The notes under the pieces: generated by a model
Seen by the model: the letters and a program-made list of their open reading frames with translations, nothing else
Databases searched by the model: none
Told to the model about the DNA's origin: nothing
Source of the DNA: Chloroflexota bacterium
GTDB taxonomy: Bacteria; Chloroflexota; Dehalococcoidia; UBA2979
Direction: 5' to 3'
NCBI GenBank assembly: GCA_027593235.1
Contig: JAQCIU010000007.1
Location: 52,983-116,982 of the forward strand
DNA length: 64,000 bases
Position numbers and translations under genes: made by a program
Shown here: one piece after another, positions 1 to 64,000 of the stretch
How positions within the stretch are numbered: the stretch's first letter is position 1
Layout of the letters: each line of letters opens with the position of its first letter

Positions 1-510
1 GTCCTCGAGGACCTCGAGGGCGGCGGTGCCCACGCCGGCGATCAAGGCCGGCTCGTCGGCGGAGGAGACGAAGCGCATGCCGGTGGCGTCCGCATGCGCC
101 TTCGCGGAGCGGATCGCGTCATCGAAGCGGGCGCCACCCTCGTGAATCTCGGCGCCGAGCCGGCGGATCGCGGCGACCTTGTCGGGATTGGCGCCCTCAG
201 GGACGAAGATCGCGGTACGGACGCCGTAGATCCGTCCGGCGTACGCGATCGACTGGCCGTGGTTACCGGTCGAGGCAGTGACGAGGCCGGCGGCGCGTTC
301 GTCGGCGGAGAGCTGCGCGCCGAGGTTGAGCCCGCCGCGCACCTTGAACGCGCTGACCGGCGTCGCCAACTCCAGCTTCAGCGACACCTCGGCGTCCAGC
401 AGCTCGCTGAGCGCCGGGGACGCGACCAGCGGCGTGGGAAGCGAGAGCGCCGAGGCGATCTCAACCGCCGCCGCTCGAACATCCTCGATCGTCGGCGGCC
501 GGATCGTCAT
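1..510 (-). CDS. PLP-dependent threonine/serine dehydratase family protein (3' end runs off the window)
   Basis: Manual translation from ATG at 510: MTIRPPTIEDVRAA...LKLELATPVSAFKVRGG...VTASTGNHGQSIA (SFKxRG and ASxGNH motifs). Not in the ORF track because no stop lies inside the window. Confidence 0.85.
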   Translation of the reverse strand, partial: MTIRPPTIEDVRAAAVEIASALSLPTPLVASPALSELLDAEVSLKLELATPVSAFKVRGGLNLGAQLSADERAAGLVTASTGNHGQSIAYAGRIYGVRTAIFVPEGANPDKVAAIRRLGAEIHEGGARFDDAIRSAKAHADATGMRFVSSADEPALIAGVGTAALEVLED

Positions 511-547
511 CGCTCGCTCCTCGGATCAGCGCTCGATCGGCGCGCGG

Positions 548-1672
548 TCAGTCGAGCGCGCCTGATTCGTACAGCGCATCGACGAACGAGGCGATGAATG
601 CCTCGTTGACATCGGTGGGCTGCTCAATCACCTCGAACTGGATCAGGAGATCGACCAGCGCCTGCCATTGTTCCGGATCGGAGCGACCAATGCCGTCGGC
701 ACGCTGCGCGGCGGCGAGATCGGTCTCCAGCAGGAACCGCTGGTGCTCGGGATCGGCTCCGTCGGCGTAGACGAGGGTGGCCTCGACCGCGGCGTCCAGG
801 TTGTCCTCGATGAACGCGACCGCGCGCAGCGTGGCGCGGAGGAAGCGCTCCACGAGCTCCGGATCGTTCGCGATCGTTGCCTCGGTAGCCATGTAGGTGA
901 GGCCGAGGGTGGGGACGCCGAACGCGTCCGGATCGATCACGTTGATGTCGACGCCGGCGCGGCGGACGGTGTCCGGCTCGTTGTTCAGGAAGACCGGGTA
1001 GATATCGACCTGGCGCTCGATGAAGGCGCGTGGATCGAAACCGACGGCGACCAGCTCGACATCATCGACAGTGAGACCGACGGTCGCGAGCAGCGCGTGT
1101 AACTCCGCGGGTACGACGCCGGCCTTGAAGCCGACGGTGTGCCCGGCGAAGTCGGCCGGGCCCTCGATGCCGGAATCGGCACGGGCGATGAAGCCCTGGT
1201 CGCCGCGCTGGCCGAAGAGCGCGATCGCGCGCACGGGCAGCTCGTCGACCCGCCGACGGATCACCTGGGCGGCAGTGCCGGTGGTGAACGCGATCTGACC
1301 GTCGAGCAGCAGCTTCAGGTGCTCGTCCTGGCCGGACGAGTGCTGGATATTGACATCGAGGCCCTCATCGGCGAAGAAGCCCTGGGCCTCCGCGACGTAG
1401 ACGGCGACGAACGGCAGGTTCGCCTGCGGCCGGAAGCCGGCCATGAAGGTGATCTGGCGCGGTTCGGGCGTTTCGGTGGGCGCCGTGGTCGCCGATTCCG
1501 TGGCGACGAGGGTGGCCGTCACCTCGGCGGTGGCGCTGGGTGAGGCGGTGGCGGCGGACGAGTCGCCGTCGTCGCCGCAGGCGGCAGCGACGAACAGTAG
1601 CGACGCGGCAAGTACGGCGAACAGGACAAGGCGCGGCGATCGGGCAGCCGCCGGTGCGACAGAACGCAACAT
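548..1672 (-). CDS. ABC transporter substrate-binding lipoprotein, NMT1/THI5 (SsuA/ThiY/RibY-like) family
   Basis: Lipobox AAAC, T/P-rich linker, YVAEAQGFFADEGLDV motif; start uncertain (1672 or 1702). Confidence 0.85.
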   Translation of the reverse strand: MLRSVAPAAARSPRLVLFAVLAASLLFVAAACGDDGDSSAATASPSATAEVTATLVATESATTAPTETPEPRQITFMAGFRPQANLPFVAVYVAEAQGFFADEGLDVNIQHSSGQDEHLKLLLDGQIAFTTGTAAQVIRRRVDELPVRAIALFGQRGDQGFIARADSGIEGPADFAGHTVGFKAGVVPAELHALLATVGLTVDDVELVAVGFDPRAFIERQVDIYPVFLNNEPDTVRRAGVDINVIDPDAFGVPTLGLTYMATEATIANDPELVERFLRATLRAVAFIEDNLDAAVEATLVYADGADPEHQRFLLETDLAAAQRADGIGRSDPEQWQALVDLLIQFEVIEQPTDVNEAFIASFVDALYESGALD

Positions 1673-1773
1673 GACAGGGACTCCAGAGTGCGGAGCGTGC
1701 ATCCGCGCCGTTGGCGCGGGCGCTACACGCGTGGCGAATTCGTTCGGGACGCATCCGCGGCGTTGCGCGGGAG

Positions 1774-2646
1774 CTACGACCCGGTCATCGAGGCGTGCCA
1801 GAACAGCACGCGACGTTCAATGTACGCAACCAGCGCGGTGAGGATCACCCCGAGCGTGGAGAGCACCACGATTGCGCCGAACAGAACGGGGGTGTCGAAG
1901 TCGCCGTTCGCGATCAGGATGAGCTGTCCCATCCCCGAGGAACCGGAGAGGAACTCGGCGACGACGGCGCCAATCAGCGACAGCGGCACGGAGATGCGCA
2001 GCGCCGCGAACACGTACGGCAGCGCCGACGGCAGCCGCAGCGACCAGAGCACGCGCCAGCGCGAGGCGTCGAGGGCACGCATGAAGTCGAGGGCCGCCGG
2101 GTCCACGGCGCGCAGCCCGATCAACGCGTTGACGAGCATCGGGAAGAACGCGATCAAGGCGGCGATCGCGATCTTCGGACCGATGCCGAACCCGAACCAG
2201 ATCGCGAACAGCGGGTAGACCGCGACGATCGGCGTGACCTTGATCATCAGCGCCGGCGGATAGAGCGCCCGCTCCAGCAGGCGTGAGTGCGCCATCACGA
2301 CGGCGAGCGCGAACGCACCGAGACTGGCCACCAGCAATCCGCCGAGCGCGGCGGCGAGCGACTCGCGCGCGGCGGTCGCGAAGCGCCCGGGATCGTCGCG
2401 CAGGGCCTCGAAGACGGCGGAGGGGCGGGGGACCAGGTACTCCGCGATCTGGCGTTCACGCACCCAGAACTCCCAGGCGATGACCAACACCACCAGCGCG
2501 ACGAGTGGCGGGAGCGCGACGGCGAGCGAGCGACGTAACTGCACGCCGAGACTCGCCCGTGGCGCGCGGACCACGCCCGCGCCGCCCGTCACACCGGGCG
2601 CATTGGCGGCGCCGGGCACGCCGTCGAGCCAGCCGGTTTCCTGCAT
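1774..2646 (-). CDS. ABC transporter permease (SsuC/TauC type)
   Basis: Hydrophobic segments; LRLPSALPYVFAALR and GAVVAEF motifs. Confidence 0.9.
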   Translation of the reverse strand: MQETGWLDGVPGAANAPGVTGGAGVVRAPRASLGVQLRRSLAVALPPLVALVVLVIAWEFWVRERQIAEYLVPRPSAVFEALRDDPGRFATAARESLAAALGGLLVASLGAFALAVVMAHSRLLERALYPPALMIKVTPIVAVYPLFAIWFGFGIGPKIAIAALIAFFPMLVNALIGLRAVDPAALDFMRALDASRWRVLWSLRLPSALPYVFAALRISVPLSLIGAVVAEFLSGSSGMGQLILIANGDFDTPVLFGAIVVLSTLGVILTALVAYIERRVLFWHASMTGS

Positions 2647-3473
2647 CAGGCGCCCGCCCGTAACAGTGCGCGGATGTGCTGCTCGGCCTCGAGGAACGCG
2701 GGCGCGCTCAGCAGCGCGTCGCTGCGCGGGCGGGGTAGCGCGACGGCGACGTCCTCAAGGATCCGTCCCGGCGATCCGCTCATCACGACGACGCGATCGG
2801 AGAGCAACAGCGCCTCACGGATCGAGTGGGTGACGAACAGCACCGACATCCGTTCGCGCTCCCAGAGCGCGAGCAGTTCCAGGCGCATCGCCTCGCGCGA
2901 CAGTTCATCGAGCGCGCCGAACGGCTCGTCCATCAGCAGCAGTCGGGGCCCAACGGCGAGCGCGCGCGCGAGTGCGACGCGCTGCTTCATCCCACCGGAC
3001 AACTCGCCCGGGTAGAGGCCGGCGTAGCGATCGATCCCGACGCGCTCGAGCCAGCCGTGGGCGGCGCCGGCTGCAGGCGAAGCGGCACTCGATCCCGCGA
3101 GGTCGATCGCGAGCTGGACGTTCGCCTGCACGGAGCGCCACGGCAACAGGCCCGGATCCTGCGTGACGAGTCCCAGCGCGCGATCCCGACGCGCCAACCG
3201 CGGCGACGCCCCGAACACCTCGATGCGACCGCCCGAGGGCTCCAGTAGTCCGGCGACGGCGCGCAGCAGCGTGGTCTTGCCGCAGCCGGACGGCCCGACG
3301 ATCGAGACGAATTGGCCGGCCTCGATGGTCAGATCGACGGCGCTCAGCGCGCTGACGGTTCCGCTCTCCGCCGCGTAGGTGTGTTCGACGCCGCGAATCG
3401 CGATCGCCGCCGCGGCGCCCTCCGGGGTGGCGCCGGCCGGCGATGAACGATCGACGGTCGGACTGGGGGTCAT
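2646..3473 (-). CDS. ABC transporter ATP-binding protein (SsuB/TauB type)
   Basis: Walker A GPSGCGKTT, signature LSGGMKQR, LLMDEPFGALD; start placed at ATG 3473. Confidence 0.92.
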   Translation of the reverse strand: MTPSPTVDRSSPAGATPEGAAAAIAIRGVEHTYAAESGTVSALSAVDLTIEAGQFVSIVGPSGCGKTTLLRAVAGLLEPSGGRIEVFGASPRLARRDRALGLVTQDPGLLPWRSVQANVQLAIDLAGSSAASPAAGAAHGWLERVGIDRYAGLYPGELSGGMKQRVALARALAVGPRLLLMDEPFGALDELSREAMRLELLALWERERMSVLFVTHSIREALLLSDRVVVMSGSPGRILEDVAVALPRPRSDALLSAPAFLEAEQHIRALLRAGA

Positions 3474-3532
3474 CGCGTTCCGTCCGGTGCACGCGCCGTT
3501 CCGGTATCCGATCGGGCGCGCAGATGCGCAAC

Positions 3533-3547
3533 GAACATTGTATGTTC
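3533..3547. promoter_or_regulatory. Palindrome GAACAT-TGT-ATGTTC, candidate operator between the divergent ABC operon and npdG-cofE
   Basis: Perfect 6-bp inverted repeat, AT-rich, in a high-GC divergent intergenic region. Confidence 0.35.
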
Positions 3548-3701
3548 CGAGGCGGTCGACTCCGCTTGCTCGGACGGCCCTCAGCAGTCGCACGGTCGTG
3601 ATTCCATCGCGGCGCCACCGTCCACCCTCGATCACGCGGAAGCGCCGACGAACGGATCGCCGAGCGACCGGCACGCGGATCAGATACAGATCGGAACCCC
3701 C

Positions 3702-4385
3702 ATGACTCATCGCATCGCGCTGGTCGGCGGCACCGGCCCCGAAGGCCGCGGCCTCGCTACCCGCTTCGCCAAAGCAGGCCACACGGTGGTCCTCGGTAGC
3801 CGCGACGCCGCGCGCGGTGCGGAGGTGGCGGCGGAACTGGCGGCCAGCCTCGCGGTCAGCGCTCCCTCGGCCACTACGGTCACCGGCAGTGACAACGAAA
3901 CCGCGGTCGCGGACGCCGACGTCGTCGTGGTCGTCGTGCCCTACAGCGCGCACCGCCCCACCCTCGAGGGCCTCGGCTCCGCGCTGGACGGCAAGATCGT
4001 CGTCGACGCGGTCGTGCCGGTGCAGTTCGATCGCGGCCCGCGGCCGATCGAGGTCGCAGCCGGATCCGCCACCGAGGAAGCGAAGCAGATCCTCCCGGAG
4101 GCGCGCGTCATCGGCGCGTTCCACAACCTCTCCGCGGAGGTCTTGCTGGAGCCCGATGCACCGCTGCACGCGGATGTGCTGGTCACCGGCGGCGACCAAG
4201 AGGCGAAGGCGCTGGTCATGGCGCTCGCCAACGAGATCGAAGGCGCACGCGCCGTGGACGCCGGTCCGCTGCGCTTCTCGCGGTTCGTCGAAGGGATCAC
4301 GATCTTGCTCATCGGCATCAACGGTCGCTACAAGACACATTCCGGCATCCAGGTGGCCGGGCTCGATGGCGAGGCGTCGTCATGA
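3702..4385 (+). CDS. npdG: NADPH-dependent F420 reductase (F420H2:NADP+ oxidoreductase)
   Basis: IALVGGTGPEGRGLA, GSRD, AFHNLSA, DAGPL and LLIGINGRYK motifs. Confidence 0.9.
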   Translation: MTHRIALVGGTGPEGRGLATRFAKAGHTVVLGSRDAARGAEVAAELAASLAVSAPSATTVTGSDNETAVADADVVVVVVPYSAHRPTLEGLGSALDGKIVVDAVVPVQFDRGPRPIEVAAGSATEEAKQILPEARVIGAFHNLSAEVLLEPDAPLHADVLVTGGDQEAKALVMALANEIEGARAVDAGPLRFSRFVEGITILLIGINGRYKTHSGIQVAGLDGEASS

Positions 4386-5185
4386 CCCCTCCCAGCGATG
4401 CGCGAAGCAACGTGCCGAGCAACGCGGCGGCAAGCGGCGAACTGCGGATCATCGGCCTGCGCGGCATCCCGATCGTGCAGCCGGACGACGACATCGCCGC
4501 GCTGATCATCGAGGCCGCGACCGCCCAGGGCGTCGGGATCGAGGACGGCGACGCGATCGCCGTCACACAGCGGATCGTTTCGCGCGTCGAGCACCGCCTG
4601 CGCCCCCTCGAGGAGTTCGAACCCAGTCCGTTCGCGCTCGCCTACGCCGAGCGGACGGAGAAAGATCCGCGCGTCGTCGAAGCGGTGCTTCGGGAATCGG
4701 TGCGGGTGATCCGCCAGGTCGGTGGGGTGTTCCTCACGGAAACCCGCCACGGGTTCAAGTGCGCGAACGCGGGTGTCGATGGATCAAACGTGGGGAGCGA
4801 GGGCGTGATCTCCCTGCTGCCAATCGACCCGGACGGCTCGTGCGCGCGGATCCGCGCGCGAATCCTGGAGCTGACCGGCAAGGACGTGGCGATCGTGATG
4901 ACGGACACCTTTGGGCGTCCGTGGCGTCACGGCCAAACGAACGTGGCGATCGGGGTCGCCGGGATGCTCCCGTTCCGCGACTACGTGGGGAAGCCGGACA
5001 TGGACGGTCACGAACTTCGCGTCACGACGATCTGCATCGCGGACCAGATCGCCGGGACGGCGGAACTGGTGATGGGCAAATCCGATGGCGTGCCGGTCGC
5101 GATTATTCGCGGCTACGACTACCCGCGCGGCGAAGGGGCCGCGTCCGAGATCGTTCGTGAGTCGGCGCTTGACCTGTTCCCCTAA
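4382..5185 (+). CDS. cofE: Coenzyme F420-0:L-glutamate ligase
   Basis: ETRHGFKCANAGVDGSN, LPIDPDGS, TDTFGRPWR, PVAIIRG. Confidence 0.93.
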   Translation: MTPPSDARSNVPSNAAASGELRIIGLRGIPIVQPDDDIAALIIEAATAQGVGIEDGDAIAVTQRIVSRVEHRLRPLEEFEPSPFALAYAERTEKDPRVVEAVLRESVRVIRQVGGVFLTETRHGFKCANAGVDGSNVGSEGVISLLPIDPDGSCARIRARILELTGKDVAIVMTDTFGRPWRHGQTNVAIGVAGMLPFRDYVGKPDMDGHELRVTTICIADQIAGTAELVMGKSDGVPVAIIRGYDYPRGEGAASEIVRESALDLFP

Positions 5186-5258
5186 GCAATCGATTTCTGA
5201 CAATCGGCGAAATAGTGCGCGCAGCGTGGCCCGGGAGCAACGCAGGCTCTAGCCTGCT

Positions 5259-6593
5259 GTGATGTTCGAGGCAGAAACCAGCGACGAGGATCCAGCGCTC
5301 CTCGAGTCGATGGAGCGCAACCTCCGGCTCCTCGGCTGGTGGTGGTGGCTGCGCGTGTTCTGGCTCGGCGAGGCGATCTGGGTCGTCTACCTGACCGAGG
5401 AGCACGGGCTGACGCTCGGCCAGATTCTGCTCTTCGAAGCCGCCTACGCGGGAACCGTGCTGGTCACCGAGGTGCCGTCCGGGATATTGGCCGATCGCTT
5501 CGGTCGCCGTCGCCTGCTGCTGGCGGCAGGCGTGATCTTCATGGCCGGGCTGCTGATGTTTGGTCTTGGCACCGGCCTGCTGATGCTGATCATCGCCTAC
5601 GCCGCGTTTGGCGTATCGGACGCGTCGATCTCCGGCGCGGACAGCGCGATGCTCTACGACTCACTCCAACCGCTAAAACGCACCGACGAGTTCGAGCCAA
5701 AACTGGGGCGGTTGAACGCGTCGTTGATGGGCGGCTTCGCGGCGATGACGATCGCCGGATCGTTGATGGTGCGGTGGACGTCGCTCTCGTTCCCGATCCT
5801 GCTCTCGGCCGCGCTGACGCTGCCGAGCCTCCTATTCGTCCTGAAGATGCGCGAGCCCCCGCGCGAGCACCAAAGCTCAAGCTTCCGTGCGATCGGCATG
5901 AGCACGCTCAAGAAGATCGTGACGACCCGTTCGATGTGGTCGGTGGTGCTGCTCGGCACGGTAACGCAGCAAGCGATCGTGCTAATGGCGATCGTGCAGC
6001 AGCCGGTGCTGCTGCAGTTCGGGTTCCCGATCTGGAGCCTTGGCCTGTTCGTCGCGGTGCAGATGCTGGTGGGCGCCGCCGGATCGTGGACCGCCGGGGC
6101 GTTAGGACAGCGGATTGGCCTGCGCACGCTGTTCCTGGTGGTCCCGTTGATCAGCGCGCTCTCACTGCTCGCGGGGATCTCGGATTGGCCCTGGATGTAC
6201 GCCTTCTTCATGCTGCCGGGGGCCGGGTTCCACCTGGTCTTCCCGCACGCCTCCGGGTTCCTCGCTCGCCGTGTCAGCGAGGGCGAGCGCGCGACCGTGA
6301 TCTCGATGGCCTCGATGGTTGCGAGCACGGCAACGCTGGTGGTGGCGCCGGTGGTCGGTCTGCTGGTGGACCGCTCCAGCCTCGATACGGGGCTGATCGC
6401 CGCGGCGCTCAGCCTCGCGGCGCTGGGACTCTTCGCGTACCTCGTGTGGGTCACAAGCGACGACACGAACCGCGATCCGCGGGGCGCGGCGCGCCCGACG
6501 CTCGAGGGCGTCGCCACCGCGGCGGACAGCGGCCCCCCGTTGCCTCGGAGCGACGAGGCGCCGCCGTTCGTCTTCCCGCACGGCCACCCGTAG
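5259..6593 (+). CDS. MFS transporter
   Basis: EVPSGILADRFGRR motif A, SGADSAMLYDSL, about 12 TM segments. Confidence 0.88.
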   Translation: MMFEAETSDEDPALLESMERNLRLLGWWWWLRVFWLGEAIWVVYLTEEHGLTLGQILLFEAAYAGTVLVTEVPSGILADRFGRRRLLLAAGVIFMAGLLMFGLGTGLLMLIIAYAAFGVSDASISGADSAMLYDSLQPLKRTDEFEPKLGRLNASLMGGFAAMTIAGSLMVRWTSLSFPILLSAALTLPSLLFVLKMREPPREHQSSSFRAIGMSTLKKIVTTRSMWSVVLLGTVTQQAIVLMAIVQQPVLLQFGFPIWSLGLFVAVQMLVGAAGSWTAGALGQRIGLRTLFLVVPLISALSLLAGISDWPWMYAFFMLPGAGFHLVFPHASGFLARRVSEGERATVISMASMVASTATLVVAPVVGLLVDRSSLDTGLIAAALSLAALGLFAYLVWVTSDDTNRDPRGAARPTLEGVATAADSGPPLPRSDEAPPFVFPHGHP

Positions 6594-6647
6594 CATCGAA
6601 CCGGCACGACACCGCGCGACACCGCGCCGCGCGCGAGGGGGTTCGAT

Positions 6648-6980
6648 GTGACCGAGGACGCCCGCACGCCCGAGACCAGCGAGACCGCCGGGACCCCCGA
6701 GGGTGCCGCGGACAGCACCGGCATGGAGAACGCGCACGAACCAGCCGCTGTCGCGTCCGGCGCCGGCGAGCTGCTGCGCGACGCGCTGGTGGACGCCGAC
6801 GATCCGCGGTTCCCGATCTGGTTGCCGTTGCCCGGCATCGCCGCGGCGAGCGGCTGGGCGCTCTACGATGCGAGCGCGGCGGGCGGATCGTTTCTCCCGA
6901 CGCTGCTCTGGCCGGGGATCGCGATCTTCCTCGGCACGACCCTCGCGAGCTGGCTCGGCTGGCAGCTCGACATCGACTAG
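6648..6980 (+). CDS. Small 2-TM hypothetical membrane protein
   Basis: Acidic N-terminus, two hydrophobic helices, GAGG upstream; lies directly before holA. Confidence 0.6.
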   Translation: MTEDARTPETSETAGTPEGAADSTGMENAHEPAAVASGAGELLRDALVDADDPRFPIWLPLPGIAAASGWALYDASAAGGSFLPTLLWPGIAIFLGTTLASWLGWQLDID

Positions 6981-7027
6981 ACGCGCCGCGCGACAGCGCC
7001 CGCCGCGATGACACACCCGGGAACGCG

Positions 7028-8068
7028 ATGCTGCACGTCTACTACGGTGCCGATGACTTCCGCGCCAGCGAAGCGCTCACCGAACTGCGCGAGTCGCTGA
7101 ACGGCGACGGGATGCTGATCAGCAACACCTCGGTGCTCGCCGGGCGCGGACTGACGCCGGGACAACTCACCCAGCACGCGATGGCGGCGCCGTTCCTCGC
7201 GGAGTCTCGACTCGTGATCGTGGAAGGCCTGCTGACCGCGCTGGGCTCGCGTCGCGGGGTCGCCGACGAGTGGCAGCCGTTCCTGGACGCGGCGGCGCAA
7301 CTCCCGCCCTCGAATCACGTGGCGCTGGTGGAGCCGGCGCTCAAACGCGGCGATCGCGAGGGCGTGAGCCGGTCGCCGGTACTGCGCGCCCTGAAGGCGG
7401 TCCCCGGCGCGGAGATCCGCGAGTTCGGGGAGCTCAAGACCTGGGATCGCAGCGGCCCGAGCGAGGTCGGTCGCTGGCTCTACGATCGCGCGAGCGCCCG
7501 CCAGATCGCGATCGAGGACGCGGCGATCGACACGCTCGTCGATCTGATCGGCGCGAACCTCCGCGCGCTGGCGCAAGAACTGGACAAGCTCGCGGCCTAC
7601 ACGGCAGCGATCGATGCGCCCTCGATCACGGCGGCGCACGTCCGTCTGCTCACGCCGCAAGCGCGCGAAGAGAGCATGTTCGCCGTCGTCGACGCGATCG
7701 TCGAAGGCCGCGCGGAGCTGGCACTCCGGCTGCTCCGCAGCGTGCTCGACGACGGCAGCGTCGCACCGGCCCTGCTGCAAGTGATGATCGCGCGCCAGCT
7801 CCGGCACCTGATCCGCGCCACCGAACTCCTCGAACGCCACGCTCCCCAGAACGCGATCGCGGAGGCGACGGGCCTCCGCGGCTTCCCGCTCACGAAGCTG
7901 ATGCGCCAGGCACGTGGCCTCAGCCGCGCCGCAGCGGAAGCCAACCTGCGTGACCTCGAGCACGCCGATCATTCGGTCAAGACCGGCCGGATGAGCGACG
8001 AGCTCGCCCTCGAACTCCTCGTCTGCAGCCTCGCCGAGCGCACCCCCCGAGCCTTCGGCTCTCGATGA
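7028..8068 (+). CDS. holA: DNA polymerase III subunit delta
   Basis: MLHVYYGADDF start, PFLAESRLVIV, QELDKLAAY, DHSVKTG. Confidence 0.9.
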   Translation: MLHVYYGADDFRASEALTELRESLNGDGMLISNTSVLAGRGLTPGQLTQHAMAAPFLAESRLVIVEGLLTALGSRRGVADEWQPFLDAAAQLPPSNHVALVEPALKRGDREGVSRSPVLRALKAVPGAEIREFGELKTWDRSGPSEVGRWLYDRASARQIAIEDAAIDTLVDLIGANLRALAQELDKLAAYTAAIDAPSITAAHVRLLTPQAREESMFAVVDAIVEGRAELALRLLRSVLDDGSVAPALLQVMIARQLRHLIRATELLERHAPQNAIAEATGLRGFPLTKLMRQARGLSRAAAEANLRDLEHADHSVKTGRMSDELALELLVCSLAERTPRAFGSR

Positions 8069-8470
8069 CCCCCCGGGGCCTTCGGCCCTCAATGACGCTT
8101 CGCGGGGTGTCGGCCTTCCTCGGCGGTCACGCGACGCCCTAGCACCCCAATCGGAAGTCAGGTCCGAGCACCACCGCCGCGAGCCATCACCAAGGACCCG
8201 AGCAACGACCGGAACGGTCAAGAAGCCCCGAAGGGACCTTCGGCCCTCGATGACGCTTCGCGGGGTGTCGGCCTTCCTCGGCGGTCACGCGACGCCCTAG
8301 CACCTCGATCGGGACGCGGTCAGGACCGGGCCGGATCGGTCATCGCCGCGAACCCGCGCTGCCGCGCCGACGTGCCAACGAGGGACGCAGCGTCCAAGCA
8401 CCGCCGCCACAAACCGACACCCGAGATTCAAGTAACGACCGGAACGGTCAAGAGCGCCCCGAAGGGGCCT
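8051..8470. repeat. Two tandem REP/REPIN-like composite elements between convergent holA and the oppD-like gene
   Basis: 68-bp direct repeat 8079-8146 vs 8237-8304 (1 mismatch); 20-bp AACGACCGGAACGGTCAAGA at 8204 and 8434, each followed by GCCCCGAAGGG. Confidence 0.85.
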
Positions 8471-9482
8471 AGCGGAGGGGGACGGCGATTGGGTTGTAGC
8501 AGGCGGCGAAGTGGCCGGGCTCGTCGCCAACGGGCGCGAGGGGTGGGGCCGGATCGATACGGCACTGCGAGATCGCTTTCGGGCAGCGGGGGAGAAACGG
8601 GCACTGTGGCGGGAGATCGGTGAGATCGGGCGGCTGACCGCGTAGCGGGCGCAGGCGCGCCTGATGTGGGCCGGGCAGGCTCTGCAGCAGACCGTGGCTG
8701 TAGGGGTGACGAGGAGCGCGAAAGATCGTGCGGACATCGGCGCGTTCCACGATCTCGCCGGCGTACATCACGTGGACTCGATCGGCCATCCGCGCCACCA
8801 CGCCGAAGTCGTGGGTGATCAGCAGCAGGCCGACGCCTGCCTCGTCGCGGAGCTGCTCGAGGATTGCCAGCGTCTCCATGCGGACACCGGGATCGAGGCT
8901 GGCGGTCGGTTCGTCGGCGATGATCACGCGCGGCTTGAGCGCAATCGCCAGTGTGATCATCACCCGCTGCGCCATACCGCCGGAGAGCTGGAACGGATAC
9001 GAATCGAAGGCGCGCTCCGCATCGGGCAGGATCCGTTTGAGGGCCGCCAGCGCCTCGACTTCCGCCTCGTGCTTGGTGATGTCGCGATGGGCCTGGTACA
9101 GCTCGACGAGCTGTTCGCGTACGCGGAGCGTTGGGGTGAGCGCGCTCAAGGCGTCCTGGAAGATCATCGATATTTGTTCGCCGCGGATCTTGCGGAGCTC
9201 TTCGCCAGGGAGATCGAGCAACGATCGACCGCGGTACCGTAAGGCGGTGGCGGTCACGGTGGCGTTCGCCGGGAGCAGCCCGAGTACGGCGTGACCGACG
9301 GTGCTCTTGCCGGCGGCAGATTCGCCGACCAGCGCCAGCGTCTCCCCGGCGCGCACCTCGAGCGATACGTCCCGAACGGCGGCGATCGTGTCATCGTCCG
9401 CGCGGTAGCCGACGGAAAGGCCCTCGATCGAGAGCAGCGGCTCTTCGGACCAGCGCCCGTCCGGCCCCTTACCCGATGTCAC
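8469..9482 (-). CDS. Oligopeptide/dipeptide ABC transporter ATP-binding protein (OppD/DppD type)
   Basis: GESAAGKST, YPFQLSGGMAQR, ADEPTASLD, PRHPYS, CPFLPRC; no cognate permease adjacent. Confidence 0.9.
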   Translation of the reverse strand: MTSGKGPDGRWSEEPLLSIEGLSVGYRADDDTIAAVRDVSLEVRAGETLALVGESAAGKSTVGHAVLGLLPANATVTATALRYRGRSLLDLPGEELRKIRGEQISMIFQDALSALTPTLRVREQLVELYQAHRDITKHEAEVEALAALKRILPDAERAFDSYPFQLSGGMAQRVMITLAIALKPRVIIADEPTASLDPGVRMETLAILEQLRDEAGVGLLLITHDFGVVARMADRVHVMYAGEIVERADVRTIFRAPRHPYSHGLLQSLPGPHQARLRPLRGQPPDLTDLPPQCPFLPRCPKAISQCRIDPAPPLAPVGDEPGHFAACYNPIAVPLR

Positions 9483-9517
9483 GCCGCGCCACCCTCGCGT
9501 TCCATCGCGACAGCCTA

Positions 9518-9742
9518 CCCCCTTCGGGGGCTTTTTGACCCTTCGGGGTTGGGTGCGGGACGTTTGTGGGCTGGGCGAAGCGACGGGGCCGCTTCAGCCG
9601 CTGCTGTTGGGAGCCGGATCTCGCGCGCGTCGCCTCGTCCCCGCGGTCCTCACGTCTGAACCCGGGGACAGCGGAAGAAACGAAACGCCCGCAGAAGGAC
9701 GCCCGCACGCAGCGAAGCCCAGAAGGGGGTCGAAGACCCCTA
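9518..9742. repeat. REP/REPIN-like element in reverse orientation downstream of lexA
   Basis: Ends CCCCTTCGGGGGCTTTTTGACC and GCGAAGC...GGGGTCGAAGACCCC resemble reverse complements of the ends of the 8075-8470 units. Confidence 0.65.
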
Positions 9743-10393
9743 GAGGGAGCGGATGGCGGTGACGACGCGGCCCTGGACCTCGATGTTGTCGGCGCCGGTG
9801 TAGATCGGGGCCATCGTCGAGTTCATTGGCTGGAGGCGGACGCGATCACCTTCGTGGAAGAACTTCTTGAGGGTGGTCTCATTCTCCGCCTTGAGCCAGA
9901 CGGCGACCATCTCGCCGTCGTCGCAACTCTGGGTCGGCTCGAGAACCACGATGTCGCCATCGTTGATCAGCGCATCGATCATCGAGTTGCCCTCGACACG
10001 GAGCGCGAACACGTTGCTGCGGCCGCCGGTCTGCTCTTCGGTGAGTTCGATCGTCTCCATGGCGGTCTCCGCCGTGGCCGAATCCGGGGGCGTCGGGATC
10101 GGGATCCCGGCCGCGATCTTGCCGAGGAGCGGCACGGGGATCGTGCGGCGACGGCTGCCGTTGGTGCCACCGAGGAGTTCAATCGCTCGCGAGACCTCGC
10201 GGTCGCGGCGGATGAAGCCCTTCTCTTCGAGCCGTTTCAGGTTGTAGTCCACCACCGAGGTGGAGGAGATGTCACAGCCGGACTGGATGTCGCGAATGGA
10301 CGGCGGATAGTCGTGATCTGAGATGAAGGCTTCGAGGAAGCGCAGGATCCCCTGCTGCTTGCTCGACAGTTCCTCGAATTGCGGATCAGCCAC
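9740..10393 (-). CDS. lexA: SOS repressor LexA
   Basis: YPPSIRDI HTH, IAAG cleavage site, GNSMID (Ser), TLKK (Lys); GTG start at 10393 with GAGGAG RBS. Confidence 0.95.
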   Translation of the reverse strand: MADPQFEELSSKQQGILRFLEAFISDHDYPPSIRDIQSGCDISSTSVVDYNLKRLEEKGFIRRDREVSRAIELLGGTNGSRRRTIPVPLLGKIAAGIPIPTPPDSATAETAMETIELTEEQTGGRSNVFALRVEGNSMIDALINDGDIVVLEPTQSCDDGEMVAVWLKAENETTLKKFFHEGDRVRLQPMNSTMAPIYTGADNIEVQGRVVTAIRSL

Positions 10394-10524
10394 GGTTATC
10401 TCCTCTGCCCTCCGGCCGGCTCCACGCTGAGAGCACGACAACCGAGGAACGTTGCGCCCCACCGCGCGTGTCCCGGATCCGCCAATCGGTCCGCGGCCAC
10501 TGACCACGGTAGCCGGCGGCTCCG

Positions 10525-10554
10525 GCACATATGTTCTGTTCCGAACAAACGTAC
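10525..10554. promoter_or_regulatory. Two near-consensus LexA (GAAC-N4-GTTC type) boxes upstream of lexA
   Basis: GCAC-ATAT-GTTC (10525-10536) and GAAC-AAAC-GTAC (10543-10554), each one mismatch from the Gram-positive/Chloroflexi box. Confidence 0.7.
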
Positions 10555-10725
10555 CGCCCGTCCCGAAACACGTCAACAACGCCAGCGGTAGCCGCGCGCC
10601 GCGGCCCGCGCGGTAGGATCCGCTCGCTGCGCGGCCGCACCCGACCGACCGCGACCGACGGGGCGCGATACGGAACAGCGGCGGACCGCGCCACGAGCGA
10701 ACATGGGACAAGGCGAGGAGCACGG

Positions 10726-11478
10726 ATGGCGGCCGGACTCGAGGATCTGTTTGGGCGCGAGGCTCCCGGTGAGCCAGACGAGGCGGCCGGCGAGCTGCGC
10801 CGCGCACTCGTGGTTGCCGCGCACCCGGACGACGCCGACTTCGGCGCGGCCGGCACCGCCCACCTGCTGGCGCAGGCCGGCTGGGAGGTGCGCTACGTCG
10901 TCGCGACCGACGGCTCGAAAGGGTCGGACGATCCGGCGCTGACGCCCGATCAGCTCGTGACGATGCGCGCCCAGGAGCAACGCGATGCGGCGGTGCTGCT
11001 CGGCGTGCAGAGCGTCGGGTTCCTCGGGTTCACCGACGGGGAGCTGGTGCGCGATCTCGTGCTGCTCGAGGCGGTGGTGCGCGAGATTCGCGCGTTCAAA
11101 CCGTTCGCGGTCTACACGCACGATCCGGAGCCGGTGATCATTCGCAACGGGTTCGTGAACCACAGCGATCACCGGGCGACCGGGCTCGCCACCGTTGACG
11201 CGGTCTATCCGGCGGCGCGCGATCGGCTCAACTTCCCGCAGCACCTCGCGGAGGGGCTGACGCCGCACAAGGTGCGCGAGCTCTACCTCTGGGGCGCGAA
11301 TGAGCCCAACTTCGAGGTGGACATCACCGACGTCGTCGACGTGAAGATCGCGTCCCTCGTCGCCCACGACAGCCAGTTCGACGTGAACGACGAGTTCCTC
11401 GCGGCGATGCGCACGTACTGGAGCAACGCCGACGGGCGCTACGTCGAGGAGTTCCGCCGCATCACCCTCTTCCGCTGA
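10726..11478 (+). CDS. PIG-L/LmbE family deacetylase
   Basis: AHPDDADFG, TDGSKG, HSDH motifs; GAGGAG RBS. Confidence 0.88.
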   Translation: MAAGLEDLFGREAPGEPDEAAGELRRALVVAAHPDDADFGAAGTAHLLAQAGWEVRYVVATDGSKGSDDPALTPDQLVTMRAQEQRDAAVLLGVQSVGFLGFTDGELVRDLVLLEAVVREIRAFKPFAVYTHDPEPVIIRNGFVNHSDHRATGLATVDAVYPAARDRLNFPQHLAEGLTPHKVRELYLWGANEPNFEVDITDVVDVKIASLVAHDSQFDVNDEFLAAMRTYWSNADGRYVEEFRRITLFR

Positions 11479-11580
11479 GCCTTCGGCTCCTTGGCCACGA
11501 TCTTGCGGTGCTGGTGGCGGTCGGTCGGGGCGTTGGGTACTGGGCCCGGTCGTTCGAGGGCCGGTCGTTCAAGGGCGGGC
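11476..11580 (+). repeat. REP-like element starting at the stop codon
   Basis: TGAGCCTTCGGCTC hairpin; TTGGGTACTGGGC shared with the reverse complement at about 13439-13451; CCGGTCGTT twice. Confidence 0.55.
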
Positions 11581-11594
11581 GCGGGGGAAGGTAG

Positions 11595-12143
11595 GTGGGG
11601 GTTGTGGCGACGGTGACACCGGCCTTCTGTCCGCGTTGCGGTGGGGCGATCCCGGAAGCGGCCGCGGGTGATCGACCGACCTGCCCCGCCTGCGGTTACG
11701 TCTCCTACGCCGATCCGAAGGTCGCGACCGGCGTGCTAGTGTCGCGACCCGCGAGGGCGCCCGCCACTCTCGATCACACCGGCGGCGCCGGCCTCGAGCT
11801 GCTGCTGGTGCGGCGCAATCACGAGCCGGCCCTCGGGCGCTGGGCCTTTCCCTCGGGGTTTGTCGACGCCGGCGAGGTGGTCGAGGAGGCGGCGGCACGG
11901 GAGGTGCGCGAGGAGACGAACGTCGAGGTGCAGCTCGACGGGCTGATCGGCGTCTATTCGGAGGCCGGCAATCCCGTGGTCTTCATCGCCTTCGCCGGTA
12001 CCCACGTCGCCGGGGAGGCGGTCGCCGGTGACGAGGCGTTCGAGGTCGCCTGGTTCAGCCCCGACGCGCTACCCGATCTGGCGTTCCCTCACGACGGTCG
12101 AGTCCTCGAGGATTGGCGCGCCAGCTTCGCTCCAGAGCTGTGA
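11595..12143 (+). CDS. NUDIX hydrolase with N-terminal zinc ribbon
   Basis: CPRCG...CPACG; Nudix box GFVDAGEVVEEAAAREVREE; start uncertain. Confidence 0.88.
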   Translation: MGVVATVTPAFCPRCGGAIPEAAAGDRPTCPACGYVSYADPKVATGVLVSRPARAPATLDHTGGAGLELLLVRRNHEPALGRWAFPSGFVDAGEVVEEAAAREVREETNVEVQLDGLIGVYSEAGNPVVFIAFAGTHVAGEAVAGDEAFEVAWFSPDALPDLAFPHDGRVLEDWRASFAPEL

Positions 12144-12278
12144 CGAACGTTCGGACCAGTCAGGAACGACTGGCGAAACGACGCTGATCCAGAATGGGCA
12201 TCGGGTTATGCTCGGGCGCGAATCCCAACCCGCAATTCGCTGATGCACGCTGAATGATCTGGACCGAGGAGCTTCCCC

Positions 12279-12614
12279 ATGAAAGTCACGCTCACCCTGA
12301 CCGAACGCGGCGCCGATCACCACGAGCAGGTACGCGCGCTGCTGCGCGAGGCGCTCGACGATTCGGGCCTGCAGGAGGTCCAGGTCGAAGAGACGACGAT
12401 CCGCGACGATGAGGACGCGATCAAGATCAAGTGCCTCGGCTCGCCGACGATCCGGATCAACGGGTTCGACGTGGAGTACCAGGAGCGCGAGCCGGACGAG
12501 ACGACCGCGGGCGTGCGCTACTACAACACGCCGGCCGGCTGGAAGTCGGTCCCCGAGAAGGGGATCATCCTGCGCGCCATCGACAAGGCAATAGAGGCCG
12601 AAGCCGCCTCCTAG
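12279..12614 (+). CDS. Small thioredoxin-like protein (DUF2703-like)
   Basis: GSPTIRINGFD motif; GAGGAG RBS; no CxxC. Confidence 0.65.
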   Translation: MKVTLTLTERGADHHEQVRALLREALDDSGLQEVQVEETTIRDDEDAIKIKCLGSPTIRINGFDVEYQEREPDETTAGVRYYNTPAGWKSVPEKGIILRAIDKAIEAEAAS

Positions 12615-12829
12615 CCCCTTCGGGGCTCGACGGTGCTTCGCCAGGTCACTCGGCCCCTTCGGGGCTCGACGGTGCTTCGCCAGGTCACTCGGCCCCTTCG
12701 GGGCTCGACGGTGCTTCGCCGGGTCGTTCGAGGCGGGGTGCCGCGCTTCGCGGGGCCACTTCGTGGCTCGACGGTGCTTCGCCAGGTCACTCGAGGCGGG
12801 GTGCCCCGCTTCGCGGGTGCCCTTCGGGA
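12614..12829 (+). repeat. Tandem array of a 39-bp palindromic unit (4 copies) with a 24-bp insert (2 copies)
   Basis: GCCCCTTCGGGGCTCGACGGTGCTTCGCCAGGTCACTCG at 12614 and 12653, variants at 12692 and 12755. Confidence 0.92.
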
Positions 12830-12883
12830 GTCGGCGGTCGATTGAGGCCACGGGGCCGGGCTGCAGCGGTTACGATCGTGGTG

Positions 12884-13393
12884 ATGACCAACGACGATCA
12901 GCACACGCCAGATCCGCCGCTGGGCGGCACGCCGCCGGATGCGCGGACCTCGTTCCGGTCGGCGCTGCGCGGGTTGCTCCGCGCGGCTTCCGAGGTGGCG
13001 GAGACCGGCGTCGAGGAAGCACGCAAGCTCGCCGAGGCCGCGCGGCCAGAGGTGGAGCGCCGCGCCCGACAGGCGAAAGCCGCCGCAGAGGCCGCCCGTC
13101 CGCACATCGAGGGCAAGGCGCGCGAAGCGACGGACTACGTCCGCGATCACCAGGACGACATCGTGCGCGCCTCGAAGCGGGGGGCGGAGGTCGCTGCTTC
13201 GACGGCGGCGCACGCGGTGACGCCTCGGCCGCTGCGACCGGCGATCGACGCGATGAGCCGCGAGCTGCGCGGCTCGGCAAAGCCGCGGTCAGCCGATTCC
13301 GACGCCGCGCAGCCCTCGACCGCGCCTGACGCGCCCGAGTCCGCCGCTCCCGAGACGAGCGACTCCGAGCCCACAGACATACCGACGGCGTAG
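12884..13393 (+). CDS. Hypothetical helical protein
   Basis: Ala/Glu/Arg-rich amphipathic sequence with GC3-biased codons; start ATG 12884. Confidence 0.55.
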   Translation: MTNDDQHTPDPPLGGTPPDARTSFRSALRGLLRAASEVAETGVEEARKLAEAARPEVERRARQAKAAAEAARPHIEGKAREATDYVRDHQDDIVRASKRGAEVAASTAAHAVTPRPLRPAIDAMSRELRGSAKPRSADSDAAQPSTAPDAPESAAPETSDSEPTDIPTA

Positions 13394-13476
13394 CCGGGCC
13401 CCTCCCCGCAACTGATTGCGGGCTGATCAGCGACCGACGCCCAGTACCCAATACCCGCTCGACAGGCGCGAAGCGC

Positions 13477-14778
13477 TCAAGAAGGGGTCGAAGACCCCGA
13501 AGACATCCCCGCGCGGGCGGCGGCTTCGCGGAAGGTGGGGCGGCGCATCAGGATGGCGGCGGCGGTCCAGAGCAGGGCCGCCAGCACGAAGCCACCGGTG
13601 TAGAGGCCGAACGGGATCGAGTACGAATCGGTCAGATCGAACAGGAACGCGCCGGCGAGCGGGCCGGCTACCTGCCCGCCGAAACTGATCATCGAGACGA
13701 GCCCGCTCACCGCCCCGTAGTGGCGCACGCCGAAGGCGCGGGTGATCAGCAACGGCTCGATCATCGGCGCGAACGCGCCGCCGAGGCCCCAGAACGCCAC
13801 CCAGGTCAGGATGCCGCCAGTCCCCGTGCTGGCCACTAGCGCCCCCGTCGCGATCGCCTGCGCGATCGCCACCGCCACGCCGAGGGCAAAGACTCGATCG
13901 ACGCGGTACAGGACCAGGCTGAGCGGCGGCCGTGCCACCGTCCGGATCAGCGCCGTCGCCGCGAGCAGAGCGGCGCCCGATGAGACCTTGTGGCTGTTGA
14001 AGAAGTCGACGATCAGGTTGTTGACGGAGCCCTGGCCCAGGAAGAACAGCAGCATCCCCAGCGCGACGAGCCAGAACACCACCGACCGCAGCGCCTCGCG
14101 CGAACTGAACCCCCACTCGACGACGTCGATGTCCTCCTCGCCGACCGAGCCAACCGGGCGCAGCCCGAGGTCACGCGGGCGATCCGCGACGATCAGCAGC
14201 GCGACGATGCCGTGCAGCACGAGGATCGCGACACCACTGGTGAACATCACCTGCTGCCAGCCGGAGATGCTCTCAACCCAGGCAAAGATCGGGAGCACGA
14301 CCGCCCCGCCCATACCGAAGCCGGTCGTGGCGAGGCCCAGCGAGGTCTGGCGCGGACGGCCCTCGAACCAGCGGGTGATCAGCCAGTTGTACGGAATTGG
14401 CATCAGGAACGGCCGGGCGAGGCTGACCGCGATCCAGCCCAGGTAGAACTGCCAGAGATTCGTCGAGAACGACGTCGCAATGAACGCGGCCGGCATCGCG
14501 AGACTGCCGATCAACAGCACGCGCCGCGCCCCGTTGCGATCGATGTACCCGCCGATCCACGGCCCGATCAGCGCGAACAGCACCTGTCCGACCGTGAACG
14601 CCCCGACCACCGCAGTCCGGCTCACGTCGAAGTCCTTCGGGATCGAGGTGATGTAGAGCGCGACGACCCAGAACGTGCCGCCCGCGGTCACGCTGTTCGT
14701 CAGGATTGCGGCGACGACGATCACCCACCCGTAGTGGACGGGCGATCGCTGCGCGAGCGCTCTCATCAGCGGAGCCAC
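13477..14778 (-). CDS. MFS transporter (OFA/MCT-like)
   Basis: HYGWVIV start, GGYIDRNGAR, FGVRHYGAVSG, GPLAGAFLFD. Confidence 0.88.
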   Translation of the reverse strand: MAPLMRALAQRSPVHYGWVIVVAAILTNSVTAGGTFWVVALYITSIPKDFDVSRTAVVGAFTVGQVLFALIGPWIGGYIDRNGARRVLLIGSLAMPAAFIATSFSTNLWQFYLGWIAVSLARPFLMPIPYNWLITRWFEGRPRQTSLGLATTGFGMGGAVVLPIFAWVESISGWQQVMFTSGVAILVLHGIVALLIVADRPRDLGLRPVGSVGEEDIDVVEWGFSSREALRSVVFWLVALGMLLFFLGQGSVNNLIVDFFNSHKVSSGAALLAATALIRTVARPPLSLVLYRVDRVFALGVAVAIAQAIATGALVASTGTGGILTWVAFWGLGGAFAPMIEPLLITRAFGVRHYGAVSGLVSMISFGGQVAGPLAGAFLFDLTDSYSIPFGLYTGGFVLAALLWTAAAILMRRPTFREAAARAGMSSGSSTPS

Positions 14779-14967
14779 CTGCCGGTCGGGTACTCGATGG
14801 GGTGCTCGGGGGAACGATCACGATAGGCGCGCATCGAAGCACGAACCATTACCGAGCCTTGAACTTCATCACCCCTGCAATCGACTCGTTCGCCCGGCCC
14901 AACGCCTCTGGTATCGTGCGCCGGGCGCGACCAGCGCTCGCAGCGAGATCACAATGGGGGACTTCCG

Positions 14968-16038
14968 ATGAAGGTAGCGATCAGCCTCGGGCGCGAAGCG
15001 ATCACCGACTGGGACGCGGTGTCCACCTACGCGATCGAGGGCGAGAAGCTCGGCGTCGACTGCATCTGGACCGCCGAGGCCTGGGCGCACGACGTGATGA
15101 CACCGCTCGCCTACCTCGCGGCAAAGACCGAGAAGATCCACCTCGGTACCAGCATCATGCAGATTGGCACGCGCACGCCCTCGCTGGTGGCGATGACGGC
15201 GATGGCGCTCGACGGCATGTCGAACGGGCGCTTCCGGCTCGGCGTCGGCAGCAGCGGCCCGCAGGTGATCGAGGGCTGGCACGGCATCCCCTTCGCGAAG
15301 CCGCTGCAGCGGACGCGCGAGGTGATCGAGATCGTCCAGCGGATCTTCAACGGCGAGAAGCTGAGCTGCGACGGGGAGTTCTACCAGCTCCCGCTGCGCG
15401 ACGGCGGATCCGGCGAGGGCAAAGCGCTGATCCCGGGCGCGCCGTCACCCAAGAACGTTCCGATCTACATCGCGTCGCTGGGCCCGAAGAACCTGCGCAT
15501 GACCGGCGAGTTGGCCAACGGCTGGTTGGGCACCTCGTTCCTCCCCGAGCACGCGAGCCTCTTCCTCGACCCGATCCGCGAGGGCGCCGAGGCGCACGGC
15601 CGCCGCTTCGAGGACATGGACATCCAGGTCGGCGGCACCGTCTGGTTCACGGACGACATCGACGCCGCCGCGCAGGCGCTCAAGCCGGGGCTCGCGTTCC
15701 AGTTGGGCGCGATGGGTTCGAAGGCCCACAACTTCTACAACGACGCCTACCGCCGCCAGGGCTGGGCGGACGAAGCGCTCGAGATCCAGCGGCTCTGGCT
15801 TTCCGGCGAACGTGACGCCGCCCGCGCGCGCGTCCCCGACGAGATGGTGCTCAGCGGCAACCTGATCGGTGACGAGGACACGATCCGCGAGCGCCTCCGC
15901 GCCTACCGCGACGTCGGCATCACCACCTTCCGCGCCGGACCGCGCGGCACGGACATGGCGGAGCGCCTCGAAACGCTCGGCCGCTTCATGGACATCGTGG
16001 CGCAGGTCAGCGCGGAACCCGTCGGCGCCGCGAGGTAA
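14968..16038 (+). CDS. LLM-class (probably F420-dependent) oxidoreductase
   Basis: WTAEAWAHD, GRFRLGVGSSGPQVIEGWHG, LGPKNLRMTGELANGW. Confidence 0.9.
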   Translation: MKVAISLGREAITDWDAVSTYAIEGEKLGVDCIWTAEAWAHDVMTPLAYLAAKTEKIHLGTSIMQIGTRTPSLVAMTAMALDGMSNGRFRLGVGSSGPQVIEGWHGIPFAKPLQRTREVIEIVQRIFNGEKLSCDGEFYQLPLRDGGSGEGKALIPGAPSPKNVPIYIASLGPKNLRMTGELANGWLGTSFLPEHASLFLDPIREGAEAHGRRFEDMDIQVGGTVWFTDDIDAAAQALKPGLAFQLGAMGSKAHNFYNDAYRRQGWADEALEIQRLWLSGERDAARARVPDEMVLSGNLIGDEDTIRERLRAYRDVGITTFRAGPRGTDMAERLETLGRFMDIVAQVSAEPVGAAR

Positions 16039-16103
16039 CGCGAGCGTCACCTTCCCACCGAGGGATCAGCAGCCGTCCACACCCCGTGTCGAGGCGCGAA
16101 GCG

Positions 16104-17381
16104 TCAGGAGGGGGTCGAAGACCCCGAAGACCCCTCGCGGCCGAGGGTGAGGCCGAGGACGTTGGACAGCTCGATGAGTGAGGGGATCGCGGTTTCGCCA
16201 CCGACCTGACCGCTCTCGATCTCTTGCGCGAGCTGGATCAGAGCGCGGATCGCGCCCGGGGTATCGAGGTCGTTGTCCATCGCGTCCATGAATGCGTTGC
16301 GGAACGGCTCGGCGCGCAACGCGCCATCGCCGGCGGCAGCGGTTCGCTCCGACGCGCGCAGCAGCAGTGCCGCGTTCTCCTCTTGCGAGGCAAGCGCGTC
16401 TTCCGAGAAGTCGCGATCGGCGCGGTAGTGCACGCTCAGCAGCAGCAGCCGGATCGCGTCGGGCGTGTGCCCGGCGCCCAGCAACTCGCTCACCTTCACC
16501 AGGTTGCCCAGCGACTTCGACATCTTCACGCCATCGAGGCCCATCGTCCCGTTGTGCACCCAGTAGCGGACGTACGGACCGGTCCCGGTGAAGCACTCGC
16601 TCTGCACGATCTCGCTGTCGTGGTGCGGGAACGCGAGGTCGCGCCCGCCGCCGTGAATATCGATCTGATCGCCGAGCGCCGTCCGCGCCATCGCCGAACA
16701 CTCGATGTGCCAGCCGGGGCGGCCCGGTCCCCAGGGCGAATCGAAGGTGGCGCCCGGATCGTTCGAGGGCTGCCAGACCAGGAAGTCGAGGGGATCGCGC
16801 TTCAGGTGATCCGGCTCGTTCGGCATCGTGTCCGTACGCGGCCCGGTTCGCAGTTCCTCTTGCGTACGCCCGGAGAGACGACCGAAGTGCGGCGTGCCGG
16901 ACCGATCGAAGAAGACGTAGCCGTCGACCTCGTAGGCGTGACCCGAGGCGACGAGCGACGAAACCATCTCGATGATCTGGGGGATGTGCTCGGAGACGCG
17001 CGGGAACGCGTCCGGGCGCTGCACGGCAAGCGCGTCCATCTCCTCCAGGTAGATGCGGTGGTTCAGATCGGTCAGCCCGGCGATCGTGATGCCGAGTTCC
17101 CTGGATTTGCGGACCATGTCGTCGTCGATGTCCGTGATGTTCTGGATGTGATGGACGGTGTAGGCGTTGAACTCCAGCCAACGCCGGAGCGTGTCCTGGA
17201 CCACGTAGACGAGTGCATGACCGAGGTGCCCCACGTCGTACGGGGTGACGCCGCAGACGTACATCTTGACGACGCCTGGCTCCAGCGGCTCGAACGGCTC
17301 CAGCTCACGGGAGAGCGTGTTGTAGAGGTGAAACCCACCGTGTGGGCGCGGTTGCAGGTCGTCACGCGGGGGTTGCAGCAG
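16104..17381 (-). CDS. CysRS paralog lacking the anticodon-binding domain; MshC-like cysteine ligase
   Basis: YVCGVTPYDVGHLGH, GRPGWHIECSAM, GGGRDLAFPHH, KMSKSLGN; ends NVLGLTL plus a short tail. Conserved LYNTLSR lies upstream of the first ATG (17264); CTG start at 17381 proposed. Confidence 0.8.
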   Translation of the reverse strand: MLQPPRDDLQPRPHGGFHLYNTLSRELEPFEPLEPGVVKMYVCGVTPYDVGHLGHALVYVVQDTLRRWLEFNAYTVHHIQNITDIDDDMVRKSRELGITIAGLTDLNHRIYLEEMDALAVQRPDAFPRVSEHIPQIIEMVSSLVASGHAYEVDGYVFFDRSGTPHFGRLSGRTQEELRTGPRTDTMPNEPDHLKRDPLDFLVWQPSNDPGATFDSPWGPGRPGWHIECSAMARTALGDQIDIHGGGRDLAFPHHDSEIVQSECFTGTGPYVRYWVHNGTMGLDGVKMSKSLGNLVKVSELLGAGHTPDAIRLLLLSVHYRADRDFSEDALASQEENAALLLRASERTAAAGDGALRAEPFRNAFMDAMDNDLDTPGAIRALIQLAQEIESGQVGGETAIPSLIELSNVLGLTLGREGSSGSSTPS

Positions 17382-17686
17382 GGGTCTACTCCTCGTTCGC
17401 CGGCCAGCGGCGCCCGCACCGATCCATGCCTCGCTCCGGAGGAAGGCGGGCGGACCGAAATCGTAGCACGCAGGCGGACCCTGCTGGCCCCGCGATCAAC
17501 CAGCGATCATCGGCCGATCACGGGGCCAGCGAGACGGCTGACGAGACCGCCAAACCGCCGAGCAGCGCCGCGCGGGCAGGGCCGCAACACAGCGTCGAGG
17601 CGGTCGAATCAGGAGTCGCGTAGACTGCCCCAACGGTCGATCTCAGACCGCCGTCCCCACCTCTGTCGCTGCCACGGGAGTCCGAG

Positions 17687-19327
17687 TTGGCCCGTCCTTT
17701 GCGCGTTGCGCTCCTCCAACTCGAGGCCCGAGAGCTCGCCGATCACGACCGCGCCTGGGGCGAGTTGTTGCGCGCGATCGATGAGGCGGCGCTCCAGGAT
17801 CCCGAGCTGATCGTGCTCCCCGAGGCCAGCTACCCGGCCTACTTCCTGCAGTCACGCGAAGCCTACGAGGACGCCGCCGTCCATCCCGATCAGCAGGTGC
17901 TGAGCACCCTGGCCGCGCGCGCGAGCCAGCACGGCGTCTACCTGGCCGCCGGGCTGGTGCTGCGCGGCGCCAACGGCCTGGAAAACACCTGCGTCCTCTT
18001 TGACCCGGATGGGCACGAAGTCGGCCGTTACGTGAAGAGCTTCCTCTGGCACTTCGACCGGCGCTGGTTCCAGCCCGGCAGGCAATTCCCCGTCTTCGAG
18101 CTGACCTTCCCGCGTGCCGGTCGCGCGAGCGCCGGGATCCTGATCTGCTCCGATAGCCGCCTGGAGGAGATACCGCGCGCCTACGCAATCGAGGGCGCGC
18201 GACTGATCATCGATCCCACCGCCTGGGTCTCCTCTGGCCGCGACCCGCAGCACCTCTCCAACCCGCAGATCGAGTTCCTGATGCCCGCCCGCGCCGTGGA
18301 GAACGGCACCTGGATCGTCTGTGCGGACAAGACCGGGAGCGAGGCCCACTCGGTGGTCTACGCCGGCCAATCCGGCGTGATTTCGCCGACCGGTGAGTGG
18401 GTCGTGCGCGCCCCCTCCTCCGGTGCCGGCATCGTGGTCTATGAGCTGGATCTCGACGCGGCGGCCGGCCCGCCGATCGCGCGCCGACCGGAGCTGTTTG
18501 GCGACCTCGGGATGACCGCCGATCTGTCGGAAGCGGCCCGGCTCGCGCGCGAACCGCTGATCGCGGAGGACGCCGCCGCTCGCGTCGGGGCCGCCGCGAT
18601 GGACGCATCGCCCTCGGCGGTGGCACTCGTCGAGGGCGCACGCCAGCTCGTGCGCGCCGCCAGTACACAGGACGCCGCGATCGTCGTCCTCCCGGATCTC
18701 GCCGGCGCGGACACGCACGCGGTCACCGAGCGGGAGACGCTGCCGTTGTTGGAGGCGCTGGCGCACGAATGCTCGACGATGATCGCGGTCGTGCTCGCGG
18801 AGCGGGTTGACGCCGCCACGTTCAAAACGCAGTACCTGATCGACCCTTCGGGGGTGATCGCCTCGCACCGCCAGACGCACCTCTCCGACCGCGAGCGGCG
18901 AGCCGGATTCACGGCCGGCGATCGCCAGCCGCCGGTGATCGAAACCATCGTCGGACAGATCGGGCTCCTCGCGGGCGCCGAGGGGCTGGTCCCCGAACTG
19001 GCGCAATCGCTGAAGCTCCGCGGCAGCGAGCTGATCGCCTGGTCGGCAGGCGACATCGGGACGCCGCTCCGCACCTTCGCGCGGGCACGCGCCCTCGAAC
19101 ATCACTGTTATGTCGTGGCCGCTGGTGCCACCGGTGACGATGGTGGCGGCTACGTGATCGCTCCGGCGGGCGGGGTGCTCACGGAGACGCTCCCCCACCG
19201 CGCGATGGTGATGACGGCTGACATCAACCGGTTGCTGGCGCGCTGGAACGACATGGCCCCCGGTACCAACCCGATCCTCGATCGCGCGGCACTCCACGCT
19301 GGCACCGTCCAGCGCGCTGGACGCTAG
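17687..19327 (+). CDS. Carbon-nitrogen hydrolase family protein with two tandem domains
   Basis: Domain 1 has LPE / YVK / ICSD (E-K-C triad); domain 2 has LPD / HRQ / LAGAE. Confidence 0.85.
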   Translation: MARPLRVALLQLEARELADHDRAWGELLRAIDEAALQDPELIVLPEASYPAYFLQSREAYEDAAVHPDQQVLSTLAARASQHGVYLAAGLVLRGANGLENTCVLFDPDGHEVGRYVKSFLWHFDRRWFQPGRQFPVFELTFPRAGRASAGILICSDSRLEEIPRAYAIEGARLIIDPTAWVSSGRDPQHLSNPQIEFLMPARAVENGTWIVCADKTGSEAHSVVYAGQSGVISPTGEWVVRAPSSGAGIVVYELDLDAAAGPPIARRPELFGDLGMTADLSEAARLAREPLIAEDAAARVGAAAMDASPSAVALVEGARQLVRAASTQDAAIVVLPDLAGADTHAVTERETLPLLEALAHECSTMIAVVLAERVDAATFKTQYLIDPSGVIASHRQTHLSDRERRAGFTAGDRQPPVIETIVGQIGLLAGAEGLVPELAQSLKLRGSELIAWSAGDIGTPLRTFARARALEHHCYVVAAGATGDDGGGYVIAPAGGVLTETLPHRAMVMTADINRLLARWNDMAPGTNPILDRAALHAGTVQRAGR

Positions 19328-19404
19328 CCGCGCGCGACGAACCTCCGCACTCCGGCCCCTCCCGAGCGGTCAGCGTCGCGCCCAACCTCGACGATCCGCA
19401 GCAC

Positions 19405-19454
19405 GAGCCGAAGGCCCGTCAAGAGCCGAAGGCCCGTCGAGAGCCGAAGGCTCA
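19405..19454 (-). repeat. Three tandem GAGCCGAAGGC(CCGTC) palindromic units at the stop codon of the Cys-rich gene
   Basis: GAGCCGAAGGCCCGTC twice, then GAGCCGAAGGCTCA. Confidence 0.8.
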
Positions 19455-19868
19455 GTCGTCCCAGAGCTTGCGGCGGCTGGCGCAGTGCGCGCAGAGGACG
19501 GCGGTCACCTTCCGAGGCGGCAAGTAGCGCCGCTCCACGATCTGCATAGCCTTCAAGTGATCGTTGCAGAAGAGCAGGCGGCAGCGGCCGCATTCATGCT
19601 TCATCCGCGTCTGGCAGCCCTCGATCGCGCAGATCGAGACGCTGTTCGCGCCGCGCACGCGGGCGATCCACGCCTGGTGTGATTGGACGTCATCGAACTT
19701 CGCGCGACACTTGGGGCGGTCGCAGACCTCCAGGTAGTCCTCGCCGTGCATCCCGTGATCCTCGCAGAACGGATCACCGCAATAGACACACTGGCCCGTG
19801 GCGTCCACGCCACATGAACCCCTCAAGAACCCCTTGCTGAACGAACAGGTCAACCCAACCTGGATCAT
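19452..19868 (-). CDS. Cys/His-rich multi-zinc-finger hypothetical protein
   Basis: CVYC..FCEDH, CDRPKC, CAIEGC..CGRC..FCNDH, CAHC. Confidence 0.7.
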   Translation of the reverse strand: MIQVGLTCSFSKGFLRGSCGVDATGQCVYCGDPFCEDHGMHGEDYLEVCDRPKCRAKFDDVQSHQAWIARVRGANSVSICAIEGCQTRMKHECGRCRLLFCNDHLKAMQIVERRYLPPRKVTAVLCAHCASRRKLWDD

Positions 19869-19954
19869 TGGAGCAATCCCCGTGCGCGTCGCTATCCGCC
19901 CATTCTGGCATGGGCGCGCAAGCCCGGCGTACGGGATCTCACTGATCCCTGCGT

Positions 19955-20896
19955 CTAGGGCGAACGCCTGATGATCGCGCCGGTCGCGCTCCCCACCTGC
20001 AACTCACGAAGGAACGAGGCCGTGCGCACATCGACGATCGAGATCGCTCCACCCACCACGTCGCTCACGTAGAGCTGGTGGCCAGACGCGTCGAATACGA
20101 GGCCGTCCGGCACCCCGGCAACATCGACGCGACGTACCTCGCCAGAGCGATCGACGAGCGCGACCGCACCGGCCGCCGACAGCGCGACGGCGATCAGTTG
20201 GCCGTCCGGCGAAAACAGCACGCGCACCGGGCGCCCAGCGAGGGTGACCCGCAGCTCCTCGTCACCATGCGCGTCGAACAGCTGGAACTGGCCGCCAACG
20301 GCCCCCGCCGTCGCGATCGCACCATCCGCGGCGACGGACACCGTCTCCGGCAACGCCGACACCGGGAGTGCGCGATCCCCGAAACGCAGCGCGTTGTCGC
20401 GGGCGGCGGCGACCACGAGGCGGCCGTCCGCCGTCAGCGCAATCGCGTGCGGCCAGTCGCCCGTGGCGCTCGCCGGCAGCTCGCCCCAGCCATCGAGGGC
20501 GAAGCGTCGGATCTGGTTCGTCGCGCGATCGGTCACGAGCAGCGTCGAGCCCTCGAGCGCGAGTCCGTGCGGCGTGCCGCCGACGGCGATCTCCGTGACC
20601 TCGGCAGTGTCGAGGTTCACCACAGCAAGCAGGCCACGCTGCTCGATCGAGACGGCCACGCGGCCGTCCGGGAGCGTCAGCAGCTCGTGCGCCCCGCCGG
20701 GAAGCGGGATCCGCGCGCTGACGACGCCGTCCTCGGGGTTGACGAGCAACAGCTCATCGGCCCGCAGATCGGCGACCACCAGCGTGGTTGGCGGCTCGGC
20801 GGCAATCACGCGATCGAGGGTGGGCCTGGCGATCAGCAGCGCGAGTACCGCCAGCGGGAACCAGATCGGGATACCGCCGGAGCGTGGGGCCGTCAC
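19955..20896 (-). CDS. YncE/YVTN-type beta-propeller protein, membrane anchored
   Basis: Repeated blades GGTPHGLAL, GDWPHAIALTADG, GRPVRVLFSPDG, GVPDGLVFDASG; N-terminal hydrophobic segment. Confidence 0.8.
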   Translation of the reverse strand: MTAPRSGGIPIWFPLAVLALLIARPTLDRVIAAEPPTTLVVADLRADELLLVNPEDGVVSARIPLPGGAHELLTLPDGRVAVSIEQRGLLAVVNLDTAEVTEIAVGGTPHGLALEGSTLLVTDRATNQIRRFALDGWGELPASATGDWPHAIALTADGRLVVAAARDNALRFGDRALPVSALPETVSVAADGAIATAGAVGGQFQLFDAHGDEELRVTLAGRPVRVLFSPDGQLIAVALSAAGAVALVDRSGEVRRVDVAGVPDGLVFDASGHQLYVSDVVGGAISIVDVRTASFLRELQVGSATGAIIRRSP

Positions 20897-22299
20897 TACG
20901 CGGACTTCTTCGCAGCCTCGAGTTCGGCCAGCAAGCGGCGTGCGTCGGAGAGGCGTTCGCGCGCCATCCGTTCCAGACCGCTCTGCTTTTTCGAACCCGG
21001 GAAACGGGTCGCCGTCGATCCCGTGTCGTTGGACGCAAGCACCAGTTGATCGCCGGACGGTTCGTAGTACGCCGTCACGCCGGCGGTCGACTGGTTGATC
21101 CGCGTCATCAGCTTGGAGAGCGAATCCGTCGCCGTGTCGTAATCGAACGAGACGCCATTGATCTCGAACGTCCCTGTCGCGATCGGCTGTGTGGCGAAGC
21201 GTGCGGTGAGGATCGGCTCGCCGATCAGCGTGCCACCCATCCCGCTAACACCATCCCGGGTGGTCGTTCCAGGCGACGCCAGCAGGTTGGTCGCTTTCAA
21301 GAAGTTGCTGGAATCGCTGCCGGCGCCCAGCAGCACGGACTGGGCGCCGTTCACCGGATCGTCCGCGATCCGCAGGATGTTCGGTCGTCCGGACGCGTCG
21401 TTTTCGATACTCGCGATCACACCTGCGCCGGCGACGTTGATCATCAGCACGACATCGTCGAGCGAAATGAGGCTGGTGCCGTCAACTTCGACACCGACCT
21501 TCGCGCCGCCGCCGTCCAGCAACTCCACGGATTCCAGGAAGTTGCCGGTGGTGTCACTCAACGTGATCAGCCCCGGGCCGTTCGTCTTGTTGACGAGCGT
21601 GAAGGTGTCGGTCGCCGAATCGAACGAGGCGGTGACGCCTGCCGCGGACTGGTTGACGCGCGTGATCACGCCGTTCAACGTGTCCACGGCCGCATCGAAG
21701 TTGATCGTCACGCCGTTGATGACGAACGACCCGGTGACCGGCGTCACGTCGAAGCCGGCCGTTGCGAGAATCGCCGTCCCACTGTCACCGGTGCCAATCG
21801 CGCTGGCGCTTGCCAGGCTGGCGCCGGTCGCGGCCGCGACCGTGAATTCCGTGCTGTTGATGGTGAAGGTACCCGGCACGAAGGCTTTGCCGAAGCCCGC
21901 TTGATCGAGCGGGACGGCGGAATCGATCGCCGCGCCCACCGCAACGTCGCTACGCGCGCGCGTCGCCGTCGCGATCTGAGTCACGGCCAGCTTGAAGCTG
22001 CCCAGGGCCGCGCTGCCGTTCGCGGTGGCCAGCACCTTGCCGGCGTCCTGGGTCTGCGCCAGCACGCTCGTCCCCTGGGTCGCGAAGGTGGAGGTCTTGG
22101 TGAGCGCTTCCGCCTTTCCGGCCAGCGAACTGAGCGACGAACCAACCGCCTGAAGCGCGTTTCGCTTCTGCTGCTGGGCCTCACGGCGAAGCTCTTGCGT
22201 ACCGATCGGCCGCCGCTGGATGTCCATCAGCGCGGTAATGATCGCGTTGGTATCCAGTCCTGAGGCCAGGCCGCCGAAGGTGATGCGGTTCTGAACCAC
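20896..22299 (-). CDS. fliD: Flagellar filament cap protein FliD, C-terminally truncated/fused
   Basis: ITFGGLASGLDTNAIITALM N-terminal motif, VTQIATA, internal FliD-type repeats; no FliD C-terminal coiled-coil region. Confidence 0.8.
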   Translation of the reverse strand: MVQNRITFGGLASGLDTNAIITALMDIQRRPIGTQELRREAQQQKRNALQAVGSSLSSLAGKAEALTKTSTFATQGTSVLAQTQDAGKVLATANGSAALGSFKLAVTQIATATRARSDVAVGAAIDSAVPLDQAGFGKAFVPGTFTINSTEFTVAAATGASLASASAIGTGDSGTAILATAGFDVTPVTGSFVINGVTINFDAAVDTLNGVITRVNQSAAGVTASFDSATDTFTLVNKTNGPGLITLSDTTGNFLESVELLDGGGAKVGVEVDGTSLISLDDVVLMINVAGAGVIASIENDASGRPNILRIADDPVNGAQSVLLGAGSDSSNFLKATNLLASPGTTTRDGVSGMGGTLIGEPILTARFATQPIATGTFEINGVSFDYDTATDSLSKLMTRINQSTAGVTAYYEPSGDQLVLASNDTGSTATRFPGSKKQSGLERMARERLSDARRLLAELEAAKKSA

Positions 22300-22307
22300 G
22301 GAAACCC

Positions 22308-22670
22308 CTAGGAAGACACCCGGAGCAGGAGTCCCGGGGGGAGGCCGGTATCCTCGGCGAGTGCCTTCAACTCCTCGGGCGTGATCAACGCCACGGTCTC
22401 GTTTCGGGAGCGGTCGGTGATCCGGATCAGCGGTTCACCCTCGGAACCCAGTTCGAATCGCGCGGTCAACGACTCGCCGCGATCGGATTCCGAAAGCGCG
22501 ACCGCCAACTCCTCGGCGCCTGGCGCTCGCTCTGCGTGCGGTTCCGGCTCGTGCCCAGGACCGCGACCGCCGGAGCCAGCATCATGTGACACCGCTACCG
22601 GGCGCTCTGCTGATGCGTCGGTGTGCTGAATGCGTAGATCGGCCACAACCTCTGCTCCCGGCTCCATCAT
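22308..22670 (-). CDS. flaG: FlaG-like flagellar protein
   Basis: IRITDRSRNETVALITPEELKALAE resembles the FlaG core; immediately upstream of fliD. Confidence 0.6.
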   Translation of the reverse strand: MMEPGAEVVADLRIQHTDASAERPVAVSHDAGSGGRGPGHEPEPHAERAPGAEELAVALSESDRGESLTARFELGSEGEPLIRITDRSRNETVALITPEELKALAEDTGLPPGLLLRVSS

Positions 22671-22762
22671 CGGGAGCCGGAGGGCAGGTCCGCACTGGGG
22701 AACACGCTCAGTCAGGGAATCAACAACCCCGCCGTAGCCCCGTGAATCGGCGGCTCCTGGAC

Positions 22763-23926
22763 CTAGTTCGTCCCGCGACCCACCTGGATCTGCACGATCA
22801 CGCTATTCAGGTCCTGATCGGATTCGAACTGATCGATGTTCGCGACACCCACCATGTTGTTCGGGATGTGCTCGAAATTCAGTAACGTCCCGAACCCCTG
22901 CGCCTCATCTCCGGTCAGCTCCCAACCCGCCGAGGCCAGCGCGTCGCGGTACTGCTGAGCGACCTCGGTCCCCGAGCGCGGCGTGACCATCGTCACTTGG
23001 TAGATGTCGCCGGTCGGCTGGTTGTTCCACGTCACCTCGACGACAGTCAGATCGTCGATCACGAGGAAATCGGCCGGAAATCCCTCGGGCAGCGGACGCG
23101 CCGCCGGGATCGCGAACACCGGATCCTCCACTACCGCCGGGGACTGAATCGTCAGCCGGTAGAGCACCGCGGATCGTGGTTCGTCGCCTCGTCCGAGCGC
23201 TCGATAGCCCGTGAACAGATCGAGTGCGCTCACCACCGGCATTTCGCCAACGGCGGTGATCACGTCACCCTCCTGAAGTTGCCGATCGGAGAGCACCTGC
23301 GTGACCTCCAGCCCATCCGAAAGCTCCCGGAAGCGCGCATCGATCTCCGGGATGAATGCCCCTCGAGGCAGCTCCAGCTCCAACGTCTGATCGCCCCGCC
23401 GCACCGTCACACTGAAGGTCGGGGTCGCCGGCAGTGACTGCACGGTCGCAAAGCCCTCGATGTCGCCGGAGCGCGTGCTCTGGAAACTGATCGCCGCGAA
23501 CAGTTCGTTCGACTGACCGCCGGTTACCTGCCACGGCGTCTCATCGAGGAGCTGGCGCAACGTCTCCTCAATCGCCGTGTCCACGAATGGCACGTCGTAC
23601 GAGAGCCAGATCTCGTTCGTCCCGTCTCGCCGGCGGACGTGGTACGAACCGATCAGCACGCCGTCCGCAGGGACCGGCACCGCAATGATGTCCGCGTCTG
23701 GCGTGTCCTCGGTCATCCCGGGGTTCAGCAGCTCCGCGAGGTCAGGCGGCAACGCCGCGTCGTAGACGAAGAGGCTGGACCCGAAATCGCGGACCTCGAA
23801 CAGTCGCAGGTAGCGATCGCCGACGCTCGATCCGGCCGTACCGTCCGGCGTGGCGTCCGATCCACCGCAGGCCAGCGCCAACAGCACCGGGACAACAACG
23901 AGGATGGAGAGCCAGCGGAGACGCAC
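22763..23926 (-). CDS. Hypothetical lipoprotein with a PDZ-like segment
   Basis: Lipobox LALAC; LQEGDVITAVG PDZ-like motif. Confidence 0.7.
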   Translation of the reverse strand: MRLRWLSILVVVPVLLALACGGSDATPDGTAGSSVGDRYLRLFEVRDFGSSLFVYDAALPPDLAELLNPGMTEDTPDADIIAVPVPADGVLIGSYHVRRRDGTNEIWLSYDVPFVDTAIEETLRQLLDETPWQVTGGQSNELFAAISFQSTRSGDIEGFATVQSLPATPTFSVTVRRGDQTLELELPRGAFIPEIDARFRELSDGLEVTQVLSDRQLQEGDVITAVGEMPVVSALDLFTGYRALGRGDEPRSAVLYRLTIQSPAVVEDPVFAIPAARPLPEGFPADFLVIDDLTVVEVTWNNQPTGDIYQVTMVTPRSGTEVAQQYRDALASAGWELTGDEAQGFGTLLNFEHIPNNMVGVANIDQFESDQDLNSVIVQIQVGRGTN

Positions 23927-24090
23927 AGGCGGACCTTTCGCGGTGTGGGAGCGGGAATCGTAGCACCGCGAGGAGGACCGACCGGAAACGGATCGCGCGA
24001 CGGTGAGTCGGCGGACGTCAACGCGTCAGCCAAGGACGGTCACCGCTCAGAGCACAAGCGACACGGAGTTATCGGCCGGAGGGGGTTCGA

Positions 24091-24167
24091 TGGGGTGGGT
24101 GAGGGGACTTGAACCCCCGATCTCCAGGGCCACAACCTGGCGCCTTAACCACTAGGCCACACCCACC
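24091..24167 (-). tRNA. tRNA-His (GTG)
   Basis: Cloverleaf with G-1, acceptor GTGGGTG/CACCCAC, anticodon arm CCAGG-TTGTGGC-CCTGG, GTTCAA T-loop, encoded CCA. Confidence 0.97.
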
Positions 24168-24241
24168 ATCGAGACACGCCGGTGGGCAACCCTCCGACGC
24201 GTCGGCGATCGTAGCATTCGCGGTGAGACCGGACTATGCGT

Positions 24242-25342
24242 CTAGAGCGGAAGAACGTATCGACGAGGGTCGAGCGAGCGTCCCTCGTAGCTGATCCCCA
24301 GACGGAGCTGCGCGTTCTGTTCAGCCGCTCCCGGCAGCGTGCCCAGCAGCTCGCCACGCTGAACCGTATCGCCGGCCGCGAGTCCCACCTCGCCAAGACC
24401 GAACAACGAGGTCCGCCAGCCGTTCCCGTGATCCAGCAACACCGAGTGGAATCCGCCGATGCGATCGACCGAGACCACCTGCGCCGCCGAGGGCGCTCGC
24501 ACCTCGCTGCCACCATTCGCGAAGTAGTCCAGCCAAGTCGGGCCGCTGCTCGTACTGGTCGCCTGGACCGGCGTGCTCAGCACGCCACCCGGCCCGCGCC
24601 CGCCGAACACCGCTACCTCCGAGGGCGCGACGGGATCGTAGCGAGGCACATCCGACCCCAGGATCGCGTTCAGATAGTCCTTCGTCTCCGCCGGCAGCGC
24701 CTGTTCCCACTGATCGCCGTGTGCCTCGACCAGCGATCGCACGCGGCCGAGTCCCGCGTTGTAGGACGCCAGCGCTTTCCGCACGTCGCCATCCCACGCC
24801 GTCAGGTAATGCCGCATCGTTTCCGCGCCGGCCTTCAACCCGGCCTCCGGATTCGCGCGATCCACGCTCGGGTAATACTGCGGCATCAGTTGCGCGATGC
24901 CCTCGGCACCCGCCGTCGAGACGCGCTCGCCGAACACGACGTCCGGCGAGAACCCGGACTCCTGGCCGATCTGACGCTCGAACAACCAGCCGTAGCCGGG
25001 CCCAATCACCTGCTCCGCGGTGTCGCGTGCCATGGCGCGCCAGCCGTACGGATCGTCTACGTCGCCCGTCGCGTACTTCGCCGCCAGCGCAGCCACGTCC
25101 CGTGACTGCCGGCCGCCTGACGAGGTGATTGGAAGCTCGCTGCCGGCCGGGGCGAACAGCGCGCCACCGCCGCGCAGTGCGGCGATCTCCGCGCGCACGC
25201 TCGCGATCTCGCTCCGGGGCCGGTCCAGGTGGCGCGTCAGTACCGCCGCGAACTGATCGATCGCCGGCGAACCCGCCGGACGCGCGGATACCGCCTCGGA
25301 GCTACGAGGTTCGCTTGTGCCGCTGATCGAATCGATTGCCAT
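24242..25342 (-). CDS. Lytic transglycosylase (SLT) fused to a degenerate M23/LytM domain
   Basis: QESGF, AEGIAQLMP, ALASYNAG, ETKDY; C-terminal DHGNGWRT...GDTVQRGELLG M23 fold. Confidence 0.85.
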   Translation of the reverse strand: MAIDSISGTSEPRSSEAVSARPAGSPAIDQFAAVLTRHLDRPRSEIASVRAEIAALRGGGALFAPAGSELPITSSGGRQSRDVAALAAKYATGDVDDPYGWRAMARDTAEQVIGPGYGWLFERQIGQESGFSPDVVFGERVSTAGAEGIAQLMPQYYPSVDRANPEAGLKAGAETMRHYLTAWDGDVRKALASYNAGLGRVRSLVEAHGDQWEQALPAETKDYLNAILGSDVPRYDPVAPSEVAVFGGRGPGGVLSTPVQATSTSSGPTWLDYFANGGSEVRAPSAAQVVSVDRIGGFHSVLLDHGNGWRTSLFGLGEVGLAAGDTVQRGELLGTLPGAAEQNAQLRLGISYEGRSLDPRRYVLPL

Positions 25343-25467
25343 CGCACCACCCTGGATGCGATCGCAGCCTAGGACCGGCGGGAGACGTTGCGTATGAGGG
25401 ATGACCCGCGGACCGCGGATCGGCGCGTCGCCAGCGACGGGGTTGCGCTTGGCCTCGCTAGGCCCCG

Positions 25468-25971
25468 CTAGGCCTCGTCGCCAAGCAGCCGGTAGCGCCC
25501 GCGATGGAACAACAGCGGCGCGAGGTCGGGGGCGCCGAAGCCAACGGCGGTCGCCTCGCCGATCACAATCATGTGATCGCCACCCGGCAGCCGCTCCATG
25601 ATCCGGCATTCCGCGTAACCCAGCGTGCCCTCCAACAGCGGCACGCCGCTCTCCCCGGTGCGGTACGCGAAGCCGCCCATCGGCTCCTCGGGCGCGCCAT
25701 GCTTGGCGAAGAGATCGGAGATTGGCCGCTGATCGGCGGCAAGGATGTTCACACCGAATCCGTCCGCGTCCACGAACAGATCGTGCATCGATCCCGTCTG
25801 CTGCACGCACACCACCACCAGTGGCGGATCGAGGGACAACGACAGCACCGCGTTTGCCGTCATCCCGCGTGGCTCGCCGTCAACATGCAAGGTGACGACC
25901 GTGACGCCGGTCGCGAATGCGCCCATCACGTCACGGAACTGGCGCTGATCGACCGCGCTCTGCTCACTCAT
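25468..25971 (-). CDS. Flavin reductase family protein
   Basis: FATGVTVVT, SLSLDPPL, GGDHMIVIGE, PLLFHRGRY. Confidence 0.92.
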   Translation of the reverse strand: MSEQSAVDQRQFRDVMGAFATGVTVVTLHVDGEPRGMTANAVLSLSLDPPLVVVCVQQTGSMHDLFVDADGFGVNILAADQRPISDLFAKHGAPEEPMGGFAYRTGESGVPLLEGTLGYAECRIMERLPGGDHMIVIGEATAVGFGAPDLAPLLFHRGRYRLLGDEA

Positions 25972-26115
25972 CGGGTTGGCCCTCTCGTTCGCCTGGCACT
26001 GCCCGTGGAGCCGCACCTTACCTGCGCGGATGGCCTGTCGCCTAGGCCTGCCGGGACGACCGGTCGCGTAGCAGATTCGCGTGCGGAATGCTGACGCCGT
26101 GCAACGGACCGGGGG

Positions 26116-26379
26116 TCAACTGGCATGGCTCTCGGACGGGTCCTCGGACGATCGCGCGGGACGACCACGCTCCGCGATCAGGTACGCCAGCCGGCCGCGG
26201 AGGTGGTCGGTGCATACGCCGCAGACCTGCACATCACGCAGCCGGGAACGATCGGGCGTCACCCGGATCTGGGACTCTCCGTAAACGAACGCCCCACGCG
26301 AGTACTGGACCTGCGTCACTTGCCCCTCGATCGTCGCGAGGCAGAGATCGCAGCCGAAGTACCCGCTCGCCGTGCTCAC
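26116..26379 (-). CDS. Small CxxC...CxxC hypothetical protein (87 aa)
   Basis: GTG start overlaps the upstream TGA (GTGA); CDLC...CGVC. Confidence 0.55.
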   Translation of the reverse strand: MSTASGYFGCDLCLATIEGQVTQVQYSRGAFVYGESQIRVTPDRSRLRDVQVCGVCTDHLRGRLAYLIAERGRPARSSEDPSESHAS

Positions 26380-26615
26380 GAGAGCGCCCCGTGCTCGGCG
26401 GTATCTGCCTGTCGTGCCATCGCCCGCCCCACCAGTTCGCCAAACCCGTGCTCGAAGTACCGCGCGCACGTGCGGCAGAGCAGGTACTGGTCCAGCCCAT
26501 CGGGAACCGGGAAGAGGCGCCCCTGCCCATCGACGACAAACGGGCGGAACGTCACCCCCACCAGGTTGCCTTGCATCCGGTAGCCGCAGGCCGCACAGGG
26601 GATCGAGAGCGCCAT
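26376..26615 (-). CDS. Small CxxC...CxxC hypothetical protein (79 aa)
   Basis: GAGGAG RBS before ATG 26615; CAAC...CRTC. Confidence 0.65.
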   Translation of the reverse strand: MALSIPCAACGYRMQGNLVGVTFRPFVVDGQGRLFPVPDGLDQYLLCRTCARYFEHGFGELVGRAMARQADTAEHGALS

Positions 26616-26754
26616 GATCTGACTCCTCTGCTGATCGTCGGCAGCGGATCATCAGGCTGATGCGGAACTCCCCCAATACGCCCCGCCGGCCGTCAACCGC
26701 CCCCACGGATCGCGGGCCTCCTTCGCTTGCACGTCGTCGACCCGTACGCTGGCT

Positions 26755-28172
26755 ATGCGGACAAGGATCGAAGTGACGCAGGCCCCTGAACCCAGCGAAG
26801 ACATGGCAGTCGAGGTCGCCGAGGAGCCGGTACGGCCCTCGGATGCGGTCGAGGCGCTCCTCGATGCCGACGACCTTGCGGGCGCAATCGAGTACGCCCG
26901 CACACTTCACGGCGCGGAACTCGCCGACGTCTTCGAACAGCTCGACGACGACGATCGCGACCAGGTCCTTGGCGCCCTCGATGCCGAAACAACCGCCAGT
27001 GCGCTCAGTTATGTCGAGTCACATTTCCGTGGCGAGCTGCTCCAGAACATGTCCGCGAACCAAATCGCGGAAACGCTGGTCCTGGAAGACGACGACGTCG
27101 CCACCGACATCGTCCAGTCGCTGGCCGCCGATACCGCCGAAGAGGTGCTCGACGCGCTTCCCGACGGGCGCCGCGAGGCGATCGACGCGCTACTGATCCA
27201 CGAACGAGACACCGCCGGCGGTCGCATGACCGGCCAGCTCGTCACGCTCGCCCCGGACTCCACGGTCGACGAGGTCCTGGACCAGCTTCGCGGAGCCCCG
27301 CTGGACGTCTCACAGCCGTTCTACCTCTACGTCTGCGACAGCGATCGCACCCTGGTGGGCGTCCTCAACCTGCGAGGCCTGATCGCCGCTTCGCCGCTTC
27401 GCCGAGCGCGCGGGCCCGCGATCTGATGGTCGCCGACCCAATCTCCGTCCCGGCGGACACCGACCAGGAGGAGGCAGCTCGCCTCCTCAAGCAGTACAAG
27501 CTGCTCGCGCTGCCCGTCGTCAATGAACGGAACCACCTACTGGGCGCCCTCACCGCCGACGACCTGATCGACGTGCTCGAGGACGAAGCGACCGAGGACA
27601 TGTTCCGCATCGTCGGCGTCAGCGAGGACGAGGACCTCCGGAGCATCTGGCGTTCGGTGCGTCACCGTCTGCCGTGGCTGACCGTGAACCTGGTCACCGT
27701 GCTCGCCGCGGGCTGGATCGTCTCGCTCTTCGAGGACACGGTGACCCGCGTTGCGGTGCTCGCGGCCTTCCTCCCGGTAATCGGCGGGATGGGCGGCAAC
27801 GCCGGCATCCAGACCGTCACCGTCGTGGTCCGATCGCTCGCCCTCGGACGCCTCGCGATCGGCGACACCGTCGAGGTGATGAAGCGAGAGATGCTCGGCG
27901 GGATGATCGTCGGAGTCGTGACCGGCGGCGCGGTGACGATATTGACCGTGGTCTGGCAAGGGAATCCCTGGCTCGGCGCCATCGTCGGACTCGCGCTGTT
28001 CGGAAACGTGGTCGTTGGGGTCGTCGCCGGCGTGCTGATCCCCATGACGCTGCACCGCCTGGACCAGGACCCGGCGCTCTCCAGCGGGATCTGGCTCACC
28101 ACTGCCACCGACCTGCTGGGCTTCCTCGGGTTCCTCGGCCTCGCCGCCTTGCTCGTCGAACGCATCGACTGA
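26755..28172 (+). pseudogene. mgtE: Magnesium transporter MgtE, split by a frameshift into 26755-27426 (N domain + CBS1) and 27426-28172 (CBS2 + TM)
   Basis: DTAGGRMT, RLPWL, GGMGGNAGIQT, DPALSSG...TTATD motifs; 8-bp duplication GCCGCTTC at 27385-27400. Confidence 0.9.
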
Positions 28173-28218
28173 TCCGCCGCCGTTCCGAAGGCGAGTGCGC
28201 CCACGGCGCGGACGCGAA

Positions 28219-28246
28219 GACGCCCCCGCGTTGCCGCGGGGGCGTC
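28219..28246. terminator. Hairpin between convergent mgtE and flagellin
   Basis: GACGCCCCCGCG-TTGC-CGCGGGGGCGTC, 12-bp stem. Confidence 0.65.
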
Positions 28247-28306
28247 CCCAGATACTCCGACCGCCTACCGACGTCGTGGTCGGCGGTCGGATACCTCGAA
28301 TGTTGC

Positions 28307-29479
28307 TTACTGGAGCAGCGAGAGCACCGCCTGCGGGGACTGGTTGGCCTGAGCCAACACGGAGACACCCGCCTGCTGCATGATCTGACGCGTCACCAGC
28401 TCAGAGGACACCATCGCGATGTCCGCGTCACGGATACGTGACTCGGATGCACTCAGGTTCTCGACGGAGACCGCGACCGAGTTGATCGCCGACTCCATCT
28501 GGTTCTGAGCCGCACCCAGCTTCGCGCGCTGGGTGCTGACCTGGCTGATCGCCGTGTCGAGTGCACCGAGCAGAGCGTCCGCCAGCGTCGTGGTCCCGAC
28601 AGCGGTGTTATCCGCCACCAGCGTGGTCAGCGTGGTACCAGTACCACCGAGTGCCGACGCGCGCAGGTCGGAGAATCCGACCGTCACGTTGTCGGTCGTC
28701 TCCGAGCCAACACGGAACGTCGCGTTGCCCTGACCGGTGGTGACGACGTCGGCACCAACACCGATGTCCAGCACGACCTCGGCCGCGGTGATCGCGCCCG
28801 CGCCGGTCTGGGTCACCGTGAACTTCACGCCCAACGCATCGAAGTTCAACACCTGCGTGTCGCCGATCGAACCGCCCATGGCGGCCGCCGTGATCGTCTG
28901 CGCGACGTTCGTGGTGCCGTTCGTCACCGTCAGGTTGTTGCCAGCGCTGGTCAGCGCGTACGTCACGCCAGCCTCTGCCTTCGAGACGTCGATCGCCGTC
29001 GTCGCCGCACCGGTGTCGGCAATCGCACCACCGGCGGTCGCCGTCGTCACCGACAGCGAACCCGTCAACAGGTTCAGGCCGTTGAAGCGCGAGCGACTGG
29101 CAATGTTGTCCAGCTCGTTTCGCAGCGTCAGCAGCTCTTCGCCGACCGACTCGCGGTCCGAGACCGAGAGGATCGTCGAACCAGCCTGCACCGTCAGCTC
29201 ACGCATACGCTGCAGGATCGCGTGCGTCTCGTTCAACGCACCTTCTGCGGTCTGAATCATCGAAACGCCGTCCTGGGCGTTCCGCAGACCCATCTGCATA
29301 CCGCGAATCTGTGAGCGCATCTTCTCACTGATCGCCAGACCGGCCGCGTCATCCGCTGCTCGGTTGATGCGCAAACCACTGGAGAGCTGTTCCAGCGCCT
29401 TGCTCATCTTGCCGCCAGTCACGTTCAGGTTTCGCTGAGCGTTGATCGCGGCAACGTTCGTGTTGATGAACATTCCCAT
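28307..29479 (-). CDS. fliC: Flagellin
   Basis: INTNVAA, LSSGLRINRAADDAAGLAISEKMR, RAKLGAAQN, SRIRDAD, AQANQSPQAVLSLL. Confidence 0.97.
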   Translation of the reverse strand: MGMFINTNVAAINAQRNLNVTGGKMSKALEQLSSGLRINRAADDAAGLAISEKMRSQIRGMQMGLRNAQDGVSMIQTAEGALNETHAILQRMRELTVQAGSTILSVSDRESVGEELLTLRNELDNIASRSRFNGLNLLTGSLSVTTATAGGAIADTGAATTAIDVSKAEAGVTYALTSAGNNLTVTNGTTNVAQTITAAAMGGSIGDTQVLNFDALGVKFTVTQTGAGAITAAEVVLDIGVGADVVTTGQGNATFRVGSETTDNVTVGFSDLRASALGGTGTTLTTLVADNTAVGTTTLADALLGALDTAISQVSTQRAKLGAAQNQMESAINSVAVSVENLSASESRIRDADIAMVSSELVTRQIMQQAGVSVLAQANQSPQAVLSLLQ

Positions 29480-29572
29480 GGGTGTGGCCTCCTATGCCTT
29501 GGGAGCCGGCATCCGTACCGACTCGCCCCATGTCCCCCCGGCCAGAACACCGACAGGGACTCTCAGCCGAAA

Positions 29573-29599
29573 TCATCGGCGTTGGTCGCCCGTTCCTTA
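29573..29599 (-). promoter_or_regulatory. Sigma-28 (FliA/SigD) promoter of flagellin
   Basis: Minus strand TAAG-N15-GCCGATGA, close to the consensus TAAA-N15-GCCGATAA. Confidence 0.8.
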
Positions 29600-29724
29600 G
29601 GGGGTCCACCGGATGCCACACCTGACGACTCGGTGATGAGATCGGCTCCCGGCGGGGTGCGCCACCCGCGATGTAGGGGGATTCCCCGAGGTGGAACCAG
29701 CGGGAAGCTCCGTAAGTTCCTCAT

Positions 29725-30717
29725 ATGAAACGACTCGTCGTCTGTGGTTGGGATGAACAAACCGCCGCACTGCTGCGCGCGGTTTCCCTGCGCTCCGACT
29801 TGCGCGCTGTCGCCATTGGCGACGATCGACCTGCCGCGCTCGTGCGCGCGCGCACGGCGACCGGACTGCCCTGCTACCAACATCTCCGCGAGATGCTCCG
29901 TAGCGTTGAGTTCGATGTCCTCCTCGTTGGCGACACCGCGGACCGAGAGGCGCTGATCGAACTCGCCACGGAACAGGGCGCCTCGATCATCCTGCGCGGC
30001 GATGCCGCCGATGCCCGCACCCTCGGTGCCGCGATCGACGCCGTGCCGCTGGGCGCCGGCGGATTGAACGTGACGCGACCGGACCTCAATCGGGCCGGAA
30101 TCGATCTCCTCGCAAGTCTCACTTCCGGCGATCCTGACTGGGCGCCCGATCTCTTGCACATCGAACTGAGTAACCCGAACGGCGTCGAGTCCGCCCTCAA
30201 CACCGCGGTCGCGCTGCTGGCCCGCCTGCAGCCGGAAACCGCCACCCAGACCGCCGCCGCCGCACTGCGCGGACACACGGACATGGTGCTGAGCGCCAGC
30301 GTCCAGGTCCGTCACGAGGACAGCGCGGTCACGATGTTGACCGTCCAGGGTCATCAGGCCGACCGCTGGCGGATCGCCGTCCAGTCCCCCGCCGGACGCG
30401 CGGAACTGCTGAGCGAGAACGGCGAATCGACCCTCACCCTCGAGCCGATCGATGGCGGCGCGGATCGCTCGGAGCTCGTCTATGACGATCTCGTCGATCT
30501 CGAGGCGGTGCGCATCGCCAACCCGGCCAGCCGCCGCCACGACGAGCGCTTCGCCCCAATCGAGGCCGCGATCCTGACCTCGATCGAGGCATCGCTGAAC
30601 ACCGGCTTCGTCACACCCGTCCGCGATCCCGGAGCGCGCGGCAACCTGCGCGTCCTCGAGGGCGGGCAGGCCACCACCTCCCGACGCCAGGGGCATCTCC
30701 GCATCCTCGGCGGCTAG
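29725..30717 (+). CDS. Divergent Gfo/Idh/MocA-like protein
   Basis: N-terminal Rossmann-like MKRLVVCG...YQHLREMLRSVEFDVLLVG; lacks GxGxxG and EKP. Confidence 0.55.
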   Translation: MKRLVVCGWDEQTAALLRAVSLRSDLRAVAIGDDRPAALVRARTATGLPCYQHLREMLRSVEFDVLLVGDTADREALIELATEQGASIILRGDAADARTLGAAIDAVPLGAGGLNVTRPDLNRAGIDLLASLTSGDPDWAPDLLHIELSNPNGVESALNTAVALLARLQPETATQTAAAALRGHTDMVLSASVQVRHEDSAVTMLTVQGHQADRWRIAVQSPAGRAELLSENGESTLTLEPIDGGADRSELVYDDLVDLEAVRIANPASRRHDERFAPIEAAILTSIEASLNTGFVTPVRDPGARGNLRVLEGGQATTSRRQGHLRILGG

Positions 30718-30852
30718 CGCCCCGACACCCCACACCCAGCAGCCTCACCGCGCGGCAGTCGAGGGGTTCGACCACCCGTTTCTCGGGCGGACTCCGATGC
30801 GATCCCAGACCCAATACCTCCCTACTGGAGGCGTTTGGTTCCGGGAGGATTC

Positions 30853-32991
30853 GTGGACCGACTACCGCTGTTCCCGCGCGCAAGCGCGCGTATCGCCCTC
30901 GCCGCCGCGCTTGCCGCGCTCGCGCTGGCCCTCGTGCTCTCCGCGGACGGTCGCACCCAGACCACCAGCGCCGCCACCGCGGTCAGCGGCCGGCTCACCG
31001 TGCCCCGCCCGCAGGGGATGACCGTTGGCTACGCCGGCACCGGCGACCCCGCGCTCTTCGCGCAGGCACAGTCCTTCCAGGTCGCGTCGGTCTCCATGTT
31101 CCACATCCCCTCGCAGACGTGGAGCTCATACGTCCCCGGCGCGCCGGCGTTCGCCAACAGCCTTACCACCCTCAACCTCCGCTCCGACAGCATCGTCTTC
31201 GCGAAGCGAACCGAGTCGACGAAGCTGGTCGCGGCGCCCGTCCCGCTGGCCGGCCCGCCATTCGTCGAGATCATCGATCAGCCACAACGCTTCGAGGTGC
31301 CGCCGGCCAACGGGCTGACGATCGGCGTCAGCGGCACCAACATCCCGGAAGCGCTGATCGCCTCCCAGTTCTTCAACACCTCGACGATGAACGTCTGGAG
31401 CATCAGCCGGCAGCGGTACCTCACGTACATCCCGGGGGCGCCGGCGGCGGTCAACACGCTATCGGCGTCCACGTTGCGTGCGACCGACGTCGTCTGGCTG
31501 AAGGCGCTGGGCGGTGCGACCGGCGGCGTGGTCCTAGAGGACACCCCGTTCATTGCGCGCCTCGTTCCTCCCGGCCAGGCCGGCACGCTGGTCGGCGTCG
31601 GGGCACCGGAGCACGGGAAGCTGATCGAGAACGGCGACGGCAGCGTCACCTACGTCCCAGAGAAGAACTACAGCGGTCCGGACAGCTTCACCTACACCGT
31701 CATGACCCCCAACGGTCCCGAGGTCCGCACGTTCCGTATTGAGGTCACCTCCGAGAACGACGCGCCGATCGCGGTCGACGACGTGGCGGTTGCGTCAGGC
31801 GGCCTCCCCACCGTCATCGCCGTCCTCGACAACGACAAGGATCCCGACAACGACCCGATCAAGATCCTGCGCACGACCCAGCCCGCGCATGGCATCGTCG
31901 CCGTTTCCGGCAACGCCGTGATCTACACACCTGAGCCGAAGTTCACCGGCACCGATGTCTTCGAGTACGAGATCACCGACGGCATCGCCGAACCCGGGAA
32001 CAAGGACTCGATCGCGACCGTCTTCGTCGCTGTCGGTGGGGCCGCCCTCGCTGGTCCGCCGCCCGCCGGCGGCGGTGGTGGCGGCGGTGGTGGCGGCGGT
32101 GGCGGCGGTGGCGTCACCCCACCCCCCGGCGGTGATGTTGGCGAGGGCGGCGTCCCGCCGTTCCTCACCGACGACAGCGCTTCGCTCGAAGTCTGTGACA
32201 CGCCGCCCGTGATCAACGTGCTCGCCAACGACGCGGGTGACGGCGTGACGGTCCTTGTCGTCACCGCCGTATCCACGCCGACGCTCGGTACAGCCGCCAA
32301 CAACGGCGACGGTACCGTCACCTACACCCCGCCCGTCGCCTGCGAGGGCACCGACACATTCACCTACACCGTCCCAGACGGCGACGGCGTGGATCAGACC
32401 GCCACCGTCACGGTTTCGATGGGCACCGCCGCAGGCGGTGGCACAGGCGGCGGCGGTACCAACCAGCTACCGCTGGCCGTCAATGACACCGTCAGCGCGT
32501 TCGCGAACGACCCGGCCGTGATCAGCGTGCTCGCCAACGACAGCGATCCGGACGGTGACCCGCTCACGGTCTCCGCGATCACACAGCCCAGCGGCGGGTC
32601 GGTCGTCAACAACGGCAACGGCACGGTCACCTACACCGCGAACAACTTCGTCGGTCAGACCTCGTTCACGTACACGGCCTCGGACGGCAACGGCGGCGAG
32701 GCGATCGCAACCGTCTCGGTCACCGTCGAGAGCGCTCCGGTCTCTCCGGTTGGGCCGGTGCTCGTCAGTTCCGGCGGGCAGGTCACCATCCAGGTGATCA
32801 CACCCAGCAGCTTCGTCCGGCTGGGCAGCGTGACCAACGGAAGCCACGGCAGCACGACGATGAACGCGGCCGCCGGCACGGTCACCTACAAGTCGCAGGC
32901 CGGGTACATCGGTGATGACTGGATTACCTGGACGCTGATCTTCAACCACGGCGGCACGGCGCAAACGACGCTTCGCCTGAAGATGCAGTAG
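30853..32991 (+). CDS. Secreted surface protein with Ig-like/cadherin-like (Big_9 type) repeats
   Basis: Signal peptide; repeats such as NDAPIAVDD, VLANDSDPDGD, NGDGTVTYTP, DSFTYT; poly-Gly/Pro linker; GGAGG RBS before GTG 30853. Confidence 0.88.
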   Translation: MDRLPLFPRASARIALAAALAALALALVLSADGRTQTTSAATAVSGRLTVPRPQGMTVGYAGTGDPALFAQAQSFQVASVSMFHIPSQTWSSYVPGAPAFANSLTTLNLRSDSIVFAKRTESTKLVAAPVPLAGPPFVEIIDQPQRFEVPPANGLTIGVSGTNIPEALIASQFFNTSTMNVWSISRQRYLTYIPGAPAAVNTLSASTLRATDVVWLKALGGATGGVVLEDTPFIARLVPPGQAGTLVGVGAPEHGKLIENGDGSVTYVPEKNYSGPDSFTYTVMTPNGPEVRTFRIEVTSENDAPIAVDDVAVASGGLPTVIAVLDNDKDPDNDPIKILRTTQPAHGIVAVSGNAVIYTPEPKFTGTDVFEYEITDGIAEPGNKDSIATVFVAVGGAALAGPPPAGGGGGGGGGGGGGGGVTPPPGGDVGEGGVPPFLTDDSASLEVCDTPPVINVLANDAGDGVTVLVVTAVSTPTLGTAANNGDGTVTYTPPVACEGTDTFTYTVPDGDGVDQTATVTVSMGTAAGGGTGGGGTNQLPLAVNDTVSAFANDPAVISVLANDSDPDGDPLTVSAITQPSGGSVVNNGNGTVTYTANNFVGQTSFTYTASDGNGGEAIATVSVTVESAPVSPVGPVLVSSGGQVTIQVITPSSFVRLGSVTNGSHGSTTMNAAAGTVTYKSQAGYIGDDWITWTLIFNHGGTAQTTLRLKMQ
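32068..32112 (+). repeat. In-frame GGY microsatellite encoding poly-Gly
   Basis: About 15 consecutive Gly codons (GGC/GGT). Confidence 0.8.
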
Positions 32992-33000
32992 CGCCGCGGT

Positions 33001-33330
33001 CTACATCCGCTCGGAGCGTTCCAGTCCCAGCACGAACGCGACCGCGCCACCGGTGCGGACGTCCAGCATGTCCGCCTGCTGGCCCGACTCGTCGGCCAGC
33101 GGCAAGGAACTCCGCGATACCGGTTCGGTCATCGCCGGGAAGTGTTCGTGCAGCAGCGCCATCAGATCCGCGACTTGATCATCTTCGACGGCCACGAAGG
33201 CCGTGACGTTGCCACGCCGCAGGAAGCCGCCGCTTGAACCGACCTTCGTCGCGCCAAATTGCGCCTCGGCCAACCGATCGAGGAGTCGGTCTCCGTCGGC
33301 ACCCGGCACGATCACGACACAGAGCTTCAT
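33001..33330 (-). CDS. PII-like cyclic-di-AMP receptor (DarA/PstA family)
   Basis: TKVGSSGGFLRRGNVT and GGAVAFVL motifs. Confidence 0.85.
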   Translation of the reverse strand: MKLCVVIVPGADGDRLLDRLAEAQFGATKVGSSGGFLRRGNVTAFVAVEDDQVADLMALLHEHFPAMTEPVSRSSLPLADESGQQADMLDVRTGGAVAFVLGLERSERM

Positions 33331-33421
33331 CCGCGGTTGCTCCCGCTGCGGCTCATCACCGCCGCCAGACTATCCGACCGAGGCAGGATGCGCCGTCCTC
33401 GGCATCCGGAGCACGCGCGGA

Positions 33422-34534
33422 CTACGCGCGATTCCCCGCGACCGCTTCCAGTACCGACAACACCTCGGAGGCGCGGGCGTCCCAGGTATTGGCCTCCAGC
33501 CACGCCCGGCGCTCGACGCTGTCGACCGCCGGCTCGCCGCCCAGTGCGGCATCCAGTGCGGCCAGCGCCGACGTCGCGTCACCAAACGGCACGACGTGCG
33601 GTGCGAACCACTTCGCCTCGTGGATCGCCGTCGTGAGGATCAGGCGATTCGTCGCCAGGTACTCGCAGAGGCGCAGCGGGAAACGTCGGTCGTTGTGCTC
33701 ATTGATCGTCAGCGGATTCAGCAGCACGTCGCTCGCATTGAGGTAAGACGGCAGATCAGTTCGCGGCTTCGAGCCCAGCCAGTAGACGTTCTCCCGCGCG
33801 AACACCGCATCGATGCGCGCGCGGAGCGCAACCTCGGGCTCGCGGTTCGGACCGATGAAGACGAACGACACTTCCGGCCGCGCCTCCGCCAGCCGTTCGA
33901 TCAGCGCCCAGTCGTACGTCCCGTTGATCATCCCGACGACCGCCACCCGAGGGCGCGCGATCGTCGCCAGATCCAGCGGCACCGGGAGCTGGCCGCGCGC
34001 CAGCTCCGCGAAACGGCCGCTGACGCCGTTCGGCAGCCGTGTCACCGCTTCCGCGCCCGCCGACTCGAACTCCTCGGCCAGCAACTCCGACACCGGGAAT
34101 GACGCCCGCGCTCGTGCCAGCAGGGCGCGCTCCAGCCGCGCCGTGCGCGCCACCGGCCACGCATAGAAGCGGTAGGCATCCGTCGCCACGTAGGCAAGCG
34201 GAGCATCGATCGCGCTTGCGAACGGTTCGAGGTACGGCGAGTCGACCAGCACGAAGTCTGGCCGCCCAAACCTCCGCACCGCCGATCGGTAGGACCGTTC
34301 CAGCCACCAGCGCGAGACCCCGGGGAACCGCCGGAGACCGGGCACGGCCACCACCGTCTGGTGATCCGCGTCCGCGACGTCCGCCCAGTAGAAGCCGCCG
34401 CGATCTTCGCGCTGCTGCTTGAGGTGCCAGAGCGGGCTCACCACCCGAAAGGCGTGCACCTCGACCTGCCGCGACAGCGCGTTGAGCAGCGCCGCGACGC
34501 TCTCCGGGTTCTCGTGATACGCGAACAACCGCAT
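33422..34534 (-). CDS. Glycosyltransferase (GT-B fold)
   Basis: LPNGV, NVYWLGSKP, PLRLCEYLAT, NTWDARA. Confidence 0.85.
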   Translation of the reverse strand: MRLFAYHENPESVAALLNALSRQVEVHAFRVVSPLWHLKQQREDRGGFYWADVADADHQTVVAVPGLRRFPGVSRWWLERSYRSAVRRFGRPDFVLVDSPYLEPFASAIDAPLAYVATDAYRFYAWPVARTARLERALLARARASFPVSELLAEEFESAGAEAVTRLPNGVSGRFAELARGQLPVPLDLATIARPRVAVVGMINGTYDWALIERLAEARPEVSFVFIGPNREPEVALRARIDAVFARENVYWLGSKPRTDLPSYLNASDVLLNPLTINEHNDRRFPLRLCEYLATNRLILTTAIHEAKWFAPHVVPFGDATSALAALDAALGGEPAVDSVERRAWLEANTWDARASEVLSVLEAVAGNRA

Positions 34535-34581
34535 CGTTCCGCTGGTTCCCTGCTCTGCCGCGACGACCGCGTCTGCTCGCG

Positions 34582-35817
34582 TTATCCCCGGAAGTCCCGG
34601 ACCGCGTCCGCATAGGCCTGGACAAGTTGATCGTTCAGCCGCTCGATGTCGAACCGATCCTCCACCAGCGCGCGCCCATGCGCACCCAGGCGGGCCCGCA
34701 GGCCCGGATCGGCCGCGCACTCCGTCAGCCGCGCCCCCAGCGCCGCCACATCTCCCGGCTCCACCAGGTACCCGCTCTCACCGTCGTCGACGCCCTCGGG
34801 GATGCCGCCGATTCGCGTGGTCAGGACCGGCACGCCCATCGCCTGCGCCTCCTGGAGCACGAGGCCCTGCGCTTCCTCAGAGCCGTCCGCTGCGCGGATG
34901 CTGGGCAGCACGAACAGATCGCTCTCCGCGTAGGCCGCGCGCACCTCCGCCTCGGAGGCCGCTCCGGTCAGCGAGACCACGTCCTCCAGGCCGGCCGCCG
35001 CCACCTGTGCGCGTAACTCGCCCTCGAGGGGACCGCCGCCGATGATCCGGTAACGCAGCGATGCCCCCGCAGCGACCGCCTGTGCCACCGCGGCAATCGA
35101 GTCCGCCACACCCTTCTCCGGCACCAGCCGCGCCACGGTCAGCACCCGCATCGGCCCCTCGGCGGCGGGATGCGCCAGCTCTGATTGCGGCGGCAACTCC
35201 ACGCCCATGCGCACGATCCGCAGCCGATCCTCGGGACAGCCAAGCGCCACGGCCTTCTTCGCCAGGAATGCGGAGTTCGAGGTGAACACGTCGCAGTCCG
35301 CAAACAACCGGTCGTAGCCGCGGGCCCCCGGCCCGCCGGGCAGCACGTTGATGCCGTGGCCGTGGAACGTCGTGACGATCGGCGCGTTGAAGCACCCTGC
35401 GGCGCGAAGATCGGTCGCGATCACGCCGTTTGGCCCGAAGTGCGCGTGCACCACGTCGAATTTGCCCGCCCGCGCCCATCCGGTCGCCGCGAAGGGCAGT
35501 CGCAGGTTCAGCACCTCGCGCCCCCGGCGCAGCGGGTTCAGCGTGCGCGCCATCGAGAGCATCCCACGCGGCGGCTCACGACGCGCCGCGCCGAGCACCG
35601 CGCGTACGCGCGCCGGCTTCGAGCGCGGCGGCGCTGGCCGGAACACGGTCCGCTGCAACAGGCCGAACTGTTCAATCCGTTCATGCCGCGCCGGATTCCC
35701 CGAGGGCTCGCCGAAGATCGTCACCTCGTGGCCGCGATCCAGCAGTCCGCAGATCTGGCGAACGATGAACAACTCGGAGATCACCGGGAACTCCGTGACC
35801 AGGAATGCGATGCGCAT
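34582..35817 (-). CDS. Glycosyltransferase family 4 (WcaL-like)
   Basis: FPVISELFI, HAHFGPNG, VARLVPEKG, LQEAQAMGVPV. Confidence 0.92.
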   Translation of the reverse strand: MRIAFLVTEFPVISELFIVRQICGLLDRGHEVTIFGEPSGNPARHERIEQFGLLQRTVFRPAPPRSKPARVRAVLGAARREPPRGMLSMARTLNPLRRGREVLNLRLPFAATGWARAGKFDVVHAHFGPNGVIATDLRAAGCFNAPIVTTFHGHGINVLPGGPGARGYDRLFADCDVFTSNSAFLAKKAVALGCPEDRLRIVRMGVELPPQSELAHPAAEGPMRVLTVARLVPEKGVADSIAAVAQAVAAGASLRYRIIGGGPLEGELRAQVAAAGLEDVVSLTGAASEAEVRAAYAESDLFVLPSIRAADGSEEAQGLVLQEAQAMGVPVLTTRIGGIPEGVDDGESGYLVEPGDVAALGARLTECAADPGLRARLGAHGRALVEDRFDIERLNDQLVQAYADAVRDFRG

Positions 35818-35961
35818 CGGTGCTTGCCTTCACTGCGCGCGGCCGATCCTCGCCGTGCGTTCCGAGACGAGGTGGCCGTCCGCGGACCCCGGCGGGTACG
35901 TCTCAGCTCGCGCGACGTTGCTACTGTAGGAAACCACGGATTCACAAGGACTAAGAGCTTC

Positions 35962-36735
35962 TTGATACGTCGGCTGCTGCGCTCCCTCCGTCCCCGCGCC
36001 GCCCGGTACTTCCGACGGCGCGTCTTTGCACGAGGTATCGACGAGACCGCGCGCACCACCGGGGCGCGCGCACTCATCCTCGCGCCCCACGCGGACGACG
36101 AAGCGATCGGCTTCGGCGCGCTGATCGCCCGCAAGGCCGCCGCCGGTACCGAGGTGCTGATCGTCATCGCGACCGACGGTCGCCACTCCGAGCGTGAAGC
36201 GGAGATCGGCGCCGACGAACTCGCCCGCGTGCGGCACGCCGAAGCCCTCGAGGCCGCCGCCGCCGTCGGCCTCCCACCGACCGCGGTACGCTTCCTGGAC
36301 TTCGAAGACGGCACGCTCGAGCAAAACCGCGCGCCACTCCTCGAAGCGATCCGCGCCATCGCAGCGGAGCTGCGACCGGACGAGATCTTCGCGCCGAACC
36401 CGGACGAGCACCCGGACCACCGCGTGCTCGGACAGGTCGCGCAGGCGGCCTTCGCCACCTCGAACGACGCGCGACTCTACGAGTACCCGGTGCGCTACTG
36501 GGGCCGCGTGCCATGGGTGGTCCCCGCGACGACGAAGCTCGATGCGATCCGGCGGTTGATCCTGGATCCGATCACGGAGTGGCGCCGGCGCCCGGCAATG
36601 CTCGTCGAAACCGGTGAGTTCCTACCGCAGAAGCACGCCGCCCTCGCCGCTTACTCGGGGGAGATGGCCAGCGTCGGCTACTTCGTCTTCCAGTTCGCGG
36701 ACGCGAACTACGAAGCGTTCTTTCCGCTCAACTGA
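35962..36735 (+). CDS. PIG-L family deacetylase
   Basis: APHADDEAIG, TDG, HPDH; start uncertain (35872 or 35962). Confidence 0.85.
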   Translation: MIRRLLRSLRPRAARYFRRRVFARGIDETARTTGARALILAPHADDEAIGFGALIARKAAAGTEVLIVIATDGRHSEREAEIGADELARVRHAEALEAAAAVGLPPTAVRFLDFEDGTLEQNRAPLLEAIRAIAAELRPDEIFAPNPDEHPDHRVLGQVAQAAFATSNDARLYEYPVRYWGRVPWVVPATTKLDAIRRLILDPITEWRRRPAMLVETGEFLPQKHAALAAYSGEMASVGYFVFQFADANYEAFFPLN

Positions 36736-36821
36736 GCGGCGTCGGATCCGGCGTCGAACCCCAGCTCACGACGTGCCGCGGTCATCGAGGTCGCCGCGTG
36801 ACCAGTCAGCGGGCCCGGCTG

Positions 36822-37145
36822 CTATGGCGTGACCATCAACAGCATCTTGAAGTTCTCACGCGCATCGACCGCGTGCGGGATGGTCGCGGGCAGAACGATC
36901 GCTTCGCCAGCACGAACCACCGATGGCTTGCCATCGATCGTCACATCCGCCTGCCCGTCGAGCACGTAGAGCAGGGCATCGGCCGGCGTCGCATGTGCGC
37001 TCAAGCCTTCCCCCGCCGAGAACGCGAACAGCGTCAGGCTGGCGCCGTCGCCCTGGTTCAGCGTGCGACTCACGACCTGCCCCGGCTGGTAGTCCACCAG
37101 GGCAGCAAGGTTCACGACTTCGGCCATTGGCAGGTTCTTGATCAC
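36822..37145 (-). CDS. Cupin domain protein
   Basis: GQVVSRTL, FAFSAGEGLSAH, PATIPHAV, FKMLL. Confidence 0.9.
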   Translation of the reverse strand: MIKNLPMAEVVNLAALVDYQPGQVVSRTLNQGDGASLTLFAFSAGEGLSAHATPADALLYVLDGQADVTIDGKPSVVRAGEAIVLPATIPHAVDARENFKMLLMVTP

Positions 37146-37194
37146 CTTGTTACTCCTCCGACTGCACTCGACTCGCGACCGAACGCGCGCGCCC

Positions 37195-38211
37195 CTAGTT
37201 GGCCCCGAGGCGCTCCAGCAACCCGTCCTCGAAGCTGAAGTCGAACGCGCGAGTCTGGTCGAGGCCTTCGCGTCGGAACCACTCGTAGGTCTGCTCGACC
37301 GCGGCCCGGAACCCGTATTCCGGCTCCCAGCCGATATCGCCTCGAAGGCGATCGACGCTGAAGAAGACGCTCGAGTTCCAGCGGTGAATATGCGGCGCGA
37401 CCTTCTGGATCAGCACGGCCGCCCCGCTGACGGTCTTCGCGTCGCCGTCCCACAGTTCGTCCATCACTGCCGGCGGTACGTACACCCGCTCCGGCTCCAC
37501 GCCGACCACCTCCGCAAACGTGTCGAGGTATCCATCGTCGGTGTAGCTATCGAGCCCGGTCAGGTTGTAGCGCTTCCCGAAGGTAACCGGGTTGCCCATC
37601 ATCATCCGCAGCGCGCGCGCCTCGTCATCGACGTGCCCCACCATCCCGACGGTGGTGCCGTCGCCCGGCACCAACACCGGCCGGCCGAGGAGCAAGCGCT
37701 GGAACATGCGCTGTTCGCGGTCCGGGATGATGTTGTTCGGCCCGAACACCATCGAGAACGGCACGCTCGTCGCCGGGAACCGCTCCTGCCGGTACAGCCG
37801 GAACAGGTAGTCCTCGCAGATCAGCTTGTTGCGTGCGTACTCGCTCTGCCGCGGCGTCGCGTCGGTCGCCGAGGTCTCGCGAATCGGCAGCAGCCGCGTC
37901 GCGGCGTAGCTGACCGTCGAGCTGGCAAAGATGTAGTGCCCGACCCGCCCCTTCAGGATCTCCACCAGCATCCGCACCTGTTCGAGGTTGTAGCCACTGA
38001 TGTCCTGCACGCAGTCGAACTCGTCGTCGCCAAGGGCGGCCCGCAGCGAGTCCGCGTCGTTCCGATCGGCGGTCAGGCGCCGTACGCCGCGCGGAATCGC
38101 CGCCTCGGTGACACCTCGGTTGAGGATCGTCACCTCGTGGCCCTGCCGGTGCAGCTCGTGCACCAGCGCCAGCCCGTTGAATCGCGTCCCGCCCATCACG
38201 AGGACCTTCAT
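37195..38211 (-). CDS. NAD-dependent epimerase/dehydratase family protein
   Basis: MKVLVMGGTRFNG, LNRG, YARNK (YxxxK). Confidence 0.9.
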   Translation of the reverse strand: MKVLVMGGTRFNGLALVHELHRQGHEVTILNRGVTEAAIPRGVRRLTADRNDADSLRAALGDDEFDCVQDISGYNLEQVRMLVEILKGRVGHYIFASSTVSYAATRLLPIRETSATDATPRQSEYARNKLICEDYLFRLYRQERFPATSVPFSMVFGPNNIIPDREQRMFQRLLLGRPVLVPGDGTTVGMVGHVDDEARALRMMMGNPVTFGKRYNLTGLDSYTDDGYLDTFAEVVGVEPERVYVPPAVMDELWDGDAKTVSGAAVLIQKVAPHIHRWNSSVFFSVDRLRGDIGWEPEYGFRAAVEQTYEWFRREGLDQTRAFDFSFEDGLLERLGAN

Positions 38212-38272
38212 GGTGTGTGTCTCCCGGTCGCCGTTCGTGCCGTTCAGCGGTCGCCCGTGTGGGTGGGCAACA

Positions 38273-38369
38273 TGGCGGGAGTGCGTGGGGGTCGAACCCA
38301 CCCAGGACTACGACGTAGCCCCGCAACGGTTTTGAAGACCGCGCGCAACACCGGTCACGATCCACTCCC
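38273..38369 (-). tRNA. selC: tRNA-Sec (TCA)
   Basis: 97 nt; acceptor GGGAGTG/CACTCCC, anticodon arm GCGGT-CTTCAAA-ACCGT (anticodon TCA), long variable arm, GTGGG-TTCGACC-CCCAC T arm, GCCA end. Confidence 0.95.
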
Positions 38370-38592
38370 ACGCGCATCCTAGCGAACCGATCGAGGAGCG
38401 CGTCGCACCGGCTCGTTGCGCGAACGTCGCGACGCCCTCCGCGAATCCGGCGCGACATGCGCCCATGAGCGCTGATGCCACACCTCAAAGGCCGGCGGCT
38501 ACGGCCGCGAACTCGACAATGTCATCTCGCTGACAGTCGAAGCACGCGGTAAAATGTAGAATTCGCCCCGGGACCGGTGGGGGGTATCGGTA

Positions 38593-39270
38593 GTGGCCAC
38601 AGGAAACCAGATACTCGACGCGCTCCCTGGCGAGGAGAGCCAGCGATTGCTCCGTGATTGCACGGAGGTAACCATCGCCTTCGGTGAGGTCATCCAGGCG
38701 TCCGGACAGACACTCACCCATATCTACCTCCCAACGACCGCCGTGATCGCCCTCCTGGCAGTCGCGCCGGGCAGCGGGTCCGTCGCTGCGGCGATCGCCT
38801 CGAAGCAGGGTGCGGCGGGTATCTGCGGCCTGTACGGGCGTGCTGAGTCGCCATGGCAGATGGTGACCCAACTCCCAGGGGGTGCATTCCGCATCCCGGT
38901 TGGGCTGTTCGAGACCCACCTGCAGCGCAGCCCCAGCCTGGCCGCCATCGCAAGACGCAACATGGGATTGTTGATCGGGGCGGTGGCGGAGACTGCGGTT
39001 TGCGGCCGTCTGCACACGTTGGAGCAGCGGTCTGCGCGCTGGTTGACCGCTGTCGATGAACTCGCCGAGAGCCGTCCCTTCCCGGCCACCGGGGAGCTAC
39101 TGGCCCAGGTTCTAGGCGCTCGTCGACCAAGCGTGTCCGCCGTCCTGTCCAACTTCGTGACGCGAGAACTGCTCGCGCGTGAAGATCTCAGGATGCTGCG
39201 TGTGCGTGATCGCGATGCCCTGAACGCGCTCGCATGCGATCGAGGCCGCTTGATGCTCATCTGGCGCTGA
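38593..39270 (+). CDS. Crp/Fnr family transcriptional regulator
   Basis: NQILDALP, HIYLP, CGRLHTLEQRSARWL, C-terminal HTH LAQVLGARRPSVS. Confidence 0.85.
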   Translation: MATGNQILDALPGEESQRLLRDCTEVTIAFGEVIQASGQTLTHIYLPTTAVIALLAVAPGSGSVAAAIASKQGAAGICGLYGRAESPWQMVTQLPGGAFRIPVGLFETHLQRSPSLAAIARRNMGLLIGAVAETAVCGRLHTLEQRSARWLTAVDELAESRPFPATGELLAQVLGARRPSVSAVLSNFVTRELLAREDLRMLRVRDRDALNALACDRGRLMLIWR

Positions 39271-39438
39271 TCCGCCACGCCTCGGCCGGACCGGCGCCGC
39301 ATGCGGGAGCGGCGATCCATCGCACGAGGTCCGACCGGCGCCCGCCCCGTAGCCCGGCACACACCCTCACCCGCGCCCGCTCCGCTACGATGGCGCCACG
39401 CACAACGGCGCATTCGCGCCGGACGGACGGGAGCAGCG

Positions 39439-39954
39439 GTGACGATCGACCGCCCATCGGAAGAGGACCTCGCGCAGGCCTCGCCCGAGAACATCGCCAA
39501 GATGACGAAGTTCGTGGAGAACTTCGCCAACAAGAGCGGCAGCTATCTCCACCCGCAACGCGAGATCACGGACTTCCTGGTGATCGGCCTCGCCAAGAAC
39601 ATTGACGAAGTCGGCAAGCCACTCTGTCCCTGCATGTTCTTCCAGGACAAGCAGGAGGAGATCGACAAGAAGTTTTGGATCTGCCCCTGCGAGGAGATGC
39701 AGCGCTGGAAGTATTGCCACTGACTACTCTTCTGCGACGAGGAAGGTCTTCCCGTCACCGAACACCTGCCAGAGGACCACGAGGGCCGCGAAGCTTACGG
39801 CCTGCGCGCGGATACGCACCCTGACAAGGGTCGCGCCCTGACGCGCCTCGAGGAAAAACAGGGACGCCGCCTCGAGAAGGGCGTGCGTGCCGACGAAAGC
39901 GAGGCTCCACCACGAGGTGGCGGCGCCACCGACGAGCCGCGCAACGTGATCTAG
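39439..39954 (+). CDS. Ferredoxin:thioredoxin reductase catalytic (beta) subunit, predicted selenoprotein (Sec95 at TGA 39721-39723)
   Basis: CPC(63,65)...CPC(82,84)...CH-TGA-LLF; frame stays open for 76 further sense codons to TAG 39952-39954; SECIS-like hairpin; selC about 1 kb away. Confidence 0.9.
39736..39756 (+). promoter_or_regulatory. Bacterial SECIS-like hairpin
   Basis: GACG-A-GGAA-[GGTC]-TTCC-CGTC beginning 12 nt after the TGA; G-led apical loop with GU. Confidence 0.7.
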
Positions 39955-39978
39955 CGCTCGTCGCTCGATCAGTACGAG

Positions 39979-40007
39979 ACAGGGGCAGCCCGACGGGCTG
40001 CCCCTGT
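39979..40007 (+). terminator. Intrinsic terminator-like hairpin after the full-length FTR frame
   Basis: ACAGGGGCAGCCC-GAC-GGGCTGCCCCTGT followed by TGTTGT. Confidence 0.75.
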
Positions 40008-40032
40008 TGTTGTCTCGGGCACCGTCGCCGCG

Positions 40033-41076
40033 TCAGGCCCCGTCGGGCCGGCTCCCCAGGATCAGCCGATCGGCGATCTCCCGCCGCCATCGCTCGTCCG
40101 CGAACCGGCGGAGGTGCCGGTCTGTCTCTTCGAGGAACGGCGCAACACGCTCGTTGCCTTCCAGGAAGTACGCCGCGTACACCCAGGTCCCGTGTAGCCG
40201 CGTCTGCCACCACAGCTCGATGCCCTCGCGGCACTCCTCCTCGCTCAGCGTGACGTGCCGGCGGAAGCCTCGGAGGTAATGCGCCAGCAGATCGGTCTCC
40301 AACACCTGCGAGAAGCTGAGGGCGCGGACCAGCTCCCAGATCCGCGCCGCAGCCCGCGTCAGCTCCCAGTCCACCACCGCTACGACCGCGTCCTCGGCGC
40401 CTAGCAGCACCTGCTGATCGTGAAAGTCGCCATGCAAGAGCTGACACGGCAGCTCGCCGATCGAGTCAATCGGCCGCGCCGCGCCGTTCTCCAGTAGCTC
40501 GCGCTGGAACCGCAATGCCTCCAGCACCGCCCGAGGCACACGAGGCGTGCGATCCGCCGAGGCGCGCGCCTCCACCTCGGCCAGCACCGCCAGCGAGCGC
40601 GCGGTGTTCCACGCGATCTCGCCGCTCAGCGTCGCCCAGTTCGCGCCCGGCGAACCCGGGTGCTCGGCCAGCGCCTGCTGCGTCCGCCCATGTATCGTGC
40701 CGATCGATTCCGCCTCGCTCGCCGTGATCGCGCCGCGGACGGGCATGCGACCGAGGACCCACGGGAACAACGACCAGCGCTCCGCACCGACCTCGATCAC
40801 CGTCTCGCCGCCGGCGAGCGATCGAGGTGCAATCGCCGGGATTCCACGATCGGCGACCCAGCGCGTGATCGCGTGCTCGTGGCGGATCCGCTCGGCCGGC
40901 AGCTCTGGCCGGTAGCAGCGCGCGAAGACGGCGCCGCCCTCGATTGGCACGCGGAAATTGCGGTTCAGCGTGCCGGCGCTTACCCGCTCGGCTGGTCCCG
41001 CCGCGCGCAACCCGTGCGCGGTCAGCACCACCTCGAGGGCCGCGCGCTCGGACTCGGACGGCTCGGTCGACTGCAT
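40033..41076 (-). CDS. Phosphotransferase (APH / type II homoserine kinase-like)
   Basis: GTLNRNF, LLHGDFHDQQVL, VVDWE. Confidence 0.85.
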   Translation of the reverse strand: MQSTEPSESERAALEVVLTAHGLRAAGPAERVSAGTLNRNFRVPIEGGAVFARCYRPELPAERIRHEHAITRWVADRGIPAIAPRSLAGGETVIEVGAERWSLFPWVLGRMPVRGAITASEAESIGTIHGRTQQALAEHPGSPGANWATLSGEIAWNTARSLAVLAEVEARASADRTPRVPRAVLEALRFQRELLENGAARPIDSIGELPCQLLHGDFHDQQVLLGAEDAVVAVVDWELTRAAARIWELVRALSFSQVLETDLLAHYLRGFRRHVTLSEEECREGIELWWQTRLHGTWVYAAYFLEGNERVAPFLEETDRHLRRFADERWRREIADRLILGSRPDGA

Positions 41077-41129
41077 CGCGCTCCCTCGTCGACGAGCGTA
41101 GGCGCGGCGCGGGCTAGCGGGCACACGCA

Positions 41130-41159
41130 AGAAGGGCTGCCCTCGCGGGCAGCCCTTCT
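41130..41159 (-). terminator. Terminator hairpin of trxA
   Basis: AGAAGGGCTGCCC/GGGCAGCCCTTCT stem, GCGA loop on the minus strand. Confidence 0.75.
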
Positions 41160-41184
41160 GTTCAGTTCGATCGAGGGACGCGCG

Positions 41185-41514
41185 TTACGCGACGACTACC
41201 TCGTCCAGGTGCTTCGCCAGGTCGCTCTTCGGGCGGAACCCGACGACCTGACCAACCGCCTCGCCACCCTTGAAGATGAGCAGGGTCGGGATCGAACGGA
41301 TCCCGTACTTGCCGGCGACCACCGGGTTCTCGTCCGTGTTCAGCTTCACGAACTTCACCTTGCCGTCGTAGTCGTCAGAAAGCTCCTCGACGACCGGCGC
41401 GACCATGCGACACGGGCCGCACCACGGTGCCCAGAAATCGACCAGTACTGGCAGGTCTGACTGCAGCACGTCGGCGTCGAAGGTGCTGTCGCTCGTATCA
41501 GTTGGGTGTGCCAT
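41185..41514 (-). CDS. trxA: Thioredoxin
   Basis: [16 protein letters not shown]. Confidence 0.97.
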
Positions 41515-41573
41515 CGCCCATCCTTCCCATTCAGGGGTTCATGCGGCAGATAATCGAAAATCGGTGTCATTCA

Positions 41574-41628
41574 TTGACATTTCCGCATCGCCGGTCTAAA
41601 TTCTATATACCCCCATGGGGTATGTCAA
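41574..41628. promoter_or_regulatory. Overlapping sigma70 promoters for csoR (+) and trxA (-) with a CsoR-type operator
   Basis: + strand TTGACA(41574)-N17-TAAATT; - strand TTGACA(41628)-N17-TAGAAT; palindrome ATACCCC-CAT-GGGGTAT at 41607-41623. Confidence 0.85.
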
Positions 41629-41715
41629 CCCCGTTCGAACCGGGCGCGACACAGCCCCCACACGATCCTTCGCGGATCGGGCCGAGCACGGCCCGGGGCA
41701 TTGAGAGGTATGACG

Positions 41716-42042
41716 ATGAGCGATCAGCCCACCACCGAGCAGATCCGCGCACGGCTCCGTCGCATCGAGGGGCAGGTCCGCGGCATCAGCAAGATGCTGG
41801 AGGATCGGCGCTCCTGCGAGGATCTGATCACCCAGCTCATGGCTGTCCGCTCCAGTATCGACACCGTCGGCGCGCTCGTGCTCGACGATCACCTGGGCGC
41901 CTGCCTGGATGGTGCGGCCGACCCCGTCGGGTCGTTGCGCGACTCTATGCGGCTATGGTGGCGTTTCGCCCCGGCAGCCGGCGCCATGGGCGCGGACCCG
42001 ACCGAGGCCGGCGCGCAATCACCTGTTCCGGAGTACGAGTAA
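41716..42042 (+). CDS. CsoR/RcnR family metal- or thiol-sensing repressor
   Basis: RLRRIEGQVRGI, CEDLITQL, HLGAC (C-H-C fingerprint). Confidence 0.92.
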   Translation: MSDQPTTEQIRARLRRIEGQVRGISKMLEDRRSCEDLITQLMAVRSSIDTVGALVLDDHLGACLDGAADPVGSLRDSMRLWWRFAPAAGAMGADPTEAGAQSPVPEYE

Positions 42043-42087
42043 CCCTGGCGAAGGCCTGATCTGGCGCGCCTCCGCGGTCGCTGCCGG

Positions 42088-43143
42088 CTAGTCCGCGACT
42101 ACCGTCGGCTCCATCGCCGCGACCACATCCGCATCGGTCTCCAGCGCCTCGTGGTCGGCGCTGATCGCCGCCCGCACCTGATCCAGCACCCCGAGGCGAT
42201 CGGCCTCGTCCGCCGCGCGGATCGCGTTGGCGATCGCCTCCGCGTCGCTGCGGCCGTGGCCGATGAAGACCTTGCCGTTCACCCCCAGCAGCGGCACCGC
42301 GCCGTAGCGACGGTAGTCCAGCCGATCGCGTACCTCGCGCAGCGACGGGCGCAGCAACGCGCCACCGATCCGCCCGCGCAGCGAACGGCCCGCTTCGCGC
42401 CGCATCGCCTCGAACATCATCTGGACGGTGCCTTCCATCAGCTTCAGGGTGGTGTTCCCGGTGAAACCGTCGGTCACGATCACCTGGTACTCGCCCGTGC
42501 TGACGTCTCGCCCCTCCATGTTCCCGACGAAGTTGATCTGCGGCACCGCGCGCAGCAGCGCGTGCGCCTCCACGATCAACGAGGAGCCTTTCGACGCCTC
42601 CTCGCCGATCGACAGCAGACCGACGCGCGGGTGCTCGTAGCCGTACATCGCCCGCATGTAGGCGGAGCCCATCTCGCCGAACTGGCGCAGGTGGTTCGGG
42701 CGCGCCTCGGCGTTCGCGCCGCCGTCGATCAGCAGCGTCGGTCCGCCCGGCGTCGGCAGCATCACCGCAAGGCCGGGCCGCTCTACGCCGGGGATCCGGC
42801 CGAGCGCGAGTAACGCGCCCGCCAGCATCGCGCCGGTGTTGCCCATCGACACGAATGCCTGCGCCTCGCCGCTCTTCACCAGCTCCATGCCGACCCAGAT
42901 CGAAGAGTCGCGACGGCGGCGCACCTCGCGCGCCACCTGCTCGCCCATCCCAATCGCGTCGGCCGCGTGCGCAATCCGCAACGTCGAGGGCGTTCCGCCC
43001 TGACTCTCGATCTCCCGTCGCAGCACCGGCTCATCGCCGACCAGCAGCACCTGCAGTCCGCCGGTTGCCGCCGCAATCGCGCCGGCCACCGTCGCCGGTG
43101 GCCCCAGATCGCCACCCATCCCATCGAGTGCGATCACCGTCAC
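42088..43143 (-). CDS. plsX: Phosphate acyltransferase PlsX
   Basis: IALDGMGGD, GNTGA, IGEEASKG, TDGFTGN, LLGVNG, HGRS. Confidence 0.95.
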   Translation of the reverse strand: MTVIALDGMGGDLGPPATVAGAIAAATGGLQVLLVGDEPVLRREIESQGGTPSTLRIAHAADAIGMGEQVAREVRRRRDSSIWVGMELVKSGEAQAFVSMGNTGAMLAGALLALGRIPGVERPGLAVMLPTPGGPTLLIDGGANAEARPNHLRQFGEMGSAYMRAMYGYEHPRVGLLSIGEEASKGSSLIVEAHALLRAVPQINFVGNMEGRDVSTGEYQVIVTDGFTGNTTLKLMEGTVQMMFEAMRREAGRSLRGRIGGALLRPSLREVRDRLDYRRYGAVPLLGVNGKVFIGHGRSDAEAIANAIRAADEADRLGVLDQVRAAISADHEALETDADVVAAMEPTVVAD

Positions 43144-43946
43144 GCGTCGTCCTCCGAGCGGGTGAACGAGACGACCAGACGCTGCGCCCCGTCGTCGAAT
43201 GGCGTCATCTCGTAGTCGCCCCACGCGGAGGACAGCTCCAGGCCGGCCAGCCTCCCGGCCAGCTCCAGTTCGCCCAGCGTGATCGTCCGCAGGTCGAATT
43301 GCGCGGTCGTCCGCCGCAGCGTGCCATCCACACCCTGCACATCGAAGTGCCATGTCACCGCGCGCGTCGAGTCGGCCGGGTAGGACTCCACGCTGACCAG
43401 CTTGGAGACCAGCGTCGCCGGCCCATCCGCTTCCGCGTGCCACTCCCGGGTCCAGTGTTCAATCAACGGCTGCGGACCCGGCGTGAAGTCGTCTGGCAAC
43501 GGCGCCTCCACATCCACCACCGCAAGCCCGTCATCGGACAGGTGCCGCGCGATCGATTCAAACGCCGCCACCAGGTCGTCCAGTTCAGTCATGTGCTGCA
43601 GGCCACCCAGCGCCACGATCACCAGCCCGAACTCTTGCCCGGCGTCGTATGTCCGCAGATCCGCCTCGACCCACGTCGGCGCCGGCGAAACGGATCGCGC
43701 GCGGGCGATCACCAGCATCGCCTCGCTGATATCGACGCCAACCACCTCGATGCCCTCGGCCGCCAGCGCCAGCGCAACACGACCGGTCCCGCAGCCCAGC
43801 TCCAGCACGGGGCCATCGGCGCGCGTCGCCAACTCGCGGTAAAGCGTCACGTCGTCCTCGTAGCCCTCGAGGTCGAGGTCATAGAACGGCGCGACGGAAG
43901 CGAAGGGATCGTCGGAGGATGAGGTGGCGTGCACCGGGAGATTCAC
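43140..43946 (-). CDS. Class I SAM-dependent methyltransferase
   Basis: VLELGCGTGRV, GVDISEAML. Confidence 0.9.
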   Translation of the reverse strand: MNLPVHATSSSDDPFASVAPFYDLDLEGYEDDVTLYRELATRADGPVLELGCGTGRVALALAAEGIEVVGVDISEAMLVIARARSVSPAPTWVEADLRTYDAGQEFGLVIVALGGLQHMTELDDLVAAFESIARHLSDDGLAVVDVEAPLPDDFTPGPQPLIEHWTREWHAEADGPATLVSKLVSVESYPADSTRAVTWHFDVQGVDGTLRRTTAQFDLRTITLGELELAGRLAGLELSSAWGDYEMTPFDDGAQRLVVSFTRSEDDA

Positions 43947-44053
43947 CGAGTGATGCTAGGAGCCCATATCGAACCCGGTCAACGCCGTATCGCATCACGC
44001 TTCGGTCGATCTCACTTGACGGCGACCGCTTACGCCGCCAAGCATGCCCCACG

Positions 44054-44578
44054 ATGAGCGACAACAACGACCTGGCCGCCCTGATCCGCGCGATCCCCGA
44101 CTTCCCACAGCCGGGCATCCTCTTCCGCGATATCACGCCGCTGCTGCACCAGCCCGCCGCGTTCCGCGCCGCGAACGACCGCCTCGCCGCGCTCGCGCGC
44201 GCGTGGGACGCCACGCTCGTTGCCGGCATCGAGGCCCGCGGGTTCCTCTTCGGCGTCCCGGTCGCGGAGCGTCTCCAGGTCCCGTTCGTACCGGTGCGCA
44301 AACCTGGCAAGCTTCCCGCCGAGCGCGCCTCGGTCTTCTACGAACTCGAGTACGGCAAGGACTCGCTGGAGCTGCACCGCGATCCCTCGGTCGCCGGTCA
44401 CCGCGTCGTGATCGTCGACGACCTGCTCGCCACAGGTGGCACGGCCGCTGCCACCGTTCGCCTCATCGAGGAACTCGGTGGCAGCGTCGCCGGACTCGCC
44501 TTCGTCATCGAACTCGACGCCCTCGCGGGCCGCGCGGTGCTCACTCCACACCCGGTCGCGTCGCTCCTCCACTACTGA
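44054..44578 (+). CDS. apt: Adenine phosphoribosyltransferase
   Basis: PDFPQPGILFRDIT, EARGF, RKPGKLP, VDDLLATGGT. Confidence 0.96.
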   Translation: MSDNNDLAALIRAIPDFPQPGILFRDITPLLHQPAAFRAANDRLAALARAWDATLVAGIEARGFLFGVPVAERLQVPFVPVRKPGKLPAERASVFYELEYGKDSLELHRDPSVAGHRVVIVDDLLATGGTAAATVRLIEELGGSVAGLAFVIELDALAGRAVLTPHPVASLLHY

Positions 44579-44609
44579 CGCGCGCCGGTGAGGCGCGCGC
44601 CCGCATCGC

Positions 44610-44999
44610 CTACGGCAGCACCACCGTCGCTTCCACCTCGACGAGCAACGCCGGGTTCGCCAGCGCCTGCACCCCGACCAGCGTGCTCGCCGGCGGCGCG
44701 TCACCAAAGAAGTCGCCACGCCCGGCGGTCAGTGCCGGCCGCAGATCCGGCGACCAGTTCACAACGAACGTCGTGATCTTCGCCACGTCACCGGCACTCG
44801 CCCCGACCGAGGCCAGCGCCGCTCCGAGGTTTGCAAACGCCTGTCGCGTCTGCGACTCCAGGTCCGCCCCCGCCACCTCGCCGTCCGGCGCCACGCCGAC
44901 CTGCCCGGAAATGAACGCCAGCCGGCCCGCTCCAAACTTCACGACGTGTGTGTAGCCACGCGCCTCGTGCACGCCCTCGGGACTGATTCGCTCCAGCAC
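44610..44999 (-). CDS. RidA/Rid family protein
   Basis: ISGQV, QTRQAFANL, PPASTLVGV, LVEVEA. Confidence 0.9.
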   Translation of the reverse strand: MLERISPEGVHEARGYTHVVKFGAGRLAFISGQVGVAPDGEVAGADLESQTRQAFANLGAALASVGASAGDVAKITTFVVNWSPDLRPALTAGRGDFFGDAPPASTLVGVQALANPALLVEVEATVVLP

Positions 45000-45036
45000 G
45001 CTCTCCCCCTTGTAGTTGTCGAATCCTCGGAGATGC

Positions 45037-45064
45037 GGAACGGCCGCCTCGCGGCGGCCGTTCC
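45037..45064 (-). terminator. Strong hairpin downstream of the small peptide gene
   Basis: GGAACGGCCGCC/GGCGGCCGTTCC 12-bp stem, GCGA tetraloop on the minus strand. Confidence 0.65.
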
Positions 45065-45102
45065 TGATCCGTCAGACGACGAATCGCGGTCAGCTCAACT
45101 GC

Positions 45103-45210
45103 TCAGCTCAACTTGGGAGTGCAGATGTAACCCTCACGGCACCAACTCGGGTTACTCCCCATCTCGCCCACCACGCGCTGTCGTTCCACACGCGGCTTCT
45201 CGTACTGCAT
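45103..45210 (-). CDS. 35-aa peptide MQYEKPRVERQRVVGEMGSNPSWCREGYICTPKLS, RiPP-precursor-like
   Basis: AGGAG/AAGGA RBS before ATG 45210, own downstream hairpin, YxxP leader motif. Confidence 0.6.
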   Translation of the reverse strand: MQYEKPRVERQRVVGEMGSNPSWCREGYICTPKLS

Positions 45211-45483
45211 CAATTGCGTCCTTGCTCCTGCACAAACACACGAGGTGAATGCACCGAGCACGCTAGCACCGCTCGATCCGCGTTTCAACGGGTCCGCGGC
45301 GCCCCCGCCCGCCACCCGCTCACCGTTCGCTCGCCAGTCCCCGATCGCCCTCGAGCGCCGTCCTTCCCGCCACGTCGGCAGCGCGATCGGTTACCCCCGA
45401 GGGCCCCTGCCACTCGTCCGAACACCTGTTCGCCCGCTACCCTCGATCACGCCGTGGCGGGCAACTCACCGGGGGAGGGCGAC

Positions 45484-46014
45484 GTGGCGTTACGTCGTGC
45501 CAGCAGCGTGTCCGTCGAGGTCCATACCAACTGGCTCGGCCGCCTCACCGGCGTCGAGGTCCACGCCACGCGCGGCCTCACGTTCCCCCTCGATCGCCAC
45601 GCATGGCTCGCGCTCGAACGCTCCGATGATCCCGCCGTCGCCGGCGAGGACGGCACGCGCACGCTCTGGCACACCGCCGACGGATGGTACTGGGAAGACG
45701 ACGGACTGGACGCCGAGGCGGTCGCGCTCCTGGTCTGGGATCGCACCCGCCGCCGCGACGGCCAGATCGAGCGCCTCCGCCAGATCCGCGCGCGCGACGA
45801 ACAGGTGCAGGGCGCGCGCCGCGAACGGATCCCGCCCGAGGTGCGCGCGCTCGTCTGGGAACGCGACGACGGTCGCTGCGTCAGCTGCGACGCCACCGAG
45901 GATCTTCAGTTCGATCACGTCATCCCCGTCGCCCGTGGCGGTGGCGTTGCCCCGGAGAACCTGCAGGTCCTCTGCGGGACCTGTAACCGTCAGAAGGGCG
46001 ACAGGCTGATCTGA
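45484..46014 (+). CDS. HNH endonuclease domain protein
   Basis: VWERDDGRCVSC...FDHVIPVARGG...NLQVLCGTCNRQKG; GGAGG RBS before GTG 45484. Confidence 0.88.
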   Translation: MALRRASSVSVEVHTNWLGRLTGVEVHATRGLTFPLDRHAWLALERSDDPAVAGEDGTRTLWHTADGWYWEDDGLDAEAVALLVWDRTRRRDGQIERLRQIRARDEQVQGARRERIPPEVRALVWERDDGRCVSCDATEDLQFDHVIPVARGGGVAPENLQVLCGTCNRQKGDRLI

Positions 46015-46129
46015 TCGCCCGCTCCGGAGAAATCCGATTGCCCGCCGCGCTCGGGCGCGGGACTCTGGATGGGTATCCTCAGCGCAGCACATCCGCAGTC
46101 AGAGCAGTCACCAGGAAAACGACGCCGCC

Positions 46130-47050
46130 GTGACCACCCAGCAGCCAGCCGCCAACGACGCCACCGCAACCGCGGCGGATCTCCACGCCGAAATCGGCGT
46201 GATTGGCGGTACCGGCTTCTACCGCCTGGATGGCCTCTCCGAGGTCGTGCGCGTCCGCCTCGACACCCCCTTTGGCTCGCCCAGCTCCGCGATCACGATC
46301 GGGACTCTCCACGGCCGCCGCGTCGCCTTCCTCTCGCGACACGACGAGGGCCACCGGCTGCTCCCCTCGGAGATCCCTGCACACGCCAACATCCACGCGT
46401 TCAAGTCGCTTGGCGTGCAGCAGATCATGACCGTCTCCGCGGTCGGCTCGCTACGCGAAGAATGCGCACCGCTCCACGCTGTCGTCCCGGATCAGCTCAT
46501 CGATCGCACCCGCGGCCGCCACGCGACCTTCTTCGGGAACGGTGTCGTCGCCCACGTCGGATTCGCCGATCCATTCGATCCCACACTGGCCGCCGCGCTG
46601 GCTGCCGGCGCGGAAGCCGCCGGCGTGACCACGCACCGCGGCGGCACGTTGATCGTGATGGAAGGCCCGACGTTCTCCACCCGCGCTGAATCGCAGCTCT
46701 ACCGATCCTGGGGCGCGAGCATCATCGGCATGACCGCGCTTCCGGAGGCCAAGCTCGCCCGCGAAGCGGAGCTTTGCTACGCCTCGCTCTGCCTCGTCAC
46801 CGACTACGACGTCTGGCACGAGACCGAAGCCGATGTCAGCTCCGACCTGATCCTCAAGAACCTCCGCGCCAATACCGAACACGCGAAGCAGGCCGTCAGC
46901 CACGCGATCGCCGCGCTCGATCGCGCGCTCCCGGACTGCGACTGCCGGAACGCCCTCGCGGGTGCGCTGATCACGCCGAAGGAGCTGGTGCCGGTCGCCA
47001 CGCGACGCGCGCTGGACGCCATCACCAGCCGCTACTGGGGACCGGCGTAG
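46130..47050 (+). CDS. mtnP: S-methyl-5'-thioadenosine phosphorylase
   Basis: IGGTG, TPFGSPS, SAVGSL, MEGPTFSTRAES, GMTALPEAKLAREAE, VTDYDVW. Confidence 0.95.
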   Translation: MTTQQPAANDATATAADLHAEIGVIGGTGFYRLDGLSEVVRVRLDTPFGSPSSAITIGTLHGRRVAFLSRHDEGHRLLPSEIPAHANIHAFKSLGVQQIMTVSAVGSLREECAPLHAVVPDQLIDRTRGRHATFFGNGVVAHVGFADPFDPTLAAALAAGAEAAGVTTHRGGTLIVMEGPTFSTRAESQLYRSWGASIIGMTALPEAKLAREAELCYASLCLVTDYDVWHETEADVSSDLILKNLRANTEHAKQAVSHAIAALDRALPDCDCRNALAGALITPKELVPVATRRALDAITSRYWGPA

Positions 47051-47054
47051 CCAG

Positions 47055-47987
47055 GTGACGCACACGCAAGCGCACCGTCAGGTCGGCGATCAGGCCGCGC
47101 CAGCGGACTACCGGATCCGCCACGTCCGCGATCCGCGCCTCCTCGAAGCGGCACTCTCCGAGGACCGCGCGCTGGCCGCGTACGCCCTCGGTCACCTGGA
47201 ACCCGGCCTCATCGAAACCGCTGACTTCTTTCTGGCAGATGGTCCGGCCGGACGTGGTGTCGTGATGCATGCGTACGGCATGGGCCAGACCACCGTCGTT
47301 ACTGGCGCGGCCGAAGCCGTGGCCGCCATCGTCTCGCTGCACCCGGGCCCGCGCCGCTCCTACCTCTCCACCTCCACGCCCGAGCAGATTCGCCTGCTCC
47401 GCCGCTACTTCCGCGTCTACGACGAACTGCCAATGCGCCGAATGGCGCTCACCCGCGCGGCGTTCCAGCCGATCGGGGGCGAAGTCCGCCGCCTGGGCGG
47501 TCGCGACGTCGGGCGCCTCAACGCCCTCTACGCCTCCGAGGGCGGCCCCAGCTTCTATCGCGCCGACACGATCGATCGCTCCGTTTATTACGGTGCATTC
47601 GACGGGCAACGGCTCGTTGCGGTCGCCGGGTCGCACGTCGTCGCGCCAAATGCTTCGATTGCCGTGGTGGGGAATGTCTTCACCGCAGCCGAATATCGAG
47701 GGTGCGGCCTCGCCATGCGAACAACTTCAGCCGTGACTGAAGCGCTGTTCTCGCGCGGCTGCGCTGATGTGGTATTGACCGTCGATCCGAAGAACAGCCC
47801 GGCAGTTCGGGCCTATCAGCGGCTCGGCTACGTATTCGGCTCCGTGGTCGTCGAAGCGCGATTGCAGCGCACCGACACCCTCGGGATCGAGCCGGCGCTC
47901 AGGCGCCGTGCCGCACGACGACGAGGGCGGGACCTCGAACCACCAGGGACGGAAGTCGTGCCAGCGCGCACCGGCGCCCGGCAATGA
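47055..47987 (+). CDS. GNAT family acetyltransferase
   Basis: VGNVFTAAEYRGCGLA, NSPAVRAYQRLGY. Confidence 0.88.
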   Translation: MTHTQAHRQVGDQAAPADYRIRHVRDPRLLEAALSEDRALAAYALGHLEPGLIETADFFLADGPAGRGVVMHAYGMGQTTVVTGAAEAVAAIVSLHPGPRRSYLSTSTPEQIRLLRRYFRVYDELPMRRMALTRAAFQPIGGEVRRLGGRDVGRLNALYASEGGPSFYRADTIDRSVYYGAFDGQRLVAVAGSHVVAPNASIAVVGNVFTAAEYRGCGLAMRTTSAVTEALFSRGCADVVLTVDPKNSPAVRAYQRLGYVFGSVVVEARLQRTDTLGIEPALRRRAARRRGRDLEPPGTEVVPARTGARQ

Positions 47988-47991
47988 ATGA

Positions 47992-49278
<1,287 letters not shown>

Positions 49279-49323
49279 CGGCCACCGTCTCCCGCACCAC
49301 CCGCCCTTCGAGAGGATCCGCGT

Positions 49324-50550
49324 ATGAGCACGTCGTTCATGACCTCACCGTCATTCCACTTCACCAGTGAGTCCGTGACCGAAGGTCACCCCGACAAGCT
49401 GTGTGACCAGGTCTCGGACGCCGTCCTCGACGCGCTCCTCGCGGAGGATCCCGACTCGCGCGTCGCCTGCGAGACGGCGACCACCACCGGCACCGTCTGG
49501 GTCTTCGGCGAAATCTCCACGAAGGCCTACATCGACATCGAGAAGATCGTCCGTGAGACCGTGCGCCGCATCGGCTACACGGGATCCGACATCGGCTTCG
49601 ACGCGGACACCTGCGGCGTCCTCACCTCAATCAAGGAGCAGTCCGCCGACATCGCCCAGGGCGTGAACCGTGCCATCGAGGCGCGCGAACGAGCCGGCGA
49701 GGTAGACCCGTACGACCTCGCGGGTGCCGGCGACCAGGGAATGATGATCGGCTTCGCCTGCAACGAGACGCCGGAACTGATGCCACTCACCGCGTCCCTC
49801 GCCCAGGCACTGACCCGTCGCCTCGCCGAGGTGCGGCGCAGCGGCGAACTGCCCTATCTCCGGCCCGACGGGAAGGCCCAGATCACCGTCGAGTACGCCT
49901 ACGGTGTGCCGAAGCGCATCTCCGCCGTCGTCGTCTCTACCCAGCACTCACCGGACGTCGCGGAGAGCGACCTGCATCGCGACGTCGAGCAGCACGTGAT
50001 CCGCGCGATCTGCCCGGCTGACCTGTTGGACGACAACACGCGCATCTACGTGAACCCAACCGGTCGCTTCGTCACCGGCGGCCCGATGGGCGACGCCGGC
50101 CTCACCGGGCGCAAGATCATCGTCGACACCTACGGCGGCGTCGCCCGGCATGGTGGCGGCGCCTTCAGCGGCAAGGACCCCTCGAAGGTCGACCGCTCCG
50201 CCGCGTACGCCGCGCGCCACGTCGCCAAGAACATCGTCGCCGCCGGCCTCGCCGATCGCTTCGAGGTCCAAGTCTCCTACGCCATCGGCGTCGCCGAGCC
50301 CACCTCGATCGCGTTCGAGACCTTCGGCACCGAGCACGTCGCGCCCGAGGTCATCGACCGGCTGATCAAGGAGCACTTCGATCTGCGACCGGCGGCGATC
50401 ATCGACCAGCTCGATCTGAAGCGGCCGATTTACCAGCAGGTCGCCTCGTACGGCCACTTTGGTCGCACCGATCTGGATCTGCCATGGGAGCGGACCAACC
50501 TCGCGGACACGCTCCGGCGCGAAGCCGGGCTCTCCGGCGGCGGAGACTAG
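49324..50550 (+). CDS. metK: Methionine adenosyltransferase
   Basis: [28 protein letters not shown]. Confidence 0.98.
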
Positions 50551-50604
50551 TCGCGGTTCCGCGGGCCTTGGACGGCTCGCGCTACAGCACCTAGGATCAA
50601 GGTC

Positions 50605-51642
50605 GTGCGCGCAATCGTCCTCGTCGGTGGCCAGGGTACGCGGCTGCGTCCACTCACGTGGCGCTCCCCGAAGGCGCTTGTCCCCGTTCTGAACCGCCCG
50701 CTGCTGGAACACCTGCTGCTGCACCTCAAGCGTCACGCCATCACTCGTATCACCCTCGCGATGACACAGCGCAACGCTGAGATCCGCGACGCCTTCGGCG
50801 ACGGCTCCGCGCTCGGCATCCAGCTCGAATACGCCTACGAGGACACCCCGCTCGGTTCGGGCGGCGCGATCGCCAGCGTCGCGCAGGGCTGGGACGAGCC
50901 CTTCCTCGTCGCCAACGGCGACATCATCACCGACCTCGATCTCACCGCCATGTTCGCCTTCCATCGCGAACGCGGCGCGGAGCTGACCATGCACCTCCAC
51001 GAGGTGCCAGACCCCTCCCAGTTCGGTGTCGCCGTGACCGCGCCGGACGGGCGCATCACCCGCTTCGTCGAGAAGCCGCCCGCCGAGTCCGCCCCCTCCA
51101 ACCTGATCAACGCCGGCAACTGGCTCTTCGAGCCCTCCGTGATCGCCGAGCTCGATCCCAACGGCTTCAACCGCGTCGAGGATGGCCTCTTCCCCAACAT
51201 GTGCTCCGCCGGTCGCCCCATCTACGGCTTCAGCCTCCCCAGCTACTGGCGCGACATCGGCAACTCCGAGGCGCTTCGCCTCGTCAACCTCGATCTCGTC
51301 GCCGGCTCCATCCCCGGCCGGGTGCCTGACGGCACCAACGGCGTGCTCGCCGGCAGCGGCACGACCATCGAGGCCGGCGCGAACGTCGCCGCGCCCACCG
51401 TCCTCGGCGACCAGTGCGCCGTCGCCATGGGCGCAACCGTCGAACGCACCGTCTGCTGGGACCGCGTCACCATCCAGGCAGGAGCCACCGTCAGTGACTC
51501 CGTCCTCGCCAGTGGCGTCAGCGTGGGTGCCGGTGCCACGATTGAACGATCCGTCGTCGCGCATGGCGCGCGCATCGCTGCCGGTGCGCGTGTGATCGAT
51601 GAACAAGTGGAACCGGACGCCGTGATCGAGGCCGCATCATGA
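50605..51642 (+). CDS. NDP-sugar pyrophosphorylase (mannose-1-phosphate guanylyltransferase-like)
   Basis: GGQGTRLRPLT, FVEKP, C-terminal hexapeptide repeats. Confidence 0.9.
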   Translation: MRAIVLVGGQGTRLRPLTWRSPKALVPVLNRPLLEHLLLHLKRHAITRITLAMTQRNAEIRDAFGDGSALGIQLEYAYEDTPLGSGGAIASVAQGWDEPFLVANGDIITDLDLTAMFAFHRERGAELTMHLHEVPDPSQFGVAVTAPDGRITRFVEKPPAESAPSNLINAGNWLFEPSVIAELDPNGFNRVEDGLFPNMCSAGRPIYGFSLPSYWRDIGNSEALRLVNLDLVAGSIPGRVPDGTNGVLAGSGTTIEAGANVAAPTVLGDQCAVAMGATVERTVCWDRVTIQAGATVSDSVLASGVSVGAGATIERSVVAHGARIAAGARVIDEQVEPDAVIEAAS

Positions 51643-53072
51643 CCCCTAACGAAATCCGCTTCGGCACCGACGGCTGGCGCGCCGTGATCGCCGATGACTA
51701 CACGTTCGATAACGTCCGCGCCGTCTCCCAGGCAATGGCCGACTACCTCAAACGGCACGGCGAAACCAAGGAAGTGGTGATCGGCTACGACACGCGCTTC
51801 CTCTCCGGCTCATTCGCCGGCGCCGTCGCGGAGGTCATGGTCGCCAACGACATCCCCGTCGCCCTCACCTCCTCCTTCGTCCCCACGCCCGCCCTCTCCT
51901 TCGCCGTCCGCGAACGCGGCGCCAGCGCGGGGGTGATGATCACCGCCAGCCACAACCCCGCCCGCTGGAACGGCTTCAAAATCAAATCGGCGCAGGGCGG
52001 TACCGCCTCACCTGAGGTCACGAGCGAGATCGAGCAGGGCATCCCCGGCGTCATCGCCGGAGACCGCGTCAAGTACATGCCACTGGGCGAGGCGGAGGCC
52101 AAGGGCCTCGTCGAACGCATCGACGCCGAGACCTCCTACCTCAAGGCGATCCGCGACTTCGTCGATATCGATGCGATTCGGGACTCCAGCCTCAACGTGC
52201 TCGTCGACTCAATGTTCGGCTCCGCGCAGGGCTGGACCGTCGCCGCCATCGGCGAGGGCGCCGTCCACGTCCGCGAAATCCGCGCGCGCCGCAACCCCGG
52301 ATTCCCGGGCATGCGCGCACCCGAACCAATCGCCGCGAACCTCGGGGAATCGATGCAGCGCATCGCCGAGGGCGGCTTCGACATCGGTCTCTCCACCGAC
52401 GGTGACGGCGATCGCTTCGGCCTGATCGATGAGCAGGGCCGCTTCATCACCCAGCTCCAGACCTTCGCGCTCCTCGTCTACTACCAGCTCGCCGTCCGCG
52501 AACAGCGCGGACCGATCGTCCGCTCCGTCACCATGACCCGGATGGTCGACAAGCTCGGCGAACACTTCGGCTGCGAAGTCTACGAGACCCCCGTCGGCTT
52601 CAAGTACCTCGGCCCGAAGATGATCGAAACCGACGCGCTGATCGCCGGCGAAGAGTCCGGCGGCTCTGCCGTCCGCGGCCACATCCCGGAGCGCGATGGC
52701 CTGCTCGCCGGCCTCTTCATGCTCGATTTCGTCGCGCGCACGGGCAAGAAGCCCTCGCAGCTCCTCGAAGAGCTCTACGACCTCGTTGGGCGTCACGAAT
52801 ACGATCGCGTGGACGTCACCGTCCGCGGCGACGAAAAGGACGCCATCCTCAAGCGCGTCGCGGAAGCTCGCCCGAAGAAGATCGCCGGGCTCCCCGTCAT
52901 CGGTCAGGACGAGCTGGACGGATTCCGTTTCACGCTCGAAGGCGGCTGGTGGCTGCTGCTCCGCTTCAGCGGAACGGAACCGCTGCTCCGGATCTACGCG
53001 GAGATGCCGTCCATGGATCAGGTCCAGCAAGCGCTACAGGACGGACAGGAACTCGCCGGCGTCGCGCTCTAG
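51639..53072 (+). CDS. Phosphoglucomutase/phosphomannomutase
   Basis: FGTDGWR, TASHNP, DGDGDR, GEESGG, RFSGTEP. Confidence 0.95.
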   Translation: MTPNEIRFGTDGWRAVIADDYTFDNVRAVSQAMADYLKRHGETKEVVIGYDTRFLSGSFAGAVAEVMVANDIPVALTSSFVPTPALSFAVRERGASAGVMITASHNPARWNGFKIKSAQGGTASPEVTSEIEQGIPGVIAGDRVKYMPLGEAEAKGLVERIDAETSYLKAIRDFVDIDAIRDSSLNVLVDSMFGSAQGWTVAAIGEGAVHVREIRARRNPGFPGMRAPEPIAANLGESMQRIAEGGFDIGLSTDGDGDRFGLIDEQGRFITQLQTFALLVYYQLAVREQRGPIVRSVTMTRMVDKLGEHFGCEVYETPVGFKYLGPKMIETDALIAGEESGGSAVRGHIPERDGLLAGLFMLDFVARTGKKPSQLLEELYDLVGRHEYDRVDVTVRGDEKDAILKRVAEARPKKIAGLPVIGQDELDGFRFTLEGGWWLLLRFSGTEPLLRIYAEMPSMDQVQQALQDGQELAGVAL

Positions 53073-53096
53073 CGCGACACAAATGACAGGGGCGTC

Positions 53097-54152
53097 ATGA
53101 CCGCCGACAGCTCGCACCCGCTTGATGATCCGTCGATCTACGATCGCCACGATCCCAACGGCATGGGCGCCGCGATCATTGGGCTCCCGGATCAGGTTCG
53201 CGCCGCCTGGACCACCGGTCGCGCGTGGACGCCCCCGGCCTCGTTCGTGACGCCCACCCGCGTCGTCATCATCGGCATGGGCGGCTCGGCCATCGGCGCC
53301 GACATCGCATCCACGCTCGCACGACTCACCTCCCCGATCGCTGTCGAGGTGATTCGCGACTACACCGCGCCACCAATCGCGCCGGGCACGCTCGTGATCG
53401 CCAGCTCCGTTTCCGGCAACACCGAGGAGACGCTCGCGGCATACGAGGTCGCCCGCGCCGGCGATGGCATGCACATGGCGATCACCACCGGCGGCAAGCT
53501 CGCCGCCATCGATGCTCCGCTGCTCCGCTACGACTGGGGATTCCACCCTCGCGCCGCGCTCGGCTGGGGTCTCATGCCCCTCGCCGCCGTGCTCACCCGC
53601 CTCGGTGTCCTCGCGATCAGCGACGACGAGGTGCGCGCCACCACTGCCGCGCTCGACGCCATCAACGCGGCCGTCGGCCGCGACGTCCCGACCACCAGCA
53701 ACCGTGCGAAGCAGATCGCCCTCCGCCTCCAGGGCCGCATGCCGGTCATCGTTGGATCGAGCCTCCTCGAGGTCGCGGCGCGGCGCTGGGCTGGACAGGT
53801 CCAGGAGAACGCCAAGCAGTGGGGCTTCTCCGCCGCGCTGCCGGAGTTCAACCACAACTTCCTGAACGGCCTCGGACTGCCCTCGCCGGGCCTCGAGCAA
53901 CTCCACGTGCTCTTCCTCGACTCCACCGTCATCCATCCACGCGTGCGCCGTCGCATCGAACTCACCCTCCAGCCGCTGGAACAGGCGCGCGTCGCCCACA
54001 GCACCGAACTGATCGAGGGTGACAGCCCGCTGCACACGCTCCTGGGCGGCTGCTACCTGGGCGACTGGGTGTCCTACTACCTCGCCATGCTCAACGGCGC
54101 TGACCCGGCAGACACCAGCCCCATCGAGAGCTTCAAGCAGCGCATGGGCTAG
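53097..54152 (+). CDS. Bifunctional phosphoglucose/phosphomannose isomerase
   Basis: GMGGSAIG, SVSGNTEETL, QENAK, PEFNHN. Confidence 0.92.
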   Translation: MTADSSHPLDDPSIYDRHDPNGMGAAIIGLPDQVRAAWTTGRAWTPPASFVTPTRVVIIGMGGSAIGADIASTLARLTSPIAVEVIRDYTAPPIAPGTLVIASSVSGNTEETLAAYEVARAGDGMHMAITTGGKLAAIDAPLLRYDWGFHPRAALGWGLMPLAAVLTRLGVLAISDDEVRATTAALDAINAAVGRDVPTTSNRAKQIALRLQGRMPVIVGSSLLEVAARRWAGQVQENAKQWGFSAALPEFNHNFLNGLGLPSPGLEQLHVLFLDSTVIHPRVRRRIELTLQPLEQARVAHSTELIEGDSPLHTLLGGCYLGDWVSYYLAMLNGADPADTSPIESFKQRMG

Positions 54153-54369
54153 CCTGCCCCCGGCACTCCGGCACCGGTTCCTCCGTGACCGCCAATCCCA
54201 GCACTCCGCAAGGAAGCACGCACCAGGCGGGCTGACCTCAGATACGGCTCCGACGCCACCGCGCCTGCGGCTCGCCTTCGCTGCTACGTAGCCAATGGAT
54301 AGCCAGGGGGTAGCCAGAGCCCAACCCCCACTAGCCGCATGGCGCACGCCAGGGGGCCTTGAGCACAAA

Positions 54370-54397
54370 GAAACGCCCCGCTGTCGCGGGGCGTTTC
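54370..54397 (-). terminator. Terminator of the ribosomal operon (after rpsI)
   Basis: GAAACGCCCCGC/GCGGGGCGTTTC stem followed by TTTGT on the minus strand. Confidence 0.8.
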
Positions 54398-54424
54398 CGT
54401 TCTTCGTGCCGGTCGTCGGAGCGA

Positions 54425-54823
54425 CTAGCGCTTCGTGAACTGCGGCGCCTTGCGCGCGCGCTTCAGGCCGGGCTTCTTGCGCTCCTTCACGCGCGGATCG
54501 CGCGTCAGCAGCCCACCCGCGCGCAGCGGACGGCGGTTCGCCTCGTCGGCCACCACCAGCGCTCGCGCCACGCCGTGCTTGATCGCGCCGGCCCAGCCGG
54601 CCACGCCGCCGCCTTGCACTTTCACCTGCACGTTGTAGCTCTTGTGCGCGTCCACCGCTTCCAGCGGCTGCATCACTTCGTAGCGCAGCGACTCACGAGG
54701 CAGCGCGTCCTCGAACGGCCGGCCGTTGATCACCACCGTGCCGTTGCCGGGGTACAGGCGCACACGCGCCACGGCCGACTTTCGTCGCCCCAGTCCGTAA
54801 AAGTAACGCTGTTCCGTGGTCAT
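54425..54823 (-). CDS. rpsI: 30S ribosomal protein S9
   Basis: [29 protein letters not shown]. Confidence 0.98.
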
Positions 54824-55561
54824 CTATTCGTCCTCGCCGGTCGCGACCGGATTCGCATCGTAGTGCGCCTGCACCGCCGACAACACGTCGTCTTTCTTCC
54901 AGTCCGCTTCGATCTCGATGCCGAGTCGCGTCGCCTCGTCATCCAGCTCGCCGCGCTTGTAGCGGGACAACGCGCCAGGGAGGCGTTCGTCCGTCGCCGC
55001 CATCACGGCAGCCGGCTCGGTCGCCGCTACCGCTGCCGGCGTCGCTGCCGCTGCCGCCGGCGTCTCGTTGGCTACCGCGGTCGCGGCGGCCGCAGCGGCC
55101 TCCGCCTGGCGCTCGCGCTTCTTCGCGCGCGCTCCGGTACCGGCCATCACCTGTGCCTCGTGCGGGTGCTCACCGCCCACATACACCTTCAGGTGACGAA
55201 ACAGTTCACGCCCGTGCGAGTTGTGGGGAAGCATCCCCTTCACGGCACGCTCCACCACCTTCGTGGGATCGCGCTCCAGCTGCTCCTCGAGCGTCCGCTC
55301 GCGCAGACCGCCCGGGTAACCGGTGTGCCGGTAGTAGATCTTGGCCTTCATCTTCGCGCCGGTCACCGCCACCTCACCGGCGTTGATGATGACCACGAAG
55401 TCACCCATCGGCAGGTGTGGCTCGAAGGTTGGCTTGTGCTTGCCCAGCAGCAACCGCGCGGCGTCGCTCGCCACTCGGCCCAGCGGTCGGTTGGACGCGT
55501 CCAGGACGTGCCAGCTCCGCTCCATCAATTTCCCGCTGAGGCGGAACGTCTTCGTCGGCAT
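54824..55561 (-). CDS. rplM: 50S ribosomal protein L13 with a C-terminal extension of about 100 aa
   Basis: WHVLDA...LGR, GKHKP, HTGYPGG, GMLP, HPHEAQ. Confidence 0.95.
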
Positions 55562-56367
55562 CAAATCTCCTCGGTTCCGTCTCCGGCGCAACCCGCGGAC
55601 CAGTCAATGGCGCCGGGCGGGTAGAGAACGTGCAATAACGTCAGGCCTTGCGGCGGCGCGGTCGGACCAACGCTGCCGGGCGGACCGTCGATCAGATCAG
55701 CGAATGTGGCCGGCGTCAACGCGCCCATCCCCACCTGCGCCAGTGCACCGGCGGTACGCCGGACCTGGTGCGGCAGGAAACCGCTCGCGGCAATCGTGTA
55801 CTCAATGCGGTGCGGCCCGGTGCGGCGCACGTCGCTGCGGTGCAACAGTCGCACCGTCGGGTAGTCGGCCGGCGTCGTGCCGCCAAAGGCCGCCCAGTCG
55901 CGCTCCTCGAACGGGAGCGCGCTCGCCGCCGTGGTCATCGCGTCCGCGTCCAGCCGATCGCGTACCTGCCACGCGTGATCGCGCGACAACGGTGAACGCG
56001 TGCGGCCATCCTCGATCACGTACTGATACACCCGAGACGTCGCGTGACGCCGCGCGTCGAACCCCGGCGCAACCTCGGTCACGGCACGCACCGCCAGGTC
56101 GTCTGCCAGGAAGTGATTCAGCGCCGAACGGACGGTCACGGCATCGTGCCGCGCCGCGGTGTCGATCGTCGCCACCTGGCCGCGTGCGTGTACGCCGGCA
56201 TCCGTGCGCCCCGCGAAGCGGACGCGCAGCTGCTCGCCGGTGAACGCCTGCCAGGCCTCCTCCAGCGTGCCCTGGACCGTGCGGCGCGCGGACTGAAGCT
56301 GCGCCCCGGCAAATGCCGAGCCGTCGTACTCCATCATCAGCGCAAGCCGTCGTGTCGTCCCGGGCAT
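55561..56367 (-). CDS. truA: tRNA pseudouridine(38-40) synthase
   Basis: [32 protein letters not shown]. Confidence 0.96.
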
Positions 56368-56387
56368 CTAGAGTCGCCTTGAACCGA

Positions 56388-56738
56388 TCAGACGAGTTCG
56401 ATACGCGCGATGCGCGAACCGTCGCCGCGTCGCCGTCCGAGCTTCACCACGCGCGTGTACCCGCCCGGTCGCTCCGCGTACCGCGGCGCCAGGTCGTCGA
56501 AGACGTCCTTCACGACCGCCGGGTCGTACACGAACGCCAGCGCCTGACGGCGCGCGTGCAGCGTGCCGCGCTTCCCGAGCGTGATCATTTTCTCGACGAA
56601 GGGCCGTAGCTCCTTCGCCCGCGCCTCGGTCGTCTGGACGTAGCCCTCGCGGAGGACGTCGGTCGTCAGATTGCGGAACATCGCCATACGCTGCGATGTC
56701 GGCATATCGAAACGCCGGCCGTTTCGTCGGTGTCGCAT
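56388..56738 (-). CDS. rplQ: 50S ribosomal protein L17
   Basis: [19 protein letters not shown]. Confidence 0.97.
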
Positions 56739-56773
56739 GCCTGTCTCCCTCGAACCGCTCGACTAGCCCGGGG

Positions 56774-57853
56774 CTAGTTCGACTCGCGGTCCGCCTCTTT
56801 CAATGCCTCCATCAGCGCAGCGCCCAGGGCGCCCACCTCTTCGGCATCGTCGTCGTCGTCAGCCATCGCCGCGGGCGCCTCGGTTGCTACCGCAGCCGGC
56901 GCCATCTCCGAGCCATCGTTCCGCGAGTCGGTGCGCGGCGCGGGGAATCCGGCCGTGACCAGCTTCTCCTTCAGCTCGAAGTAGGACTTCTCGCCGAAGT
57001 TGCGCAGCGCCAGCAGCTCTTCCTCGGACTTTTCGAGGACAGCGCCAACAGTCATCAGGCCCGACCGCTTCAGGCAGTTGTATGCACGGACCGAGAGCTG
57101 AAGCTGCTCGATCGGCATGTCGTGGCCCTCGAGGTAGTCCAGGTCCTCCTGGACCGGAGCGACCTCGTGCACCTCGCCGCTCAGGAGCTGGAAGCCCAGC
57201 AACTGCTCGCGGAGGATCTCGGACGCCATCGACAGGGCCTGCTGGCCATCGATCGTGCCGTCCGTCCAAATCTCGAGCTCGAGACGGTCGAAGTTGGTGT
57301 CCTGGCCCACGCGGGTGTTGCCCACGCGGAAGTTCACGCGACGCACCGGCGTGAAGATCGCGTCGACCGGGATCACACCGATCGGCAGGCCCTCGCTCAC
57401 CGTCGCCGGCAGGTAGCCACGCCCGGTCTCGACGTTGAGGTCGACCACCAACGAGGCTTCCTTGCTGTCGAGGGACGCAAGCACCAGCTCTGGGTTCACG
57501 ATCTCGTAGTCGGCGGTCGCCTCGATCTGGCCGGCCGTCACCTCACCGGGACCGCCAACTTCCAGGAAGAGGCGCGCCGGACGATCGGAAAACGCGCGGA
57601 GGCGAACTTCCTTGAGGTTGAGGAGGAATTCGGTCACGTCCTCCTTCATACCCTCGATCGTGGAGAACTCGTGCTCCACGCCTTCAAGGCGCACGGACGT
57701 GATCGCCGCGCCCGGAAGCGAGGACAGCAGCACGCGACGCAACGAGTTGCCTAGCGTGGTGCCGAACCCCTTCTCGAGGGGCTCAGCCACGATCAGCGCA
57801 TAATCCGCTTCATCGCTCTCAACCCGAATCTCGGGCTTCAACAGGTCGGTCAA
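56774..57853 (-). CDS. rpoA: RNA polymerase subunit alpha
   Basis: EPLEKGFGTTLGNSLRRVLLSS, LSVRAYNCLKR, RNFGEKS. Confidence 0.98.
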   Translation of the reverse strand: MTDLLKPEIRVESDEADYALIVAEPLEKGFGTTLGNSLRRVLLSSLPGAAITSVRLEGVEHEFSTIEGMKEDVTEFLLNLKEVRLRAFSDRPARLFLEVGGPGEVTAGQIEATADYEIVNPELVLASLDSKEASLVVDLNVETGRGYLPATVSEGLPIGVIPVDAIFTPVRRVNFRVGNTRVGQDTNFDRLELEIWTDGTIDGQQALSMASEILREQLLGFQLLSGEVHEVAPVQEDLDYLEGHDMPIEQLQLSVRAYNCLKRSGLMTVGAVLEKSEEELLALRNFGEKSYFELKEKLVTAGFPAPRTDSRNDGSEMAPAAVATEAPAAMADDDDDAEEVGALGAALMEALKEADRESN

Positions 57854-57923
57854 GACACACCTCTCTCGCGCCGTCTGCTCCGTCGATCAACGGACGAGCA
57901 GACGTGCGTGTGGGTTCCATTCG

Positions 57924-58526
57924 CTATCGGGAGTAGTACTCCACCACCGCGTTCGGGCTGAAATGCGGCTCCCAGTCCGTCGGTCCCGGCTGCTGCACCA
58001 TCCGGCCCTTGACCGCGTCGCGGTCGACCTCCAGCCAGCCCGGTACGTCGCGGCCCTTGATCTCCTCCTGGAGCACCTTGAAGTACTCCGAGCGGAGACC
58101 GCGGGCGGAGAAGCTGACTTCCTGGGCCAGGCGCACGCGCGCGCTGGGGATGTCGAGCTTCTTTCCCTCGATCGCGATCAAGCCGTGCGTCACGAGCTGG
58201 CGCGCCTGTGGACGCGTGCTCGCGAAGCCCAGCCGGTAGACGACGTTGTCGAGGCGTTCCTCGAGCATCTGCATCAGGTTGTCGCCAGTCACGCCGGTGC
58301 GCTGTTCAGCGCGCTCGTAGACCTTGCGGAACTGCTTTTCCATCAGGCCGTAGGCGTAACGAACCTTCTGCTTTTCGATGAGCTGCTGACCGCGGTCGGA
58401 GATCTTCCGCCGGCGCAGTGCCCGCGGTCCCGGCGGGTAGCCGCGTCGCATTGACTTCGGGTTGCCCCAAAGGTCCGCCCCATAGCGGCGTGACTTTCGC
58501 CACTTCGGTCCCGTGTATCGCGCCAT
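57924..58526 (-). CDS. rpsD: 30S ribosomal protein S4
   Basis: MARYTGP, EKQK, RLDNVVYRLGF, VEYYSR. Confidence 0.97.
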   Translation of the reverse strand: MARYTGPKWRKSRRYGADLWGNPKSMRRGYPPGPRALRRRKISDRGQQLIEKQKVRYAYGLMEKQFRKVYERAEQRTGVTGDNLMQMLEERLDNVVYRLGFASTRPQARQLVTHGLIAIEGKKLDIPSARVRLAQEVSFSARGLRSEYFKVLQEEIKGRDVPGWLEVDRDAVKGRMVQQPGPTDWEPHFSPNAVVEYYSR

Positions 58527-58554
58527 TCGCTCGGCCCTTACCTAGTACTGCTGA

Positions 58555-58944
58555 CTAACTACGCGGTCGGCGCCGCGCGCGAACCCCGTTGTGCGGGACT
58601 GGCGTGCGGTCACGGATCGCCGAAACGCGAATCCCCGATGCCTGCAGCGCCCGGATCGCGGCCTCACGGCCGGGTCCCGGACCCTTCACCTGCACCGAAA
58701 CCTCGCGCAGTCCGTGCTCCATCGCACGTGCCGCCGCGGCTTCCGCCGCAAGCTGCGCCGCGTATGGCGTGCTCTTGCGCGATCCGGTGAATCCGGCGGC
58801 CCCGCCGCTCCCCCATGAGAGCGTGTTGCCGTTCGGATCGGTGATCGTCACCACTGTGTTGTTGAACGTCGACTTGATGAACGCCATGCCTCGCGGCACG
58901 TTCTTCGATACTCGACGACGGCTCCGTCCCTGGGAACGACCCAT
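58555..58944 (-). CDS. rpsK: 30S ribosomal protein S11
   Basis: [21 protein letters not shown]. Confidence 0.97.
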
Positions 58945-58968
58945 GCGCCTGCCTCCCTGAACCCGCGG

Positions 58969-59349
58969 TTACTTCCGCGGGGCCTTCTTCTTGCCCGAGA
59001 CGATTCGTCGAGAACCGCGTCGCGTTCGTGCGTTCGTCTTCGTGCGCTGACCGCGAAGCGGCAGTCCACGGCGGTGACGCTGACCGCGGTAACAGTTGAT
59101 TTCGATCAAGCGCTGGACGTTCTGACGAACCTCGCGTCGAAGGTCACCCTCGACGACGTGATCGCCCTCAACGACCGCACGGATCCGCAACACCTCATCG
59201 TCCGTGAGATCACGGACCATGGCGTCCGGCGCAATGCTGGTCTGTTCGCAGATCTTCCTCGCGGTCGGACGACCAATGCCGTACACGTACGGCAACGAAA
59301 ACTGGATCTGCTTATCGCGTGGGATGTCCACGCCGGCGATACGCGCCAT
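58969..59349 (-). CDS. rpsM: 30S ribosomal protein S13
   Basis: [22 protein letters not shown]. Confidence 0.98.
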
Positions 59350-59396
59350 ATTCGGCTCCTCGTGCGCCCGTTCGTTCCTCGGCCAGCCCCGCGGGG

Positions 59397-59522
59397 CTAG
59401 CCCTGTCGCACCTTGTAGCGAGGGTTCCGCTTGTTGATCACGTACAGCTTCCCTCGACGCCGTACGATCTGGCAGTTCTTGTCACGTAGCTTGGCGCTAC
59501 GCAGCGATGCCTTGACTTTCAT
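59397..59522 (-). CDS. rpmJ: 50S ribosomal protein L36, type B (zinc-free)
   Basis: Manual translation [41 protein letters not shown]; GGGAG RBS; below the ORF-track size cutoff. Confidence 0.95.
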
Positions 59523-59570
59523 TCCAGACTCCCCCTTCCGCCTCGCACGGAATCCATGACGGACCCCGCC

Positions 59571-59834
59571 TTAGCGGAACCGGTAGGTAATGCGCCCACG
59601 ACTCAGGTCGTACGGGCTCAGTTCAACCAACACCCGGTCTCCGAGCAGGATCCGGATGTAGTTCATCCGCATCCGACCAGAAATCCCGGCCAATACGTGG
59701 TGTCCATTCGGCAGCTCTACATCGAACATTGCGTTCGGAAGCGCCTCTTTGATGACACCTTCAACCTCAATGACTTCTTTGTCTTTCTTCTCGCGCGGCG
59801 CGCGTTCGCGCTGACCTCGTCCTCGTCTTGCCAT
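59571..59834 (-). CDS. infA: Translation initiation factor IF-1
   Basis: IEVEG...LPNAMF...ISGRMR...[13 protein letters not shown]. Confidence 0.97.
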
Positions 59835-59848
59835 GGTTCGCCCACCCG

Positions 59849-60607
59849 CTAGATGCGGGTGAGCACCTCCGGTCCGTTAGCGGTAATAGCCACGGTCTCC
59901 TCCCAGTGAGCGGAGAGACCGCCGTCGCTCATTACCACGGTCCAGCGGTCGGGCATCACCTTCGTCGCCGGGTGTCCGGTGGCGAACATGGGCTCGAGGG
60001 CGATCACCATCCCCTTGCGCAACTGCATACCGGCGCCGGGACGGCCCTTGTTCAGAATGTGTGGCTCCTCGTGCATCTCGCGGCCTACGCCGTGCCCGCC
60101 GTACTCATCGATGATCCCGTACGTCCCGGCGTGATTGCCGATCGCGTACGAAACATCGCCCAGGCGGTTCCCAATCTTCGCGGTTTCGATCCCGCACCAC
60201 AGCGCTTCACGCGTGGTGTTGATGAGATCGAGTGCCTCCGCGGAGACCTCGCCGACCGCGGCCGTGAAGGCCGCATCGGAAACCCAGCCCTGGAAGGTGG
60301 CGCCGACGTCGATACTGACGATGTCGCCCTCCTTCAGCGCTCGGTCCCCGGGAATGCCGTGCACCAACTCCTCGTTCACCGAGAAGCAGATGGCTCCCGG
60401 GTACGGGGGAGCCCCGCGCGGCGCGTAGCCCTTAAACGTGGCGATCGCCCCGCGCTTCTCAATCTCGCGGGTCGCCAGTTCGTCGAGCTCGATCCCAGTA
60501 ACACCCGGTTTCACGGCTTCCATCAGCAATGCGCGAACTTCAGCATTGATGCGCCCGGCACGGCGCATCTGCTCCAGTTCAGCTTCTGACTTGAGCTCGA
60601 CCGGCAT
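59849..60607 (-). CDS. map: Methionine aminopeptidase type I
   Basis: [19 protein letters not shown]...HEEP, LEPM, AHWEET. Confidence 0.96.
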
Positions 60608-60613
60608 ACCAGT

Positions 60614-61282
60614 CTACGCCTCCACGGTCGCGGCGGGTACCGACTCGATCGCGGCCATCAGGCGATCCGTGATCTCAGCCGGCGCGCCGGTCCCCTTGAT
60701 GTGATGCAGCTTCGAGGCCGTTTCGTAGTAGGTGGCGAGCTGTTCGGTCCAGGCGCGGTTGGTATCCAGGCGCGCCTTCACCGTCTCGGGGCGATCGTCG
60801 TCGCGCTGAGTCAGCTGCGCGCCCTCGTTGTCGCACTGTCCGGCGGTGCGCGGCGGGCTCGTCAGCTCGTGGTAGATCGCGCCGCACGAGGAGCAGGTCC
60901 AGCGGCCGGTCAGGCGCGCCATCAGCTGATCCTCGGGAACCTCGATGTACAGCACGGCGTCGATCCGCGACCCGCGGCCCTCGAGGGCGTGATCGAGCGC
61001 CTCGGCCTGCGGGATCGTGCGCGGGAAGCCGTCCAGCATGATGCCCTTCTCGGCGTCATCCTTGGCGATCCGCTCCAGCAGCATGCCGATCGTGACCTCG
61101 TCGGGGACGAGTTCGCCTTTGCTCATGTAGCTCTGAGCGCGCAGGCCCAGCTCCGTGCCAGCGGCCGCGGCCTCGCGGAACATGTCGCCCGTCGAGATGT
61201 GCAGCAGCCCCAGCCGGTCCGCCAGGATGTGCGCTTGCGTACCCTTGCCGGCGCCTGGGAGCCCCAGGAGAATCAGCCGCAT
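60614..61282 (-). CDS. adk: Adenylate kinase
   Basis: GLPGAGKGTQ, STGDMFR, LDGFPRT, QRDDD. Confidence 0.97.
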   Translation of the reverse strand: MRLILLGLPGAGKGTQAHILADRLGLLHISTGDMFREAAAAGTELGLRAQSYMSKGELVPDEVTIGMLLERIAKDDAEKGIMLDGFPRTIPQAEALDHALEGRGSRIDAVLYIEVPEDQLMARLTGRWTCSSCGAIYHELTSPPRTAGQCDNEGAQLTQRDDDRPETVKARLDTNRAWTEQLATYYETASKLHHIKGTGAPAEITDRLMAAIESVPAATVEA

Positions 61283-62628
61283 CAGCGAATAAACCCTTCG
61301 TAGTTGCGCATCATCATCTGGGCCTCGATCTGTCGCATCGTGTCGAGAACCACGCCAACCACGATCAGCAGACCAGCGGCGCTAATCGTCAGCGCCTGCA
61401 CCCCGGTCAGTCGCGTTGCCAGGAACGGCATCACCGCGACCAGTCCCAGGAAAATGGCGCCACCCCACGTGATGCGCACCAGCACGCGGGTGATGTACTC
61501 CTGCGTGGGCCGGCCCGGCCGGATGCCGGGGATGAACCCACCCTGGCGTTGGAGGTTCTCCGCCAGGTTCTGTTGTTGGAAGACGACCATCGTGTAGAAG
61601 AACGCGAAGATCACCACCATCAGGAAGGTGCCGATCCAGTACAGCAGCCCGGTGGGCGACAACGCGGTCTGGAAGAAGTCCGCCACGTTCGCGATCCAGC
61701 CGACGTCGGCGGTCTCCGCGACGAACTGGGCGACGACCGGCGGGAAGATCATGATCGAGGTCGCGAAGATGATCGGGATCATGCCGGCGGTGTTCACGCG
61801 CAACGGGATGAACGACTGCCCCTGCTGGCGGTACATGCGCCCACCACGGAACGTCGAGCGCGCGTATTGGACCGGGATGCGTCGCTGCGCTTCCTGGAAG
61901 AGGACGATGAACCCGACGACGGCCAGCGCGAGGATCGCAAGGAGGAACATGCCGCCGATCGCCTGGCCGGTGCCGGAAAGGAACACCTGACCGAAGAGGC
62001 CGGGCATCCCGGCGACGATGCCACCGAGGATGATCAGCGACACGCCGTTACCGACGCCGTTCTCCGAGATCAGCTCACCGAGCCAGACGAGGAACATCGT
62101 GCCGGCAACCATCGAGATGATGGTCGCAAAGGTGGGGAGCGCGTTGCCGCCGGTGAAGCCGATGTCGCTGACGCCACCAAGCTGCTGGATCAGCAGGAGC
62201 TGCGCGTAACCCTGAAAGGCAGCCAGCGGGACGGTGATCCAGTGCGTGTACATCTGGAGTCGGTTGCGACCGGCCTCGCCTTCCTGCTGCAACGCCTGAA
62301 GGCGCGGCACCAGTGGGCTGGCGAGCTGCATGACGATCGTCGCCGTGATGTAGGGATAGACACCCAGCGCCGCCACGGAGAGGTTCTCCAGCGCACCGCC
62401 GGAGAAGATGTTGAGGAACCCCAGGATGGCGTTGTTGTTGAACGTCTGCTCCAGCGCGTCGCGATCGACGCCGGGAACAGGGATGTGTGCGACGAAGCGG
62501 AAAATCAGCAGCATGCCAAGCGTGAAGAGAATCTTCGCGCGGACGTCTGGCTGACGGAATGCTTCCGCCGCCGCGTTCAGCAGTCGCGGCTGCCCGGATG
62601 AGCTTTGCCCCGTGCTGCCCAGCGCCAT
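61282..62628 (-). CDS. secY: Preprotein translocase subunit SecY
   Basis: FSGGAL, LGVYPYITA, GNGVSL, FIPGIRPG, YEGF. Confidence 0.98.
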   Translation of the reverse strand: MALGSTGQSSSGQPRLLNAAAEAFRQPDVRAKILFTLGMLLIFRFVAHIPVPGVDRDALEQTFNNNAILGFLNIFSGGALENLSVAALGVYPYITATIVMQLASPLVPRLQALQQEGEAGRNRLQMYTHWITVPLAAFQGYAQLLLIQQLGGVSDIGFTGGNALPTFATIISMVAGTMFLVWLGELISENGVGNGVSLIILGGIVAGMPGLFGQVFLSGTGQAIGGMFLLAILALAVVGFIVLFQEAQRRIPVQYARSTFRGGRMYRQQGQSFIPLRVNTAGMIPIIFATSIMIFPPVVAQFVAETADVGWIANVADFFQTALSPTGLLYWIGTFLMVVIFAFFYTMVVFQQQNLAENLQRQGGFIPGIRPGRPTQEYITRVLVRITWGGAIFLGLVAVMPFLATRLTGVQALTISAAGLLIVVGVVLDTMRQIEAQMMMRNYEGFIR

Positions 62629-62631
62629 GGG

Positions 62632-63216
62632 TTAGGCGTCCCCGTCCGTGGCGGGTTCGGCGGCTGGCGCGGCTTCAACAGCAGCGGCTTCCGCGGCGGC
62701 GACGGCAGCCGCGCTCACCGGTGCAGCAGCCGCGACGCGGCGGTGGACGCGGTTGCGGATGCGCTTCACGGCTGGCGCCAACTCCTCGAAGGAGCCACCG
62801 GCGGCCGTGATCGCGTCCTTCGCGGCCTGCGACAGGCGCGGAGCGGTGATCGTCAATGGGTGCGGCAATTCACCGCGAGCGAGCACCTTGAACGGCTCGT
62901 CGGGATCCTCGAGGAGACGGATCGCCGCCAACGCCGAGCCGTCGATGACGGAACCGGACTCGAAGCGCGCAGCCAGTTCTTCCAGGTTGATCGGCTGGAA
63001 CTCCACGCGGTTGAAGTTGCGGAACCCGCGCAAACGCGGGACGCGGCGAACCAGCGGGTTCTGACCACCCTCGAAGCCAACGCGGACTTTGTTACGGGCC
63101 TTCTGGCCTTTGCGACCGCGTCCGGCGTAGGTGCCCTGGCCGGTTCCGGGACCGCGACCGAGGCGCTTGCGCGTCCGCTTCGAGCCCGCCGGCTGGCGGA
63201 GGGTGTGCTGATCCAT
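62632..63216 (-). CDS. rplO: 50S ribosomal protein L15 with an Ala-rich tail
   Basis: RLGRG, GRGRKGQ, FEGGQ. Confidence 0.96.
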   Translation of the reverse strand: MDQHTLRQPAGSKRTRKRLGRGPGTGQGTYAGRGRKGQKARNKVRVGFEGGQNPLVRRVPRLRGFRNFNRVEFQPINLEELAARFESGSVIDGSALAAIRLLEDPDEPFKVLARGELPHPLTITAPRLSQAAKDAITAAGGSFEELAPAVKRIRNRVHRRVAAAAPVSAAAVAAAEAAAVEAAPAAEPATDGDA

Positions 63217-63401
63217 TACTGGAGCTCCTCGACGGTGATCAGGTGTCGAACCTTCAACGTCATGCCACGCACCGCCGGGGTGTCATCGTGCTCCACGCTT
63301 TGGTGGAGACGCTTCAACCCCAGGGCCTTGATCGTCCGCTTCTGGTCCTTGGCGAACCCGATGGCGGACTTGGTCCAGGTCACTCGCAGCTTGTTTGCCA
63401 T
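63216..63401 (-). CDS. rpmD: 50S ribosomal protein L30
   Basis: [15 protein letters not shown]...ALGL...VRGM...VRHL. Confidence 0.95.
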
Positions 63402-63414
63402 TACTCGCCCGATC

Positions 63415-64000
63415 CTACGCTCGCGCCAATTCCAGGCGGCGGCGACGCACTTCCGCCGGATGGCGCAGTGCACGCAACCCCTCGACGGTGGCGCGCGCCA
63501 CGTTCACCGGGTTGTTCGATCCCAGGGACTTGGTCAGCACGTCGGTGACGCCTGCCGCCTCCATCACCGCGCGCACCGCGCCGCCGGCGATCAATCCCGT
63601 ACCGGCCGAGGCCGGTCGCATCACGACCTTCGACGCCTTGAAGTGGGCGACGTAGTCGTGCGCAATCGTCGTGTCGCGCATGGCGATCGGGAACATCGAG
63701 CGGCGTGCAATCACGCCACCCTTGCGAATCGCTTCAGGAACCTCGTTCGCGCGGCCCATGCCGACGCCAACGCGACCCGCGCCGTCACCGACCACCACAA
63801 TCGCGGTGAACGAGAAGCGCCGGCCGCCCTTGACAACCTTGGCCACGCGGTTGATGTGCACGACCTTCTCGATGAACTCGGGACCATCGTCTTCTTCGCC
63901 ACGACGGCGATCTCGACGGCCGCGTCCCTGGTCGCCACGGCCACCACCGCCGCCGCCTCCGGGGCCGCCGCGACCGCGGCCACCACCGCCGCCGCCGGGG
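63415..64000 (-). CDS. rpsE: 30S ribosomal protein S5 (start outside the window)
   Basis: [31 protein letters not shown]; Gly/Arg-rich N-terminal extension. Confidence 0.97.

Follow-up and report, generated by a model that had tools for sequence, protein, structure and literature searches.

The locus described here raises the question whether a TGA codon inside a gene resembling the catalytic subunit of ferredoxin:thioredoxin reductase (FTR) is a stop, or whether it is read as selenocysteine (Sec) at a catalytic position. The gene belongs to an uncultured Chloroflexota bacterium, represented by a MAG of non-phototrophic type (3.39-Mb genome, 89.66% complete), and we analysed it within a stretch of 64,000 nucleotides, referred to below as the window. 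The initial annotation had described a hidden selenoprotein that standard annotation would shorten. The gene and its parts are as follows.

39439..39954, forward strand: predicted selenoprotein gene resembling the FTR catalytic subunit, 171 residues with the TGA read through; GTG start at 39439, TAG stop at 39952-39954
39625..39720, forward strand: cluster and redox motifs C63-P-C65, C82-P-C84 and C93-H94, placed by ungapped alignment to 1dj7_A
39721..39723, forward strand: in-frame TGA, predicted to be read as selenocysteine U95; aligns with Cys87 of a solved FTR catalytic chain
39733..39735, forward strand: codon (TGC) of Cys99, four residues past the Sec, from sequence comparison
39736..39756, forward strand: predicted SECIS hairpin GACG-A-GGAA[GGUC]UUCC-CGUC, from its fold (-9.5 kcal/mol) and its conservation in relatives
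39736..39951, forward strand: C-terminal extension past the classical FTR core; residues ~100-150 conserved, 151-171 variable

Based on Pfam searches we found that residues 19-103 of the 171-residue protein match PF02943 (FeThRed_B) at 82.1 bits and E 3.4e-23, the gathering threshold being 22 bits, and that a search relaxed to E 1 gave no second Pfam domain. No further PF02943 copy was found in the genome, and the orthologues share with the window protein an N-terminal start of the form M/V-T-I-D/E-x-P-S. With phmmer, residues 17-100 aligned without gaps to residues 9-92 of the solved catalytic chain 1dj7_A, in which positions 55/57/74/76/85/87 correspond to residues 63/65/82/84/93/95 of the window protein, and the alignment to 7bzk_A, likewise ungapped, also put U95 on position 87. 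Position 87 is reportedly the cluster-ligating residue of FTR (Dai et al. 2007). The family pattern CPC-x16-CPC-x8-CHC is satisfied with U95 standing for the sixth Cys, and C63, C65, C82, C84, C93 and H94 showed no variation among 80 aligned sequences. Both the assignment to the FTR family and the placing of the Sec at the last Cys of the CHC motif, proposed in the initial annotation, are borne out by these alignments, and the reported order of CPC...CPC...CH, then TGA, in a frame running on to the TAG that ends at 39954, was found as described.

The frame past the TGA reads LLFCDEEGLPVTEHLPEDHEGRE... and homology, whose end at this codon had been named beforehand as a sign against a selenoprotein, continues through about 55 conserved residues. 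Among the 80 aligned sequences 14 positions after U95 are invariant, from L97 to G131. In the 63 nt following the TGA of 84 unique Sec forms, variable sites were found at 11/21 first, 7/21 second and 20/21 third codon positions. At codon 95, TGA was seen in 100 related Dehalococcoidia/Chloroflexota loci and TGC in the remaining 10 (110 in all); owing to common ancestry these counts are not independent events, and the tree requires as few as 4 Sec/Cys changes. TGC or TGT at the codon itself was sought in contigs of four other public runs, and no variant letter was reported at 39721-39723. One contig of a relative from RNA run X20 (14 differences in 234 nt) also covers the TGA, which is no proof of transcription since an RNA library can contain DNA. 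The expected truncation is seen in public gene calls of close relatives, which are 94 residues long, and at least one database copy carries the wrong name ferredoxin--nitrite reductase.

A hairpin with a GGUC loop, said in the initial annotation to begin 12 nt after the TGA, is present at exactly that distance, with the loop 21 nt past the TGA (39745-39748) and a 12-nt core at 39741-39752. The core, GGAAGGTCTTCC, was present in 98/100 TGA loci and 0/10 TGC loci, which makes the hairpin a conserved feature confined to TGA forms; the core occurs once in the 3.39-Mb genome. The codons GAA-GGT-CTT in the core region are fixed in 83/84 unique Sec forms, as against four, three and four different codons at the same positions in 9 unique Cys forms. 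The stem cells were paired in 89.7% of cases, compared with 29.9-62.5% when the partner was slid. At stem pair 18-34, 12 sequences carry U-A and 10 carry C-G, one-sided changes being absent, and the changes C39738T and G39754A co-occur within single metagenome contigs from runs X1 and X3.

The fold of the single sequence is unremarkable: the hairpin alone gave z = -1.51 with 21/200 shuffles folding equally well, and the 60-nt fold after the TGA (z = -0.41) was not separable from shuffles, so the case for the hairpin rests on the comparison with relatives. An RNAalifold consensus of 29 orthologues proposed another structure, long-range and with 0 compensatory pairs; we set it aside in favour of the local hairpin, as only the latter shows covariation. 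Rfam at E up to 1 gave no SECIS family, the matches being the tRNA-Sec and two weak chance hits. Criteria of the bSECISearch type for bacterial SECIS elements ask for a hairpin shortly after the UGA with a G in the apical loop, and the window hairpin fits them, spacing included. Taken as a SECIS element on this comparative evidence, the GGUC-loop hairpin is a very well supported prediction.

The genes around the FTR-like gene, and the tRNA-Sec upstream of it, are the following.

38273..38369, reverse strand: tRNA-Sec (selC), found with ARAGORN and Rfam RF01852 (72.7 bits against a cut-off of 47)
38593..39270, forward strand: ORF for a Crp-type helix-turn-helix regulator (PF13545, E 4.8e-9), between selC and the FTR-like gene
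39974..40016, no strand assigned: probable terminator, a hairpin (-39.8 kcal/mol) in the gap where the FTR-like and APH-family genes converge
40033..41130, reverse strand: APH-family phosphotransferase gene (PF01636, E 1.2e-23), between the FTR-like and thioredoxin genes
41185..41514, reverse strand: thioredoxin with a WCGPC site (PF00085, E 6e-34), candidate substrate

The search for the Sec machinery found all of its parts in the genome, with selA (544 bits), selB (300 bits) and selD (359 bits) each over its cut-off. The selD gene itself contains an in-frame TGA, and the hairpin loop in its UGA context differs from that of the FTR-like gene, so that a loop motif shared within the genome cannot be claimed. 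The tRNA-Sec, expected about 1 kb upstream, is divergent from the FTR-like gene and lies 1,070 nt upstream of its start. A tRNA-Sec on the opposite strand up to 4 kb upstream was found in 11/58 related loci scanned, and in L043, L058, L061 and L106 it ends about 90-220 nt ahead of the start of the match.

On the other side of the gene, the predicted terminator after the TAG is a strong hairpin by folding, though it was missed by a scan for consensus terminators, which flagged no hairpin after this stop codon. The fold of 39955-40024 consists of the -39.8 kcal/mol hairpin followed by UGUUGUUGU (z = -4.29; 0/200 shuffles as good), and the palindrome at 39980-40006 is unique within the window. 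The window thioredoxin gene is convergent, not co-oriented, with the FTR-like gene, and the APH-family gene intervenes. Direct BLAST with the window thioredoxin gave an orthologue in 22/77 related loci (fetched flank, up to 4 kb), directly downstream and convergent in 16 of the 22, where 9-196 nt separate the two genes. Clustering stop-to-stop ORFs by single linkage, also tried for the neighbours, chained unrelated ORFs and was dropped. For the Crp-type and APH-family genes, nothing equivalent was found among the 77 related loci at E 1e-10. The recurrent selC/FTR/thioredoxin gene neighbourhood is new here. The genome also encodes a canonical NADPH thioredoxin reductase (359.3 bits against 343.45), and the FTR-like enzyme is therefore not the sole possible reductant of thioredoxin.

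The initial annotation allowed that the family might not be new, given earlier predictions of Sec-containing FTR-like proteins, and indeed 'ferredoxin-thioredoxin reductase' selenoproteins were predicted in 2008 from the GOS metagenome, according to excerpts of Zhang & Gladyshev (PMC2398784). NCBI models this type as NF041072 (FtrB family double-selenoprotein); its members and the window protein are both homologues of the FTR catalytic subunit and predicted bacterial selenoproteins in which Sec ends the third motif (CxU). The NF041072 type, as published (PMC2398784), carries Sec twice (CPU ... CIU), has lost the His from its final motif and does not extend far beyond the core with conserved sequence. 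The window protein, by contrast, retains CPC, shows CHU with its single Sec and continues for about 55 conserved residues. It scored 49 bits with NF041072, below the cut-off of 160; its gene holds a single in-frame TGA and its first motif is CPC, so that it is not a double-Sec protein, and the redox position of the first motif was Cys in 105/105 loci parsed by pattern. This score and the retained CPC...CPC...CHU place the window protein, as judged from its sequence, in a separate single-Sec clade that is stored publicly as 94-residue fragments. Genome G056, from the class to which the window organism belongs, holds an example of the NF041072 type. Among titles and abstract openings of the selenoprotein literature on Chloroflexi/Dehalococcoidia, none was on FTR.

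Compared with the FTR catalytic subunit of plants and cyanobacteria (1dj7, 2puk, 7bzk), the window protein has the same pattern and spacing of six motif residues at 33-39% identity, and differs by Sec in place of Cys at position 87 and by its additional conserved C-terminal extension. An AlphaFold model, in which Cys stood in for Sec and the cluster was omitted, had a mean pLDDT of 87.0. Foldseek matched it to 7bzk_A, 1dj7_A, 2puk_A and others (E 1e-7 to 5e-6), and core-only alignments to FTR catalytic chains gave an rmsd of 1.0-1.1 Å across 83-89 columns and a target-normalised TM of 0.75-0.78. The model remains confident in the extension, with pLDDT by 10-residue block of 94, 93, 95 and 94 (101-140), 80 (141-150) and 46-50 beyond, and P105, T107, E108, L110, P111, H114, E115, G116, G121, D125, P128 and G131 are invariant in the 80 sequences. 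Foldseek found no solved structure that matches the extension. The variable subunit of FTR (PF02941) gave no match in the own genome (89.66% complete) in a search whose control found the one of Synechococcus elongatus; excerpts of PMC9025218 report this subunit as exclusive to oxygenic phototrophs. That the extension takes the place of the variable subunit is not established, and it is equally present in Cys-containing relatives.

These relatives, FTR-like proteins of Dehalococcoidia/Chloroflexota (e.g. P0002, P0019 and P0043), are 49-69% identical to the window protein over the full length, extension included, and differ from it in having CHC, not CHU, and in lacking the hairpin core. They differ also at position 99, which is Cys in 80/84 unique Sec forms against 5/118 Cys forms, the latter having mostly Val. 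The association of Cys99 with Sec comprises 2 independent contrasts on supported branches, too few for a test, and is inseparable from shared ancestry. A clade-specific Cys99, four residues after the Sec, is likewise new here.

Two readings would deny the selenocysteine, and we regard both as highly improbable. Were the TGA a true stop, the product would be a 94-residue fragment, and the downstream frame would be either a relic in decay or an ORF of its own. The length of the relatives' public gene calls agrees with this, and TGA is the final stop codon in 27/95 Sec orthologues, so that it still functions as a stop in these organisms. Such a fragment would, however, lack the sixth active-site residue, while the downstream protein is conserved in 80 sequences with variation mostly at third codon positions; that relatives have TGC where others have TGA, that the conserved hairpin is confined to TGA forms and that the Sec machinery is complete all argue in the same direction. 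The use of TGA as terminator in 27/95 orthologues weighs, in turn, against a read-through without Sec, in which near-cognate decoding or a changed code would insert, for example, Cys or Trp. Nothing specific speaks for this second reading, although the inserted residue is not shown by sequence alone; against it stand the TGA-form-specific hairpin at the spacing expected of bacterial SECIS elements, the presence of selA, selB, selD and tRNA-Sec, and the position of the tRNA-Sec beside the gene in 11/58 loci. With TGA/TGC pairing, conservation past the TGA, hairpin and Sec machinery in agreement, the hidden selenoprotein of the initial annotation is upheld: the internal TGA almost certainly encodes selenocysteine at the catalytic Cys position, which makes the gene real and shortened in public annotation.

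A third reading accepts a genuine selenoprotein but not a thioredoxin reductase, and takes it to resemble the archaeal and bacterial ferredoxin:disulfide reductases (FDRs) in reducing another disulfide or an atypical thioredoxin-fold substrate, possibly with another electron donor. We consider this unlikely, but far less so than the two readings above. Relatives of the FTR catalytic subunit in non-phototrophs include FDRs that reduce non-canonical thioredoxins, according to excerpts of PMC6262447, and the FDRs of Methanosarcina acetivorans (4tpu) and of Desulfotalea psychrophila, a glutaredoxin-FDR fusion (7pwe), are single-polypeptide Fe-S disulfide reductases of the FTR-catalytic kind that operate without a variable subunit. 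The genome's own NADPH thioredoxin reductase, the thioredoxin gene being near in just 22/77 loci and convergent, and the extension of about 55 conserved residues without counterpart in solved FTRs could also be understood in this way. Plant and cyanobacterial FTR chains are nevertheless far closer to the window protein (E ~1e-21; TM 0.77) than 4tpu (E 3.1e-8) or 7pwe (E 1.6e-3), which reached a TM of 0.39-0.40, and the neighbouring thioredoxin has a canonical WCGPC site. The FDR enzymes moreover bear rubredoxin or glutaredoxin domains, unlike the window protein, in which a C-terminal rubredoxin-type domain as in 4tpu was absent by Pfam at E up to 1 and by Foldseek (TM 0.39).

The explanation that we prefer, with a probability of about 0.9 as a whole, is a single-subunit Fe-S disulfide reductase with a SelB-recoded Sec95 and an FTR-like catalytic cycle. 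SelB-dependent recoding would make UGA-95 selenocysteine, directed by the intragenic GGUC-loop hairpin 12 nt downstream. By homology with FTR, the ligands of a [4Fe-4S] cluster would be Cys63, Cys82, Cys84 and Cys93, and Cys65 and Sec95 would form the redox pair, with a selenenylsulfide in place of the disulfide. A first electron, from reduced ferredoxin, would break the Se-S bond; the Sec95 selenolate may then bind a cluster iron transiently as a fifth ligand, the Cys65 thiolate meanwhile attacking the disulfide of a thioredoxin, probably the WCGPC thioredoxin encoded nearby, and a second electron would release Sec95 for resolution of the mixed disulfide. The mechanism of the FTR family is given in excerpts of PMC3838966, without residue numbers. 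We infer cluster binding, electron donor, substrate and selenium incorporation, and from homology also a Se-S centre that would be coupled to the cluster.

A more elaborate version of the preferred explanation is tentative, and we lean against it as a whole. Catalysis would proceed via a transient Fe-Se bond between the [4Fe-4S] cluster and Sec95, which would occupy the buried, cluster-facing site and not that of the surface nucleophile, Cys99, one helical turn off, could be an alternative selenenylsulfide partner that protects or gates Sec95, and the selC/FTR/thioredoxin neighbourhood may mark an enzyme that anchors the use of Sec in this Dehalococcoidia lineage.

The invariant hairpin core offers a simple marker with which such genes can be located and corrected. 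The protein is small and single-subunit, and has natural Cys counterparts at hand for comparison. If the proposed mechanism is true, it would be a natural case of selenium beside, and transiently bound to, an Fe-S cluster. A widespread enzyme of uncultured Dehalococcoidia/Chloroflexota is kept in databases as a 94-residue fragment, and the redox metabolism and selenium use of this abundant group are therefore under-counted.

Read through its single in-frame TGA, the ferredoxin:thioredoxin reductase-like (FTR-like) gene has a GTG start, a TAG stop and a product of 171 residues, in which the motifs C63-P-C65 and C82-P-C84 are followed by C93-H94 and the TGA, as described in the initial annotation. 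The frame after the TGA begins LLFCDEEGLPVTEHLPEDHEGRE... and runs on to the TAG. The other elements reported there were also recovered: a hairpin with a GGUC loop lies downstream of the TGA, the tRNA-Sec placed about 1 kb upstream was found by both ARAGORN and Rfam (72.7 bits vs a gathering score of 47), and the terminator claimed behind the TAG corresponds to a strong hairpin (z -4.29, 0/200 shuffles equally good) that is unique within the window and was missed by a simple consensus terminator scan. The features of the region are as follows.

38273-38369, minus strand: tRNA-Sec gene (selC), 1,070 nt upstream of the FTR-like gene
38593-39270, plus strand: Crp-like regulator ORF, between selC and the FTR-like gene
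39439-39954, plus strand: FTR-like gene
39721-39723, plus strand: in-frame TGA (U95, the predicted Sec)
39733-39735, plus strand: Cys99 codon, four residues past Sec (U-L-L-F-C)
39736-39756, plus strand: hairpin GACG-A-GGAA[GGUC]UUCC-CGUC, beginning 12 nt past the TGA
39974-40016, no strand assigned: hairpin after the TAG, between the convergent FTR-like and APH genes, -39.8 kcal/mol, then a U-rich run
40033-41130, minus strand: APH-family kinase gene, between the FTR-like and thioredoxin genes
41185-41514, minus strand: thioredoxin gene, WCGPC
41701-42042, plus strand: CsoR-type metal-sensitive repressor gene (PF02583), near the thioredoxin gene
42088-43443, minus strand: plsX, near the thioredoxin gene

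The family assignment held, since residues 19-103 match PF02943, the FTR catalytic chain (Pfam; 82.1 bits, E 3.4e-23), and the closest solved structures by sequence search are plant and cyanobacterial FTR catalytic chains (E ~1e-21). The alignment to one of these chains, 1dj7_A, is gapless (query 17-100 to chain 9-92), so that residues 63/65/82/84/93/95 correspond to positions 55/57/74/76/85/87 and the TGA falls at the last Cys of the CHC motif, where it had been placed. An AlphaFold model, for which 80 sequences were aligned and Cys stood in for Sec, had a mean pLDDT of 87.0; block means were 87-98 up to residue 140, 80 for residues 141-150 and 46-50 in the remainder. Over 83-89 columns, its core fits FTR catalytic chains with an rmsd of 1.0-1.1 Å. 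Foldseek returned 37 matches at E up to 10. Of the 11 at E up to 0.001, ten were FTR catalytic chains and one was the Methanosarcina ferredoxin:disulfide reductase 4tpu; the next was the Desulfotalea fusion of glutaredoxin and ferredoxin:disulfide reductase 7pwe (E 1.7e-3). None of the 37 matches covered the C-terminal extension. Its residues ~100-150 were modelled confidently, mostly as coil interrupted by two short helices (115-120 and 133-141), and are conserved alike in the forms with Sec (CHU) and with Cys (CHC). The variable subunit of FTR is reported to occur in oxygenic phototrophs alone, with a possible role there in shielding the cluster (PMC9025218); a gene for it (PF02941) was not found in the window's own genome (89.66% complete). 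The extension might take over such a shielding role or mediate dimerisation.

Relatives were collected in two ways. Read-through searching of 60 related genomes plus the window's own (61 in total) gave matches in 39, including 31 of the 36 other genomes within the window's own family. A scan with one genome per species gave 594 confirmed relatives, of which the best 80 were taken, all Dehalococcoidia, Chloroflexota or related MAGs according to their record titles. The two locus sets overlap in genomes. At the U95 codon, 100 of the 110 loci (105 parsed by a first pattern and five parsed later) had TGA and 10 had TGC; the 105 rows represent 93 distinct proteins, 84 with Sec and nine with Cys. 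Homology continues past the TGA. An alignment of the window protein and 79 Cys-containing relatives of full length had 14 invariant positions beyond residue 95 (L97, F98, P105, T107, E108, L110, P111, H114, E115, G116, G121, D125, P128 and G131). Over the first 63 nt downstream of the TGA, the 84 Sec forms varied at 11/21 first, 7/21 second and 20/21 third codon positions, as a translated frame does. The window's own genome encodes selA (544.2 bits), selB (299.7) and selD (359.3), all above curated cut-offs. The selD gene (locus L011, contig C16:112734-113672) is a selenoprotein gene too, with an in-frame TGA of its own (...SCAGUAGK...) and a downstream hairpin that differs in its loop from that of the FTR-like gene.

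An assembly error at the TGA was rejected, as no alternative letter, TGC or TGT included, was reported at 39721-39723 in the contigs of four public sequencing runs. Contigs bridging the codon came from X1, which may be the source sample, from X4, which belongs to a different study and shows 16 differences, and from X20, an RNA library whose contig had 14 differences in 234 nt and is not proof of transcription. A changed genetic code was likewise rejected, because 27 of 95 Sec orthologues use TGA as the terminator of the FTR-like gene itself.

The hairpin owes its significance to the comparison with relatives and not to its fold taken alone, which was unremarkable (z -0.41 in one fold; z -1.51 in another, 21/200 shuffles equally good); RNAalifold favoured another structure, without covariation. 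The 12-nt core GGAAGGTCTTCC occurs once in the 3.39-Mb genome and is identical in 98/100 TGA loci and 0/10 TGC loci. It pins the synonymous codons GAA-GGT-CTT in 83/84 unique Sec forms, and at these positions the nine unique Cys forms show four, three and four codon variants, respectively. Stem cells were paired in 89.7% of cases in 29 orthologues vs 29.9-62.5% with the 3' partner slid by 1-3 columns, and 12 distinct sequences had U-A at stem pair 18-34 and 10 had C-G, one-sided changes being absent. Additionally, C39738T and G39754A co-occur within single contigs of runs X1 and X3 (two studies), a compensatory stem pair seen as natural strain variation in metagenome contigs. The two TGA loci without the core (L037 and L069) have a different hairpin at the same place, apparently a replacement SECIS (GAUGG[CGUGC]CCAUC, as read from the sequence itself). 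The near-invariant SECIS core is added here as a diagnostic marker. Taken together, the Cys/Sec pairing, the conservation past the TGA, the hairpin, the Sec machinery and the rejection of both an assembly error and a changed code put the probability that this predicted selenoprotein gene is genuine well above 0.9.

The caveat that Sec-containing FTR-like proteins had been predicted before was borne out. Zhang and Gladyshev (2008) described FTR catalytic-subunit homologues from ocean metagenomes as a new selenoprotein family (PMC2398784). Both sequences are of one type, with CPU in the first motif (supplement file 2) and no long extension; the complete read ends its motifs with CIU and the second stops short of the last motif. 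Tables in two reviews give the family as CxU (PMC9312934, PMC13188914). The CPU/CIU type is modelled by NF041072, 'FtrB family double-selenoprotein', against which the window protein scores 49 bits (cut-off 160), having CPC and CHU with a single Sec instead of CPU...CIU. The window protein belongs to a clade different from the double-Sec type, and no description of this single-Sec clade was found in the accessible portions of the literature on FTR selenoproteins or on Chloroflexi/Dehalococcoidia selenoproteins. A double-Sec FtrB (CPU...CIU) was observed at locus L124 (G056:C1:1338700-1339800, minus strand) in a genome of the window's class, so both kinds of Sec-FTR occur there. As had been expected of standard annotation, close relatives are stored truncated: in the protein cluster of P0054 they are 94-residue entries in NCBI, JGI/IMG, ENA and Logan gene calls, and a partial member of 79 residues bears the name 'ferredoxin--nitrite reductase'. 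The FTR-like gene is a real, mis-annotated selenoprotein gene, a single-Sec variant of the type first predicted in 2008. Distant FTR-like matches in three genomes (G030:C1, G051:C1 and G025:C29; 50-58% identity) have an in-frame TAG inside long open frames of 324-787 residues, which may reflect gene fusion, neighbouring genes or broken copies.

A quick, unrooted maximum-likelihood tree was built from 202 rows (84 Sec, 118 Cys), leaving out truncated gene calls, proteins <130 residues and proteins without the motif. In it the window protein fell within a supported group (SH-aLRT 99) that comprises 83 Sec and seven Cys rows, 90 in all. At least four Sec/Cys changes are needed, two of them forced by supported branches, and since the tree is unrooted, gain and loss of Sec are indistinguishable. 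Position 99 is Cys in 80/84 unique Sec forms, encoded by TGC or TGT, vs 5/118 Cys forms, four of which read CHC-M-L-F-C; it is Val in 8/9 unique Cys-form loci and 103/110 Cys-form database proteins. We add Cys99 as a clade-specific residue, its association with Sec being inseparable from shared ancestry given too few independent transitions.

A recurrent neighbourhood of selC (minus), FTR-like gene (plus) and thioredoxin (minus) is also added here. Of the 58 loci scanned, 11 have a tRNA-Sec no more than 4 kb upstream, and in four of these (L043, L058, L061 and L106) it ends ~90-220 nt ahead of the match start. In 22/77 related loci the thioredoxin orthologue was present in the retrieved flank, which reached at most 4 kb; in 16/77 it was directly downstream and convergent, with gaps of 9-196 nt. 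ORFs over the CsoR-type gene and plsX have counterparts in 17/77 and 21/77 of these loci, respectively, and the Crp-like ORF and the APH gene have none in the 77 at E 1e-10. Elsewhere in the window, 30835-36735 holds a gene for a 718-residue bacterial Ig/cadherin-like repeat protein, then two GT4 glycosyltransferase genes and a PIG-L deacetylase gene, and looks like a cell-surface glycan cluster.

Dai et al. reportedly identified Cys57 as the exposed nucleophile and Cys87 as the cluster-interacting residue. In the window protein, position 57 is still a Cys (C65) and position 87 is occupied by Sec (U95), so its resting state would be a Cys65-Sec95 selenenylsulfide. In the FTR cycle, as outlined in PMC3838966 (citing Dai et al. 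2007), an electron from ferredoxin breaks the active-site disulfide; one of the two sulfurs then attacks the disulfide of thioredoxin, the other binds a cluster iron as its fifth ligand, and a second electron resolves the mixed disulfide. The corresponding intermediate here would be a selenolate bound to iron, and we infer the whole catalytic scheme from homology with FTR. The neighbouring WCGPC thioredoxin is the likely substrate, but two points make this view weaker. The genome also holds a canonical NADPH thioredoxin reductase, so the FTR-like enzyme would add a second route, one linked to ferredoxin. Related ferredoxin:disulfide reductases use non-canonical substrates (PMC6262447), and the selenoprotein might act on such substrates rather than on thioredoxin, which we consider rather improbable. 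Systems of this kind are already known, and the iron-selenium intermediate would pose an attractive and testable mechanistic question.
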